A program made the translations under genes and the position numbers. A stretch of 64,000 bases of DNA from Candidatus Bathyarchaeota archaeon (GTDB taxonomy: Archaea; Thermoproteota; Bathyarchaeia; Bathyarchaeales; Bathyarchaeaceae), in the NCBI GenBank assembly GCA_963697165.1, contig CAVOMX010000014.1, positions 1-64,000 on the forward strand, written 5' to 3'. The notes beneath the pieces are model-generated. The model did not search any database. It saw only the letters and a list, made by a program, of their open reading frames with translations, and was not told the DNA's origin. Below are positions 1-64,000 of the stretch, one piece after another (the stretch's first letter is position 1; each line of letters begins with the position of its first letter).

Positions 1-22
1 AGCCCAAATGGTACTACTCTAC

Positions 23-450
23 CTACTTACGTTTCCGATATATAGCCAATTCGTCTTTGTCACTATATCGCACATACTGAAATCCGGCCTCCAACAGTTT
101 AGTTTCTTCAACCAAAGTTGAAGCAGTAGCTACATTCCACTCGTCACTTTCAAAATTGATAAGATGGGTGTAAATCTCGGTATTTTCAATCTTTTTATGA
201 CCCAGCAATCGTTTAACGTGTAAGATGTCTTTGGTTTTGTGATACTCCATTGTTGCTTTCCAGAGTCGTAAAGTATGAAAATATATTTGTTTCAATCTGG
301 GATTCTGAAGAGTCCTAACAATTCTTTTTCGTTGTTTCTGGAAGCCTTTTTCTCATAGTGAAAATATTGGGATTAAATATGTAATCGCTGGTTTTAGGTA
401 GAGCAGTTACCATTGCGATAGCTAACAGTTGATTGTCGAGATCATTCTTT
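23..450 (-). pseudogene. Tyrosine recombinase/integrase C-terminal remnant
   Basis: HTLR, LGH and EIY catalytic motifs in ORF 23..295. The reading continues upstream across a frameshift (ALPKTSDYIFNP...KQRKRIVRTLQNPRL) and ends near 450, leaving no room for the N-terminal half before the gene at 467. Confidence 0.8.
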
Positions 451-466
451 TTAAGTACAAATTGTG

Positions 467-1006
467 TTAACTGTGTGATTCTGCTTGATTTATCCAGTTA
501 AGTATTGTTAAAGGGGTTACGCCAATTGTGTTGGCTATATAGTTACGTGCAGTGCTTGTATAACCTATTTGTATCAAATCATCTACAGTGTTAATTCCGA
601 TTTTTCTAAGCTTACGACCGTATATGTAGCCGATTCCTTCGATTGCCTCAATATCTTGTGTTTTTTTAAGCCTTTGCAAAGAAGGTTTATTATACTGTTT
701 GGGCGATTTATGCTCGATTTTGGAATTATGTGATGAGGCGAATCCTGGAACCCAGACAGGGAGATTTACCTTTTGTTTTTGAGGACCCCTCAAAAAAGAG
801 TGAACTATTACGATGATTACTCCCCAAACTAGTCCATTTATCATTGCAGCTAGAAGAATTTCTTCAGAGACTCCAGCTATAAAATAAGTTGTTTCAGAAT
901 TTCCTAAAACGTCCAACAATATTTGTCCTGGCGGCATGTTTGGAAATATTATGCTTATGATGAAAAGAAACAGGAAAGATGCTACAAACACTAACACGCC
1001 TAACAT
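467..1006 (-). CDS. Membrane protein with C-terminal helix-hairpin-helix (DUF4332-like) domain
   Basis: Two hydrophobic segments followed by IEGIG..YGRKLRKIGINTVDDL. Confidence 0.7.
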   Translation of the reverse strand: MLGVLVFVASFLFLFIISIIFPNMPPGQILLDVLGNSETTYFIAGVSEEILLAAMINGLVWGVIIVIVHSFLRGPQKQKVNLPVWVPGFASSHNSKIEHKSPKQYNKPSLQRLKKTQDIEAIEGIGYIYGRKLRKIGINTVDDLIQIGYTSTARNYIANTIGVTPLTILNWINQAESHS

Positions 1007-1386
1007 TTTTAGTGAATTTTGGGGTGAATCAATTTAGTTTTTATGAAACTAAGATAATCATTCAAAATGACGATTTAGACTAACAATTACTAAACAAAAA
1101 ATCAACTAGAATTAGCCCTAAAGAAAAATTCTTTAGTTTGTTACTTCTACGGATAAAACGGTTCGTCAATGTTAACACCATCAAAAAAATGTTTGCCCTG
1201 TAATTGGATGCTCTTAAAAAAAGTTGAGACCTCTAGGGAAACGAATGGTATGAATCGGCCGTACCACGTTTAATCCAGTTTTGATTGGACATTAATTCTT
1301 TTGTGATATCTCGGATGTTTTTTGCTCTGGCTGATTTATTTTCTCGTAGAAAGCTTTTTCTTCGGCTCTTCTGTTGAACTCTGGCT

Positions 1387-2610
1387 ATGCGCTTATTTAT
1401 CGGATTTATTTTCCACAAAATATCTTTTGGGCTTTTATCGGTTCTGTTGCCACTCTATATCACTCAGGTCATAAGTGGAGGCAATTTATCGGTTTGGGGT
1501 TTAATTGCGTCGGCGGCTACGTTTGTTGCGATTCCCTTCTCTCTTCTGTGGGGTTACCTCTGTGACGCTACGCAACGTTACCGTTTATTTATACTGATGT
1601 CTTTTGCGGCTGTGACTTCCCTGCTTTACTTATTCTCCTTAACAACCGATCTGCTAATGCTCGGGATTGTATACGTGTTCATTGTTGTTTTTCAGGTTGC
1701 TTATGAGCCTTCAAAAAATGTGCTGGTTGCCGAAAACTATTCGCACAGGGATTGGAAACATGGCTTTGCATTCTATGCTACCTTGACTGAGCTCGGATGG
1801 GTTACAGGACTGTTTTTAGGTTTCCTATTAACCTTCTGGGGTTTCACCAGCATTACTTTGCTGATTATTTGCATCGCTCTGAGTTTTGCATCTTTCATAT
1901 TGTCAGCAATTTTCGTGGATGACCCAGCGTTAATTTTTGAGAGGGGACTAGTTAAAATAGAAAGGTCATTTAGTTTGGTTCACAGAGCTGTAGAGTTAAT
2001 AGCAAGACTGAATTTTGATCAGCATGATTCAGGCGAACTTAACCGAGAGAATGTGTATGCTCTATGTTTTGGTTTACTTTTATTCTCTCTTGCCACAAGC
2101 ATGTTTTTTACTCCTTTGCCAATTTTCTTTGCTCAGAGTTTAGTTCTTCCCACAAGCATAATATTTGCGCTATTTCTAATCAACTCTCTAGGCTGCCTTA
2201 TAGGCTATATTCTGACGAATAGGAACTACCATATCATAAGAGAAACATCGACAACAACAAGGGTTTCTTTACTCCGAGGTATACTGGTTTTCTCGTTACT
2301 GTTTATCGGCTTCTTCTCATTAACGTGGGCGATAGTGTTGTCGGTTATTGTTTTAGCTCTTAGCGGATTCGTTTATGCTTTCTATTCGGTCTCCGTGCTT
2401 TCCCTTTCCATGGAAGTGATTCCACGAGGCAAAACTGGATTATTCACTGCGTTATTAGGAGCAGGCAGCGGCATTGGATGCTTTACTGGACCAATAATAG
2501 CAGAAAATCTGGGCTTCTCATATGCGTTTATGGCATCCGCGATCTGTTTTCTCCTCAGTTTTGCAGCATTCAAAATTTTCGCACAAAACAGAGACATAGA
2601 ATTCATGTAA
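1387..2610 (+). CDS. MFS transporter
   Basis: 407 aa, about 12 TM segments, motif-A-like WGYLCDATQRYR. Confidence 0.88.
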   Translation: MRLFIGFIFHKISFGLLSVLLPLYITQVISGGNLSVWGLIASAATFVAIPFSLLWGYLCDATQRYRLFILMSFAAVTSLLYLFSLTTDLLMLGIVYVFIVVFQVAYEPSKNVLVAENYSHRDWKHGFAFYATLTELGWVTGLFLGFLLTFWGFTSITLLIICIALSFASFILSAIFVDDPALIFERGLVKIERSFSLVHRAVELIARLNFDQHDSGELNRENVYALCFGLLLFSLATSMFFTPLPIFFAQSLVLPTSIIFALFLINSLGCLIGYILTNRNYHIIRETSTTTRVSLLRGILVFSLLFIGFFSLTWAIVLSVIVLALSGFVYAFYSVSVLSLSMEVIPRGKTGLFTALLGAGSGIGCFTGPIIAENLGFSYAFMASAICFLLSFAAFKIFAQNRDIEFM

Positions 2611-2826
2611 GCAAGCTGTTGCCAGCTTTTCTAATCATTCAGTCACATGACATGTATGTGTGAAGGACTAAAACAGCCAAATCTAGGGGGAGTGGGTAAA
2701 CCCTTGCAGTATGCCATACCCTTACTTTCAGTTAAACTAGAGGAAAAAACACATTATGTTTGGGAAAAATGTGCTCGGGTAAATTACCCCAGTTAATCCA
2801 AATTTCAAAGATGAACGAGCATGAGA

Positions 2827-3069
2827 CTAAGTCTTTTGGAAAACGTTATGGTGGGTTTCTTTTCTTCCTTGCCATTTATCTCCGCGTATTGCCCATGCAT
2901 TTTTCATATCAAAACTTATGCTCACAATAGATCTTTCTCGCGGATTACTCCTGTGTTTCGAGAAACATGTTCTGCAGTAAACTGGTTTGCCTTTGGTGGG
3001 TTCAAACGGCACGGTAGTAGATTTTCCACAATCAGTACATTTAACGTCAAACATCCTTTTTTCGGTCAT
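2827..3069 (-). CDS. CxxC-x17-CxxC zinc-ribbon protein
   Basis: CTDC...VPFEP..GKPVYCRTCF; GAGGTGA Shine-Dalgarno upstream. Confidence 0.85.
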   Translation of the reverse strand: MTEKRMFDVKCTDCGKSTTVPFEPTKGKPVYCRTCFSKHRSNPRERSIVSISFDMKNAWAIRGDKWQGRKETHHNVFQKT

Positions 3070-3558
3070 ATAAACTCACCTCGTATACTTTAATAGAAAA
3101 GAATCCAGTTATGGTAGGACAAGCCCGTGTGATAAAAGAAAACTCTTCAATCATATTGGTGTTTGCGCCCTTATAAAGGAGCGGATTAAAAAGGAGCAGT
3201 TTAACTTATTTGATGCCCACAAAACAATGAGAACGCGCGCGTAAAAAGGCTGTTTTGGATGACTAACTACCGTGAAAAATTATCTCCAGTCTTAAATTTC
3301 GTTTTTAGCAGGAATTCTGTTTTTTTAGGCAGTTAATCGTTGAAAAATCGGATTTTCACCGTTTAACTATAAGAAAAAATTACTTTAATGCATTAAATTG
3401 TGGTAGAGTATTCTCTTGAAAATTCCATAGTGATTCTCTTGCTCATTGGTTAAACACTCTGCACAGGCAGATAAATTCCAAGTTTGAAACAGGAATAAGA
3501 AGTATCCATTAACCAGAAATATTACATCACGAGAAAGCTAACTTGCATGTACTGATAC

Positions 3559-4782
3559 GTGATTGTTATGACGTATGATGTCGTGATTGTTGGGGCGGGT
3601 CCAGCCGGATCAACTACGGCCAAATTAATTGCTGAAAGAGGATTTAAAGTTCTTGTCCTAGAGAAGTACACTCTAGATAGGGAAAAGCCCTGTGGTGGCG
3701 GTATAACCAATAGGGTAGTTGAACATTTCAAAATACCCGAAAAAGCCTTTTCTCGGGAGTGTACTGGAATATTTTTGTGCAGCCCAAAAAATATGACGGT
3801 GGTAATCGGAAAACGCAGCAAAATCAGGTTAGTAATGAGAAGTGTTTTTGATAAGGTTCTCTGCCAAATGGCTATGGATAAAGGTGCAGAGTTCTCTGAA
3901 AAATCATTAGTTAATGAACCATTAATCAAAAATGGAAAAGTAATTGGTGTAAAAACAAAAATCAATGGTAAAACCAAAACCATCAAAGCCAAATTGGTTA
4001 TTGGAGCAGATGGGACTCCAAGTACAATGGCAAAAAAGCTTGAATTATATTCGGGCAGACCAAACACAGTCGGATTTTGTTTTCAATACCAGATGCAACT
4101 TTCCAATGAACAAATTGAACATAGAATCGGCAATAATGTTGAAGTATATTATGGGAATCAATGGATCCCATTTGGTTATACATGGATTTTTCCAAAGAAT
4201 AACGTTGTAACGGTTGGGTGTGGTACTGCGATTGATGTAATTCAAAAAAGAAAACTAAGCCTCAAAAAATATTTAGATCACTTCATAAAAAAACATCCCA
4301 TAGCATCTACGAAACTGGAAGGAGCTAAAGTAATTCATAGTCAAGCACAACTTATTGGTTACCCTGGAGTTTTAAAAGATAACGTCGCAAAAGGGTGCCT
4401 AATTGTGGGGGATGCTAGCGGAACAGTATCTCCTTGGAACTCAGAAGGCATATGGTACTCAATGATGTCAGGGGAAGCAGCTGGGATAAGCGCCGTAGAA
4501 ACGTTGGAAAAAGGTGACGGTTCAGCAAGTTATATTCGAATGAAATATTACCAAAACTTGGACCAAAACGTAAATGATGACTTAAGATTGGCAACTAGAA
4601 TAGTCAACTTAACGAATTCAGATGCCAAAAAACAACGGATTGTGGTTTCAATCATTAAGGATCAATGGTGGGCTAGCTTGCTTGAGAGCGTAATCGATGG
4701 AACATGTCCTTATAAGAAGTTCCTTAAGCAGATGCATAGGAGACCCGATAAATTGCTCAAAGCCCATACGCTTTACCGATGA
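3559..4782 (+). CDS. Geranylgeranyl reductase family FAD oxidoreductase
   Basis: GAGPAG, KPCGGG, PFGYTWIFP and VGDASG motifs. Confidence 0.88.
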   Translation: MIVMTYDVVIVGAGPAGSTTAKLIAERGFKVLVLEKYTLDREKPCGGGITNRVVEHFKIPEKAFSRECTGIFLCSPKNMTVVIGKRSKIRLVMRSVFDKVLCQMAMDKGAEFSEKSLVNEPLIKNGKVIGVKTKINGKTKTIKAKLVIGADGTPSTMAKKLELYSGRPNTVGFCFQYQMQLSNEQIEHRIGNNVEVYYGNQWIPFGYTWIFPKNNVVTVGCGTAIDVIQKRKLSLKKYLDHFIKKHPIASTKLEGAKVIHSQAQLIGYPGVLKDNVAKGCLIVGDASGTVSPWNSEGIWYSMMSGEAAGISAVETLEKGDGSASYIRMKYYQNLDQNVNDDLRLATRIVNLTNSDAKKQRIVVSIIKDQWWASLLESVIDGTCPYKKFLKQMHRRPDKLLKAHTLYR

Positions 4783-5068
4783 GAGTTTTAGAACCATTCT
4801 GATTGCTAAAAACACATTTTCATAAGAAACGTGAAAGGTCCCATAATTGCCTCTATTTTGTTCCTCATAAAAACCAAAAAAATCACGAAAAGTCTTAGGA
4901 CGTTAATTTTCAACCCAACACCCAAACTTACTCCTACGTTACCCTCTTACTCTTACTCTTCTTCTTTCTCTTCTCTTAACTACTTACATATCTCACATAT
5001 CACACAGACAAGAAAAAAAACACACACGCACAACAAGTGCACGCTTTTTTATCAAAACTACGCGCGAA

Positions 5069-5420
5069 TCAGCAATTTGCGCTATTCTTACCAGTTGAAG
5101 CTTTCCAGTCTTGAAGGAGGGTTCTTTTGGTATCCTTCAGAATTTCAGCCTTCTCCTTCTCCGTTTCAATCAGCAATTCTAAGGCTTTTTCAAAGAGCAA
5201 AGCAGAAAAAGCGCCTCGTTTCTTAGAATCTGGAAAAACTACGCCCTTATCCTGCAAATATTTTAAGCTGCTGTAAGTCTGCTGCCTGCTCATCTTTAGG
5301 CTGTCAACTATATTCTCTGCTTTGGTTGGACCCTTCAAAGCCAGATAAACGTACACCTTAGCATCAGGCTCTGAAAGACTGACGCTCATTAGAGCTTTGA
5401 ATACACGCGTTCCAAACTCA
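5069..5420 (-). CDS. TrmB-type winged-HTH protein (5' end frameshifted)
   Basis: LSEPDAKVYVYLALKGP...TYSSLKYLQDKGVV. Confidence 0.75.
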
Positions 5421-5508
5421 ATTTGGTTGTCTTCTTTTTGACTAATTGAATTGTAAAGAAGAGGAGTACTGGGAGTTTTTTATATTGTATCTTTGTTTAG
5501 TCAGTATG

Positions 5509-6024
5509 CTAAGAGTCTAAGTGGACATAACCTACGTACTCTACCACAAGTGGTGAGGCAGTAGGTTGAATTGTTCCTTGTCCATGAAATGCTCGCTAAA
5601 TCCCCTGTGTCACCTAATATTCTCCAATTTCCTAGATCCCCCGCAATAGTCAATTCACCTTCGATATTGCCATCCATCAATCTCTGGACTCTGTCAACGT
5701 GGATACCGTATGAGGCAAGTTTCTATGGAATTCAACAATAAAATCACCATCAAAAATAGGTTTGATAAATCTGATATCAAAATCGCAAGTGCCTTCAGCT
5801 ACGATCGATGTCCTGCAGTATACTCAAATCTGTGCAATCTGTTTGAGAGAAAACAGAGAAATTACCTGCGGACTTCAGTTCAGTTTCACCGTCATAATAA
5901 AGGGTCATTTGCACCACTTACTGGTATGAACTTGCTCATTCCTAGCATATACCATAGACAGTGGCAGAGCTAACATAACTATTGCCATCAAGACAACAGC
6001 AATTCCTAAGACTTTTCTATTCAT
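5509..6024 (-). CDS. Secreted protein, DUF3224-like beta-barrel, multiply frameshifted (absent from ORF track)
   Basis: Hand translation gives signal peptide MNRKVLGIAVVLMAIVMLALPLSMVYA at 6024 and C-terminus GDTGDLASI/HGQGTIQPTASPLVVEYVGYVHLDS*. Confidence 0.55.
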
Positions 6025-6155
6025 GTTCTTTCACACTCTTTCTCCCATTTCTAGGAAAAATTATTCTGTTCACCGCAAAATAGTTAATGAATTAACCACA
6101 AATAAAATTGAGCTGGCTACAAAAGTAGGTAGCAGTCTCTTTTGAAGTGTGACTA

Positions 6156-6893
6156 TTGAGCCAAGGAAATCTGAAGAACGCTTTACAACACTTTGGGGCA
6201 ACAGAAAAGGAATCCGAAGTCTACATTTTCCTTGCCAAACATGGGACATTGGGAACTGGGCAAATCGCTAAGCAAATGAAGAAAAAACAGAGGACTTGTC
6301 TATCGTATTCTGTCCAGCCTCGAGAAGAAGGGATTAGTGGAGGCAACCCTTGAATCTCCAACACGATTTTCTGCGATGCCTTTAGAGGAAGTTATCGACG
6401 CATATGTTAAAGCTAAACAGTTAGAAATTGCCCAAGTCGAAAAAACAAAAAAAGACCTGCTGGAAGACTGGAATAGAATTAGCCAAACCGAAGTTGCGCC
6501 TAAACCCGAAAACTTCATCGTGATTGAAGGAAACCAGAAGATTTAACAGAAAAATTGCTGAGATGATAGAGAAAAACAGAAAACGAGTTTTCAACCGTCT
6601 CTCGCTGGTTTCAGACTTGGTGAGAGCTGAACAATTCGGGGTCCTTGAGCTCTGTTTACTCCCTATCCGAGGAAAAACGAGTTAGAATTTCGTTTCTTGA
6701 ACCGATGTAAATCAGCAGACATCTAAAAGCGTTTAAAGCTGCTTCTTCGAGCGAAGTTGAAATCTGGTTTTCACATTAAATCTGACGAAATCGAGATTTA
6801 GGTTTAGCTTTGTTTCCTAGAATGGTGATAAGAGATAATCGAGAAATCCTGTTTTTCATCTCATTTGGAAGATTTATTGAGACCGATTTATAA
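6156..6893 (+). pseudogene. TrmB family regulator, heavily frameshifted and apparently truncated
   Basis: GATEKESEVYIFLAKHG, EATLESPTRFSAMP and PRMVIRD..EILFFIS pieces in different frames. Confidence 0.7.
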
Positions 6894-7455
6894 AAGTCCC
6901 AAATATGTTAGACCTCCACTTGGATTTAAACCACCTTTTAGGAATGATTCCCAACAATCTGGAATCAGTGGGAAAAAAGTTAAGATTTGGGATTTTAGAA
7001 CATACCGACTAGTTTATGATTATGCTATTAGTTATTTTGGAATGAAGTTACTTCCAGAACAAGCAAGAGAGTTTGCCGACGAATGGATGTTCAAACACTC
7101 GGATAGAAATTTTGAGGACTACAAACAGGTCTACGAGTATGCTATCAGTTTTATTGGAATGAAATTACTTCCTTCAGCTGCGAGATTGTTTGCTGATAAA
7201 TGGATGACTGAATACGCGGATAGAAATTTTGATGGCTACAAACAGGTCTACGAGTATGCTGTTGGCTATTTTGGAATGAAGTTACTTCCAGAACAAGCAA
7301 GAGAGTTTGCCGACGAATGGATGTTCAAATATTCCAAGACAGATTTTGGTAATTTCAAACAGATCTACGAGTATGCTGTCAGTTCTATTGGAATGAAATT
7401 ACTACATTCAGATGCAAAAGAATTTGCTTTGGAAAAAATTAAAGAACAGATTTAA
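6865..7455 (+). CDS. Protein with four 39-aa tandem repeats, preceded by a SEFIR/TIR-like C-terminal linker
   Basis: Repeat YA.S.(F/I)GMKLLP..AR.FAD.WM; N-terminus EDLLRPIYKSPKYVRPPLG. Confidence 0.65.
   Translation: MEDLLRPIYKSPKYVRPPLGFKPPFRNDSQQSGISGKKVKIWDFRTYRLVYDYAISYFGMKLLPEQAREFADEWMFKHSDRNFEDYKQVYEYAISFIGMKLLPSAARLFADKWMTEYADRNFDGYKQVYEYAVGYFGMKLLPEQAREFADEWMFKYSKTDFGNFKQIYEYAVSSIGMKLLHSDAKEFALEKIKEQI
7012..7430 (+). repeat. Coding tandem repeat, 117-bp unit with 234-bp higher-order period
   Basis: TATTTTGGAATGAAGTTACTTCCAGAACAAGCAAGAGAGTTTGCCGACGAATGGATGTTCAAA is identical at 7033 and 7267. Confidence 0.92.
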
Positions 7456-7629
7456 GCAGTCCAAGATACTTTTTTTCTTCCTCATTTTGTTCCACCCAAA
7501 ATTACCTAGGTAAAAAGCTAGTCAACAACAAAATAACCTATGTAAAGTTCCAAACGATTAGGGAATACTATAAAAAGTTAAAATTTAACCCCAAAACCCA
7601 AAACCCAAAAAACTAACAAATAGTTGGGT

Positions 7630-7667
7630 GTTTTCAACAATGAAGTATTATTAATTTTCTAATATGA
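7630..7667 (+). repeat. Dispersed 38-bp intergenic element, copy A
   Basis: GTTTTCAACAATGAAGTATTATTAATTTTCTAATATGA. Confidence 0.85.
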
Positions 7668-7680
7668 TTGCATGGCTTGT

Positions 7681-8555
7681 TTAGTTGATGCTGATTAGAA
7701 TAACGCCTACAACGATTAAGAGGGCGCTTGCGATGAGTTTGAAGCTGATTTTTTCGAGTTTTCTGAGGAATATGTAAGCAAAGAATAAGATGAAAAGTAG
7801 TTCAGTTTGTAGGATTGGAGCAACTATCGAGACCATCTCATGGCTTAGTGCAAGAAACGAAAGTAGCCATCCTGCGGCTATGCCGACTCCGGGCTTCCAG
7901 AACAGGTATATGTCTTGACGCGAAAACCTTGAGGTTCTAGAGGTCTTGGATAATGCCAGGTACTAGAAGGTAAACGATTAGGGTTGTGGTGTATCCCAAT
8001 GCAACTCCAAGAAGTGGCTGGTTGTAGATGTTCAAGCCTTCCTTTCTTACAATCTGCGAAAATGCTATAGCCAAGGAACCGACAACGGGAACAATTAAGC
8101 CCTTTTTTGGTATGTACTTGGTTTGGGTGTTGCCTTTGTTTATGTTTCTTCCAATAAATATTACGCCAACTATGACGCATGCGAGTCCTATCCAGTTTTC
8201 GATGGATCAGGGCTTCGCCTAGAAGCGAAACTGCCACGATTGAGGTGTATAATGGATAGGTTGCGAAGATGGATGCATTTGCTGATATGCCTGCAGTTTC
8301 CATTCCTTTGAAGTAGAATAGTCTAGCAATTCCGGGCGCAAGTAGTCCAGCGATTATGAATAGCATTAAGCCTTCAGGGTTTACTGTGTTTAGGTCTGTG
8401 AAAATGAGTGCGAGGGGCCAGAGGATAATGTTACCCATGATGGTTACGGTTAGGGATATGTAGACAAAATTTGATTTTTCAAGGTTTTTTCTGACAAATA
8501 TTTGGGATAAACCGAAACACAGGGCAGAAAGCAAAGCCAAGGCAATACCAAACAT
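7681..8555 (-). CDS. EamA/DMT family transporter (frameshifted)
   Basis: ALLSALCFG and RLFYFKGME..GIS motifs; second EamA half runs in other frames to a stop at 7681. Confidence 0.85.
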
Positions 8556-8899
8556 ACTTTTTCAACACATAACAGAAGCTATTAAACAAAACCATTTTGA
8601 TTGCTTGTCTAGACAAATAAATGAGTCATCTCTTCTTCTGTCGCATTCTTGCTAAAAGCCCAAAAAACGCTCTAAAGTCAAGTGTAGGGAGCAGAATTCA
8701 CACCTAAATTTACTAGTAACTAATGGTTGAACATTTCCCAAAATTAAATTTCAGAAGAGAATAAAACTGTTACATACGCCAATAAAGAATAGTTTAGAGT
8801 TAGCTCTGATAGTATAGTCCTACTATAACCGTCACCATTGGAGATGTCTCCCAAATAATATCCCGTTTTTATAAAATTGTCTTTTTCTTGTTTTTCTGT

Positions 8900-9439
8900 T
8901 CAGGTCTCAACGAGGTCGCTGTAAGAGAGGGATTCAAGATTGTTTTGGGGTATCTCTAGCGTTTCCATCAGTTTGTTTAGAACACGCTGATCATTTTCAA
9001 CGCTTTTTTGATCATCAGAGGTTTGTCTTTCGAATTCAATGAAGTTCCCAAGCTTCTTAACATGGTCCAAATGAATCTGCGTTCCGGTATACTGGTAGAT
9101 TTCTCGGTCTTTCTCTATGACAATAAGCGGTTTTAGTATCTTCTCGAGATGCTCTTCAAATCGTCTGATTCTTGAACCCTAAGAATGTAGGCATTATCGC
9201 TTTTCGGTCCGAAGATGTTCTCTCTTTCATAGTAAATCAACTCTGCTGACCTGTATCCTTTACTGTTCTTAGTTTTAGTCTTCCTTCAGGAACCATAAAA
9301 TACTGGTCCTTTTGATGAACTTCTCCAGTGTATTTTGCTCCAAGAGCAGACAGCATTTTTCTAAAAGGTTGTGATCGTCGACTCTTGCCTTTAATTCGAC
9401 CATTTTATGTTTAGTGTTGTGGTTTGTCTCGATCTTCAA
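8900..9439 (-). CDS. cyaB: CYTH-domain protein (class IV adenylate cyclase-like), frameshifted (absent from ORF track)
   Basis: Hand translation: VELKARV (ExExK-like), QKDQYF..PEGRLKLR, LIYYER, IHLDHVKKLGNFIEFE, SYSDL. Confidence 0.85.
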
Positions 9440-9496
9440 TGTACACTCAACTCTTCAAAAAGAATAGTGTTAACTACTATTTTGTTTTTCTATCAC

Positions 9497-9887
9497 TCAA
9501 AAGTTAGAAGCATCAAAGGGCTTTTCAGTGTTGACTTTGGTTGTATCTTTCATCAAGTTTGTCTAGTCGTTCTTTGAATGTTGTGTCAAGTATGTGTCTT
9601 AGTCTGACGTAGGTTGGTTCGTCGATTTTTTCGTCCTATAGGAGAGAAAGGAGCTTCTGCGATTCGTCGTTAAAGTGCTTCACGTATTTTAGTCTGCGCT
9701 GAGATTTATGTACGTTTGTTTGTCAAGCTTTCCCTGTAAACAATAGTCGTCTAAGCTTCTTTTTCTGTTTTTCGTAGTCATCTTCTTCTGTTCGTGAATT
9801 GCGTATTACTAGCCCTACCAGAAAGAACACCAATATAGCCAGGGGAAGAATCAGAAAGAAGAAATAATTTGGTTCAATACGTTTCAA
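9497..9887 (-). CDS. Single-TM hypothetical protein with two SHOCT-like helices, frameshifted
   Basis: MKRIEPNYFFFLILPLAILVFFLVGLVI...LLFTGKLDKQTY...EKIDEPTYVRLR. Confidence 0.55.
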
Positions 9888-10044
9888 ATTGTAATCATAT
9901 AATAAACCCTTTATGAATGCTGTTTACATACCCGTGATATGTATTACTTCATATGAGCCAAATTCTGCATTTTTTCGATAATTTAAGACTTCAGAAATCA
10001 AGTGGTTGCCAGAAAAAATTGATGTTCACACTCTGGATATCCTA

Positions 10045-10509
10045 TGTTAAGGCTGGGGTAACCTGAACGAGGAACAAATAGCTCCCTGTGGAATGGACAG
10101 TGATGTTTGCAGTAGCTACCTTGCTTTGAAACATGATGTTAGAACCAAGGGCGTAAGAACTGTCTTACTTAAGGTTACCGACCCAGAGACAAGAAGTGCT
10201 CTTTTGTCAAAGAAAAGATGCAAAACGGTTCTGAACACAAAGTGGAATTCTGTCACGAATGCGAAGAATTTCCCTGCAACAACCTAAAACACATAGAAGA
10301 ACGCTACATGACTCATTATCATATGAGCATAGTTGACAATCTAAATTTCATTAAGGAAAATGGTTTAGCCACATTTTTTGGAGCATCAAAAGATAAAATG
10401 GCAATGCCCCAGAGTGTGGAGATGTAATCTGTTACCATAATTGAATCTGTTTCAATTGTTGTCAGACAAATTGAAAACAAGAAGAAAGTCTATCGATGGG
10501 AAGACTAGC
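10045..10509 (+). CDS. DUF3795 Cys-rich protein (frameshifted)
   Basis: IAPCG, FCHECEEFPC and WQCPECG pieces. Confidence 0.75.
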
Positions 10510-10708
10510 AGCATTTTATTCTTTATGTTAGTTCCAGTGCACGCCCAATTTTTATCCCTTTTGTGAATAAAATGTTAAGTTTTCTTATACTAGAAAAACG
10601 GGAAATAATTCTCGGATTTGAAATTACTAATCTTCTCTTACAATAATGCTTATAGGTGTGCTTTTAATCTAGCATTGCTGTCCATTAACAATCAGGAGAA
10701 TCGATAAG

Positions 10709-12923
10709 GTGCCAAAATTTAGGCAAACGAGTGACATTGTAAGAGCTCATGAACAAAAAAGAAAACATTAGGGATATCGGCATAATTGCCCACATTGACC
10801 ATGGAAAAACGACCATGTCTGACTCCCTGCTAGCCGAGGCAGGACTCCTGTCACCTAAAATCGCGGGAGCAGCAAGAGCCCTCGACTATCTTGAAGAAGA
10901 ACAGAAAACGTGGAATTACAATCAAAACAGCAAACATTTCCCTTCTACACGAGGTCGACAACATATCACACGTCGTTAACCTCATAGACACTCCCGGTCA
11001 CGTAGACTTCACAGGAAAAGTAACACGTGCCCTAAGAGCAATCGACGGAGCTGTCGTAGTCGTAGACGCCGTCGAAGAAGTAATGGTTCAAACAGAAACA
11101 GTCACTCGCCAATCTCTTAACGAGCGAGTTAAACCTGTTCTTTTCATCAACAAAGTTGACCGTCTGATTAAAGAACTCAAACTTAATGCAGAACAGATGC
11201 AAACAAAACTTCTGCGAATAATCAGGGACTTCAACAACCTGATTTCGATATATGGAGAAAAAGACCACAGAGACCACTGGAAAGTCGATCCAACCAAGGG
11301 AACAGTAGCTTTTGGTTCAGCCCTGCACAAGTGGGGCTTCACGCTTGACAGTGCCCAAGAGAAGGGAATAAAATTCAGTGATGTCGTGGATGCCTATCAG
11401 AATGGGAGAGAGGAAGAGCTTGCAGAATTGGTTCCTCTTCACAATGCAATATTGGACATGGCTGTCAAGAATCTTCCAAATCCAGTAGTTGCTCAGAAGT
11501 ATCGTGTCCCGAAAGTTTGGAAAGGAGAGATAGATTCCGAGCTTGGAAAAGCTATGAGTAACTGTGACGAGACTGGACCAACCGTCATGTGTTTGACGTC
11601 AGCCCAAGATGGACCCTCATGCGGGACTAGTTGCTACAGGTCGTATCTTTTCAGGATGCCTTAACGAGGGCGACCGAGTTTAGTTGGTTGGCGCCAAGAA
11701 GGATTACCGTGTTCAGCAGGTCTCCATGTATATGGGTGCATACAGAGAGGTTATTGGTAAGATCGCTGCCGGAAACATAGGTGCAGTGCTGGGAATGGAA
11801 CTTGCAAGGGCAGGAGAAACTCTTGTTAGCATCGAACAAAAAGATGCTATGGTTCCATTCGAAAACATACAATACGTTTCCGAGCCAGTTATCACAATTG
11901 CCATTGAACCTAAACATCCTAGGGAACTGCCGCGTCTCATAGAATTGATGGACCGTATAGCTATCGACGATCCAAACTTGGTAACCAAAATTAACAAAGA
12001 AACGGGCGAGTATCTTCTCAGCGGAATGGGTGAACTCCATCTTGAGATAGCAGTCAAGTTCCTCAAACAATATGGTGGAGGATTAGAGATTCTAACGTCT
12101 CAGCCACTTGTCGTCTACAGGGAAACCGCATCTGCACCGGGTGTAGTTGCTATGGCAAAGAGCCCAAACAAACACAGCAAATTCTGGGTTCAAGTGGAAC
12201 CTCTTGACCAAAACGTTATTGACTTGATGGAAAAGGGTTCCTTGTTTGAAGCAATGGGAAACAAACGAGTTGGTACCACTTTACGTGAAGAAGCAGGATG
12301 GTCTGCACAAGAAGCGAAAAACGTGTGGGCTCTAGAAGAACACAAAAACATTCTGGTCGACATGACTAAGGGTGTTCAATACCTTCGAGAATCAAAAGAG
12401 ACGGTCAATTCAGGTTTCAGATGGGCAGCTAAGAACGGTCCCCTTTCAGATGAGCCAATACGAGGAGTCAAAGTAAAGCTCTTGGATGCAAAGTTGCACG
12501 AAGACCCAGTACACCGTGGACCAGCACAGCTTATGCCCACAATGAAAAGAGCTATGTGGGGATCTTTCCTTACCGCCAAACCAGTTCTTTCTGAACCAAT
12601 ATACAAAATCGGTGTTTCAGTTCCTCACCAATTCGTTGGCGACGTAACGGGACTAATAAGCCGTAAGAGAGGAAGAATAGTGTCTTCAGAACAGAAGGGA
12701 CCTATAACCAACATCAACTGGATTTCTTCCAGTTTCAGAGACTTTTGGTCTCTCCGCGGACATGAGGTCTGTGACTTCTGGTCACGCCTTCTGGCAGACA
12801 CAGTTTGATCATTGGGAAAAGGTTCCTGAAAGTATCTCACTGGAAGTTATAGCGGGTATACGGAAGAGAAGAGGACTACCTGAAGAAGTACCTAAAGCCA
12901 GCAAGTTCATTGACACAGCTTAA
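10709..12923 (+). CDS. fusA: Translation elongation factor EF-2 (split by indels)
   Basis: [29 protein letters not shown] and the diphthamide loop [14 protein letters not shown] start after AGGAG. Confidence 0.95.
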
Positions 12924-12947
12924 ACAAAACATCGACACCATCAAAAG

Positions 12948-12998
12948 AGCATTTAGCAAAAGAATGCTAGATGCCTACTTTTCAGCATTTTTTATTTT
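12948..12998 (+). terminator. Hairpin plus T-tracts after EF-2
   Basis: GCATTTAGCA...TGCTAGATGC followed by T runs. Confidence 0.45.
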
Positions 12999-13032
12999 AT
13001 TAAAAAATGAAAATTAGTAGACTCCTATATGA
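12995..13032 (+). repeat. Dispersed 38-bp element, degenerate copy E
   Basis: TTAAAAAATGAAAATTAGTAGACTCCTATATGA aligns to copy C with small indels. Confidence 0.55.
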
Positions 13033-13161
13033 CTGCAAGTTCTTGGGAAGTTTACCTAATGCGCAGCAGTTTCTTGTAGGGATTAGTATCTGATCGTGAA
13101 AAAGGGAGACTTCTTTTCAATCTTGTGAGACTGTTGACTTAAGGTTTTTAGGTTGTTAACC

Positions 13162-14092
13162 TTAATTTTTGTCTATTGTATCGGAGCTTGAATTCGTGGG
13201 TTGATTACCTGTAAACTCTTTTCTCTCAAAGAGCACCAAACCCAAAATTGCTGTGACTATAAAGTAAATTCCTATGATTGCAAGACCTTCAGGAATTTGC
13301 ACATTGAACATTGTCAGAGAGATTCCTCCTATGCCTCCTCCTGCACCGCCTCCAGGAGCCAAAGCTGGTAACAACCTTGTGCTGGGGATAAGGCACAGTC
13401 AATATGTTTCCTATTATTTGTGCTCCATACGTCAAGATGAACCACGGCTCAATCTGTACAAGGTTTGAAACTAGGGTCTGAATAAGGGAAAAGGCAAACA
13501 AAAATAGGATTGCTGTCACGATGGTGGACATTGAGGTGCTCTTGAACAATGAACTAAAGAAGAAAGTAAACCCAAGAACTGCTGCAAGATAGAACCATGC
13601 AAAAAGCACGGAATATACGAATTGGTAAGGGACGTTTAGACCAAAGTAGTATATTCCATTACTGACTGTGACTGCAGTAAATACTCCCAATATTATTGTG
13701 GATGCAGAAAAGGCTGCTAGCAGCTTTCCAATATACACGGATGATCTTCTAATTGGATTTGGGAGTCCAAAGTAGCCTGTTTTATTCTGGAATTCTCCTG
13801 CAATTGCATCGCCTCCGAAGAAAATTCCGGATAGTATAATAACGTAGGTTGCGGAATTTCCCCACCAGTTTGCATAAAAGTCTAACTCAGAATTCAAAAA
13901 ACTCTCAGGACGATAATATCCAACCAAAACTGTAAGAAGTACACTTATCAATAGAGTTATAGTTAAGAGTATGAAAAATCTGCGTGACCTAAAATAATCA
14001 AGAAAGGTGTACTTTGTCGTGATGCCTGCCTGCATCAGACTGCTTGGCACCTTATTGTTTGAAAAAATTGTTGTCTTTGTCATATTAATCAC
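13162..14092 (-). CDS. ABC-2 type permease (frameshift near 3' end)
   Basis: GGDAIAGEFQNKTGY..LPNPIRR; C-terminal LFERKEF in a second frame. Confidence 0.88.
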
Positions 14093-15030
14093 AGTGTATC
14101 CTTTATCAAACTCAAATATGCTCCTTCAAGAGCCGACGAAGCTGGTTTGTAGCTGACAATTCCGATCTTCATTTTCACCAAATCAGCAAGAAGTTTTTCT
14201 TGTGTATCCAAACCACCCGTGAATTTTATTCTGAAGGTGGAACCGTTACTTTTTTCAACCTTGGCAACATAAGGTAATTTTGTGGCAATCTTGTTTACCA
14301 ACTCTACATCAACGGTTTTTCGTATTCCAATTTCAACAATATTTTCTCCACCCGAAACCTTGGCAGTCACATTAGAAAGAGTGTCATAAATGATTAATTT
14401 GCCATGGTCTATAATGGCAACCTCGTCACAGACATCCGAAACCTCGCTAAGTAAGTGGCTACTCATGAAAATCAATCTCTGTTTGTTCTTTAGGGATTTT
14501 ATGATGTCCCTTACTTCGCTCATTCCGCGAGGATCAAGCCCAGTGGTAGGTTCATCTAATAGAACAACAGAAGGATCGCTGAGTATAGCAGAGGCAACGC
14601 AAATTCTTTGTTTCATTCCCTTAGAGAATCTACCAACGCGCTTATCGATCCATTCACCCATTCGGACTTCGAAGACAGCCTCTTCTACTCGACTTTTCCG
14701 CTCAGATTTGGGAACGCCTCTAATCTCAGCAATCATAGTTAATGCCTCTCGTGGTGTTAGAGAGGGATAAATCTCTGGCATTTCAATGAGTGTGCCGACC
14801 GATTCAAGCGCCTTTTTCTTTTGTTTACGCACGTTTACACCATTTATCAGTGCTTCTCCAGAAGATGGCCTGATTAAGTCAGTAAACATTTTGAGGGCAG
14901 TCGTTTTTCCTGCACCGTTAGGTCCTAGGAAGCCAACACATTTTGCGCCCTCAAGCTTGAGGTTTAGGTTCGACACTGCAGCAAAGGAACCGTAATTTTT
15001 TGAAAGATTTAATGCTTCGATTGATGGCAT
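14089..15030 (-). CDS. ABC exporter ATP-binding protein
   Basis: [29 protein letters not shown]. Confidence 0.95.
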   Translation of the reverse strand: MPSIEALNLSKNYGSFAAVSNLNLKLEGAKCVGFLGPNGAGKTTALKMFTDLIRPSSGEALINGVNVRKQKKKALESVGTLIEMPEIYPSLTPREALTMIAEIRGVPKSERKSRVEEAVFEVRMGEWIDKRVGRFSKGMKQRICVASAILSDPSVVLLDEPTTGLDPRGMSEVRDIIKSLKNKQRLIFMSSHLLSEVSDVCDEVAIIDHGKLIIYDTLSNVTAKVSGGENIVEIGIRKTVDVELVNKIATKLPYVAKVEKSNGSTFRIKFTGGLDTQEKLLADLVKMKIGIVSYKPASSALEGAYLSLIKDTL

Positions 15031-15045
15031 TTTATATCATTCCTA

Positions 15046-16247
15046 TTACTTGGTCATTGCTCTTTTGAACAATGGTACTGCTATTGCTGTCATGACGACT
15101 CCGAACACTATCAGTATGGATAGTTCTGTGGTTATTGCGGGTATGTCTGCTCCAAGCACCATTACTTTTCTTAAGGCGTCGGCGACGTAGGTTAGTGGAA
15201 GGAACTTTGAGATGCTCTGCATGAACCATGGCATCTGCTCTACCGGGAAGAACACCCCGCTAAGGAACATCATCGGAAACATTATTGTAGTCATCATCAT
15301 CACGGCTGTCTCCTGATCCTTGGCGAAAGAAGTTAACACGACGCCCAAACCAACAAAGCTGAAACACACCCAGGAGCAACAAAGCAAAAACTAATAGAAT
15401 GTTTCCGTGGATAGTAACGCCAAACAACATCACAGCTAATACTAGTATGAGAACTCCTTGAAGTATGCCACGTGCCATCTGGGCAAAAGTTTTTCCAAGT
15501 ATCACCGAAAGCCGATTGATTGGAGCCACCATCATTCCATCCAACGTACCCACTTCTCTCTCTTGAGAAATAGCCGCAGGAAGCCCAGTCATAACGCTCA
15601 TCATAACAGTCATCGCCATAATCCCAGGAGCAATAAAATCAAAGTAACTGAATTCGCCTTCAATTGATCCCTTGGTCTGAATGTCATATGGCTTCACAAC
15701 CGCCAAAGCATTGCTTAAATCAATTCCCAACTGCTCTGCAACGTTTTGCTGAGCTAAAGCTGGTACCCATCTGCTCAAATACCCCATTCATTACAGCTTG
15801 TATCATCGCTGACATTTGAGGATTAGATTGATCCGTTACGATTGTGATTGTTCCCTGCTGTCCACTCATGATGTTTGATGTGAAGTCGCTGGATATTATT
15901 ATACCGCCTTCAACGTCTCCAGTTTGAATCATCTCTCTAACATCATCAAGATTCGAAGCATCCGTAAGCGTCATCATGCCCGTGTTCTCGTTTATGCTGT
16001 TTAATGTCAGAATGAAAGTTGAGCTTAAACTGTAATCACTAAATCCTGTATCCTCATTCACCAATGCGATGGGTACATTATTTAGGGAAGTCTCAGAAGG
16101 ATAAATGAATCCAACCATCGCCATCATGAATATGGGCATCAGAATAAGCAGAACTAGTCCCATTCGGTTCCTGAACAACTCCATCAAGTCTTTCCAGGCA
16201 ATCCTGAGACTATGCGAGATCATATTTTTTGCTCCCATTTTGATCAC
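15046..16247 (-). CDS. ABC-2 permease (three frameshifted pieces)
   Basis: YFDFIAPG, QEREVGTLD, FLSGVFFP..QMP, LPLTY. Confidence 0.88.
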
Positions 16248-17252
16248 CTTACCCTCCGTTGCTGTCTAAATGGTCCATGACTGGGCATCTCTATCTTTTT
16301 GTCTGCTTTGTCTCGCATTGCACGTCCAGTAATATGCAAGAAAACGTCCTCCAACGTAGGTTGAATATTCTGCATTGAAACTATGTTTCCTTTCTTCCGC
16401 ACGTATGGCATCTATTATGACTGTCAAAAGCATCATCACCGTGGGCATGAATCTTTATATGACTGGAATTTTCTTGAGAAATAGTCTCCACGCATTTAAG
16501 ATCTCTTACTGTTGCTATTAGGTCTGGTGTTAGGTTAGCGAATTTCCAAGGTGAGTATAGTCGTATTTGCGCCTGAAATAGCATTTTTCAGGTTTGTTGG
16601 TGTGTCAAGGGAGGCAATTTTTCCATTGATCAATTATTCCTATTCGATCACAAAGTATGTCAGCCTCGTTCATCATGTGCGTGGTAAGGATGATTGTTGT
16701 TTTGTTTTCTTGATTAATTTTTTTAATAAACTCTCTGACCTCAACGGTGGATTGTGGGTCCAAACCCAATGTGGGCTCGTCGAGAAACAATACTTTGGGC
16801 ATGTTTAGTAAAGCTCTGATCACATTCATTCTTTGTTTCATTCCAGTCGAGAATGTGCCAACTTTAGAGTCTTTCCATTCGGTAAGCTGAACCAGCTCTA
16901 AGAGTTCATCAATCCTTTGATTGAGAATTACTGTTTGGGATGTTGTAGAGTTTTCCAAAAAACCTAAGGTTCTCTTTCGCTGTCAACCGGTCATACATTA
17001 TCATTTTTTCAGAAACTAGACCAATCAATTGCCTGACCTTATTGTCTTGCTTTACTATATCATATCCGCCGATTGTTGCTGATCCATCTGTGGGTCTGAG
17101 CTAATGTGGAAAGCATTCGAATAGTCGTTGTTTTGCCTGCACCGTTTGGTCCAAGTAATCCAAAAATTTCGCTTTTTTTAACATCAAATGTAATATGATC
17201 TACAGCTGTGAATTCATTGAACTTTTTTCGTTAGGTTGTTCACTTCAATCAT
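16244..17252 (-). CDS. DrrA-like ABC ATP-binding protein (frameshifted)
   Basis: GPNGAGKTT near 17130, [21 protein letters not shown]. Confidence 0.88.
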
Positions 17253-17285
17253 GAGCTTCGCTTTCCAACAATTCTCACCATCACA

Positions 17286-17306
17286 ATATATTTCGATGCA
17301 ATATAT
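17286..17306. promoter_or_regulatory. Putative PadR operator (7-7-7 inverted repeat)
   Basis: ATATATT-TCGATGC-AATATAT between the divergent padR and ABC operon. Confidence 0.5.
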
Positions 17307-17356
17307 CGCACCAAAATATAAATATTACCTTTACAGCTGAAGGATTCTGGAAGACC

Positions 17357-17923
17357 ATGCATCCCGAACACGAAGAAAAAACAGCTACAAAATGGCTAAA
17401 AGAGTCACAAAAAGGGTACATGCGTATCGCCTTCTTAATTCTTCTGAGCAAAAAACCATGTCACGGATACGAAATGATGAAAGAAGTCAGAGACCGAACC
17501 GAGGGCTTCTGGAAACCAACCGCTGGAGGCGCCTATCCAATACTTCAGAGCCTAGAAAAGGCAGGATACATAAAGGGAGAATGGGGTCTTCAAAAAAGAA
17601 AACGTAAAATTTATCACATAACTGAATCAGGAAAGCTCATTCTTGATCGGGCGCTCCTGAAGCATAGTCAGATTGCTGAAAACATGAACACCCTGTTTGA
17701 AGAGTATGCAATAAATGTGTTAGATTTGGAACCTAAGGTGTTGCCCATGCCGCAGATACCAAATCCTTTTTCGCCCTTCCTTGAAGAAAAACCAAAGATC
17801 AGACAAGAAGCTCTTGAATTGAAACGTAACCGTATGCAGCACATGATTAAAATGTTACAAAGCGAGCTGCAGACAGCAGATAAAGAGTTAGCTAAGTTGA
17901 GAAAAACAAAAAACGAAACATGA
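17357..17923 (+). CDS. PadR family regulator
   Basis: HGYEMMK..., PTAGGAYPILQSLE..GYI, RKIYHITESG. Confidence 0.92.
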   Translation: MHPEHEEKTATKWLKESQKGYMRIAFLILLSKKPCHGYEMMKEVRDRTEGFWKPTAGGAYPILQSLEKAGYIKGEWGLQKRKRKIYHITESGKLILDRALLKHSQIAENMNTLFEEYAINVLDLEPKVLPMPQIPNPFSPFLEEKPKIRQEALELKRNRMQHMIKMLQSELQTADKELAKLRKTKNET

Positions 17924-17974
17924 ATATTCTTCTGATTCATTGGAGGAGCAGGAAACTAAGGAGGCTTAACTGTT

Positions 17975-19064
17975 TTGGATTCAAACATGCTGGCGTATAT
18001 CATCAATATTGTTTATATCGTGTTTGTTTTTGGGTTCTCGTTTTTCTCTCAGAAACTGCAGGTCACTTTGGTTCTGGGTAAGATATCTAAATCTTTAAGC
18101 TAAGCTGCAAGCATATGCGTGACAAAGCCAAAGACGAGGCTGTCTCCGCAATTATGGCTCTTGGAAAACCTGAAATTGACCCAAAGCCTAGACTTGAAAC
18201 GCTTCTTCATTTCTTTGCCATTCAACCATCGAGCATGGACCCGTCTGGAGTAGTTAAAAGATTGGAATGCTTGGTTGACGCAGCCGATGAACGAGTAAAA
18301 GATGAAGTTAAAGCGTTGGCGCCCTCTGCTGATGAGAAGCAGATACAGAACCTGCAAAATCTTGTAGAAACAGCAAGAGGACTTGAATTCTCTTTATCGT
18401 ACTGTTCGCCATCACTATTTGGCAGGAAAAAAGGGTGGCACAATGTATAACATGGTGCAGATTCAGATGGAGCTTCCATTTATTATGGAAGAAGCAGAAG
18501 CCTACTTTTCATTTATAGACGCTTTCAAGCAAGGGCAAACCAATCGGCGATGGGGTGGGTCCTTTGGTTGCCTCCAAATTGATGGCAAGCACTAACATAC
18601 GTGATGTGGCAGAGGACATGGTTGCCGCAGAAGTAACTGTTGAGGGCAGAAATGTTGTTGTTACTAGGGCTAAGGGTCCAGGTGGAACTGTTGGGAAGGC
18701 TAGTGATGCAGTGGCTAAACTAGTCAACGATTACAAGCGTAAAGTGTCATTGATTGTAATGATCGATGCTGGCCTCAAGTTAGAGGGAGAAGATTCTGGC
18801 TTCGTTGTGGGGGTGTGGGCGCGGCGATTGGTGGTGTTGGGGTTGAAAAGTTCAAGATAGAGGAGCTGGCTACCAAATATACTATTCCAGTGTATGCTTT
18901 ATTGTTCGGCAGTCACTGAAGGAGGTTTTATCACCGATGACCGATGTGCTAATAGTTCTGCTGATGAGGTTATTAAGAGGCTTGGGCAGGTTATTCGGGA
19001 GCGAACAGAAGAAGGAAACACGGTGCTGGTGGTTGGAGTCGGCAACACAATCGGAATAGCCTAA
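17975..19064 (+). CDS. DUF1512 family protein (frameshifted)
   Basis: P.SMDPSG, GDGVGP, KGPGGTVG, MIDAGLKLEGE and terminal GVGNTIGIA. Confidence 0.85.
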
Positions 19065-19172
19065 CTGTGCAGATCATTTCTCTTTGAAAACTTCATCCTA
19101 GCCACGCAGTGCATGCAATCGAATCAGAAATAAGACTCTACATGCATATTTTTTGCTGTTGGAAGCATAGTT

Positions 19173-20031
19173 ATGTTACTTACTGTTTTTGATCCTTGGA
19201 AATCCCAGTTGTGCACTTGCCCAGACAAGTTAACATTCAATCCCTACACAGGATGTGACCATGACTGCGTCTACTGCTACGCCTCATCGTACATACCCCG
19301 GTTTCCATGAATGCAGACCCAAAAAAGATCTACTCTCTAGATTAAAGCGGGAGGCAGCCAAATTGGAGGGCGAATTGATTTCATTGTCTAATTCTTCTGA
19401 TCCGTATCCGCGGATGGAACAGAAAACTGGTTTGACCCGAAACTGTCTTGAAATACTGGCGGATAGTCGTTGCAGGCTTCAGATAGTCACGAAATCTGAT
19501 TTAGTGACAAGAGACATCGATGTTCTACAGAAATTGCTTGTATGGTTTCGTTTACTGATTACTCACGGCTGATGATGAGATGTCTAGAAAGCTTGAGCCA
19601 GGTGCACCTGTTTCTTCGAGGCGACTGAAGCTATAGAAATGTTGGTTGCGGCAGGCATTCCCATCACCGCTGAGAATTGATCCTGTTATTCCTTTTCTTA
19701 ATGATGATTTGGCGACACTTATGAAAATCGTTGCCGACTTGGGTGTTTTGCAGGTTACTTGTTCATCATACAAGATAAAACCTGACAATTGGAAACGATT
19801 CAGTGCAGTGTTTCCCGAAATCGCAAAGAAATTGAAAAACATTATATTTCACTGAGGGAGAGAAGAGTTGGGCGTTCCACATATTTGCCTAAGGCTCTAA
19901 GGTTTGGTTTGATGAAAAAAGCCAAAGAGTTAGCTGAAGAAAACCACCTGAAGTTTGGTTGCTGCAGAGAAGGCTTTAGTTTGAATTCTGCTGTTTGCGA
20001 TGGCTCTTGGGTAACTCAGAAGCACAAATAA
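19173..20031 (+). CDS. Radical SAM protein, SplB-like (frameshifted)
   Basis: FDPWKSQLCTCP..NPYTGCDHDCVYCYA (CxxxCxxC), SNSSDPYP, CREG. Confidence 0.88.
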
Positions 20032-20080
20032 CAGGGGTTCAGTAGGCAGAGCTTCGCCTGCTTTCATACGTGAAAAGGCT

Positions 20081-20118
20081 GTTTTTAACAATCAGCTGTT
20101 ATTAGTTTCCTAATATGA
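20081..20118 (+). repeat. Dispersed 38-bp intergenic element, copy B
   Basis: GTTTTTAACAATCAGCTGTTATTAGTTTCCTAATATGA. Confidence 0.88.
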
Positions 20119-20124
20119 TAGGCT

Positions 20125-21874
20125 CTATTCGGCGGTTTGACTGGAATTGCGGCGTCTCCATTTCAAGAGCAATAATGCTGTCACAATCGCTGCTACTATG
20201 AGTGCAAGAAACAAAATGATATTTAATGTATGAAAGGTTGATTTTGTCCAAGTTTCAACCTGGAAGCCATAAGCATCCGCAGTAACCGTTAATTGCTGGT
20301 AGGGACTCCACGAAGCTATTTGTGTCTCGTAGACTCCGGGTTCAACTTCTTCTGAGGGTTCTCCATTCACAACTGCAGTTACATCCGCAACTAAAGAGCC
20401 ATCATAAGCGTGCCTGATTTTCGTCCGCACCTTTGTTACTCCAAACATTGACGAATCAACTTCCACATCAATTACAACTTTGTCCCAGACAATAATTGGG
20501 CTCTCAGCAGTTACAATGTATCCGTTTGCTTCAGGATGCTGAAATCCCGTCACAACCCATGACCTCTTGCCTACAGTATCAAATGATTTACTGAAGCTTG
20601 CCCATCCTGTTCTATTGGTTACATACTCTGTTCCGTTCACGTAAACTCTGGCATCAAAAACATCGATGCCGTCAGTTTCCCAGCTTATATGAAAACCGAC
20701 TGACTGTGCCTCGTTGATGTTGCATTTCTGGGCGCTTATGAAAGTTTGATCTATGACCGCAAACTGTCTATCCTTGGAATACCAGTCTGTTATGACGTTT
20801 TGGGCGGGCTTATTTTGTGGCGTATGATACGAATCGTTTGATCCTCCCTTTGTGGGATCATGTATCCATGTCCACCAGTAGAAGCCGTAGAACCAGCTTC
20901 GGTTCCATAAAGTTTGGAAGGCTGCCTCATAACAGTCGCGCTGTTCTTGGAGGTCAACGGTCATGTCTGTCCAATAGTTTGATGGAGCCATGCTTGTTCC
21001 ATCACCACTTCGATACCCAATTTCCGTGAATATCACTGGCTTGTTTACTGTTAGAAGCCATTCCTCAATATCTGTCCGCGTGGTTGGTCCAAGCATTCTT
21101 CAGTTCCTCAAATGTTGGATTGTTTTTAAAGAGTGTCAACAAAAAGTAGGCATCTATTCCCACATAATCCACAGAATCCCACCACTCAATGTTTTTGTAG
21201 TTTGTCCAGTCAGCAGCATATGTAATGGGACCTGAGTAACGTTCTCGCACACCAGAAACAACATTTTCCCACTGCTCTTTTTCGCTGGTTGTCGCTTTAA
21301 ACTCGCATCCAACACAGAAAAGTTCCACATCATTCTGCTCGGCAAACTCGGCAAAATCATTGATAAACCCTGAGTAGTTTTCAAACCATGCGTCAGACGA
21401 CTCAATTTCGCCTCTCCACACGGTTGGGTATCCTTGCGTTTTCTCGTCTTCTAATGTGTCAACCATTGGTTTTAGCATCACCTTTAAGCCTAAATTATGG
21501 GCTACGGTTATGGCGTGTTTTACTGAGGCATTTGTTGGCGTGCGGTCTGGATCAGGATGAATGTCATATGATGTCGTGTTGGATTGAACCCACGAGAAAC
21601 AGACTGCTATCCACTCTGTGTTCGTTTCAGTCAAGAGAGCCAGAGACTCATCGGATTCCGAACTGCTAAAGGCGTTGCTGTCCCAAGCCGAAAAAGAGAG
21701 ACCCTTCTGAAAAACGGGTCTCCAATCAGGCATCTCAGCTTCTGGAAAGGACACGGCTTCAACGGCTCCAGTATCTTCACCGTTTAAAGCGAGAGGAAAC
21801 ACCGGATAAGAAAGAAACTCTAAAACAAGTAGCACAATTAACGAAGAGAATATCGATTTTTTCAGTCCACCCAT
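20125..21874 (-). CDS. Membrane-anchored glycoside hydrolase, GH113-like (one frameshift)
   Basis: GLKVMLKPMV, WRGEI, GCEF, ITYAADW, WWDSVDYVGIDAY, FTEIGY; signal peptide and C-terminal TM. Confidence 0.82.
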
Positions 21875-21914
21875 GTTCCATCATCAGAGTTGTGGCTATT
21901 ATTTCGTCTCTAGT

Positions 21915-22373
21915 TTAAGTAAAGTCAATATCAGTTGCCTTTTGGGTAAGGATGTTTATTGCTTCAAGAAGATTTTTTGCGATATCAAACAGATTCACAG
22001 AGACAATCATCAAGAGAATTGTGCTAATGTCAACAGACAAGTTTACCACAACTTCTGTAACAGGCAACGTTAGACTGAAGATTCCGCCTTCTGAAATAGC
22101 GAAAAAGAAAGCAATTATAACAAGTGCCTTTGCTACGCCAAAGCCACATCCGATAATTGTTCCTGACAAAAGCTGGCCTAAAACTGTGAAGAAAACTGAT
22201 ATAATAGCGAATTGAATAAGCGAATCAGTGTAATCAATGGGAAGAAGATCTTGTGGATAAAGCATCATCGGTAGATAATATACAACAAGAAAAGTTACAG
22301 AACCCCACAACACAGCTTTAAGAACTCTAGGGAGTACCTGCTTCAAAATCAAATCTGTTGTTAATTTAACCAT
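21915..22373 (-). CDS. Hypothetical membrane protein
   Basis: About 4 TM segments; overlaps the upstream gene. Confidence 0.75.
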   Translation of the reverse strand: MVKLTTDLILKQVLPRVLKAVLWGSVTFLVVYYLPMMLYPQDLLPIDYTDSLIQFAIISVFFTVLGQLLSGTIIGCGFGVAKALVIIAFFFAISEGGIFSLTLPVTEVVVNLSVDISTILLMIVSVNLFDIAKNLLEAINILTQKATDIDFT

Positions 22374-23152
22374 AAGGCTCCCACCAGTTCACGGTAAACA
22401 TTGGCGTCTCGAAAATCAGGTGCAGGTTTCCGCTGCTTGTTAATTTTGGCTCATCTTCCTGCACTGCATACATAGAAATGTTATTGGCGTAGCTGTTCTG
22501 CGACGGGACACTAATAGCAGTCGATCCAGAGGCTATCCTTTCTTGTGAACCATTATAGAATTCCAGCTTCAAAGTTCCAGATATCTCAAGAACAGCGTGA
22601 TTTTCGAAACTTACGGGTATTGTTGCTTCTACATGGGTGCTGTTATATGGAGAAACAGACATTTCACCAATGGAGAATCCTGCAAAGGGTGCCCCCCAGG
22701 GTATTGTTGTATTCAGTGAGAGCTGCGCTGGGACCATTCGTGCGAAATTGAGACCTGCAAAAATTTCTACGTTGAATTCGCTGTCGTTTAAAAGTAACGT
22801 TACGTGATCCATTGACATGACATCTTCTAGGTCTATTTCGATTGTGTGTGATGAATTAAGAGTGGTTCCCGGTGGTATTGACGGGACAATAGTTTCGGTT
22901 TGATCCACCACGGTTCCATTGAGGTCCGTAACCCGGGTTGTCAAGTTCAAATCAGCTATTTCATAGTAACCGTTGTTGTTTATAGCGAATGGTAAAGAAA
23001 GGCTGATTCCGTTGCTGGAGGGAAGCATTTGAGACATCGCCGATTGTTACGCCAAGATTCATTATTGAGACGACAGCCGTGACAGAAAAGAAAAGAATTA
23101 CTATCCAGAGAATGAATGTTGCTATGCTAAGCATTCTTATAGCGATATTCAT
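22366..23152 (-). CDS. Membrane-anchored beta-rich (LEA/Ig-like) protein (frameshift)
   Basis: N-terminal TM in 22961..23152 plus two beta-rich domains with many NxS/T sequons. Confidence 0.7.
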
Positions 23153-23226
23153 CTACTTGTTTTCCTTCACTTTTGTCTCTTTTTAATGAGACTACGCTTT
23201 TGTCATTTTTTTAGCGTCTTGGGCTT

Positions 23227-23583
23227 TTATTGACTCATTGGTTTGACTGCTAGACGTTTGAGTTGACCAATAAGCTGGACTCCTCGTGCAGTAAGCCCTG
23301 AGCCTATCCATCCCATGACGCCGAGATACATTATTCGGATGGTTGCTCCAATCAGGGGAGCCAAGGAACTGCCAAAGACGTCTATTAAGTCGGATGAACC
23401 AGTGATTGTTTGGTTGTTGATTAGGAATATGTAGGCGCTTATGAATGTGAATGCTAGTAAACCTATTCCTGTGAAGAGAATGACATATGCTATTATCATT
23501 GGTTTGTCTTCCACGATATGACCTCCATGACACAGGAATAGGTGGTCGCATACAATATTAAATCTTCTGTACCTACTAAACAA
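23227..23583 (-). CDS. Small 2-TM protein (true start probably about 23513)
   Basis: Two hydrophobic helices, YLGVMGWIGS. Confidence 0.7.
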   Translation of the reverse strand: MFSRYRRFNIVCDHLFLCHGGHIVEDKPMIIAYVILFTGIGLLAFTFISAYIFLINNQTITGSSDLIDVFGSSLAPLIGATIRIMYLGVMGWIGSGLTARGVQLIGQLKRLAVKPMSQ

Positions 23584-23667
23584 TATTACTTTTTATCACT
23601 CCCCCTTAAATAACACAGGACAACCCAAAAAATACAGCGAATAAAAGAACCACTCTCTTGTATACAT

Positions 23668-23856
23668 TCAGAATTTCCTTTTACTCTTTAACATCCGAAG
23701 ATAGTTAGAAGCTTCTAGGGCAGTTTTTACATGAGCCACCATTTTTGCTTTACTTAAAGTTAGCCGAGCTGCACAGTGGGGGCATCTTCTGGTTTTCTGG
23801 GTATGATTAGCCAAAAGAAACTGTCCGCAACCGTAACAGACAATCACCACATACAT
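23668..23856 (-). CDS. DUF1922-like zinc ribbon
   Basis: CYGCG...QKTRRCPHC. Confidence 0.78.
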   Translation of the reverse strand: MYVVIVCYGCGQFLLANHTQKTRRCPHCAARLTLSKAKMVAHVKTALEASNYLRMLKSKRKF

Positions 23857-23926
23857 CTAATGCACATCCATTAGTAGGAAAAGCTTTTTCTTGGAACGCC
23901 TTAATTCTGTATTAGGATGCAGATAA

Positions 23927-24265
23927 ATGAGTCGACTTTCCTTAACAAATCTTGCCGCAAAATATTTTCGGCAAAACGGCTATCAAACCGAAAAAGACGC
24001 TATTCTGGAAGGCACATCAGGGCTTTCGCGCAAGTTTGACTTCATCATTCAAAGAGGAAAAGAAAAACGTTCAGTTTGGATTAAAGATTGGAACCGTACA
24101 GTCGGCGTCAACATGATCATAAACATCGACAACGCCGCAGAAGACGTGGGCTTCCCAAAACCAATAATAATTGCTGAAAAATTTAGCGGTCACGCCAAAG
24201 CATACGCCAACCGCCGCGCCATTACTCTATTGTCAAAACAGCAGATTCTAAGATTGCTCGGCTAA
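23927..24265 (+). CDS. Mrr-like restriction-endonuclease-fold protein
   Basis: YFRQNGY, GTSGLSRKFD, IKDWNRTVGV, KFSGHAKAYA. Confidence 0.78.
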   Translation: MSRLSLTNLAAKYFRQNGYQTEKDAILEGTSGLSRKFDFIIQRGKEKRSVWIKDWNRTVGVNMIINIDNAAEDVGFPKPIIIAEKFSGHAKAYANRRAITLLSKQQILRLLG

Positions 24266-24266
24266 A

Positions 24267-24860
24267 CTAGATTCTGTTCAAGAACTCTCCGAGTTGTCGT
24301 GTTTTCTCCAGTTTTCCTAACCAATCAACAGTTCCGACGCAGCAATCTTTCTTCTTCTCAAGAACCAGAACTATCTCCTCAACCACAGTCTCCACTGTCT
24401 TGCCGCTAACGTCAACCTCGCAGACTTTATCAGCTCCGCAGGCAGACAGGGCATCCCAGAGGCAAACATCCAAAATTTCCGCGGCTAGATTCTCCCAGAC
24501 CTTCTTTTCCGGATATTCACGCTTTTCTAGTACATTCTTGAGTTCGTTTGGGTCACGCCTGAGGACAAAAACTATATTCACTTGCTCTTTTGGAATAACA
24601 TCAACAGCGTAATGTCCCTCAATTATGATGCTGCCTTTTGAGGCCGCTAGGATTTCCTGTAGCTGTTTTGAAACTTTTTCTGTGTCTGCAATTAACGTTT
24701 TTCTTTCATTGTCTACGCTGGTTACCAGATTTTCTACCTTAACAAGTTCAGTTATGCCTATGTAACGGGCGTTCAGTTTAGAGGCTAGTCTGTTTGAAAC
24801 AGTTGTTTTTCCAACGCCAGGAGTGCCCGTTACCAGAATTACTGTTCCAATCTTTTTCGT
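24267..24860 (-). CDS. Adenylate kinase 6 / Fap7 family (frameshift)
   Basis: ILVTGTPGVGKTT at about 24810-24840, IIIEGHY, VFVLR, ENLAAEI. Confidence 0.88.
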   Translation of the reverse strand, partial: TKKIGTVILVTGTPGVGKTTVSNRLASKLNARYIGITELVKVENLVTSVDNERKTLIADTEKVSKQLQEILAASKGSIIIEGHYAVDVIPKEQVNIVFVLRRDPNELKNVLEKREYPEKKVWENLAAEILDVCLWDALSACGADKVCEVDVSGKTVETVVEEIVLVLEKKKDCCVGTVDWLGKLEKTRQLGEFLNRI

Positions 24861-25022
24861 TCTCCTTTTTTATTGGATAAAGTAAAATGGTCTCAACCGT
24901 TATTACAAACTTTGTGGTGCCACTGCATATTTTTGTTTGGGCAGGTAGCTAAAAGGGTTTTAAAAGTTTTAAGTTATTGTTATAAACCGTTCCTGCAATA
25001 GGTTAATTGATGATGGATTTCA

Positions 25023-25655
25023 ATGTTGAACTTGTTAAAGATTATTGATAGAGTTACGTGCAAGATTGCACCTGGACCTGCTCCATCATTTAATGAGGCT
25101 CATGTAGTTAAAGTGCTAGAATTAATTGGTGACTACGGAAGTATTGGTAGAATACGGCTTTCTAAAGAGCTGGGCTTGGGAGAAGGCGCAACAAGGACAC
25201 TTCTAAAACACCTGAAAAATGAGGAAATAACTCAAAGTTCGCGAATAGGAATTTCGTTGTCTGAAGAAGGAAAGAAACTGTTTTCTAATCTACGAAGTAA
25301 AATCAGCGCATGCAAGGAGGTTCCCCGTAGCCCTCTGACAATCGGCAAATGTAACATTGCAGTTCTTGTCAGAGACTCAGCTGAAACAGTAGGAAGCGGC
25401 ATGGAACAACGGGACATAGCGATTAAGAGCGGAGCAACAGGAGCAACAACTCTAGTTTTTTCAAGCAACAAGCTTTCATTACCTACAGCCGAGAAAAATA
25501 TTTCCGAAAGCATGCCAGAGCTGTACGACAAACTAGTGTCACAGTTTAAGCCAAAAGAAAACGATGTCATTATAGTAGGATCCGGAGAAAACAGAGAACT
25601 CGCAGAAATCGGAGCAAAAATGGCAGCCATCAAACTCCTAAAAAACAATAACTAG
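25023..25655 (+). CDS. HTH + DUF4443-like protein
   Basis: IGRIRLSKELGLGEGATRTL, GMEQRDIAIKSGATGATT. Confidence 0.8.
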   Translation: MLNLLKIIDRVTCKIAPGPAPSFNEAHVVKVLELIGDYGSIGRIRLSKELGLGEGATRTLLKHLKNEEITQSSRIGISLSEEGKKLFSNLRSKISACKEVPRSPLTIGKCNIAVLVRDSAETVGSGMEQRDIAIKSGATGATTLVFSSNKLSLPTAEKNISESMPELYDKLVSQFKPKENDVIIVGSGENRELAEIGAKMAAIKLLKNNN

Positions 25656-25721
25656 CTAGTTTCCCAGAAATAAACCAAAAGAGAGCTTCTTGTTGTCTCT
25701 TAATTTTTCAGAAAAAATCTA

Positions 25722-25759
25722 ATTTTCAACAATGAAGTAATATTAGTCTCCTAATATGA
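25722..25759 (+). repeat. Dispersed 38-bp intergenic element, copy C
   Basis: ATTTTCAACAATGAAGTAATATTAGTCTCCTAATATGA. Confidence 0.88.
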
Positions 25760-25902
25760 ACAGGAATTCTATTGATTATTTGGTTTCGACCAAATTTTGG
25801 GCTTTCCATACCATAATATATATTAACTAAAAAAGAAGACAATCAAAAAGTTCACAAAAAATCCTAGTAATTAGAATACTCAAAAACCAGATTTAAGATT
25901 TT

Positions 25903-25937
25903 AAGTGGGCTTTGGCGCTTTTTCCAGTTCCAGTCGG
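25903..25937 (-). other. 3' arm of 16S processing stem
   Basis: Inverted repeat of 27481-27517 with a central bulged region. Confidence 0.9.
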
Positions 25938-25950
25938 AATTGGCTGACAT

Positions 25951-27446
<1,496 letters not shown>

Positions 27447-27480
27447 TAAATTTTTATTTTGGAGTATTTTTGCCACAAAA

Positions 27481-27517
27481 CCGACTGGAATTGCGGATAA
27501 AGCGCCAAAGCCCACTT
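27481..27517 (-). other. 5' arm of 16S processing stem
   Basis: CCGACTGGAA...AAAGCGCCAAAGCCCACTT on the plus strand pairs with 25903-25937. Confidence 0.9.
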
Positions 27518-27697
27518 CGGATCTGATCTAAATCAGGTCCTCATCTTTTGTCGCCGTAACCGGAGTCGAACCCATCATTCAGGGGCGTTGAACGCCTTTA
27601 TCGTCTGGGTTGAAGCCGCCTAAGGTCACGGCTATTGCAGTCACTTCGCTGAGAAAGTATCTCAGGCGATCGTGCATCTTACCATGTTTTACCCCAA

Positions 27698-27716
27698 CCT
27701 AATTAAGCTTTCTGAA
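27698..27716 (-). promoter_or_regulatory. Likely rRNA promoter (BRE+TATA)
   Basis: Minus strand CAGAAAGC-TTAATTA directly upstream of the GC-rich structured leader. Confidence 0.55.
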
Positions 27717-27855
27717 TGCTTGAAAATGGGTGCTGATTGTTTGTTTTGTTCAAATGTGGCCTATGTTTGGGGGTTTCGGTGTTTTGTGTTGAATAGATGG
27801 AGCGAGAATGTTTATGGTTGATACGGATTTGTAGGTCATAAAGTATAATCGTGAA

Positions 27856-28101
27856 GTGGCTTTTTTGTTTATTGTGCAGGTGAGTGTGTTGAATGAGATT
27901 TTTTTGGCTTGCAAGGATTTGATTGCTGACGCTAAGATTGGCTGTGCCGACTTGGTTTTTAAGGATGTTTGTTTGGATATTCTTGCAAAGGCAAGGCTGG
28001 TTCTATCTGCTGAACAGTTTGAAGAGCTAACGGTCTTTGTGAGCGAAAATCTGAAAGAAGAGAAGATTTCTTTTTCGGGAAGACGCATTAGAGTACAGTA
28101 A
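27856..28101 (+). CDS. Small helical hypothetical protein (start probably about 27885)
   Basis: GGTGA Shine-Dalgarno before VLNEIFLACKDLI; protein-like composition. Confidence 0.6.
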   Translation: MAFLFIVQVSVLNEIFLACKDLIADAKIGCADLVFKDVCLDILAKARLVLSAEQFEELTVFVSENLKEEKISFSGRRIRVQ

Positions 28102-28223
28102 CTGTGCTCATTTTTCGTGTTTTGTTGTGGCTGTCTTGCGTTTTTGCTATTTTTAGTTATTGTGTGTCCTGTCAAAAAAGCTAAGTTTTGGCAGAGTGAT
28201 TATGCTAATGGGATGGATTTATC

Positions 28224-29426
28224 TTGGCTTCGTTAGATTATGAGATTGATTTTCTTTCACGGTTGGTTGCAATAAACACTGAGTCAGTTCCGAAGAAGGG
28301 CTACAGGGAATGTGCTTCTTTGATTGTGGATGAGGCAGAAAGGAACTCGCTAGATTGTATTATAGTGGATGGGGAGAAGGGCGCCAAGGATGGTCTATCT
28401 CGTCCAAACGTTATTGTGACTCTTGATTCGGGGTCTGATACTAATTTGCTTCTTGAATCCCACTTTGATGTTGTTCCTCCGGGAACGGGATGGAAGTATC
28501 CTCCCTTCAAGCTAACTGTTGAGGGCGGGAAAGCGTATGGACGAGGCACTGCAGACAATAAAGCAGGAATCGCGGCGGTTATGGGTGCCCTTCGTCAGTT
28601 GAGTAAAGAAAAGTTGGATGTTAATCTAAAGCTTGTAGCTGGGGTTGATGAGGAGATCGGGGGAAAATATGGCGTCGATTATGTTATGAACGACTTTGGG
28701 TTAAAGGGAGAGGCAGCATTGATAGTTGATGCTGGTCCAGAGGGTCTGTTTTTGGGTGCAAGCGGAATTATCTGGGGAAAACTGTTGGTTACTGGAAAAC
28801 AGGGACATGCAGGGTATCCATTCAAAGCCAAGAACGCCATTGAGGAAGCCATTAGACTGCTTACCGAATTTGAGAATTACAGAAAACTTGTTGAGAAAAA
28901 GGAGTCAATTTTGCGTGCTCCTCCGGGGTCTCCTAGAGATTTTGTTTGGGGGAGATATTCAGTAACGATGATTCGGGCGGGAGAAAAAGAGAACGTGATA
29001 CCGGGCACGTGCGAAGTTCGGTTTGACCGTAGGCTGTTACCTGAAGAACCCCTTTTGCAGGCTGAGAAAGAATTAATGGATTTCTTCCAGAAGGCGCTAG
29101 AAAGGACTGGTTGTGAAGCGTCCTTGGAGCTTGTGAACCGCCAGCAGGGCTATTGCACAGCTGAGGATTCGGTTTTTGTGCAGACAGTTTCTGAATCTAT
29201 AAGGAAGACTACAGGTCAAAGTTTGACTTTTGCTGCGGAGCTTGGGGGAAACGATGGAAGCTTTTTTGCCAAAAATGGGATACCAGTGGTCTGTCATGGA
29301 ACAATTAGAGCCGATACCCATTATCATGGAGTGGATGAGTTTGTTTACCTACAAGACATTAAGAACACAAGAGATCTAATAATTAATTTGGGAAAAGTTT
29401 CCAGAGAAGAAATTGCACAAAAATGA
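28224..29426 (+). CDS. M20 ArgE/DapE family amidohydrolase
   Basis: SHFDVVP, YGRGTADNK, DEEIGG, GHAG, GGND, HGVDE. Confidence 0.92.
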   Translation: MASLDYEIDFLSRLVAINTESVPKKGYRECASLIVDEAERNSLDCIIVDGEKGAKDGLSRPNVIVTLDSGSDTNLLLESHFDVVPPGTGWKYPPFKLTVEGGKAYGRGTADNKAGIAAVMGALRQLSKEKLDVNLKLVAGVDEEIGGKYGVDYVMNDFGLKGEAALIVDAGPEGLFLGASGIIWGKLLVTGKQGHAGYPFKAKNAIEEAIRLLTEFENYRKLVEKKESILRAPPGSPRDFVWGRYSVTMIRAGEKENVIPGTCEVRFDRRLLPEEPLLQAEKELMDFFQKALERTGCEASLELVNRQQGYCTAEDSVFVQTVSESIRKTTGQSLTFAAELGGNDGSFFAKNGIPVVCHGTIRADTHYHGVDEFVYLQDIKNTRDLIINLGKVSREEIAQK

Positions 29427-29526
29427 TTAAGAGCAATTTTATGTTTTGCCCATAACAGAACCTGCATGCTGTTTGTGCCGTTTTTAAACGTAAGATATAA
29501 AAAATGGTCAACAGATAACGTGTGCA

Positions 29527-29865
29527 TTGGAATGCTGCACATGTGGGTCTTTTATGGTTGAGATACATAAAGTCAAAATAACCATCTTGAGACGTTTCCA
29601 TCCTGCTGAGGTTTTCGAAAAGAGCCCTGTGACGTCAGAGACATCTTTTGGGGCATGTGAACTCTTTAAGGAAGGTCAGGAGTTCATTGCCAAAAACATG
29701 AGTATGCCCAAAGGCTTCTGTAATACCGCGTGGCTATCAATCTACAGCAATGTGCGACTGCTAAGTCTTGGTTTTAACCTCCCATGGTTTAAAGAAAAGG
29801 GAGTCGCCGTCAATTCTTGCATCGATGGACTTAGACCTGTAATATTCAAACTAGAACGCATCTAA
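29527..29865 (+). CDS. TIGR04076-like protein (start probably 29555)
   Basis: CELFKEGQEF, PKGFCNTAW, CIDGLRPVIFKLERI. Confidence 0.85.
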   Translation: MECCTCGSFMVEIHKVKITILRRFHPAEVFEKSPVTSETSFGACELFKEGQEFIAKNMSMPKGFCNTAWLSIYSNVRLLSLGFNLPWFKEKGVAVNSCIDGLRPVIFKLERI

Positions 29866-30111
29866 CCCACACTGCATCAAACGATGGGCTGTTGGTTGGG
29901 TTAAAAGTTAGTCCCAAAACACAAAACCCAAACATTCACATTTACTGTTACATTCTCTCCTACTCAATTACGTAGAAAACTCACGCACTCGAACGTGGAT
30001 ATATGTTGGGTGGAACCGCCTTAACGTGCTTAAACCACTGGATAACACGAAGCGATATAGCTTTAAAAGCCAGTATACTCCTATAAAGACAGATTATAAC
30101 GGTGAAAACTT

Positions 30112-30381
30112 TTGTCTCAGCCAATTTATGGAACAATAGTAAATTATAGAATAGGTATCAAAACGCAAAATACGAAAGAGTGCCTAATTCAATTTGCACA
30201 CATAAATTCCGCCTCTCTAGTAGGCCAACTTATTCAGAGAAAAGTAGTTTGGAAGCAGGGAAACTGCAAGCTCATAGGGAAGATTTCAGGGACCCATGGT
30301 AAGAACGGCGTAGTTAAGGTCAAGTTCCAGAAAGGCGTGCCAGGTCAGGCTTTAGGAACAACTGTTGAATTAGTCGACTAA
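30112..30381 (+). CDS. rpl35ae: 50S ribosomal protein L35Ae
   Basis: NYRIG..TQ, GKISGTHGKNGVV, PGQALG. Confidence 0.92.
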   Translation: MSQPIYGTIVNYRIGIKTQNTKECLIQFAHINSASLVGQLIQRKVVWKQGNCKLIGKISGTHGKNGVVKVKFQKGVPGQALGTTVELVD

Positions 30382-30411
30382 TTAGAGCACAAAGCGTGTG
30401 CTTTTTTAGTT

Positions 30412-30978
30412 TCATTGCTCTTTTTTCTGTTTTGAGAACCCGTAGGTTCCCAGTTTTTTGTGTAGGCTCCAGTATTCGCCTTGGTTATAGGTGAACGGAT
30501 CTGCTTTTGTGAAATCGATGTTTCCTTTTTCGTCTAGAATGTCTTGGTCGATGTGGACTTGGACAATTTCTCCAATGAACAGGTCGTGGGCGCCTAATGG
30601 AACTTTATTCTTCAGGATGCATTCCATGTTTACGGGGCATTCGCGTATTAGTGGAGACTTGACTTTGTCTGCCTGTTCTTGGGTTAGTTTGGTTTCGGAG
30701 AACTTGTCTATGTCTTTTCCTGAGGTTACTCCACAGTAATCTGTTTCTTTTAGGATTTTGGCTGTTGGAATGTTGACAACGAATTCTTTGCAGCTTTCAA
30801 TCAAGCTGTGAGAATATCGTGATGGCCTGATACCCAACCCAATCATGGGTGGTTCAGAGCATACGGTGCCAGCCCAGGCCAAAGTGATTATGTTAGGCTC
30901 TCCCTTGGAATCTACACAGGTTACGAGAACAACCGGACACGGAAACAACGCAGTAAAAGGCTTCTTCTTGATTTTCAT
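30412..30978 (-). CDS. Flavin reductase/flavoredoxin family
   Basis: PCPVVLVT, NIITLAW, EFVVN, CGVTSG, ECPVNMEC. Confidence 0.92.
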   Translation of the reverse strand: MKIKKKPFTALFPCPVVLVTCVDSKGEPNIITLAWAGTVCSEPPMIGLGIRPSRYSHSLIESCKEFVVNIPTAKILKETDYCGVTSGKDIDKFSETKLTQEQADKVKSPLIRECPVNMECILKNKVPLGAHDLFIGEIVQVHIDQDILDEKGNIDFTKADPFTYNQGEYWSLHKKLGTYGFSKQKKEQ

Positions 30979-31258
30979 AAACTAACTTTTGATAAGAACA
31001 AATATTAATATTTTCTAAGAATGAAAAAACACCTAACAATGGGAAATGTAGATTTTTGATGCTAAAATTTAATGCATGTACAACTGTTCGAATTTGTAGA
31101 GAAATCAGTATTTTGTGTCCGTTTAATCGACGAAAATAGCCCCAAAAAGGGAAAACATCGACTTTTTGCCCATGGTTTTTTTGTTATTTATTGTTTAATT
31201 AGAGTTTTATATCTGACCGTCACATTCTTTCTGGGGCAGATCTTCTGCCTGAGGAGAG

Positions 31259-31840
31259 TTGGAATTGTCATCTGACCCTGCAAAAGCCATTAAAGACGCT
31301 GATTTCGTCTTCGAAAACACGGTTGTTAAGATAGTGGCAAACAGGAACAGCCCCGAAATTGATCTTCCAGGCACAAAAGTTGGACCCTTCAAAGAAGGAA
31401 AAGAATACGAAGTTAGATATTGGATAGCAACGGAGCTAAAAAAGGCGGGAATAGTCCACATCCGTATAGAAGAACCCCTCGATTTGATGATTCTTAACAA
31501 GATTCACTGGAAAGAACGTGTTCAGGCTTCCCAAAGGGTAACGTCTCTTCCAGAGGATTTTTACCCGAAACTTCGACGTTATCTTGAAGAGCTAAATGAG
31601 GAAGCCATCAAGAAACCGGAAAAAAGGAGCGATTCTGAAAAGGCAAAGAATCTTGCTGTGGACATAATTCGGATGAGACTAAAAAAGATAGTTTCTTTGG
31701 CTTCATCAGGAAGTGACCGAACAAGCCAAATCCGCCATGGTCTAACAAAAGAAGAAGAATATGTTCATAATTGTTTACACAAGATTATTAGCAAATGGCA
31801 AAATGAAATTTTGAAAACACAAGAAGGAGACGAAACATGA
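31259..31840 (+). CDS. GINS complex subunit (Gins23-like)
   Basis: VGPFKEG..YEV..WIA (B domain) then LPEDFY...RLKKIV; overlaps mcm. Confidence 0.8.
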   Translation: MELSSDPAKAIKDADFVFENTVVKIVANRNSPEIDLPGTKVGPFKEGKEYEVRYWIATELKKAGIVHIRIEEPLDLMILNKIHWKERVQASQRVTSLPEDFYPKLRRYLEELNEEAIKKPEKRSDSEKAKNLAVDIIRMRLKKIVSLASSGSDRTSQIRHGLTKEEEYVHNCLHKIISKWQNEILKTQEGDET

Positions 31841-33873
31841 CTGAGGAAACGTTGACAGCAGACCCAGAGTCTCTTTTTCTAGATTTCTTCAAACTAGACA
31901 AATACCGTGAACGGCTCTCCGTCATGGCAGTTTCCGGAAAAAAATCTTTTACGGTAGATTTTGATGAACTCTTGTCATCCGAACCTAAACTCGCCCAGCA
32001 ACTCATGGAAAAACCCGACGATTACCTAGAATATGCAAACCGAGCAGCCAAGGCTCAACTGCAGATAGAAGAACCCGAATACGCCGAAGAAATTGGAAAT
32101 GTCACAGTCCGATTTTGTGGATTACCCGAAGCCACACCTCTACGAATTCTGGGTTCCAAACACATAGGAAAATTTGTGATGCTTGAGGGCATCGTTGTAC
32201 GCGCCAGCCCCGCCAGACCAATGGTTATGGAAGGAGCCTTCAAATGCAAATGGTGTGGCGCAATGTCCCATGTTACCCAATCGGGTCCTTTTCTAACAGC
32301 TCCCCTTGCATGCAGCGCACCAGAATGCAGAAGAAAAAGCTCCTTTGACTTTATTCAGGAAGAATCCACATTCATTGATACACAAGATGTCCGCATCCAA
32401 GAACGACCAGAAGACCTTCCTCCAGGCCAGCTTCCAAGATGGCTAGACATTAAGTTACTTGAAAGAGACCTCGTTGATGCGGCGCGACCCGGAGACCATA
32501 TTGCTGTAGTAGGAGTCACCCGAGCAGTTGCCCCAACACTCCCGAAGGTTGGACGACTCAGATCATTCACATTACATTTAGATACAAACTATATCGACGT
32601 GGAGAGCAAAGAGCCAGAAAAAGTCCTCATTACACCAGAAGAAGAGAAAAAGATTCGTGAACTGGCAAGAGACCCAGAGATCCATAGTAAGATCATTCAT
32701 TCTTTAGCGCCTTCCGTGTACGGCTACGAACACATCAAAGAAGCAATAATGTATCTTCTCTTTGGAGGAGCTGCAAAACACTTCCCGGACATCATAATCC
32801 GTGGAGACCTGAACGTTCTGATGGTGGGAGACCCAGGAACAGCCAAGTCCCAGCTCCTGCAGTACGTCGCCAAGATTGCTCCTCGAGGACTATACACTTC
32901 TGGTCGTGGAACTACTGCCGCGGGATTGACCGCCGCGGTGCTTCGTGACAAAACAGGCGGAATGACCCTTGAAGCCGGAGCCTTGGTTTTGGCTGATAAG
33001 GGTGTAGCAGCCATAGATGAGATGGATAAGATGCGAACAGAGGACCGAGTAGCCATTCACGAAGTCATGGAACAGCATACAGTTTCAATAGCTAAAGGCG
33101 GTATCGTTGCGACATTAAACGCCAGAACATCCATCCTAGCCGCGGCTAACCCAACATTGGGTAGATACGACCCATACCGGACAGTTGGAGAAAACATTTC
33201 GCTTCCAGTCACGATCCTTTCAAGGTTCGACCTTATCTTCATTTTGAGGGATGTGCCAGAAGCTACTAAAGACGCGCAGATGACCGAGCACATCCTCAAC
33301 CTCCACAGAACAGGAGTATCTCCTACTGAAGCGCCCATAGAAGCTGAACTCTTCCGAAAATATGTCAGCTACGCCAAAAACGTAAAGCCAACACTTACAC
33401 AGGAGGCTCTGGATGGCCTAAAAGAATTCTATCTGCTTATGAGGGCAGCCAGCGAAACCGAGGGCACGCCCGTAGCTATCACTGCGCGGCAGCTGGAGTC
33501 TTTGGTTCGTATTGCTGAGGCTAGGGCTCGTGTAGCCCTCAGAGACAAGGTTACGTTTGAGGACGCTGAGCGAGCCATCGATATTATGAAGATTTCTCTT
33601 GAGCAGGTTGGAATTGATATTTCCTCTCACAAGTTTGATATTGACATAATAATGACGGGAAAGCCAAAGAGCCTACGTGATAAGCTTTCAATAATTCTGG
33701 GACTCATTACAACCATGGAGAAGGAAACGGGAATGGTGGACAAGGAGCGACTGCTGGAGAGGCTTCAAACCGAATATGACATACAGTCTGGAGATGCAGA
33801 ACGGTTTATTGGGCAGATGTTAAAAGAAGGAACCCTCTTTGCACCACGGGATGGTTTCCTCAAGAAGACTTGA
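31837..33873 (+). CDS. mcm: MCM replicative helicase (no intein)
   Basis: C4 zinc finger, GDPGTAKS, IDEMDKM, AAANP, SRFD. Confidence 0.97.
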   Translation: MTEETLTADPESLFLDFFKLDKYRERLSVMAVSGKKSFTVDFDELLSSEPKLAQQLMEKPDDYLEYANRAAKAQLQIEEPEYAEEIGNVTVRFCGLPEATPLRILGSKHIGKFVMLEGIVVRASPARPMVMEGAFKCKWCGAMSHVTQSGPFLTAPLACSAPECRRKSSFDFIQEESTFIDTQDVRIQERPEDLPPGQLPRWLDIKLLERDLVDAARPGDHIAVVGVTRAVAPTLPKVGRLRSFTLHLDTNYIDVESKEPEKVLITPEEEKKIRELARDPEIHSKIIHSLAPSVYGYEHIKEAIMYLLFGGAAKHFPDIIIRGDLNVLMVGDPGTAKSQLLQYVAKIAPRGLYTSGRGTTAAGLTAAVLRDKTGGMTLEAGALVLADKGVAAIDEMDKMRTEDRVAIHEVMEQHTVSIAKGGIVATLNARTSILAAANPTLGRYDPYRTVGENISLPVTILSRFDLIFILRDVPEATKDAQMTEHILNLHRTGVSPTEAPIEAELFRKYVSYAKNVKPTLTQEALDGLKEFYLLMRAASETEGTPVAITARQLESLVRIAEARARVALRDKVTFEDAERAIDIMKISLEQVGIDISSHKFDIDIIMTGKPKSLRDKLSIILGLITTMEKETGMVDKERLLERLQTEYDIQSGDAERFIGQMLKEGTLFAPRDGFLKKT

Positions 33874-33890
33874 CATAAAGGGCAATCACA

Positions 33891-36126
33891 TTGAAGATCG
33901 AAGAACTGCCGCTGCATGAATCCGCAAAAAAGGTTCTAACCAGTTTAGGTATCACTGAATTGTATCCGCCTCAACAGGAAGCTGTATTAGCTGGCGCCTT
34001 GGAGGGAAAGAACCTTGTTTTGGCGAGTCCCACAGCCTCAGGCAAAACCTTGGTTGCTGAACTGTGCGCTCTCAAGCATGTTCTAGAACGGGACGGCAAA
34101 GTCCTGTATCTTTCTCCTTTGCGGGCTTTAGCCAGTGAAAAGTTTGAAGAATTCCAGAAATACACGAATATTCGCAAGGCAAACGGAAGGCGGGTCAGCG
34201 TGGGAGTCAGCACAGGAGACTACGACAGCAGCGACCCATGGATGGGGAAACATGACATTATAATCACCACAAACGAAAAAGCGGATTCTCTGCTGAGACA
34301 CCGTGCCCGTTGGGTAAACGATGTTTCTCTGGTGGTTGCCGATGAGGTGCATCTTCTCAACGACGCTGACCGTGGACCAACCCTCGAAGTGGTGCTAGCT
34401 CGTCTCATGCAAGTGAATCCTGACATCCAGCTTGTAGTCTTAAGTGCGACAATAAAGAATGTGCAAGAAGTGGCAGAGTGGCTCAAGGCAATCTCAGTTA
34501 CAACAGAATGGCGACCTGTGACGCTCAGGGAAGGCGTAATCCTCCATGACGAGGTCCACTTTAAGGACGGCGGCGCACTCAAAATAGAAAACATCACTAA
34601 AGACCCCACCCTCAACTTAGCCATTTACACAGTAAAATCTGGAAGCCAAGCATTAGCCTTCGCTGGAACCAGAAGAAACTCCATAAGTCTAGCCAAAAAG
34701 ATTGCAACAAAAATCAAGCCTCTCCTATCCAAACCCATGAAACGTTCTCTGAAGCAGTTGTCTGAGCAGATTCTCACAGCAGGAGAGAGAACCAGACTCG
34801 GCGAGCAGTTAGCCGAGGTTGTTAGCGACGGAGCAGCATTTCATCATGCGGGATTAAGCAGTGGTCACAGAAAAATAATCGAGGACTCTTTTAGGGAAGG
34901 AAAAATCAAGGTTCTAACAGCCACTCCAACATTAGCGTTTGGAATGAATCTTCCAGCAAGAATAGTTATCATCAACGAGTATCGACGATACGAGTCTGGC
35001 TACGGCTATTATCCCATTCCTGTTCTTGAGTATAAACAGATGGCTGGACGTGCCGGAAGACCCCGATATGACAAGTTTGGAGACTCCATCCTGATAGCCA
35101 AGACCGAGGATGAACGCGAGTATCTCATGGAAAGCTATGTTCTAGCTGAAACTGAGAAGATATGGTCTAAACTTGCGGTGGAAAGAATCTTGCGTTCTCA
35201 TGTTTTGGCTACGGTTGCTTCGGATTTTGCTCACACCGAGCAGGGAATCTACGAGTTCTTTGGCAAAACATTCTATGCTTATCAGTATGATTCTCGGGCG
35301 ATAAAGGGGGTTATACAGAAAAGTTTGGGTTTTCTTTTCACCGAGAAGATGATTGAGGTTAGTGGTGACAAGATTTACGCCACCAAGTTTGGACGAAGAG
35401 TCTCCGAACTATATCTGGACCCCCTCACAGGAGTTACAATTAGGGATGCTCTTACTAATCGTGCGCAGCATCTCACGGACGTCAGTTTTCTGCATATGAT
35501 TGCCCGCACGCCAGACATGTTTCCTAAGCTTCGCCCTTACTCGAACGAGATGGACGGTACTCCAGTTCTTTATTGAGGACCATAAGGACGAGTTCATGTT
35601 TGATCTTCCAGACCCATGGATGGACAGGCTGGCTTTCGAGAATTTTCTTGGGGAAACTAAACTGTCTTGGGTACTCAGGTCTTGGATGGATGAAACAAGC
35701 GAGGATGAGATGATTGAAAAGTTTAAGGTTCAGCCAGGAGACCTTTATCGACTCATCTCAACCGCTAAGTGGCTTATTCACGCATCTCATGAGTTGGCTT
35801 CGCTCTTCAATCACAAGGATTTGTTAGCTGATTTAGCTAAATTGACAGTGAGGATTGAGAAAGGAGTTAAGCCTGAGCTACTTCCGTTGGTTACGTTGAA
35901 GGGTATTGGAAGAATCAGAGCCCGCATACTATTTAATTCTGGTTTCAGAACTGTTGATGACCTCAAGAGAGCCCCATTGCCAAAATTAACTGGACTTCAA
36001 TTGATTGGTCCTAAATTGGCTAAGAAGATTAAGGAGCAGATTGGTGGCTACGTTAAGGCGGACGAGTGGCAGAATCTAAAAAATAAAAAAGAGACGGAGA
36101 AACAGCGAGCTCTAACGGAATTCTAG
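33891..36126 (+). CDS. hel308: Hel308/Hjm Ski2-like helicase (frameshift about 35560)
   Basis: PTASGKT, DEVH, LSAT, HHAGL, QMAGRAGR, GRIRAR. Confidence 0.93.
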
Positions 36127-37520
36127 TCAGGTAAGCCCCGAGCGTTTCTTTCCTGTTTTGTCTTTTCTATGACTAGCTCAATCTGTCGGGGGGCAGTGCC
36201 CAGATAGTTTTGTGGGTCAATTACTTTTTCGATTTCCTCAGGCAGGAGCAATTCTTTGACGGTGCAGTTTTCTGAAAGAACATCCTTGAAGGTGCGTTGT
36301 TCATTGTGGCTTTTTATTGCAAGTTCACGGATTAGCTCATGGGCTTTTTGGCGTCCCAGCCCCTTCTTTGCTAGGGCAAGCATAACCGCCTCAGACATCA
36401 TCCGTCCTTGTGTTATGTCCATGTTCTTTCGCATCCTTGTTTCGTCAACCTCCAGCCCCTTCAGTACCTTAATCATCAGAATCAGCATGTAATCGATGAG
36501 TATGCACTCTTCTGGAATCACGAATCGTTCACACGATGACTGGGTAAGATCTCGTTCATGCCACGTGGGAACATTCTCTAACGCTGGCGAAACAAGGCTT
36601 CTTAGCAGCTTCGCCAACCCGCAGATTCTCTCGCTAATCATGGGGTTACGCTTGTGAGGCATTGTTGAGCTGCCAACCTGTTTCTTCTGTTCAAAAGCCT
36701 CGAAAGCCTCGGCAATCTCGGGTCTCTGCAGTTCCCGAATCTCAGATGCAATATTATCTAGTGTAGATGCAATTATAGCTAGGACACAGGTTAATTCAGC
36801 GTAGCGGTCCCTCTGGACAATCTGTGTTGAAATGTCTGATGCACTGATGCCGAGTCGTTCCATAACAAGTTCCTGTATCTTGAGCGCTTTTGGTCCTAAC
36901 CCCGCCTGTGTTCCTACTGCGCCACTCATCTTTCCAGCCAACAATCGTCCCCTACAGTCTCGGAGACGCTGGATGTGTCTGGAGACTTCTCGTGTCCAGA
37001 CTGCAACCTTGAAGCCAAAAGTGGTCGGGAGGGCGTGCTGACCGTGACTTCTTCCCATCATGATGCTCATCTTGTGCTTTTCTGCTCTTGCAAGCAGAAC
37101 TGATTCCAGTTCGTTTAGTCGTTCTTTGATCAGGTTCACAGCTTCGTTTAGCTGCAGAGCAGTTGCGGTGTCTAGCATGTCAGAGCTTGTTGCTCCAAGG
37201 TGAACATATTCTCCGCTTGAGCCGCAGACTTCTGCTAATGCTCTGACCAACGCCATGACGTCGTGCCTGATTTCGTTTTCAATCTCCTTTACGCGTTCAA
37301 GCTTGACGTATCGAGTGGACGCTTTTTCTATGATCCTTTTTGCGTCTTCTTTTGGGATGTTGCCTACTTGGCTGTGAGCCCAAGCTAGCGCCGCTTCTAC
37401 GTCCAGCATCTTTTGTAGTCTGTTTTCTTCGTCGAAGATTCTTCTCATTTCAGGTGAGCCGTAACGGCCTGTATCTATGGGAAGAATTGGCAATTTTGTT
37501 GTCCTCCGGAAACGATACAT
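36123..37520 (-). CDS. purB: Adenylosuccinate lyase (start probably about 37493)
   Basis: HLGATSSD, GRSHGQHA, GSSTMPHKRNP. Confidence 0.95.
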   Translation of the reverse strand: MYRFRRTTKLPILPIDTGRYGSPEMRRIFDEENRLQKMLDVEAALAWAHSQVGNIPKEDAKRIIEKASTRYVKLERVKEIENEIRHDVMALVRALAEVCGSSGEYVHLGATSSDMLDTATALQLNEAVNLIKERLNELESVLLARAEKHKMSIMMGRSHGQHALPTTFGFKVAVWTREVSRHIQRLRDCRGRLLAGKMSGAVGTQAGLGPKALKIQELVMERLGISASDISTQIVQRDRYAELTCVLAIIASTLDNIASEIRELQRPEIAEAFEAFEQKKQVGSSTMPHKRNPMISERICGLAKLLRSLVSPALENVPTWHERDLTQSSCERFVIPEECILIDYMLILMIKVLKGLEVDETRMRKNMDITQGRMMSEAVMLALAKKGLGRQKAHELIRELAIKSHNEQRTFKDVLSENCTVKELLLPEEIEKVIDPQNYLGTAPRQIELVIEKTKQERNARGLPD

Positions 37521-37591
37521 AAATGTATTGAACTAACCTTTTACCAGTTTCGCCTAAAAATAATGCGTCTCTAGGGCTGGAGAATTGAAAG

Positions 37592-39061
37592 ATGGGAGCG
37601 TTGGTTGCTGCCGTAAACAAGAAAGGAGAAAACGCTATGTCCACGGTAGTTGCTATACTACGTGAGTTGGCTCATAGGGGAAACGGTGGCTACGGAATAG
37701 CAACACCCGCTTTGGCATCAAAAGCTGCGACACTTGAAGAACTGGAGCATAAAAACTGTAGTTCAAGTGTTGCTTTAGGTCACAACCTTTCATGTATCCT
37801 ACCGAGGGACCAGCCTCAGCCGGTTCTGGGCGACGGCTTCACGGTTGTCTTTGAGGGTCGACTGTTTCCTGCCCCCAATTTTCCCGATTTGTCTGAAGTA
37901 CAAGAAATTGCGGGAAAGCTGGGCTCAGACCCGTTGAGAAATGCTGGTAGTATCCTCGAAAAGATGGATGGTTCCTACGTTTTTGCCATTGCAGAATCTA
38001 ATAGGATAGTTGCAGGCAGGGATGTTTTTGGGGCGACTCCCCTCTACTATGGAGAAGATGGGACAGTTTGTGTGGTTGCGTCTGAACGTAAAGCCCTATG
38101 GAAGATTGGACTAAAGGATGTGCAATCTTTTCCTCCAGGGCAATTGGCTGTTATAGACGCAAAGGGCTTCTTTTTTCATGCAATCAAAGAGTTGCGGATG
38201 CCGCCTAGAGAAAAAATGGACATTGAGACTTCGTCGCGAGCTCTTCAGCTTCTTCTTTTGGAGTCAACCAGAAAACAGGTTTCGGACCTTGATGAAGTGG
38301 CTGTTGCTTTTTCGGGGGGCCTAGACAGCAGTGTCGTTGCGGCTCTGGCAGAAAATGTTGGCTTAAACGTTCAGCTTGTTTCTGTGGGGCTAAAGGATCA
38401 GCCTGAGGTCATGTTCACGGAGCAGGCGGCTAAAGCACTAGATTTGCCCATCCACCTCCAAACATACACTACAAGTGAGTTGGAGGAGACTTTTGCTAAA
38501 GTGCTGTGGCTGATTGAGGAGCCTAACCCAATTAATGCTTGTATTGCTGTTCCTTTTTACTGGTTGGCTGAAACCGCAGCGAAGCTGGGGCAGCCGGTCT
38601 TGTTGGCGGGGCAGGGAGCAGACGAACTTTTCGGTGGCTACCAGAGATATCTAACAGAATACGAGAAGTCAGGGGCTGAGGCTGTTGAACAAAAAATGTT
38701 CTATGACGTTAAAAACGCTTATCGCCAAAACTTTCAGAGAGACAACCAAGTCTGCTCATATCACAGTGTAGAACTTAGGATGCCATTCATTGACAGGGAT
38801 GTTGTAGATTTTGCATTACGGTTACCTCTTCGTTTGAAAATTAATTCTGTTGAAGACAAACTTCGAAAAAGAGTACTGCGGCGGGTTGCTAATAATCTAG
38901 ATATTCCCAGTTTCATGGCAGACAAACCTAAGAAGGCAGTCCAATACACGACAGGAGTAACAAAGGCTTTTCAACGCATCGCAAAAAACAAGAATTTAAC
39001 GTTACGAGAATACGTGGAACAGACGTTCAGCAGGATCTACCATTCTAGGAACAGCAACTGA
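37592..39061 (+). CDS. asnB: Asparagine synthetase B-like protein
   Basis: RDVFGATPLYY, FSGGLDSS, GQGADELFGGY, KKAVQY. Confidence 0.88.
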   Translation: MGALVAAVNKKGENAMSTVVAILRELAHRGNGGYGIATPALASKAATLEELEHKNCSSSVALGHNLSCILPRDQPQPVLGDGFTVVFEGRLFPAPNFPDLSEVQEIAGKLGSDPLRNAGSILEKMDGSYVFAIAESNRIVAGRDVFGATPLYYGEDGTVCVVASERKALWKIGLKDVQSFPPGQLAVIDAKGFFFHAIKELRMPPREKMDIETSSRALQLLLLESTRKQVSDLDEVAVAFSGGLDSSVVAALAENVGLNVQLVSVGLKDQPEVMFTEQAAKALDLPIHLQTYTTSELEETFAKVLWLIEEPNPINACIAVPFYWLAETAAKLGQPVLLAGQGADELFGGYQRYLTEYEKSGAEAVEQKMFYDVKNAYRQNFQRDNQVCSYHSVELRMPFIDRDVVDFALRLPLRLKINSVEDKLRKRVLRRVANNLDIPSFMADKPKKAVQYTTGVTKAFQRIAKNKNLTLREYVEQTFSRIYHSRNSN

Positions 39062-39117
39062 TACAGGCGTCTACAAAAGGAGACTGATCAAAACACGAAA
39101 CGGGCAATAGAACTAGT

Positions 39118-39155
39118 TCATATTAGGAAACTAATAACGGCTGATTATTGAAAAC
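39118..39155 (-). repeat. Dispersed 38-bp intergenic element, copy D
   Basis: Reverse complement GTTTTCAATAATCAGCCGTTATTAGTTTCCTAATATGA; 35/38 identical to copy B. Confidence 0.88.
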
Positions 39156-39227
39156 AGGATTTTTAAGAAAACAAAGAAAAGAATGGAAAACTTACTGTTT
39201 TCCAAGAATAGGAATCGGGTATTTTAT

Positions 39228-39410
39228 TTACTCGATAACCTGGATGGCGCCTTCTGGGCACTGCATCTCACATGCTCTACAAATGAGACAGTCCTCAACG
39301 TTTACGGCGACAGACTTTCCGTCTTTCATTTCGTAAACACCGACAGGACAAGTGTCAACACATGTTTCGCATCCATTGCATTTTCCAAGATCTATCTTGA
39401 TTTCAACCAT
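39228..39410 (-). CDS. 2[4Fe-4S] ferredoxin
   Basis: Two CxxCxxCxxxCP motifs. Confidence 0.95.
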   Translation of the reverse strand: MVEIKIDLGKCNGCETCVDTCPVGVYEMKDGKSVAVNVEDCLICRACEMQCPEGAIQVIE

Positions 39411-39481
39411 TAGTTAATCAACTCCGTTTTTTAGATTTTAATCAAAATAAAGCAACTAAATAAAAACGTTTCCTAATAAAA

Positions 39482-41119
39482 CTAATCACCGAGTCCTAGA
39501 AGAACTCCGTCGATTGTTGCTTCAGCATCTTCAATTCGGCTCTGATAATCTTCCAGAAGCTTTCCGTATGCTCCCTTGGACACTTCTCCGCGGCTGTATC
39601 TTGCTTTGATGCGTTGAATGTCTTTTTCTGCGCCTTCAAGCTTTGCTTCAGCCACCTCGATTTGCCTCAGCATGTTTGCATACTTGGAGCCTGCAGCCCG
39701 TATTGTCTCGCTGATACTGGAGAGGTTCCTAGATACAGCGGAGAGGCGTCCATCCAGCATCTTTCTTCTGATTTTGTATCTTCGTCTGGGAATTTTTCCG
39801 TTTTGCAACTGCTCTTCTAGGGCTTGAACTTCTGAGCGAATCGCCTCTTTTTCTTCGTACGCATCAACGAAACTCTTGATGTCTTTTGGCTGAACCTGAA
39901 TTTTTGGAACAGAAATTGCTTTAGGTGTGCCCCAGAAAAAGAACACTGCTGACGCGACAACAGCTATTATTCCAACCCATATAGTGGGATAGAGAGAGCC
40001 CCAGAATACGAGGTATCTGTAGTTGATGCTGAAGTTGAGGTCTTGGGACGAAGTTACATCAGAGAAAGCGAAGGAAAGAGTTTCTTGAACATCGCTTTTT
40101 GTGGTAATGTCGGATTCTGGACTAGAGGATTGTAGTGCAGCGCCTTTGGGCAGAGTTATGGAGACAGTTAATTTTCCTATTGTAGAATTGAATTGCTCAT
40201 AGAACGTAAACTGCAAATTGTAGTCAACTCCATTCTGTTGACTAATAAGCATGTTCCTTGGCATACGGTAATTAACATAGATTGTCTCGGTTCCTTTTGT
40301 TTCCACGGCTTCTCTGAAAGTCACCGTCATCAAATTATTTTCTGTTGAAGTCGCAAGTGCACCCATCTCGTCGCGCACTTCAAATCCGTAGGCGCCCTCG
40401 GGAAAAGCGATGTCAACTTCGCTTGCCTGAAATTCTAAGTTGGTTAAGTAGTAAGCGTTAGTAACGTATATGCTTCCAACCTGATCTAAGATTATCTCTC
40501 GCTTAATCTCAGTAAATTCGATTACAACAATTGGACGCTGGAATTCATCAGAGTAATACTGCTTAGACATAGACGTATCAAATAAACTATCAATCACGCC
40601 ATCAGTTTCGTTGTAAAGATTGATATCGGCAATAGTGGCAGGGTCAACGCCTGAAGCATAGATTTCTGTGCCGTTTAGGGCGAGGTCAATAACATGAATG
40701 CCCACATCAAGGTACATAGATTTCTCGGTAAACATGCCAACGAAAGCGTATGTTGAATTATAAAGTCCACCAACATCCACCTTGTATGTCGCTGGGCGGG
40801 TAATGTTAACTTCTATGCCCAAATTAAGGTAATCAAAATATCCGTCATCATCACTGTCCACTCCCACATCATGGATTACCCCAGTAAGGCTTGATGCCAC
40901 CTCGTCTTGGGCGCTAACTGGAGACAGTTGCACCAAGAAAAACAATAATGTCGAAATGATGAAAAGAGAAACCATCATCTTTGTTACTATTCGGTTGTAC
41001 GTGTACGTATTCTTCACATGAAACACCATCAGGTATAATTCTATTTTTTGTTGGCGTAAGTATCGTAGATTACCTTTATTTATTTTTGCCAGAGATAAAA
41101 ACATATAGTTATGCAACAA
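39482..41119 (-). CDS. Ribophorin-I-like membrane protein (start probably about 40978-41029)
   Basis: Signal peptide, beta-rich lumenal part (KREIILDQVG, VRDEMG, VSITLPKGA), TM, C-terminal helical bundle. Confidence 0.6.
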   Translation of the reverse strand: MLHNYMFLSLAKINKGNLRYLRQQKIELYLMVFHVKNTYTYNRIVTKMMVSLFIISTLLFFLVQLSPVSAQDEVASSLTGVIHDVGVDSDDDGYFDYLNLGIEVNITRPATYKVDVGGLYNSTYAFVGMFTEKSMYLDVGIHVIDLALNGTEIYASGVDPATIADINLYNETDGVIDSLFDTSMSKQYYSDEFQRPIVVIEFTEIKREIILDQVGSIYVTNAYYLTNLEFQASEVDIAFPEGAYGFEVRDEMGALATSTENNLMTVTFREAVETKGTETIYVNYRMPRNMLISQQNGVDYNLQFTFYEQFNSTIGKLTVSITLPKGAALQSSSPESDITTKSDVQETLSFAFSDVTSSQDLNFSINYRYLVFWGSLYPTIWVGIIAVVASAVFFFWGTPKAISVPKIQVQPKDIKSFVDAYEEKEAIRSEVQALEEQLQNGKIPRRRYKIRRKMLDGRLSAVSRNLSSISETIRAAGSKYANMLRQIEVAEAKLEGAEKDIQRIKARYSRGEVSKGAYGKLLEDYQSRIEDAEATIDGVLLGLGD

Positions 41120-41278
41120 CGATTAGATGACCATACATCTGATTTCAGGACAGTTATAACCAGAAACAAAATAGCTCGAGGAAACAAAATAATAGGTTTT
41201 GAATGCGACTATTAATGTAAGCATGTTCAGAAGAAGCATATCATTACCATAAACATGTAACGCATAAATTTAGTTCTG

Positions 41279-42364
41279 TTAGGGGCTTTTATTCCCTAGT
41301 TTCTTTCCGAAGATTGATTGATTTGTTTTTGAGGACAGGTTTGGTGTTGATGCTTCTCTTGCGTCAGCAGCTTCGGCGCGGTCAATTGAGATGTTAGCGA
41401 TTTCGTGTGCGTGCTGCTGTATTTGTTCTAGGCTGTCGATGACTAGGCGGAGGTTTGCTAGTGCCAAACTGGAGATTTCTGCTTTCTGGTTTGATTTTAG
41501 GCAACTATTCCATAGATTTTCGAGGTCAAATGAGGCATCCAAGACATTGTTTGCCAGAGTAATGTCTTTGGACAGAAGGGCTTGCATAGAATCATTATAC
41601 AATTTTTGGATGTTGTTGCTTGTTTCGACTAAAAGTTTCATGATTGGCGACGGCAACTGGTGACCTGTTAATGAGTTAATATTTTTGGCGATTTTGTTTA
41701 GGTTCCCAGTTATTTCAGAGTTTATGTGGAGAATCTGCAGGTAGTCAACACAATCTATCAATGTTATGTCGCCATTCTGGGATGGTTTTGGGAACAAAAT
41801 TAGGCTTCTGAGGAGACGATTAGTAACCAAAAGAAGCCTCTTGATGTCCCGAGTTCTTCGAGTTAAACCTTTGACCAGATCAACGTTCTGTGTGTCTATG
41901 GCAGAAATCATCTCACAAAACATTAACAGATTTACGTTGTGAATCCGAGTTATTGCCTTGTTGACGGGCATAGTTTGTTTGAGCAAACACACGATCATCA
42001 TCATGTTTCCTGTTACCTCAATTACTTCCAAACCGAACAGGTTGTTGATTGTTTCCCGGATGGATTCATGCTGCTCTTCAGTGAATGTTGTTTCGGTCTT
42101 AAGTTCAATTGTGTCGAATCCATCCAGATATGCTGCAATAATTCCTCGCTTAAGGGATTGGCTTGAGCTGTTTTTGGTTATATCCAGAGTTATTTCTCTA
42201 CGTTGACTGTCTTCAGTTTTTGGATAAATTGAGATTGAACCGTCTTTTTGTGTAACTAACTTTACTTTTTCTCCATGATTCATCATCAATTCGTTTGTCC
42301 AAGATTTGGGAATGGAAATGTAGAGTGTGTTACCTATTTTTTGAATTTTTCTGGTCTCCGACAT
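41279..42364 (-). CDS. AbrB-PhoU phosphate uptake regulator family
   Basis: ETRKIQKIGNTLYISIPKSW, AYLDGFD, PhoU-like helices. Confidence 0.88.
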   Translation of the reverse strand: MSETRKIQKIGNTLYISIPKSWTNELMMNHGEKVKLVTQKDGSISIYPKTEDSQRREITLDITKNSSSQSLKRGIIAAYLDGFDTIELKTETTFTEEQHESIRETINNLFGLEVIEVTGNMMMIVCLLKQTMPVNKAITRIHNVNLLMFCEMISAIDTQNVDLVKGLTRRTRDIKRLLLVTNRLLRSLILFPKPSQNGDITLIDCVDYLQILHINSEITGNLNKIAKNINSLTGHQLPSPIMKLLVETSNNIQKLYNDSMQALLSKDITLANNVLDASFDLENLWNSCLKSNQKAEISSLALANLRLVIDSLEQIQQHAHEIANISIDRAEAADAREASTPNLSSKTNQSIFGKKLGNKSP

Positions 42365-42763
42365 GACCCTGTACCAGCAATTTAAATTTTATTAACTTTG
42401 ATTAATCTAATAGTTAACATATATATCTTTAGACGAAAAACTTAAATCCAGCTCCCTGCCTTCAGACTCAGAAAAATAGGAAATATCAAGGCGTGTCAGG
42501 GGAAAAAATTCCAATCACAGCTACAAAAAGTACATTTTCTATGACCACATCTAGCATCTGCAATTATGAAAAGCGCCACTGCCGAGTAGCTGAAAAATGA
42601 AACAAGAAATCACGTTTTGAAGTTAACCCATGTGAACAATTAAAGAACGTTTTTTAAGGTGCAAACAATAATTGATTTTTTTACAATTAGAAAAGCTTAT
42701 AGATAATAGCCTACTGAATTTGGCTAGGTCACTTAGTAAATCAAGTTTTCTGGTGAATCCAAT

Positions 42764-43975
42764 ATGGAAATATTAGCAATTGTACCGATTATTCTGATCG
42801 CCGCATTTCTACTCGGAGAGATGTTCAAGAGAATTGGATTGCCTTCTGTTGTCGGCCAGATCCTTGCAGGGTTATTGTTTGGAGTTCCAGCCATAAAGGA
42901 ACTGCTTTTTGGCGATGGATCAACCCTGATTATAATCGATTTTCTGGCTACACTTGGAGTATTGCTTCTCCTATTTCTGGCAGGATTAGAGATTGAAATC
43001 GAGAAAATAAAGGAAACCTCAAGAGACTCAATTCTCAGTATCTCTTAGCTCTGCATTAGTCCCATTCGCACTTGGGTTTTGTGTTCATAACGGTGTTTTT
43101 CCCCGAATACGGCTTTCTGTCGGCACTGATTTTTGGAGGAGCAATGATGGTCACGTCAGAAGGAACAAAAGTTAAGGTACTCATGGACTTTAACAGCTTA
43201 AACACCCGATTAGGAGCAGTAATGCTTGCTGCAGGAGCAATAGACGACGTTTTCGAGGTCCTGTTCTTGTCCGTTGTCGTGGTTTTCGCTAAAGGAGGAA
43301 GCCTATTTGACTTGGCGATGATTCCTGTAGAAATAATTATCTTCCTCATAGTCGCGTACATATCATTCAAAGATAATGTCTAAAGTCCTGCAGCATCTTG
43401 ACAAAAAACCGGAGAAGAAACAGGATTATTCTCCATAGTAATGATATTTGTCCTAGTTCTCGCAGCTCTCTCTGAATCTTTGAATGTAGGCTACTAATCG
43501 GTTCGATTCTTGGAGGTTTTCTTTTACAAATCTCCTCTAAGAGAAATCAGCAAACGAAACAAGAGAGAAATGTTAACGTAATCAAACTTATTGCATTGGG
43601 CTTTATTGTTCCGTTCTTCTTCGTCAACGTTGGATTAACCTTTGACTCGGCACATTATCCTCCAATCTGCCGCTAATCGTAGCTACAGTACTCATCGCAT
43701 TCTTTGGAAAAATGATAGGAACATTCATTATCAAACCAGTTTCCACACTGAGCTGGAAACAGCTCTACTATGTTGGCTGGGCAATGAACTCGAGAGGTGC
43801 AGCTGAGTTGGTTATTGCGTTGATTGCAATGCAATATGGCTTGATTTCTCTAGAGATTTTTTCGGCTCTCGTTGCAATGAGTATAGTAACTACTCTCATC
43901 TTTCCGCCAGTTCTCGCCAGAGGCATAAAGAGGAATCCGGGACTTATGGATGCAAAGGTAGATAGAAAACATTAA
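42764..43975 (+). CDS. Cation:proton antiporter, CPA2 (frameshifted)
   Basis: PSVVGQILAG, LLFLAGLE, AGAIDD, PFFFVNVG, MNSRG. Confidence 0.88.
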
Positions 43976-44049
43976 AACTTGGTTGAAGATTTAATGAACA
44001 GTAACAAGTTCTAGCATATAAAAGGGGAAACAGTAGCGGGGATAAATAA

Positions 44050-44436
44050 ATGAAAGAAAAAATGAAGATTCTAGTAGGAGTTGACGGTTCTGATTACTCT
44101 ACATGGGCGCTTATGGAAGCCATTAGTATTGCAAAAAAGTTTTCAGGTCACGTGAAAGTCATCACAGTCTACAAGCGAGGAAACATAGATGATTCGACCA
44201 AAATTCAGCTGAAAGTGAAGCAGCTTTTGGAGGAAGAAAAAATTGATTCTAGCTTATCAGCTATTCTTGGTTCCAACCCTTCAAGAGCCATGGTTGACAC
44301 AGCCAAAAACGAGAACTTCGACTTGATAGTAGTAGGCAGCAGAGGATTGGGCAGTGCTGCAGCTTTCCTGTTAGGTAGTGTCTCAAAACAGGTAGTTACC
44401 AAAGCAAGCTGCGATGTTCTTGTAGTAAAAAAGTAG
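44050..44436 (+). CDS. Universal stress protein
   Basis: ILVGVDGS, DLIVVGSRG, LLGSVS. Confidence 0.93.
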   Translation: MKEKMKILVGVDGSDYSTWALMEAISIAKKFSGHVKVITVYKRGNIDDSTKIQLKVKQLLEEEKIDSSLSAILGSNPSRAMVDTAKNENFDLIVVGSRGLGSAAAFLLGSVSKQVVTKASCDVLVVKK

Positions 44437-44509
44437 TTTGCTAGTTGTAAAGAAGGACAGAATTGAAATAACTGGACAATATACAAACAGAGTTAGCAAT
44501 AGTACCACT

Positions 44510-45383
44510 TTATCTGACTATCAGCACTGAACTTCTTGCATGCATACTTATGTCGTCACTGACACTTCCAAGCAGGTATCTTCTTACGCTGCTTAATCCT
44601 CTACTTCCTACAACGATAAGGTCAACATTCGCCTTTTTTGCAACCTTGATTATTATTTCTGCGGGGCTGCCGTACTCTAGCATCTTGTCAAACGAAACTC
44701 CTTGGACTTTGGTTGATGCATCGTTTAGGATGCATTCGCCGACTGTTCCAACACAATCTACGACCTGCGGTCCTCCTATACGAATGAGCTTATCTTCTTC
44801 AACATGCAACAAAGCCAAGTTTGCGCTATAGATCTGGGCTAACTGAACAGCATACTCAAGCGCCTTTTCTGCATATTTAGAACCATCAACAGCCGTGAGT
44901 ATCTTCTCAACTTTTGGTTTCTGTTTAACTATAAGAACAGGGCATTCAGCATGCCTTGCAACCTTCTCCGTGATGCTTCCCAAAGAGTAACGCGCAGATT
45001 GATGTTTAGCACGATTGCCTATAACAACCAAATTGTACCCTTCATCCTTAACTAATTGAAGCAAGAATTCTGCCGGATCTTCGTAAGTAACCAGCCTAGC
45101 ATCGACATCTATACCAGCCTCTCTGAACATTTCCTCGGCGTTTCTGATGATTTGTTTGCCAGCCTTCAAATACGACTCATCAATTTTATGCAAGATTGAG
45201 GGAGGTAACTGATACTGGGCTTTTAGTTCAGGGTGCATAAATTCGTGGGAGATAACATGAACCACTGTTACTTTTGACTTGAACTTTTTTGCAATCGAAA
45301 AAGCAAGCATTTTGGCGTGAAGACAGGAATGCGAACCATCCACAGGAACAAGAATCTTCTTAAAAAGTTGCTTATCTGCTCAT
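44510..45383 (-). CDS. Tandem-domain universal stress protein
   Basis: Two Usp domains; ATG at 45383 with a 5' frameshift. Confidence 0.92.
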
Positions 45384-45461
45384 TATCGTCACAGATACAT
45401 CTAACTTCCATTGGATATTTTAAGTTTCTCGAGTAACAACCTTAGCATATTCTCACAGAAT

Positions 45462-46968
45462 TCACAATTGGGCACCAAGTATGTGCCATAAATCAGTCTT
45501 GGTTAATATACCAACAATTTTTTTAGGATTAGCCTCATCAACAACTGCAATTCGCCCCACATCATGTATCCTCATCTTCTTGAAGGCATCCAACGCAAGC
45601 TCTTCAGGATAAATAACAACAGGATTCTTCGGCACAATATCATCGAATAAGAACATCATCACGTTTTTCTTTTTCAACCTTCACAACATCCTCCAATGCC
45701 ACAATACCAATGAAGTCTCCAGTCTCATCAACAACAGGATATCCAGTGTGATGATGCTTCGCCATGAAATCCAAGATTTGGCTTACAGTAAAATTGGGAG
45801 ACACTGTCTTGAGATTCTTTGACATAACATCTTTCACTTTGAATTGAGAAAGAACAGCTATTTCTTTTAAGGGGCGAACCGGCACAGGCACATAAGCTTC
45901 CTTCATCTCAGAAATTTCTTTCAGGGCAGTTCTTCTCTTTTGTACAGCGGTCTCAATCACATGGGCAAAGGCGTCTGGTTCAAGTTCTATTACTCCTGTG
46001 TTTATCACCCCAGCCTCCACAGCAGAATAAAAGAAGTCCTCTCCAGCCTTTGTTCTGATAATTACTGTAGACCACTCCTTGAGAGGATATGCGCTTCCGA
46101 CAGAAATGTCAGCCAGTTCTGAGGTAAAGTCGGTGCAGGTTTCACAGCTGGTCAAGATGTGTGGTTTAACTTCGGATAGTGGAACTTTTATGTTGCCTTT
46201 GTCTGTTTGAACCGTCAGTTCCTTTACGATGTCAAGCCGTTTTATCTCGTCGGGTTTAATGTTATAATTTTTTTCCAGGTAATCAAGCAGGCGCCCAAAA
46301 GAAAGTGTCCAGAAACAGAAGAGCCCTATTATCACCTTCAGGTTTCCTGTGATTTTGTGTTCCCAAGCCTCAAGTTTACGAAGGGCTAGCACATGACAGG
46401 GAACACCCACGAATGCAATGTTTGCTTTTCCGTATTCATACACTGCGCTTCCATACGCTCTAGCCACGGATGAGGGAAAGAATTTGCTGCCGACAGCAGA
46501 AAACACGTCGTCGGGAACCACCCCAACTAAAGCTTTAGGTTTAATAGGAATGTTTGTTTCCGCCTGAGAAACAATTGCGCTGTCTATTATTCCTTTGTCT
46601 ATGGCGTTTGTTAGAAGTGTGGTGACAATAGCGCCCCCATGACCCAGTTTTCTGAGTTCGGGGTCTGCTGCTTGGGCGAGTAATATTCTTCTGTAGTATC
46701 CTAAGCCTTCTCTTTTTAAGGGCGAGTCTGAAACAAATTTTAGACTCTCAGAAATAAGTTTCTCGGAGTGTGGGCAAATCTCGTAACATATAGGGCACGA
46801 GTCAATGTGTTTTGAGCAATCAAAGTGTTCAATTTTGTCTTCCCCTATGGTTATTGCATGAACTGGACATGCCGCTTCGCATGCCCCACAGAAGGTACAG
46901 AATCCAGAGTTGATGATTTTGCTTTCTAAGTCATTGTATGCTATAAGATTGTCTTTTTTTGTTGCCAC
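45462..46968 (-). CDS. FrhB/FpoF-family F420-binding subunit fused to a CBS pair
   Basis: N-terminal 2[4Fe-4S], GGAIVT, VGVPCH, IGLFC, CETCTDFTSELADISVG; CBS1 and CBS2 (second after a frameshift). Confidence 0.88.
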
Positions 46969-47016
46969 AGAATCCCCTTAAATAATTTTATCATTCAAAC
47001 AAGTTAACATTTTTGG

Positions 47017-48499
47017 TTATACAGGTAAAAATGGTGTAACTGATGATAACAAATTGAGAACTAAATCAGGATATAGCCCAAGAATGACAATTATTACAAC
47101 CAAACAGTATATGGGCACCAGCAAGTTTCTCGGCTCTTTAATGTCCACGTCGTTCTTGGGATTTTTGGAATATAAGTAGTGTATCACTCTCAGGAAGTAG
47201 GCAGATTGGAGAACCGAGTTGAGGACACCTATCAATGCTAACCAAGCAACGCTCGACTGCAGAACGGAAGTGAAAACCATATACTTAGCAATAAAGCCTG
47301 CAAACAAGGGCACCCCAGAAAAAGACAATGCCGCACAAACAAACGCAAAACTTGTCAAAGGCATCTTTCGTCCCATACCAGACAAATCCTCAAATGTTGT
47401 CAAGCCCATTCTTCTGAATACGCCGATGACCATGAAGGCTAGAGAGGTTTCCATGGCTGCAACAAAGAAGAAGAACAGGTTGCCTGAAAGCCCAATAGAA
47501 GTGATGCTGGTAATCGCTATCAGATTGTAGCCGATGTCCGCAATACAGACGTATGCAATCATTCGCTTAACGTTTTGTTGTGCTAACGCAAACAGGTTTC
47601 CGACTGTCATGGTGAGCGCAGAGAATATTGCAACAGTAAATCTCCAATCGACAACTGCTGTGGGCGTCAGAATGAACAATAGAACTCTCAGCAGCACATA
47701 GTAGCTGCCTTGGTCTACGATAGCGGACAGGAAAGCTGAGGCAGAATCGGGGGCGGCAGTGTAAGCGTCGGGCATCCACATATGAAACGGAACAATAGCT
47801 GTTTCGATGGCATACCCTGCAATGATAAAAGCAAACGCTACCAACAGAAGCTGCGGATTCGCTGTTGTCAACAGAACTTCTTTGACAGTCCAGAAGTTAA
47901 GAGAACCAGTTAGACCGTACAATAATGATAGACCAAAAAGTATGAAACCAGAAGCTATGATAACCATGACCAAATATTTTAGGGCAGCCTCAAGTGATTC
48001 TCGGGATTTTTTGTAGGCTACAAGAAAACAGGAGCCTGCCGCTGTTGCCTCCCAAAAGATGAAAACAGTAAGCAAGTCGCCTGAAAAGGTAGCCGCTATT
48101 ACTGTGCCGGTTACGATAAGCAGGAGAGCATAGTATCTTTCGGACAGACTCTCATTTGGACTTACGTGCAGGACAGCATACAGGCATGCAATCGTGCCCA
48201 CCACCATATAGGCTATTACCATGTAAACTGAAACCGTGTCTACTAGAAACACTGTTGATAGTGGTGCCAAAATCGTGTCTGTGGAAGAGATTTGAAGAAA
48301 CGATTGCGATTGACCAAAGTATTCTGTTGCTATGCGGAAAACGCCCACTGCTGCTGCGGAAAAAGTGAGAAGTATCCAAGCTACCATGAAATGTTGAGGA
48401 TTAAGTTTGGTCTTTCTCACAAGTCGTAGGAAGTGGAACGGTGAGTAGAGAACAAACCGTGAAGACTATTGTAGGTAAAAGAACGTCAATTATATTCAT
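47017..48499 (-). CDS. NuoN-like antiporter subunit
   Basis: IFWE, EAALKY, PFHMWMPDAY, KRMIAY, P.FAGF..K. Confidence 0.88.
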
Positions 48500-48514
48500 T
48501 AGTTGTAAGCCTCG

Positions 48515-49985
48515 TCATATTGATGTAACAGCATGAATCAGGTCTATGAAAATCCCAGGATAAATTCCCAATATCACAACAAAAGCTGCCAGAGCAATCA
48601 TTGCAACAATCATGTATATGGGGGGGTCTTTAATGTCATCTCTCTGGACTTTAGGAGATTCTAAGAAGACTTTCCAGAAGTACCTTAGGACATATGCTAG
48701 ACTGAAAACGGTTGCAATAAGCATCAAAACAGTAGGCAAATAATATGAACCGTCTGCGCCAGCCGCAGTAACAGCCCCAACAAAAATGTGGAACTCGCTT
48801 ATGAAGCAGGCAAATGGGGGAATGCCGCCTATGCTGAATGCTGCAATAGCAGTGGCTATCGCGGTTAGGGGCATCTTTGACGCTAAACCTCCCATGTCTT
48901 TGATGTTTCTTACGCCAGTCTGGTGCATAACTGCGCCAGCAGTCAAGAAGAGAAGCCCCTTGCTTGCTGCGTGATTAACTAAATGGAGTACACCGCCAGT
49001 GATTCCCTCGGCAAAAGGAAAGAGGGACAACGCAAACAGGACGTATCCCATGTGGCTTATGCTAGAATATGCGATTATTCGTTTGATGTCAGTTTCTGCC
49101 AACGCAAGGAAAGACCCATAAAAGGCTGATAATACTCCAAAAAAGCTTAACACTAGCAAGAATTCGTTCCCAGTGGGCATCATCGCAGAATATACGGTTC
49201 CAAGAGCTATCCTCAAAACAGCGTATCCTCCTGCCCCAATTATTACTCCACTGAGGAGTGCAGACATGGGTGCGGGTGCTTCACCGTGCGCGTCTGGAAG
49301 CCACATGTGAAGGGGAACAATAGCCATCTTCACAGCGAATCCTGCAGTGAAGGATATCAGCACCCAATTCAGGATACCAGGGTCTACATTGGCCAGAAGG
49401 ACTTGGGCTTCGAATATGTCAAGGGTGCCAGTAAGCATGTATATAGCGCCGATGCCTAAGAGAACAAAGATTGCTCCGGCATGGGTGAAGATGAAGAATT
49501 TGAAGGCGGTTTTGAAGGAGTCTCTGTATCCCCATCCACCTATGATGAAGTATGTTGGAACAAGCATGAGTTCCCAACAGAAATAGAAGAGCAGCAGATT
49601 GGATGTGATGAAAACTCCAACCAGTCCTATTGTGAGTAAACTCATTAATGCGTAGTATGCTGGAAGCGATTTTTTTTCTTCCATATAGTTTATGGAATAG
49701 ACCGTTGATGCTGCAACAAGTATTAGCGTAACAATAGCCAATGACAGGCTTATTCCGTCAACGAAAAGTGTGAAAGCGGAACCTAATGTCGGTATCCAAT
49801 AATATGATTCTATGTATTGTCCTTCATTAAGAACTGTGGGTATCAAGCGTCAGAAGAAGAGACAAACTGACTATAGAGAGTAAGGTGAGAATCAAGGCGG
49901 CGGTTTTCGCAGATTTTTTGCCAACACCATACACTATTGGAATAGCCAGAGCGGGCAACATCAGAGCAATTAATAATGTTTGCAT
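48515..49985 (-). CDS. NuoM-like antiporter subunit
   Basis: FCWELMLVP, AFKFF, PLHMWLPDAHGEAP, KRIIAYSSISHMG. Confidence 0.9.
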
Positions 49986-49992
49986 TTTTGTT

Positions 49993-52090
49993 TTACCTCA
50001 AAGCAGTTAATAATAGCAAAATAATGATTAGGAAGAAGCCGAGCATGGCTGCCAAAACAAAGTCAGGTAGTGGTCCACGGTGCATCTTCTTGATTTTCTG
50101 TCCGTGCTCAACCGTTTTTCCTGCAAACAGATAGACCAGATTATCCAAGAATGAATCAATATATTCATGGGTTACCCGCGCAGTCTCCACTGGTTCCACC
50201 CGCCAAAATATAGCTTAAGCGGTCTAGGAAAGATTCAAGGTGCACATGTGTGTTGTGAGCAGTAATCACGGCTCCACCAGCTATGATATAAACGAACCTG
50301 TCAAGAAATGATTCTATGTAATCGTGAGTACCATGGGCAATCCTCAAAGCCCCGCCTGCAACAAGATAAGGAAATTGTTGCAACCCAGACATTTCAATGA
50401 TACTGTATGTAACCTGCGCCAAACCCATGACTCCATTCAATAGTTTATTGTAAACGGCATCGAAGTAATAGCCGTTGGATATTAAAAGATAAAGCGGTTT
50501 GTTTAAAAAACTTCTTGCAGAAACCATGGCAGTATCTCTCTTCTTGTAGTAAAGATAGTAGGCTGTAGATAAGCCAACAGCGAGGATTATAGCTGATGTT
50601 AAACTCGCCAAAATGACGCCATTGAATGAAGCTTCAAAGGGTATCGCAAGGTAATGCTCTAAGGGAGTCTTGAAGAAACCTGCGATACAGGAGGCAGCGG
50701 CTAACAGGACAAGGGGTACAGTTATTGTTGGTTTAGGATCATGCAATTGATGGTGCTCAAGATGCTCTGATTTCTTTCCGAGGAAAACCAGAGATATCCA
50801 TCTAATACTGTAGATGGCTGTTAACACAGATGTTCCGAAAATCAAAATGAAAAGTGGAATGTTATTAGCTAAGATTATGGCTTCGAATATAGTGTCTTTG
50901 CTCCAGAAACCGCTGAAAGGCGGAATACCGGCAAGCGAAAACGCGCCGATAACACTCACTATGAAGGTTATAGGCATCTCTTTTCTTATGCCTCCAAGCT
51001 GTTTCAGATCAAGAGTGTGAGTAATATGCATTACAACTCCAGCACAAAGGAACAAAAGCGACTTGAAGAGGGCGTGGCTGAGTACGTGGAATTGACTAGC
51101 GAACCAGCCTAGTTCAGTTCCTATGCCTAGGGCGGCCATTATCATGCCCAACTGGCTTATTGTAGAAAATGCTAGAACCCGTTTCAGGTCTGAGCTGGTC
51201 AATGCCATGGTTGCTGCAAGGAAAGCCGTGATTCCTCCGATGTATGTAATTGTGGTTAACCATGGCTGCACCAAAGAGAAGAGAATGTAGATTCTTGCCA
51301 CAAGATAGATTCCCGCTTTAACCATTGTTGCACCATGGATGAGGGCACTAGTCGGTGTTGGTCCTTCCATGGCGTTCGGAAGCCAAACATGTAATGGAAA
51401 TTGGGCAGATTTGCCTATAGCCCCAATCAACATCAAAACGGACACTGCTAACATTGGAACTGAAACTTGCCCAGCTGCTATAAGATCGCGGATTTCAAGA
51501 AAGTCGAATGTTCCAGTGTTCACGTATAGAAGCAGTATTCCGAGTAGTAGAAAAATGTCTCCGATTCTTGTTACGATGAAGGCTTTCATGCCTGCCTTGG
51601 CTGATTCAGGTCTAGTGTACCAGAATCCGATGAGGGCATATGAGCATAATCCAACGGTTTCCCAGAACATGTACATCTGTAGAAGATTGTTTGCCATAAC
51701 TAAGCCAATCATTCCACCGACGAAAAGAAGCATGAAGAAAAAGAATCTGGGAGTTCCTTTTTCTTTTTCCATATAGTTAACGGAGTAAATCATGATTAGC
51801 AGTCCAACACAGGCTGCAATGTTTGCCATCATGATGCTTAACGGGTCGATGAGGACGCTAAGGTTGATTTTCATGGATTGCATCCAAGGCATAGAATACA
51901 GTTGCGCTTCGCCATGAGCGTTGATTACGCTGGGAATAAGCGAGACAGTGTTAACAGCAGAAACAAGAGTGACTAAAACTGCGTACCAGCCAACGCTTCT
52001 ACGCCGAAACTTGGCTACCAAAGGTATAAACAATGATCCGACAAATGGAATTGCCCAACATAGCCAGGCTGCGTACTCGGCTGGAATCAG
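49993..52090 (-). CDS. NuoL-like antiporter subunit with repeat-extended C-terminus
   Basis: WETVGLCSYALIGFW, GKSAQFPLHVWLPNAMEGPTP, HALFK, GFWSKD. Confidence 0.92.
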
Positions 52091-52094
52091 AATG

Positions 52095-52424
52095 CTAGTT
52101 TTCCTCCACCATTTGGTTTTCTTGTTCAGATGGCTGTTCTTTTATTTCCGACAGTTCTCTGACATCACGGATATTTAGTTTTTTGTAGATAGAAATAGCA
52201 AGTGTAAGAGCAACAGCCGTTACACAGGCGTCAACAGATAAGGCAAGAATCGAGAAAGTTTGACCTAAAGGATCCCCCATTAATGAGCCAAAAACAACAA
52301 AATTCATTGTTGCTGCCGCAGTAAGCATTTCTATTGCGATCAGCATTTTTATCAAGTCATGCTTTGTAACCAAGCCGACTATTCCAATCGCTAGAATTGT
52401 AACAGCCAGTATTATGTAATCCAC
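52095..52424 (-). CDS. NuoK-like subunit
   Basis: LIKMLIAIEML, GQTF. Confidence 0.85.
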   Translation of the reverse strand: MDYIILAVTILAIGIVGLVTKHDLIKMLIAIEMLTAAATMNFVVFGSLMGDPLGQTFSILALSVDACVTAVALTLAISIYKKLNIRDVRELSEIKEQPSEQENQMVEEN

Positions 52425-52425
52425 T

Positions 52426-52905
52426 TTAGTTTCTCCTCCGTTCCTCCTTCAAAAGGAGCACTACGCCAAGCGCAGCCGTCAAAACGACTAAACCTTGAGC
52501 AAGAACATCAATCGCCCTCAAGTCCCATAATGCACTTGATAGTGACAAATCCAATGAGCTAGTAAAAGTTTGGGTTGCCACAGTTCCAACAACTACTGGA
52601 ACAGAAAGAATTGCAGAAACAATTAAACCCATGAATATCGTTTTGGTGGATGTTTTCGTGTCGCTTTTCTTGGTTAACGAATCACCAGCAAGAAGAAAAA
52701 TCGCTGCAGTTCCAGTGCCTAACGCCAACTGGAAGATTGCAGCGAAAGGCGCATTTAAGCTAAAGTAGAGCAATGAAAGCAATATCATCATTGTGCTTAG
52801 AGACAAAACCGAAGACACGGTTTCCTTCAAGTATATCGCAAAAACCGCAGAGGTCACCATACCAATAGCCAGAACTGTTTCAAGCCACATACTATTTTCC
52901 CTCAT
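52426..52905 (-). CDS. NuoJ-like subunit
   Basis: LNAPFAAIFQ, LWDLRAIDV. Confidence 0.8.
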   Translation of the reverse strand: MRENSMWLETVLAIGMVTSAVFAIYLKETVSSVLSLSTMMILLSLLYFSLNAPFAAIFQLALGTGTAAIFLLAGDSLTKKSDTKTSTKTIFMGLIVSAILSVPVVVGTVATQTFTSSLDLSLSSALWDLRAIDVLAQGLVVLTAALGVVLLLKEERRRN

Positions 52906-53287
52906 CTGTAGTAGATTTTTGTTTAATAATAAATTCCTCTGGATTTATCAGCATCTCTTCCTTTTCTGTTGTTGACATCTCAAAATTTGTGGATAGCTTT
53001 ATTGCCTCTCTTGGGCAGCTTTCCGCGCATTGATAACAAAATACGCAGCGGTCAAGGTAAAACTTTGGCATCCGTTTCCCAGAAACTTCCACAAGTTCTA
53101 TAGCATTAGCGGGACAGTCCCGCTCGCATAAGCCGCAGCTGATGCACTTTTCAGGATAGAAAACGTGCCTGCCTCGGTAGCCTTCAGGAGCTTCTACCTT
53201 TACAGCGGGATACTCACGAGTGAAGGACTTCTTGAAGATACATGAGCCCATGTCTTTTATCAGTGATGGTAATCGTAGTTTAGTCAC
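52892..53287 (-). CDS. NuoI-like 2[4Fe-4S] subunit
   Basis: TREYP, YRG, two ferredoxin motifs. Confidence 0.92.
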   Translation of the reverse strand: MTKLRLPSLIKDMGSCIFKKSFTREYPAVKVEAPEGYRGRHVFYPEKCISCGLCERDCPANAIELVEVSGKRMPKFYLDRCVFCYQCAESCPREAIKLSTNFEMSTTEKEEMLINPEEFIIKQKSTTDEGK

Positions 53288-53298
53288 ACTTTTTCCTC

Positions 53299-54291
53299 CT
53301 AACCAATCACCGACCGCAACAACGGTTCAATAATTATTGTAATAGCAAGAGATAAAATAGACAAGGGAATCATAAATTTCCAGTTGCCATGAACAACCTG
53401 ATCTATCCGTAATCTGGCAGACACATTACCGACATACTCTAGAACAAACACTACTCCAAGTGTTTTAACCATGAACCAGAAAGCATACCAGAGTTCAGGT
53501 GGTCCAATCAGCACGGGTCCATGAGCTCCACCTAAGAACAACATAGTTACAAGAGATGCACCAACCAGGAACTGAAAATCTTCTGCAAGTTTTATAAAAG
53601 CCAATTTTCTTCCACTGAACTCCGTTTCGTAACCTCCCACAATTTCGGTTTCTGCATGAGGAATATCGAAAGGATCCTTCTCTAACTCAGCCTGTAAGAC
53701 AATAATAAACAAGAAACAAGACCAAGGAATCAGAAGAGCAAAAGGAATAGATTGGCTCGCCGTAATATTCACAATGGACAAGCTTTTTGCAAGAAAAGCG
53801 GGACCAATCGCGAGAAGAATAAGAGGTATGTCGTATCCGAGAAACTGGGTCAGAACTCTGGTTGCGCCAATCCCGCTGTACGGATTCAAAGAAGCCCAAC
53901 CGGCAAGGAATATAGCAAAGTTTGCGAGAGATACAATAAGCAAAACTAGAAGCAAATCTCCCTCGAAACTCGAATTCAAAATCACATTTGAACCATCGAT
54001 CGGGATATAGAAAAGACCAAAAACATAGAGTGAAAACGCAAGAATTGGAGCTGCCACAAATAGCAGTTTGTTGGTATTCTTTGGAGTAATATCTTCATTC
54101 GAGAACAGTTTTATGTAATCGGCAATGGGTTGAAGAATACCAAATGGACCGGCATAAGAGGGACCCATACGGTTCTGAAACCGAGCTGCAACCTTTCTTT
54201 CAAACCAGTCAAAAAATAGAACTAGCACCAAGAGAAAGATGAAACCCGGAAACACCAGTGCCCTTACAATAAAAAGGAGATCAATAGCCAT
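53299..54291 (-). CDS. NuoH-like subunit
   Basis: ERKVAARFQNRMGP, QPIAD, PFDIPHAETEIVGG. Confidence 0.93.
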   Translation of the reverse strand: MAIDLLFIVRALVFPGFIFLLVLVLFFDWFERKVAARFQNRMGPSYAGPFGILQPIADYIKLFSNEDITPKNTNKLLFVAAPILAFSLYVFGLFYIPIDGSNVILNSSFEGDLLLVLLIVSLANFAIFLAGWASLNPYSGIGATRVLTQFLGYDIPLILLAIGPAFLAKSLSIVNITASQSIPFALLIPWSCFLFIIVLQAELEKDPFDIPHAETEIVGGYETEFSGRKLAFIKLAEDFQFLVGASLVTMLFLGGAHGPVLIGPPELWYAFWFMVKTLGVVFVLEYVGNVSARLRIDQVVHGNWKFMIPLSILSLAITIIIEPLLRSVIG

Positions 54292-55965
54292 CTAGATCAA
54301 CGCCTTCCGGTTTATAGAATTGTTTACGTCGTCAAGGCTCCAATGCCATTTCTGACCATTTTTGGTATCAATGAATGCCATACGGTCAGTGCAAGAAAAG
54401 CATGGGTCTAAGCTTCCCATCACAGAGGGAATATCAGCGATGTGGGCACCCCTAATTGCATCTGGAAATGCCATAAGGTTAGCTAAGGTTGGAGCTCTGA
54501 CCTTAACTCTGTAAGGATAGGCGGTTCCATCACTTTTAACATAATGGATAAGCTCGCCTCTCGGAGCCTCAACACGGCTAACAGCCTCACCTTCAGGTAT
54601 TTTTCGTTGAACCCTAACCCGCAAACGACCCCCTGGAATGTGACGAAGCGCATATTCTAGTATATCCAAGCTTTCCAGTACTTCTTCAGCTCGAACCATC
54701 AGCCGAGCCCATGTGTCACACTCCTTATAGCTCACTACATTGAAAGGAATTTCCCCATACGCCGCGTAAGGGTCATCTTTTCTGACATCAACAGCAATTC
54801 CTGACCCACGTGCAACAGGACCAACAACACATAATTTCAAAGCATCTGCTCTGTTCAATACGCCGACCCCTTCGGTTCTCATCCTCAATGTCGGGTCTTC
54901 ATCGAATACCTTCTTGTAGAAAGTCGCCCGTTTCCTGACATCTTTGACTGTCTTCAGAGTCTTCTCAATTGTACTTGGGTCTATATCTCGTCTTACTCCG
55001 CCGATTGTGTTGAACCCGCACATCAGTCGGTTTCCCGTGATTCGTTCGATTATATCCATTACAGGTTCTCTGTCACGCCACACATGCTGGAATAGTGCTT
55101 CAAAACCAAGCAGGTGACCGCCAACTCCAAGCAATAGGAGGTGACTATGAACTCTGTTTAGCTCATGTATAATAGTACGTAAGTATAATGCACGAGGCGG
55201 AGTCTCAATGTTTCCGATGTCCTCAACAGCTTGACAGAAGACAGTTGTGTGAGCAGCATTACAGATACCACAAATTCTCTCCACCAAAAACACGTCTTGG
55301 AAGTACATCATGCGCTCAGCCGCTTTCTCAATACCCCTATGAACATATCCAAGACGCGGCTCAACATCCACAACCGTTTCCCCATCAACTTTGAAGTTGA
55401 ATCTTTCTGGCTCATGCAAAACTGGATGCTGAGGCCCTACAACGACGTTAATTATCGACCCAGAATCATCTTCCGCTGATTCAGTCTGCGAAGCTTTCTC
55501 AGAACTGAAAGCAATTTCTTGGTTAACCGGAGGCTTCCAATCTTTTCTAAGAGGATAATTTCCTTGAGGCCAATTCTCAGGAAGCAACAACCTTTCCAGA
55601 TTTGGATGACCCTCAAAAGCGACTCCTAAGAGGTCAAAGACTTCCCGCTCATACAAATTTGCTCCGGGCAGGATGTCAGTAATCGTTTGGGTAACAGGGT
55701 TTTCTCGAGAAACACGGTTCTTGAGGGTTATGGTTCCCGCACAAGCCATGTGATAGTTTAACTCGATCTCGTTTCCTAAATCAACGCCACTTATTGTCGA
55801 AAGCTCCACGTCCTCAACTTGTGTTAGGAGCAACGAGATTGCATCTCTGTGACGTTCAGGTTTAAGAAGAATGTAGGCTTTCCTTGGCCTAGGGACTCTA
55901 CACTCGAGAATCGAATCAGCCAAATTATTCTTGAGAACTTCTACAGCATTTTCGAACGTGTTCAT
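54292..55965 (-). CDS. Group 4 [NiFe]-hydrogenase large subunit, NuoC-D fusion
   Basis: YEREVFD (NuoC), GPQHP, HRGIEK, L1 RICGIC, L2 DPCFSCTDR plus C-terminal extension. Confidence 0.93.
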   Translation of the reverse strand: MNTFENAVEVLKNNLADSILECRVPRPRKAYILLKPERHRDAISLLLTQVEDVELSTISGVDLGNEIELNYHMACAGTITLKNRVSRENPVTQTITDILPGANLYEREVFDLLGVAFEGHPNLERLLLPENWPQGNYPLRKDWKPPVNQEIAFSSEKASQTESAEDDSGSIINVVVGPQHPVLHEPERFNFKVDGETVVDVEPRLGYVHRGIEKAAERMMYFQDVFLVERICGICNAAHTTVFCQAVEDIGNIETPPRALYLRTIIHELNRVHSHLLLLGVGGHLLGFEALFQHVWRDREPVMDIIERITGNRLMCGFNTIGGVRRDIDPSTIEKTLKTVKDVRKRATFYKKVFDEDPTLRMRTEGVGVLNRADALKLCVVGPVARGSGIAVDVRKDDPYAAYGEIPFNVVSYKECDTWARLMVRAEEVLESLDILEYALRHIPGGRLRVRVQRKIPEGEAVSRVEAPRGELIHYVKSDGTAYPYRVKVRAPTLANLMAFPDAIRGAHIADIPSVMGSLDPCFSCTDRMAFIDTKNGQKWHWSLDDVNNSINRKALI

Positions 55966-55971
55966 AGTTTG

Positions 55972-56385
55972 CTATCCCTTCAATTTTCCAAGTAATTTCG
56001 CGACACCCTGCACTATTGCTTCGGGTTTTGGAGGACACCCCGGAATATAAACATCAACAGGAATTATCTCATCGAGACGCTTACTCACACCGTAACATCC
56101 TTGAAATATTCCTCCGGAACAGGCGCAGGCTCCTATTGCTAGAACAAATTTTGGTGAGGGCATTTGCTGATAAATCATCTCGAGTCGTGGTGCACACTGC
56201 TTAGTAACAACTCCGGTTACCACAAGAACGTCTGCATGACGAGGTGAGGGCTCAAGTTTCACACCGAAACGTTCAACATCGTATCTGGGCGTCAGCAGCG
56301 CAACAACTTCAATATCGCATCCATTGCATGCTCCGGTATTGAAGTGAAGCAGCCATGGCGAGTTTATTCTAGCCCATTTCACCAA
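55972..56385 (-). CDS. Hydrogenase small subunit (NuoB-like)
   Basis: GACNGCDIE, SPRHAD, GACA, PGCPP. Confidence 0.93.
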   Translation of the reverse strand: MVKWARINSPWLLHFNTGACNGCDIEVVALLTPRYDVERFGVKLEPSPRHADVLVVTGVVTKQCAPRLEMIYQQMPSPKFVLAIGACACSGGIFQGCYGVSKRLDEIIPVDVYIPGCPPKPEAIVQGVAKLLGKLKG

Positions 56386-56402
56386 GCCTAAGTCTGGCGT
56401 CT

Positions 56403-56726
56403 TTAGTAGCCTCCCATAAGCAGTAGGTCTGCTGCTAAAATTATACCCAAATAAATTAACAAAGAGAAGGGGTTGATAATCTCTAGAGCTAAGGCTGCAA
56501 AAGCCAATATCAACGCAGGGGAGTCTATTATAACAAAGAATATGAGGTACTTATAGAGAGTAACATTAACCAACAGCCTTTTTGAGAACACTTTTTCTCC
56601 ACATGCATACATTGCGCTTTTTTCTTCGTTAGCAGGAGATTTTTTTGTTAACAAGCCGCTGGACAAGTAAATCAATGAAGCAATGAACAAGATAATTAGA
56701 AAAGCAACAAGAGACTCTACAAGCAA
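56403..56726 (-). CDS. NuoA-like subunit
   Basis: K..MYACGE loop, 3 TM segments. Confidence 0.78.
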   Translation of the reverse strand: MLVESLVAFLIILFIASLIYLSSGLLTKKSPANEEKSAMYACGEKVFSKRLLVNVTLYKYLIFFVIIDSPALILAFAALALEIINPFSLLIYLGIILAADLLLMGGY

Positions 56727-57248
56727 AACTTATTCTCACCCATTCAGAAAGACTGTAATGTATATTCAGCATCTATCACTGGAATCATGTTTACTACGTT
56801 TATAGCATTTATCGGTCTTCGTGCCTCAAAATGTTGTTTCGATTTCAGTTGGGACAAACAGCAAGCTAACAAGACAGCTAAAACCGACGAGTTGGTAAAT
56901 GTGAAAAGCATTAGTTTTGTATGCGTTTCTGAATACCTCCGCCTTTGAGACGGGAAGTAAAAACTTAGGATTTAAGGATTCCGTATAATAAAATAGAACT
57001 AAAATAAAAAATTATATTCAATTAAATATAATTAAGTTCATTTGTTGCATATAAGCTTTTTTTGCGTACACATGAACATCCACTAGGAAATCCTGAAGAA
57101 CCAAAATCAGAAAAGCACATAGACTAACACCGAACAAAACCACACAAAATAATAAAAGAAGGGGGTAACAAAAAAATTCAAAAAATCAAGTTGGTTCAGC
57201 GTTTTATCTCTTCTAGAATGTTATTTTCCGAGCACTAGCCCGTAGTGG

Positions 57249-58037
57249 CTAATTTGAAAGAGATTCAATCACACCTTTCATTGCTTTGGTGTTGTGCATA
57301 AACTCTAATTTGATTGGCGTAACAGATACACAATTACCATTCTTGATGGCATGTAAATCCGTTCCTGGTTCTCCGTCGGGATAGTGTCTTAACGCCCAGC
57401 TTTTGATTCTGTATCCATTCTTTACTTTTGTGTGTATGTCGCCGTAACCATCATAACACAAACTTGTAAGTTTTACATTCTTGCAGTCAGCGTTTTCTGG
57501 CACATTTATCGAGATAATGTCCACGTCCGGCGGCATCCCCTCTTCTATCACATGTTTAGCGGCTTTATAGCCCAAAGAGGCAGCTAGTTCCAAGTCCGTC
57601 ACCGATACTTTATTTTTCTCAGGGGATTTATCGGTGATTTCGGATATACAATAAGAAACGGCGATGGCGGGTATGTTGTGAATAGCGGCTTCAAAGGCGG
57701 CTCCGACAGTGCCTGAAGTCAGCACGTCATCTATTCCAAGGTTTGGACCTATGTTTATTCCGGACACAAGCAAGTCCGGCATCCTTTTCATGATTTTGTT
57801 CACTGCTAATAGAAAAGAGTCGGCTGGTGTACCTGTTATTGCGTAAGCTTTTGTTCCGTCTCCAAAACTAGCCTCTGATATTTTCACTTGACCGATACTG
57901 ATGGCTTTTCCGACACCGCTCCTTTCGTCTCCTGGAGTAACAACTATCACATCTCCCAGTTTTTTTAGTTGTTTTACGAGAATGGATAAGCCAATAGAGT
58001 TGATTCCGTCGTCGTTGATTACTAGGATTGTCGGCAA
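57249..58037 (-). CDS. surE: 5'/3'-nucleotidase SurE
   Basis: ILVINDDG, GTPAD, SGINIGPNLG, SGTVGAAFEA. Confidence 0.95.
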   Translation of the reverse strand: MPTILVINDDGINSIGLSILVKQLKKLGDVIVVTPGDERSGVGKAISIGQVKISEASFGDGTKAYAITGTPADSFLLAVNKIMKRMPDLLVSGINIGPNLGIDDVLTSGTVGAAFEAAIHNIPAIAVSYCISEITDKSPEKNKVSVTDLELAASLGYKAAKHVIEEGMPPDVDIISINVPENADCKNVKLTSLCYDGYGDIHTKVKNGYRIKSWALRHYPDGEPGTDLHAIKNGNCVSVTPIKLEFMHNTKAMKGVIESLSN

Positions 58038-58253
58038 AGTGATTCCTCAGTTTGCTTTAGATACGATGTTCCGTTATTTTAGGGTATTCTTGCGTCCAGG
58101 AGAGTTTTCTTTTTATTGTGTAATTGTTTTTGTCGTGATTGGCATTCTAGTGTATATGTTGTCCAGTGGACATATATCGGTTTTTGTTACATATTATCGA
58201 ATGAAATAGTGTATATTAAGTAATAAGATATAGATATGTAGTAGGGTAGAACA

Positions 58254-58751
58254 ATGGAACAATTGAACAGAAGAACAACAGTAACAAAACCAACACCCAT
58301 ATTCACAACTAACTGGTACCTATACAAAACACACTTACACCCAATCTCCGCAAAACCACAAGAACAAAAAACTGGAACAAAAACCAACAGTTACAGGACA
58401 AAAAGAAAAAATAATGAAGATCAAAAAAACAACATTCATCAAAAAACAACTAATTTTGAAGAACTTTTGCTAAAAGCAATAGATGAAGGACTCTCTGTAA
58501 TCGGAGAATCAGCAAAAAAAATAGTCTACATCTATTTAGAAAAAAATTTCAAAATGAACAGACTAGACATACCACACAGAATTGACGAATTCACCAGAGC
58601 TATCGAAAGTATCTTTGGAAACGGAGCGAAAATACTTGAGATACAAATAATGAAAAGTCTCTTCAACAAAGTGGGTCACACAGTCAAACAGTATTCGGGA
58701 CAAAAGAACCTAACATTTATCGAATACATAGCAGCGATCAAATTGGAATAA
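58254..58751 (+). CDS. DUF3227-like small helical protein (start uncertain)
   Basis: LLLKAIDEGLSVIGES...IESIFGNGAKILEIQIMKSL. Confidence 0.65.
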   Translation: MEQLNRRTTVTKPTPIFTTNWYLYKTHLHPISAKPQEQKTGTKTNSYRTKRKNNEDQKNNIHQKTTNFEELLLKAIDEGLSVIGESAKKIVYIYLEKNFKMNRLDIPHRIDEFTRAIESIFGNGAKILEIQIMKSLFNKVGHTVKQYSGQKNLTFIEYIAAIKLE

Positions 58752-58884
58752 TAGAACCGCCCAAACACCAATAAGCAACAGTCAAACTAAAATCGCAAAA
58801 AAACGGGCAAAAACAACAACTACACGCAGATACCAGAGAAAAACAAAAACCTCAAAAGCAAATACATATTGCATTTGCAATAAC

Positions 58885-58892
58885 TTTATATT
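58885..58892 (+). promoter_or_regulatory. TATA box of candidate ncRNA
   Basis: TTTATATT about 25-30 nt upstream of the structured GC island. Confidence 0.6.
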
Positions 58893-58918
58893 ATATGATG
58901 CTTTTTGACGCTCTTGAT

Positions 58919-59032
58919 GGATGGTGAGGGGACAACGAGAAAATACCCCCTGTTCTCCATTCGCCAAGAGACATACCCTCTCCTTGTGCGATCGACGGTG
59001 CATATGCGCGCATGCGCCATGTCCCCCCATCC
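58919..59032 (+). ncRNA. Candidate structured small RNA (four-helix junction)
   Basis: 13-bp closing stem plus three hairpins; GC island in an AT-rich intergenic region. Confidence 0.65.
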
Positions 59033-59090
59033 TTAGTTCTGGCATAAAACTACAGATAAAAAAGAGAATTAATGATAGAATGAACGACCG

Positions 59091-59390
59091 TTAGATTATT
59101 ACGGTTCTACGGATTTTGAAGCCATCAAACACTCCAGTGTATTCTTCCCATTTTATATCTATCTTCAAAACTCGGGCGCCTGAAGGTCCAAGTCCACAAA
59201 AATCAATCAGCTGCTCCACATCTCCTTTCTCCCCCTCAAAGATTGCTTCCACTCTACCATCAGATGCGTTTCGAACCCAACCTGCAACGCTTCTTTTCAG
59301 AGCCTCACAGCGAGTTTCCACCCTAAAGAATACTCCTTGAACCATACCGCTTACAAAGATATGGGCTCTAACATTCATGTTTCTCATCAA
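59091..59390 (-). CDS. acyP: Acylphosphatase
   Basis: GMVQGVFFR, GWVRN..DGRVE. Confidence 0.95.
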   Translation of the reverse strand: MMRNMNVRAHIFVSGMVQGVFFRVETRCEALKRSVAGWVRNASDGRVEAIFEGEKGDVEQLIDFCGLGPSGARVLKIDIKWEEYTGVFDGFKIRRTVII

Positions 59391-59452
59391 GCAGTAGCAA
59401 CTTAAACATATTTAACTAGCAGGCAAGAAGATTAAAAGTAAATAAGATTGTG

Positions 59453-59791
59453 TTAAGATGTTTTTTTGAAGTTTATAGATTGCCCTGATAGATCTACCTC
59501 GTAAATTTGATTCACATCAAAGTCTATACCAAACCTTTCATATTCACTCTCAGTTAGAAACAAAATCATTTTCGGGATAGCAAACTGAGTTGCTTGGGTA
59601 GCAAGCATTGGGAGTTGCTGCTGTAGACTTTTCATAACCTCCTGAACCATTTGTGCCTCTTCTGTTGCAGGTCTAACCGCAAACCGGGGAATAACCCGAT
59701 CTTCAATAAGCTCGATCCGTTTACCAAGGTTACCTTCAGGATCTTTGATAGATTCAATCTTCTGAACCCTGACACGTGTCACAATAACCAC
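59453..59791 (-). CDS. Arcadin-1 homolog
   Basis: RVRVQKIE...DP.G..GKRIEL.E, PKMILFLTESEYE..G..FDVNQIYEV. Confidence 0.75.
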   Translation of the reverse strand: MVIVTRVRVQKIESIKDPEGNLGKRIELIEDRVIPRFAVRPATEEAQMVQEVMKSLQQQLPMLATQATQFAIPKMILFLTESEYERFGIDFDVNQIYEVDLSGQSINFKKTS

Positions 59792-59812
59792 TTCACATAC
59801 CCAGTAGAATCC

Positions 59813-60223
59813 CAGAAGCCTTTATACATTTCTTAACTAGAAGATACTCATTCCATCTCAGCAGTTTTGCTCAAGACCCTGTAGAAGATTTCCCTGAATT
59901 TTTCCCGCTTTTCTTCAGCATCTCAGGATCCCGCAACTCCTTCATTTCACTTAAGAAACGTTCCTGCGAATTCACCAATTCATAGGTAAATTCAGGGGAG
60001 GCTGAGACAATATCTGTGCAACAATTTCAGGTTCTCCGTCTCGCATGAAGACTGTGTCAAGGATGAGACATAGAAGATTATTACTAGAGCACAGTTTGTG
60101 AGTACGGCATATATTGTGTTTTCTACACATCCTGAAACTGCTATGAGGGCTCGTTATTCTATGACAATTTTCTTGACGGCTTTTGTCTGCAGTTCCCCAA
60201 AGTTTTTCGGATCAAATTGCTTC
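59813..60223 (-). pseudogene. Frameshifted hypothetical ORF
   Basis: Protein-like fragments (MKQFDPKNFGELQTKAVKKIV; SPEFTYELVNSQERFLSEMKELRD) downstream of 60222..60677. Confidence 0.35.
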
Positions 60224-60677
60224 AAGGTTCTGCACAGCCCTCTGAAAGTAGTTGGTGTGCCATTTTTTCTGTTAGGTACATGCCCATCTGGGGCATTCTT
60301 TCTTTTCTGATAATTTTTGCCATTGCTTTTGTTGTGACAGGTTTTGTGAGTTCCTTTAGGTTTCTGAACCTAACGAAGGTAGCTTTTTTTCTTCCCTGCA
60401 GAAAATCTTGATATTCGTCATATGAGTTTAGTAAAGATTCATGTCCAAGAGATTTCCAGAGGTCTTTAGCGTTTCCGGTGACTCGTTCAATGAATTCTGC
60501 ATATCCTTGGATTTCTTTTCGGGGATGTGTCACATAGAAGAAAAGTTGTTTTGCATTTTTAGGGCCTACTACTCCTCTGCGGACAAAGGCGTGGATGGGC
60601 TTTCCTGTTCGACTTTGGTTGCATAATCGGGTCCAAAATTTTTCTAGATTCAAGACGATGAAAGCATATTTTTTCAA
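60222..60677 (-). CDS. PUA/ASCH-like (DUF365-like) protein
   Basis: LFFYVTHPRKEIQGYAEF...LWK. Confidence 0.65.
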   Translation of the reverse strand: MKKYAFIVLNLEKFWTRLCNQSRTGKPIHAFVRRGVVGPKNAKQLFFYVTHPRKEIQGYAEFIERVTGNAKDLWKSLGHESLLNSYDEYQDFLQGRKKATFVRFRNLKELTKPVTTKAMAKIIRKERMPQMGMYLTEKMAHQLLSEGCAEP

Positions 60678-60986
60678 CTTTTTTCACACACCCTCTGAAT
60701 TTATTGCTAATTATTTACATTCTTTATCTTTATAAACAAAAGAGGCAAAAAACATGAGATAATGGTCAATACTAGACAGAAAAGAACCTTGTTCCCAACT
60801 AACACAGAATAAGGGTTTCCTGAGGTCGAAACTGTTAAGTTATTTGTCATGGATGTAAAACTAGATGTTTAGGCTTACCTCCAAGAAGATTTGCTATACA
60901 CAGAAACATAGAAAAGTAACCCAACACGTTTGATAAAATCGGTTTAGAAGAAATTATTTTTATAATCAGACGTGAGTTGATAAATT

Positions 60987-61394
60987 TTGGAAGCTGTTGG
61001 CGTTGTTGTTGCAATAGTTACAAGGGGAAACAAGTTTTTGGTTGAACGCCGTCGATGGGATGAAAGGATTGACCCAGGTATAGTATGCTTGCCCGCGGGT
61101 CATGTTAAACCCAACGAAAGCCTAGAGGAAGCATTGAAAAGGGAGATGATGGAGGAGCTGGGTATCCAAGTTAAGGAGATACAGTTTGTATGCAAGAACT
61201 TCTATGTTGCAAGTAACGGCGAGAGACAGAATGCATATTGTTACCGTATTATTGACTTCGAAGGGGAACCCGTCTGTAAAGAGGCTGAAAATATTTTCTG
61301 GGAAGACGAAATCAATAAGATGAGTTTAGATGTTGACAGGAAGACACTTGAAAAAATGAGAGAAATCCAAAAAGAATTAGGTCAAGACGAATAA
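60987..61394 (+). CDS. Nudix hydrolase
   Basis: GHVKPNESLEEALKREMMEELG. Confidence 0.92.
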   Translation: MEAVGVVVAIVTRGNKFLVERRRWDERIDPGIVCLPAGHVKPNESLEEALKREMMEELGIQVKEIQFVCKNFYVASNGERQNAYCYRIIDFEGEPVCKEAENIFWEDEINKMSLDVDRKTLEKMREIQKELGQDE

Positions 61395-61428
61395 ACGACT
61401 AAACTGGACACCGAGGGAAAATTCAAAA

Positions 61429-62001
61429 GTGGACAATGACAGAAAAATGGAAAAACTGGCCAAGCCTCTGAAACAAACTTCAGAAAGTCTAAATGCAAAC
61501 GCCGCCGTTGTTGTGCTTTTGAGAGCAGCAGGTCAGGCCTTTCATGTCTTATTGGTGAAAAGAGCAGAAAACCCAACAGATAAATGGTCAGGACAGACTG
61601 CGTTCCCTGGAGGAAAACGAAATCCTGAAGACATAGACATCAAGGCAACTGTTGTTAGGGAAACTTCGGAGGAAACCAGCATAAATCTTCTGGAGGACTG
61701 CCGTTTTCTGGGAACAATGGAGCCTCTGAGCTCAGTAGAGAAACCTGAGATGAAAATTCTTCCATTCATTGTCATGCAGGAAAAGGAACAGGCAATAAAA
61801 CTGAACCATGAGTTAACGGAATACTTCTGGACCCCACTAAAAGAACTTGGCAGTAATAATGGAACAACCAAGTTGAGTCTCGGAGAATTCCCCGCCTACA
61901 AAATAGGTAAACATGTTATCTGGGGATTAACATACAATATTTTACATAACCTTCTTTCATTACTATCAGATATCGAGAAAGAAGAGTCAAAAGAAAACTA
62001 A
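61429..62001 (+). CDS. Nudix CoA pyrophosphatase (NudL-like)
   Basis: WSGQTAFPGG, RETSEETS, IWGLT. Confidence 0.88.
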   Translation: MDNDRKMEKLAKPLKQTSESLNANAAVVVLLRAAGQAFHVLLVKRAENPTDKWSGQTAFPGGKRNPEDIDIKATVVRETSEETSINLLEDCRFLGTMEPLSSVEKPEMKILPFIVMQEKEQAIKLNHELTEYFWTPLKELGSNNGTTKLSLGEFPAYKIGKHVIWGLTYNILHNLLSLLSDIEKEESKEN

Positions 62002-62045
62002 TTATTGTCATGGAAGGTATTCCAGTTTTTACTGGACAATACTGG

Positions 62046-63149
62046 TTATTTTTTGAAACTTTTGGTGGCATTAGAAACGCGTCTCAAGCACTCAAGTGCA
62101 TTCTCGTATGTTGGGTATCCCTTTAGTCCACATTCAGGCCCAGCATATAGAACCCTGTCTGCACCAAACCGCTCAACCACTTTAACCAGCCGATTCTTCA
62201 TTGTCACTACACTTTCCAGAAATATCTCTGGATCAACTGTTCCATTGTTCATGCAGGTCCAAGCGTCAGCAATCTGTTCGTTTGTATCTGATTCAGCCAG
62301 TTTTTTGTCTGGCGAATTTGTAATGATTCTTTTTTTGATCAATGCATCGAAGTCGTTAACGGTTATACTAGCCTTCAGAAACTTGTCTCTTGATTCTAGC
62401 AGTTCTCCAGTTTTCTTCATCTGGTGGAGGGGGTCATCAACATGCGAATCAATAATTTGTAAGGATTTTACATCCCAGAAAAGAGGGTTTGCTGTACTGT
62501 GAAGATGCATCATTGTCTGGGCGTTCTTGGATTTGACTTTATGACAAATGGACTCCCAAGTGCTTCGAAGGTTTTCTCTTCCTTCGGAACCAAAGTCGAT
62601 TAATTGGTCATCAAGCAACCCGAAGAGTGGCTCATCAATTGAAACCAAGCTTGTTTTGCCGTGTTTGTTGTTGAAAAGGGTGTTTTCCAAGATTTGGGAG
62701 ATGACGCTTCCGAGTCTGCTGAAGATACTTTTGTTTCTGTAAGAAAAGAAGGAGGCGAGTGTGTATGGTCCTGTGACACAAACCCTGACTTCGAAGGGTT
62801 CTCCCGTCTTTTCCTGAATCATTTGTGAGTTCTTTTCGATAGCTAGAACTTCAGGCATCTGACGTTTATCGGTCTTCAAAGAAGGAATCTTTGTTTCCAA
62901 GTAGCCTCCCGTAGTTTTTTCTAGCCCATTCATCATCGACATAAACATCGCGTTCATGTCTCTGAATTGAGGATAATTTGGAACATCGATGCTAACTCGG
63001 ATTTTGTCGAGAAAACTTTCAATCACACATTTCTCGAAATATTCGGCTAACTCGTCTGTTCGTTGGAGACTGAAACGTTTTGCTCCCTCCAAAAACTTTG
63101 CAGAATCACCCACAACTGGTAAGCTACCTGAATCGCACGATTTTATCAT
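62046..63149 (-). CDS. Single-barrel MetE-like (core methionine synthase-like) protein
   Basis: DSGSLP, YPQFRD, VTGPYTL, SIDEP, GPECGL. Confidence 0.75.
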   Translation of the reverse strand: MIKSCDSGSLPVVGDSAKFLEGAKRFSLQRTDELAEYFEKCVIESFLDKIRVSIDVPNYPQFRDMNAMFMSMMNGLEKTTGGYLETKIPSLKTDKRQMPEVLAIEKNSQMIQEKTGEPFEVRVCVTGPYTLASFFSYRNKSIFSRLGSVISQILENTLFNNKHGKTSLVSIDEPLFGLLDDQLIDFGSEGRENLRSTWESICHKVKSKNAQTMMHLHSTANPLFWDVKSLQIIDSHVDDPLHQMKKTGELLESRDKFLKASITVNDFDALIKKRIITNSPDKKLAESDTNEQIADAWTCMNNGTVDPEIFLESVVTMKNRLVKVVERFGADRVLYAGPECGLKGYPTYENALECLRRVSNATKSFKK

Positions 63150-63182
63150 TAAACTATCTCCCTCACTTTTCTTGTCTTCCTT

Positions 63183-64000
63183 CTATTCTGTTTTAAAGTG
63201 TTCCCATCCTCGAGCGTCTACAGAAACAGTTTTTTCACCTGTTTTTAGCAGACATTGTTTCTCTTTGGTAACTATTCCAATCTGTGTGAGATTTCCTCCC
63301 ACTGATTCCACAGCTTTTTTTGCTTCCTGCCAAAGACTTGGTTTAATTGTTACAACAAGCTCATATTCCTCTCCGCCATACAAAGCTAACTCCGCAGAAT
63401 CAAAACCATGAATATCCGCAAACATTTCCACTTCATGAGCTATAGGAAGATTGTTAATACAAAAGCCCACGTTACTCGCTTTAGAAAGCTCATGAAGACT
63501 CCACGCTAAGCCATCGCTAGAGTCTATGGAGGCAGTTGCGACCTGCGATTGAGCCAAAGCTATTCCTTCATTGACCCTTGCATTGGGCATGAGGACAGAC
63601 TCAACAAGCACTCCCATTATATCAGGAGCTGAAAGCCCATCTTCAGAATCTTCAATCCAGAGGTTGTTTTTCCGAAATAACCAGTTACTGCAATGTAATC
63701 TCCGGCTTTTGCGCCACTACGCTTTATCAAGTGATGCCTGTTGCATACTCCTAAGGCGGTGCAACTTATTATTAACTCAGAGGCTTCGTTTGTGTCGCCT
63801 CCCAGTATGTATGTGTCGTATTCGCGGGCGCCAGCATTTAGTCCCTTGCTCATCTGTTGTATGTCCGTTTCTGTAAAGTTTGGAGGTACTCCGATAGAGG
63901 CCAATAGAGCTAGAGGCTTTGCTCCCTTTGCTGCTAGATCACTTATGTTCATTACTACTGCTTTGCGGGCGGCTTGCCAGAGGCTCATGGTTCGCGGAAC
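63183..64000 (-). CDS. thiL: Thiamine-monophosphate kinase (partial, frameshift)
   Basis: NISDLAAKGA, GGDTN, DSSDGL, GGEEYEL, GWEHF. Confidence 0.93.

What the first reader, a model, noticed from the sequence alone, without database searches (positions are those of the whole stretch)
58885..59040. Candidate new small RNA: four-way junction with two AUACCC loops and its own TATA box
Seen: closing stem GGATGG(TGA bulge)GGGGACA at 58919-58934 pairs with TGTCCCC-CCATCC at 59020-59032. Hairpin 1 is GAGAA/TTCTC with loop AATACCCCCTG. Hairpin 2 is TCGC-CAAG-AGA/TCT-CTTG-GCGA with loop CATACCC. Hairpin 3 is GGTGCAT/ATGCGCC, whose G-U pair works only on the + strand. TTTATATT sits at archaeal promoter distance upstream. 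It does not look like tRNA, 5S, SRP, RNase P or a C/D guide. Inference: CAUACCCUCUCC is complementary to an SD-plus-AUG-like sequence (GGAGAGGGUAUG), so it may be a translation-blocking sRNA, or a protein sponge with repeated loop motifs.
Basis: partly seen in the sequence, partly recalled or inferred. Interest (0 to 1): 0.75.

Follow-up and report, generated by a model that had tools for sequence, protein, structure and literature searches.

The report
New multi-copy small RNA family, Bathyarchaeia
This stretch looks like a real, undescribed small RNA gene with its own promoter, one of a family found in one to several copies in many sediment archaea, which most likely blocks ribosome-binding sites on messenger RNAs, although neither its transcription nor its targets were shown.

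Summary
It is a promoter-bearing, non-coding, ~118-nt four-way junction, found in 20 of 24 other genomes of the genus; the four misses also lack the neighbouring arcadin gene. Covariance models expanded it into a dispersed sibling family: 42 of 60 genomes of the family, up to 7 matches per genome, and 7 of 25 of a second family. Named records carrying its core motif are Bathyarchaeia in 12 of 13 cases. Of 62 model-only hits, 45 have a TATA box upstream, against 3.85% background. No Rfam match. The overlapping ORF is not conserved. The shared core is a closing stem plus an exposed C-rich loop running into UUCUC, not two AUACCC loops. Best reading (0.45, inferred): anti-Shine-Dalgarno sibling sRNAs, working like cuckoo/RNAIII C-rich loops. 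Rival (0.30): protein-binding scaffold or decoy. Transcription is unproven, and the best target, a Usp gene, shows no significant co-evolution.

The parts
58878..58884 (+). BRE-like element CAATAAC
   Evidence: nearly invariant in the 21 orthologues
58885..58892 (+). TATA box TTTATATT
   Evidence: TTTATA in 21 of 21 orthologues and in 37 of 37 metagenome copies with enough flank
58902..58906 (+). T-rich stretch, putative initially melted region
   Evidence: conserved T run; role inferred from archaeal promoter geometry (recalled)
58916..59035 (+). predicted small RNA, ~118-120 nt; 5' end inferred at about 58916 (range 58914-58919), 3' end at the U run after the closing stem
   Evidence: fold; sequence match ends at query position ~154; neither end shown by reads
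58919..58934 (+). closing stem P1, 5' arm (SD-like GGAUGGUGA, contains an AUG)
   Evidence: AUG within the first 14 nt in 58 of 72 members
58937..58957 (+). hairpin 1 with exposed C run (58946-58950); loop + UUCUC arm + linker form the family core
   Evidence: core found in 68 of 72 members, loop more than 70% unpaired in 63 of 68
58961..58991 (+). hairpin 2, loop CAUACCC (58972-58978), 3' arm CCCUCUCC
   Evidence: 98.8% of cells paired; UACCC in 20 of 21 orthologues
58997..59018 (+). hairpin 3 (genus-specific in this form) with self-complementary GCGCGC at 59006-59011
   Evidence: U-G/C-G/U-A exchange at one pair and G-C to A-U at another; palindrome of 6 nt or more in 22 of 22
59020..59032 (+). 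closing stem P1, 3' arm (C-rich)
58254..58751 (+). upstream neighbour, weak NitrOD5-like protein; absent in some orthologous loci
   Evidence: (E 0.0027, below cut-off)
59091..59390 (-). convergent neighbour acylphosphatase (acyP)
59453..59791 (-). neighbour arcadin-1
57249..58037 (-). neighbour surE
44024..44041 (+). best predicted pairing site of hairpin 1, over the SD region of a universal stress protein gene (44050-44436); a candidate only

Best explanation
A stand-alone trans-acting small RNA, one of a family of dispersed siblings. Shown: it is non-coding, conserved, + strand-biased, and has its own BRE/TATA. Inferred: it is transcribed from about 58916 and protected by the long 5'/3' stem. 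The junction presents a C-rich loop that nucleates on G-rich Shine-Dalgarno sequences; pairing then extends into the weak UUCUC arm (consensus C-Y-C-Y-W-UUCUC-Y, complement roughly GAGAAAGGAG or GAGAAUAGGGG) and blocks small-subunit loading on many mRNAs. A UACCC loop gives a second contact in the three-hairpin form. In two-hairpin forms a U-rich loop may recruit an Sm-like protein. Expression is probably condition-dependent.
For: The genome uses purine-rich SDs at -16..-4: GGTGA 128 vs 11.5 expected, AGGAG 100 vs 18.9, GGAGA 107 vs 25.5, GGGGG 38 vs 6.6, AGGGG 52 vs 13.6, in 2087 genes of my own rough gene call; its 16S tail reads GAUCACCUCCU. The core is found in 68 of 72 retained members, and its C-rich part is more than 70% unpaired in 63 of 68. 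In L118 the core lies in a multiloop without its usual hairpin partner (read), so its sequence rather than its pairing is what is kept. With opening costs, 43 of 86 interactions at or below -3 kcal/mol start in hairpin 1. The hairpin-2 loop and arm bind start regions better than coding regions (93 vs 35 of 2089 at or below -14) and better than 39 of 40 shuffles. The Usp site falls in the top 1.6% of a G000 null in 7 of 13 relatives. Two LSM genes are present. Precedent: C-rich anti-SD loops in cuckoo RNAs and RNAIII (PMC4615179, passages); RBS masking by archaeal sRNA154 and sRNA41 (PMC5867862, passages).
Against: No transcript shown. The start-region preference of the hairpin-1 core is no better than shuffles of the same letters: 17 of 40 for the window, 14 of 40 for L054, 5 of 40 for L107, so it follows from C/U richness. 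No co-evolving target: cognate vs non-cognate Usp pairing gives p 0.07 (0.14 without G000), and Usp was picked as the best of 1844. The rubrerythrin site is kept in 0 of 16 relatives that carry the RNA. Stems that are invariant in sequence (15 of 16 pairs of hairpins 1 and 2 never vary, though the search pattern fixed part of them) fit protein recognition as well.
Confidence: 0.45

Rival explanations
1. Protein-binding scaffold or decoy: the tandem YCCWUUC heptamers and C-rich loops are recognised by an RNA-binding protein (Sm-like, KH-type or another), which the siblings titrate. The three-hairpin form may dimerise through the GCGCGC loop.
For: Near-invariant stems and junction; several dispersed copies; no order-specific anti-SD signal in the core; U-rich second loops; LSM genes present; palindrome in 22 of 22 hairpin-3 loops, with a loop-loop duplex of -14.7 kcal/mol.
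Against: No partner gene is a constant neighbour. No TROVE/Ro60 match in this 81% complete genome. GCGCGC is enriched in intergenic DNA genome-wide (59 vs 13.6 expected), so it may be a DNA-level motif. Loop sequences differ among subtypes.
Confidence: 0.3
2. Ribosome or initiation decoy: the 5' arm carries an SD-like GGAUGGUGA with an AUG near the 5' end; the RNA binds small subunits or 70S ribosomes and dampens translation.
For: AUG in the first 14 nt in 58 of 72 members. Its U is mispaired in 18 of 22 and 28 of 32 cells yet kept. The motif resembles the genome's top SD word GGTGA.
Against: The arm is predicted paired. The six second-family members have no such AUG. Conservation could come from an initiator element (recalled). 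No complementarity to 16S, 23S or 5S beyond shuffles.
Confidence: 0.1
3. Mobile DNA (MITE-like) or another DNA-level palindrome rather than an RNA.
For: Inverted ends, dispersed copies in different gene contexts, and a second promoter-like and palindromic site facing inward in one subtype.
Against: The terminal stem changes sequence with pairing kept while the interior is conserved. G-U 56 vs A-C 15 cells, and + strand folds better in 55 of 72. No target-site duplication signal (3.54 vs 3.62 nt control, a crude test at the stem ends only). The promoter lies outside the stem. The orthologous position is fixed across the genus.
Confidence: 0.06
4. Cis-regulatory leader (riboswitch or attenuator) of a downstream gene.
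For: RNAalifold offers an alternative 5' pairing. One paralogue lies about 90 nt ahead of a MoaA gene. Two lie ahead of an HTH-like ORF (label by eye).
Against: In the window and its orthologues the next gene is convergent. Downstream genes vary in kind and orientation.
Confidence: 0.06
5. Small protein-coding gene (the 57-aa ORF at 58921 or a leaderless ORF at 58917).
For: Both ORFs are open in the window.
Against: From the 58921 ATG the product is 1-64 aa across 21 orthologues, running through different frames, and the other ATG gives 3-90 aa. No Pfam match.
Confidence: 0.02

Closest known systems
Cuckoo / RSs0680 (CcsR) / ar14 sRNAs of Alphaproteobacteria
   Same: Paralogous copies, a variable number of hairpins and C-rich anti-SD-like loops (PMC4615179, passages).
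   Different: Cuckoo RNAs carry CCUCCUCCC in every loop and do not form multiloops (same paper). This family has a closing stem and multiloop, one C-rich core, no CCUCCUCCC, and is archaeal. No Rfam match.
Staphylococcus RNAIII and related UCCC-loop sRNAs
   Same: C-rich loops proposed to start pairing with ribosome-binding sites (passage in PMC4615179).
   Different: Different size, fold and lineage; no sequence or model match.
Methanosarcina sRNA154 / sRNA41
   Same: Stand-alone archaeal sRNAs that mask RBSs, sRNA154 through a loop (PMC5867862, passages).
   Different: No match. Those passages describe single RNAs, whereas this is a dispersed sibling set with up to 7 model hits per genome.
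Y RNA / Ro60 partners (features recalled)
   Same: Long 5'/3' stem with internal hairpins, about 100 nt.
   Different: No TROVE gene found in G000; no Rfam match.
Retroviral dimer-initiation kissing loop with GCGCGC (recalled, no call)
   Same: A self-complementary hexamer in a hairpin loop.
   Different: Present in one subtype only, and the hexamer is also a common intergenic motif here; dimerisation not tested.
MITEs
   Same: Inverted ends and dispersed copies.
   Different: Ends vary with compensation, the interior is conserved, the promoter is outside, and no duplication signal was found.

Membership tests
Any Rfam 15 family | Covariance-model match | tested here: not met
   Window 56000-62000: only one hit, E 1.4, outside the element. 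20 more loci: 0 hits. 14 more loci: 9 hits, none on the RNA.
tRNA / tmRNA | ARAGORN cloverleaf | tested here: not met
   0 genes in the window
5S rRNA / archaeal SRP RNA | Model match; fills the genome's need for the gene | tested here: not met
   No match at the element; true 5S and SRP genes lie elsewhere
Box C/D or H/ACA guide | C and D boxes (or ACA) and antisense to rRNA | tested here: not met
   No Rfam hit; no conserved D box (by eye); core pairing with 16S, 5S and 23S no better than shuffles
Cuckoo sRNA | CCUCCUCCC in each hairpin loop | tested here: not met
   Loops are C4-5, UACCC and GCGCGC, or CUCCU plus a U run
Cuckoo sRNA | 2-4 adjacent hairpins without a multiloop | tested here: not met
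   A closing stem forms a multiloop in 21 of 22 individual folds fully and in the remaining one partly
C-rich-loop anti-SD sRNA (functional class) | Exposed C-rich loop | tested here: met
   63 of 68 members more than 70% unpaired
C-rich-loop anti-SD sRNA (functional class) | Host uses complementary SD sequences | tested here: met
   (G000 only, own gene calls)
C-rich-loop anti-SD sRNA (functional class) | Conserved, co-varying mRNA target | tested here: inconclusive
   2 of the top 15 candidates tested: Usp partly kept, p 0.07/0.14; rubrerythrin lost
C-rich-loop anti-SD sRNA (functional class) | Discrete transcript | tested here: inconclusive
   Only assembled contigs were available, and they also cover promoter and flanks
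C-rich-loop anti-SD sRNA (functional class) | Translational repression | not testable with these tools
   needs a reporter or toeprint
Y RNA | Ro60/TROVE gene in the host | tested here: not met
   0 of 1 genome, 81% complete; other hosts not searched
MITE | Sequence-conserved terminal repeats and target-site duplication | tested here: not met
   empty sites not searched
Small ORF | Conserved frame and length | tested here: not met

The most novel reading that the evidence does not exclude
The siblings are not ordinary few-target sRNAs but a global translation brake. A protected mimic of the 16S 3' tail binds SD sequences, or the proteins that handle the tail, across the transcriptome. One transcription factor (site TAGAAC-N3-GTTCTA) switches it, sitting on the sense promoter in one family and beside an inward-facing antisense promoter in the other, and the three-hairpin form dimerises by a GCGCGC kissing loop. 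That would be a dormancy or stress RNA of slow-growing sediment archaea with no described counterpart.
Probability: 0.12. Interest if true: 0.85.

Novelty: new variant of a known kind. Interest (0 to 1): 0.62.

Why it matters
My searches found no description of a structured small RNA family in Bathyarchaeia (listings only), and conservation of archaeal sRNAs is often narrow (21% of intergenic sRNAs shared by three Methanosarcina species; PMC5867862, passage). Here one promoter-bearing RNA is kept at 87% identity across a genus and has expanded into sibling copies across two families. It gives a ready Rfam seed, a marker to look for in sediment metatranscriptomes, and a direct test of whether archaea evolved C-rich anti-SD sibling RNAs independently of bacteria, with or without Sm proteins.

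Tried and rejected
One search used a structure string shifted by one column; its numbers are void and one search replaces it. The '23S' rows used the wrong region (23S lies on another contig); redone for 5 cores. Some segment labels are offset from the true coordinates; the literal pattern counts there are unaffected. Transcription: 4 RNA runs held 5-20% of the words, but all were assembled contigs; pieces cover the promoter, the flanks and the neighbours as well as the RNA, so they are no evidence either way, and no habitat claim is made. rRNA/SRP guide: core pairing not better than shuffles, except 1 of 7 cores on SRP (0 of 15 shuffles), not repeated in the others. Viruses: three pattern scans gave 4, 0 and 13 loci; none scored better than E 0.055 with the model and none inspected showed the fold, so they were treated as chance. 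Dropped as probable false hits: 12 of 84 (L066, L068-L071, L086-L088, L091, L110-L112), judged partly on the lack of a TATA, so the 72-member statistics are on a selected set, while the TATA counts use all 84. Also dropped: 3 of 43 metagenome pattern hits without a model match, and L122 and L123 among the 13 named hits. L226 lies in an ORF; L227 (another class) has a TATA but a poor fold, left unresolved. RNAalifold's alternative 5' pairing was set aside because individual folds and divergent members support the long closing stem; it may be a folding intermediate. A paper search for the palindromic site found nothing relevant. Five look-ups in earlier findings returned nothing. R-scape and IntaRNA were not available; ViennaRNA scripts were used instead. 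No supplements were read; candidate-RNA lists in supplements of the motif surveys listed could hold this family unseen.

Full report
Observation. The + strand folds with z -2.89 and the - strand with z -1.21. It lies between a weak NitrOD5-like gene and a convergent acylphosphatase gene. Rfam gives no match and ARAGORN none. The genome's 5S and SRP genes lie elsewhere.

Conservation. A DNA search found it in 20 of 24 other genomes of the genus and in 0 of 36 genomes of other genera. The four genus genomes without it also lack the neighbouring arcadin gene (0 of 4), so missing assembly is likely though not proven. Mean identity to the window is 87% over the RNA, 79% over the promoter, and 48% and 52% in the flanks. 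The order surE - (NitrOD5-like) - RNA - acyP - arcadin is largely kept. In 22 sequences 92.1% of cells pair, 7 of 39 pairs have a change on both sides, and G-U cells outnumber A-C cells 56 to 15. An independent metagenome set (40 of 43 pattern hits, 33 distinct) gives 96.6% paired and 3 of 37 pairs with double changes; that alignment was fitted to the model. These are not R-scape values, and hairpins 1 and 2 hardly vary within the genus. The stronger structural evidence is across the family, where the closing stem changes sequence almost entirely and still pairs. The ORF is not conserved: 1-64 aa from the 58921 ATG in 21 orthologues.

A family, not a single gene. Three rounds of covariance models found two further copies in the window's genome, inside a 3.1-kb segment duplicated at 98.6%. 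The last model matched 42 of 60 genomes of the family, in 16 of 20 genera, with up to 7 hits per genome; at least two of those genomes rest on a hit I judge false. In the order it matched 7 of 25 genomes of a second family and 0 of 91 in ten other families. One of those seven is a genus-type copy with the genus neighbours, perhaps mis-binned or transferred. Class and phylum samples of 151 genomes each gave three weak hits inside ORFs and one unresolved hit. These wide searches score only 26 candidates per genome, so 'not found' is weak. An exact scan of GTDB genomes for the core motif gave 13 loci, 12 titled Bathyarchaeia. The promoter is an outside check, since it is not in the model: 67 of all 84 hits examined, and 45 of the 62 found by model alone, have a TATA-like word 20-45 nt upstream, against 3.85% at random positions (I wrote the pattern after seeing many hits). 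Thirty-four further loci gave no Rfam match on the RNA.

Anatomy. Three subtypes appear. (i) The window's form has three hairpins with loops C4-5, UACCC and GCGCGC. (ii) Paralogues keep the same first two hairpins and have a short or missing third. (iii) Two-hairpin forms carry ACUCCUUUCUC in family 1 or a doubled CUCCUUU in family 2, with a U-rich second loop. What all share is the closing stem and a core C-Y-C-Y-W-UUCUC-Y, found in 68 of 72 retained members (the UUCUC part is fixed by the search pattern). Its C-rich part is predicted open in 63 of 68. The + strand folds better in 55 of 72.

Mechanism. The host uses purine-rich SD sequences, including AGGAG, GGAGA and G runs, which the exposed core could pair with, and predicted interactions start mostly in hairpin 1. 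Bacterial C-rich-loop sRNAs and two Methanosarcina sRNAs are described or proposed to act on ribosome-binding sites (PMC4615179 and PMC5867862; I read selected passages only). Against this: the core's preference for start regions is matched by shuffles; only the hairpin-2 segment beats them (1 of 40 shuffles reach it). Of two predicted targets followed into relatives, rubrerythrin fails. Usp is in the top 1.6% in 7 of 13 relatives but shows no significant cognate advantage (p 0.07; 0.14 without the window's genome), and kin are not independent. I put SD-masking at 0.45 and a protein scaffold or decoy at 0.30. Near-invariant stems, U-rich loops, two LSM genes and the palindromic loop (22 of 22) feed the second reading, but GCGCGC is also enriched in intergenic DNA. 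A ribosome decoy through the 5' AUG (0.10), mobile DNA (0.06), a cis leader (0.06) and a small ORF (0.02) are less likely. Every mechanistic step is inferred, and transcription itself was not shown.

Regulation (inference). A palindrome, TAGAAC-N3-GTTCTA, or its half-sites, lies between TATA and RNA in 6 of 6 second-family members. In many two-hairpin members of family 1 it lies downstream, next to a BRE/TATA-like word facing back into the RNA. One perfect copy in the window's genome is 177 nt upstream of a TFB-like gene. The window's own copy lacks the site. One factor could thus control the family by repression or by antisense transcription; this is untested.

Novelty. No Rfam family, no earlier finding of this scan, and no paper in four searches naming Bathyarchaeia with RNA terms (listings and abstract starts only; subscription papers and supplements unseen). 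It fails membership of cuckoo, Y RNA, guide RNAs and MITEs on tested features. It may work like the C-rich anti-SD sibling sRNAs, in a different fold and a different domain of life. Verdict: a real, probably undescribed archaeal ncRNA family; new variant of a known kind; interest 0.62.

Noticed in passing
L065, L102, L104-L107 (upstream of the RNA); L054-L063, L072-L097 (downstream); G000:C18:72241-72255: Palindrome TAGAAC-N3-GTTCTA, a probable transcription-factor site; the perfect copy in the own genome precedes a TFB-like gene (L132). No paper found for it.
   Followed up: partly
L054, L057, L059, L062, L063, L073, L077, L080 and others, 15-45 nt after the closing stem: A BRE/TATA-like word on the opposite strand, pointing back into the RNA: a possible antisense promoter.
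   Followed up: partly
G000 genome-wide, including window 3235 and 59006: GCGCGC runs are about four times enriched in intergenic DNA (59 vs 13.6 expected) and rare in coding DNA; they also flank family members in other genera. Unexplained.
   Followed up: partly
L024 / L025 (G000:C12:183217-186325, C14:121683-124791): At least 3.1 kb duplicated at 98.6%, carrying a paralogue of the RNA; recent duplication or strain mixture.
   Followed up: no
G000:C9, about 100000-119553: G+C-rich stretch unlike the rest of the genome; looks foreign or mis-binned. I left it out of later statistics.
   Followed up: no
L064 (G150:C165): A genome assigned to another family carries a genus-type copy with the same neighbours; mis-binning or transfer.
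   Followed up: no
L022 / L050:1501-1612: A paralogue sits about 90 nt upstream of a MoaA-type radical SAM gene, in the same direction.
   Followed up: partly
L118:281-362 (-): Unusual member in which the core motif lies between an unrelated hairpin and a perfect 13-bp closing stem.
   Followed up: partly
window 58860-58877: Semi-conserved, partly palindromic A/T-rich word just upstream of the BRE in the genus; a possible regulator site.
   Followed up: no
window 44024-44041: The Usp leader keeps two G-rich blocks in many relatives, whether or not the RNA binds there.
   Followed up: partly
L227 (G332:C1:158064-158156, -): Weak model hit outside the class with a TATA upstream but a poor fold; unresolved.
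   Followed up: partly
window 52000-56726 (-): Cluster of ORFs that read like a membrane-bound hydrogenase or complex-I-like module (label by eye, not scanned).
   Followed up: no
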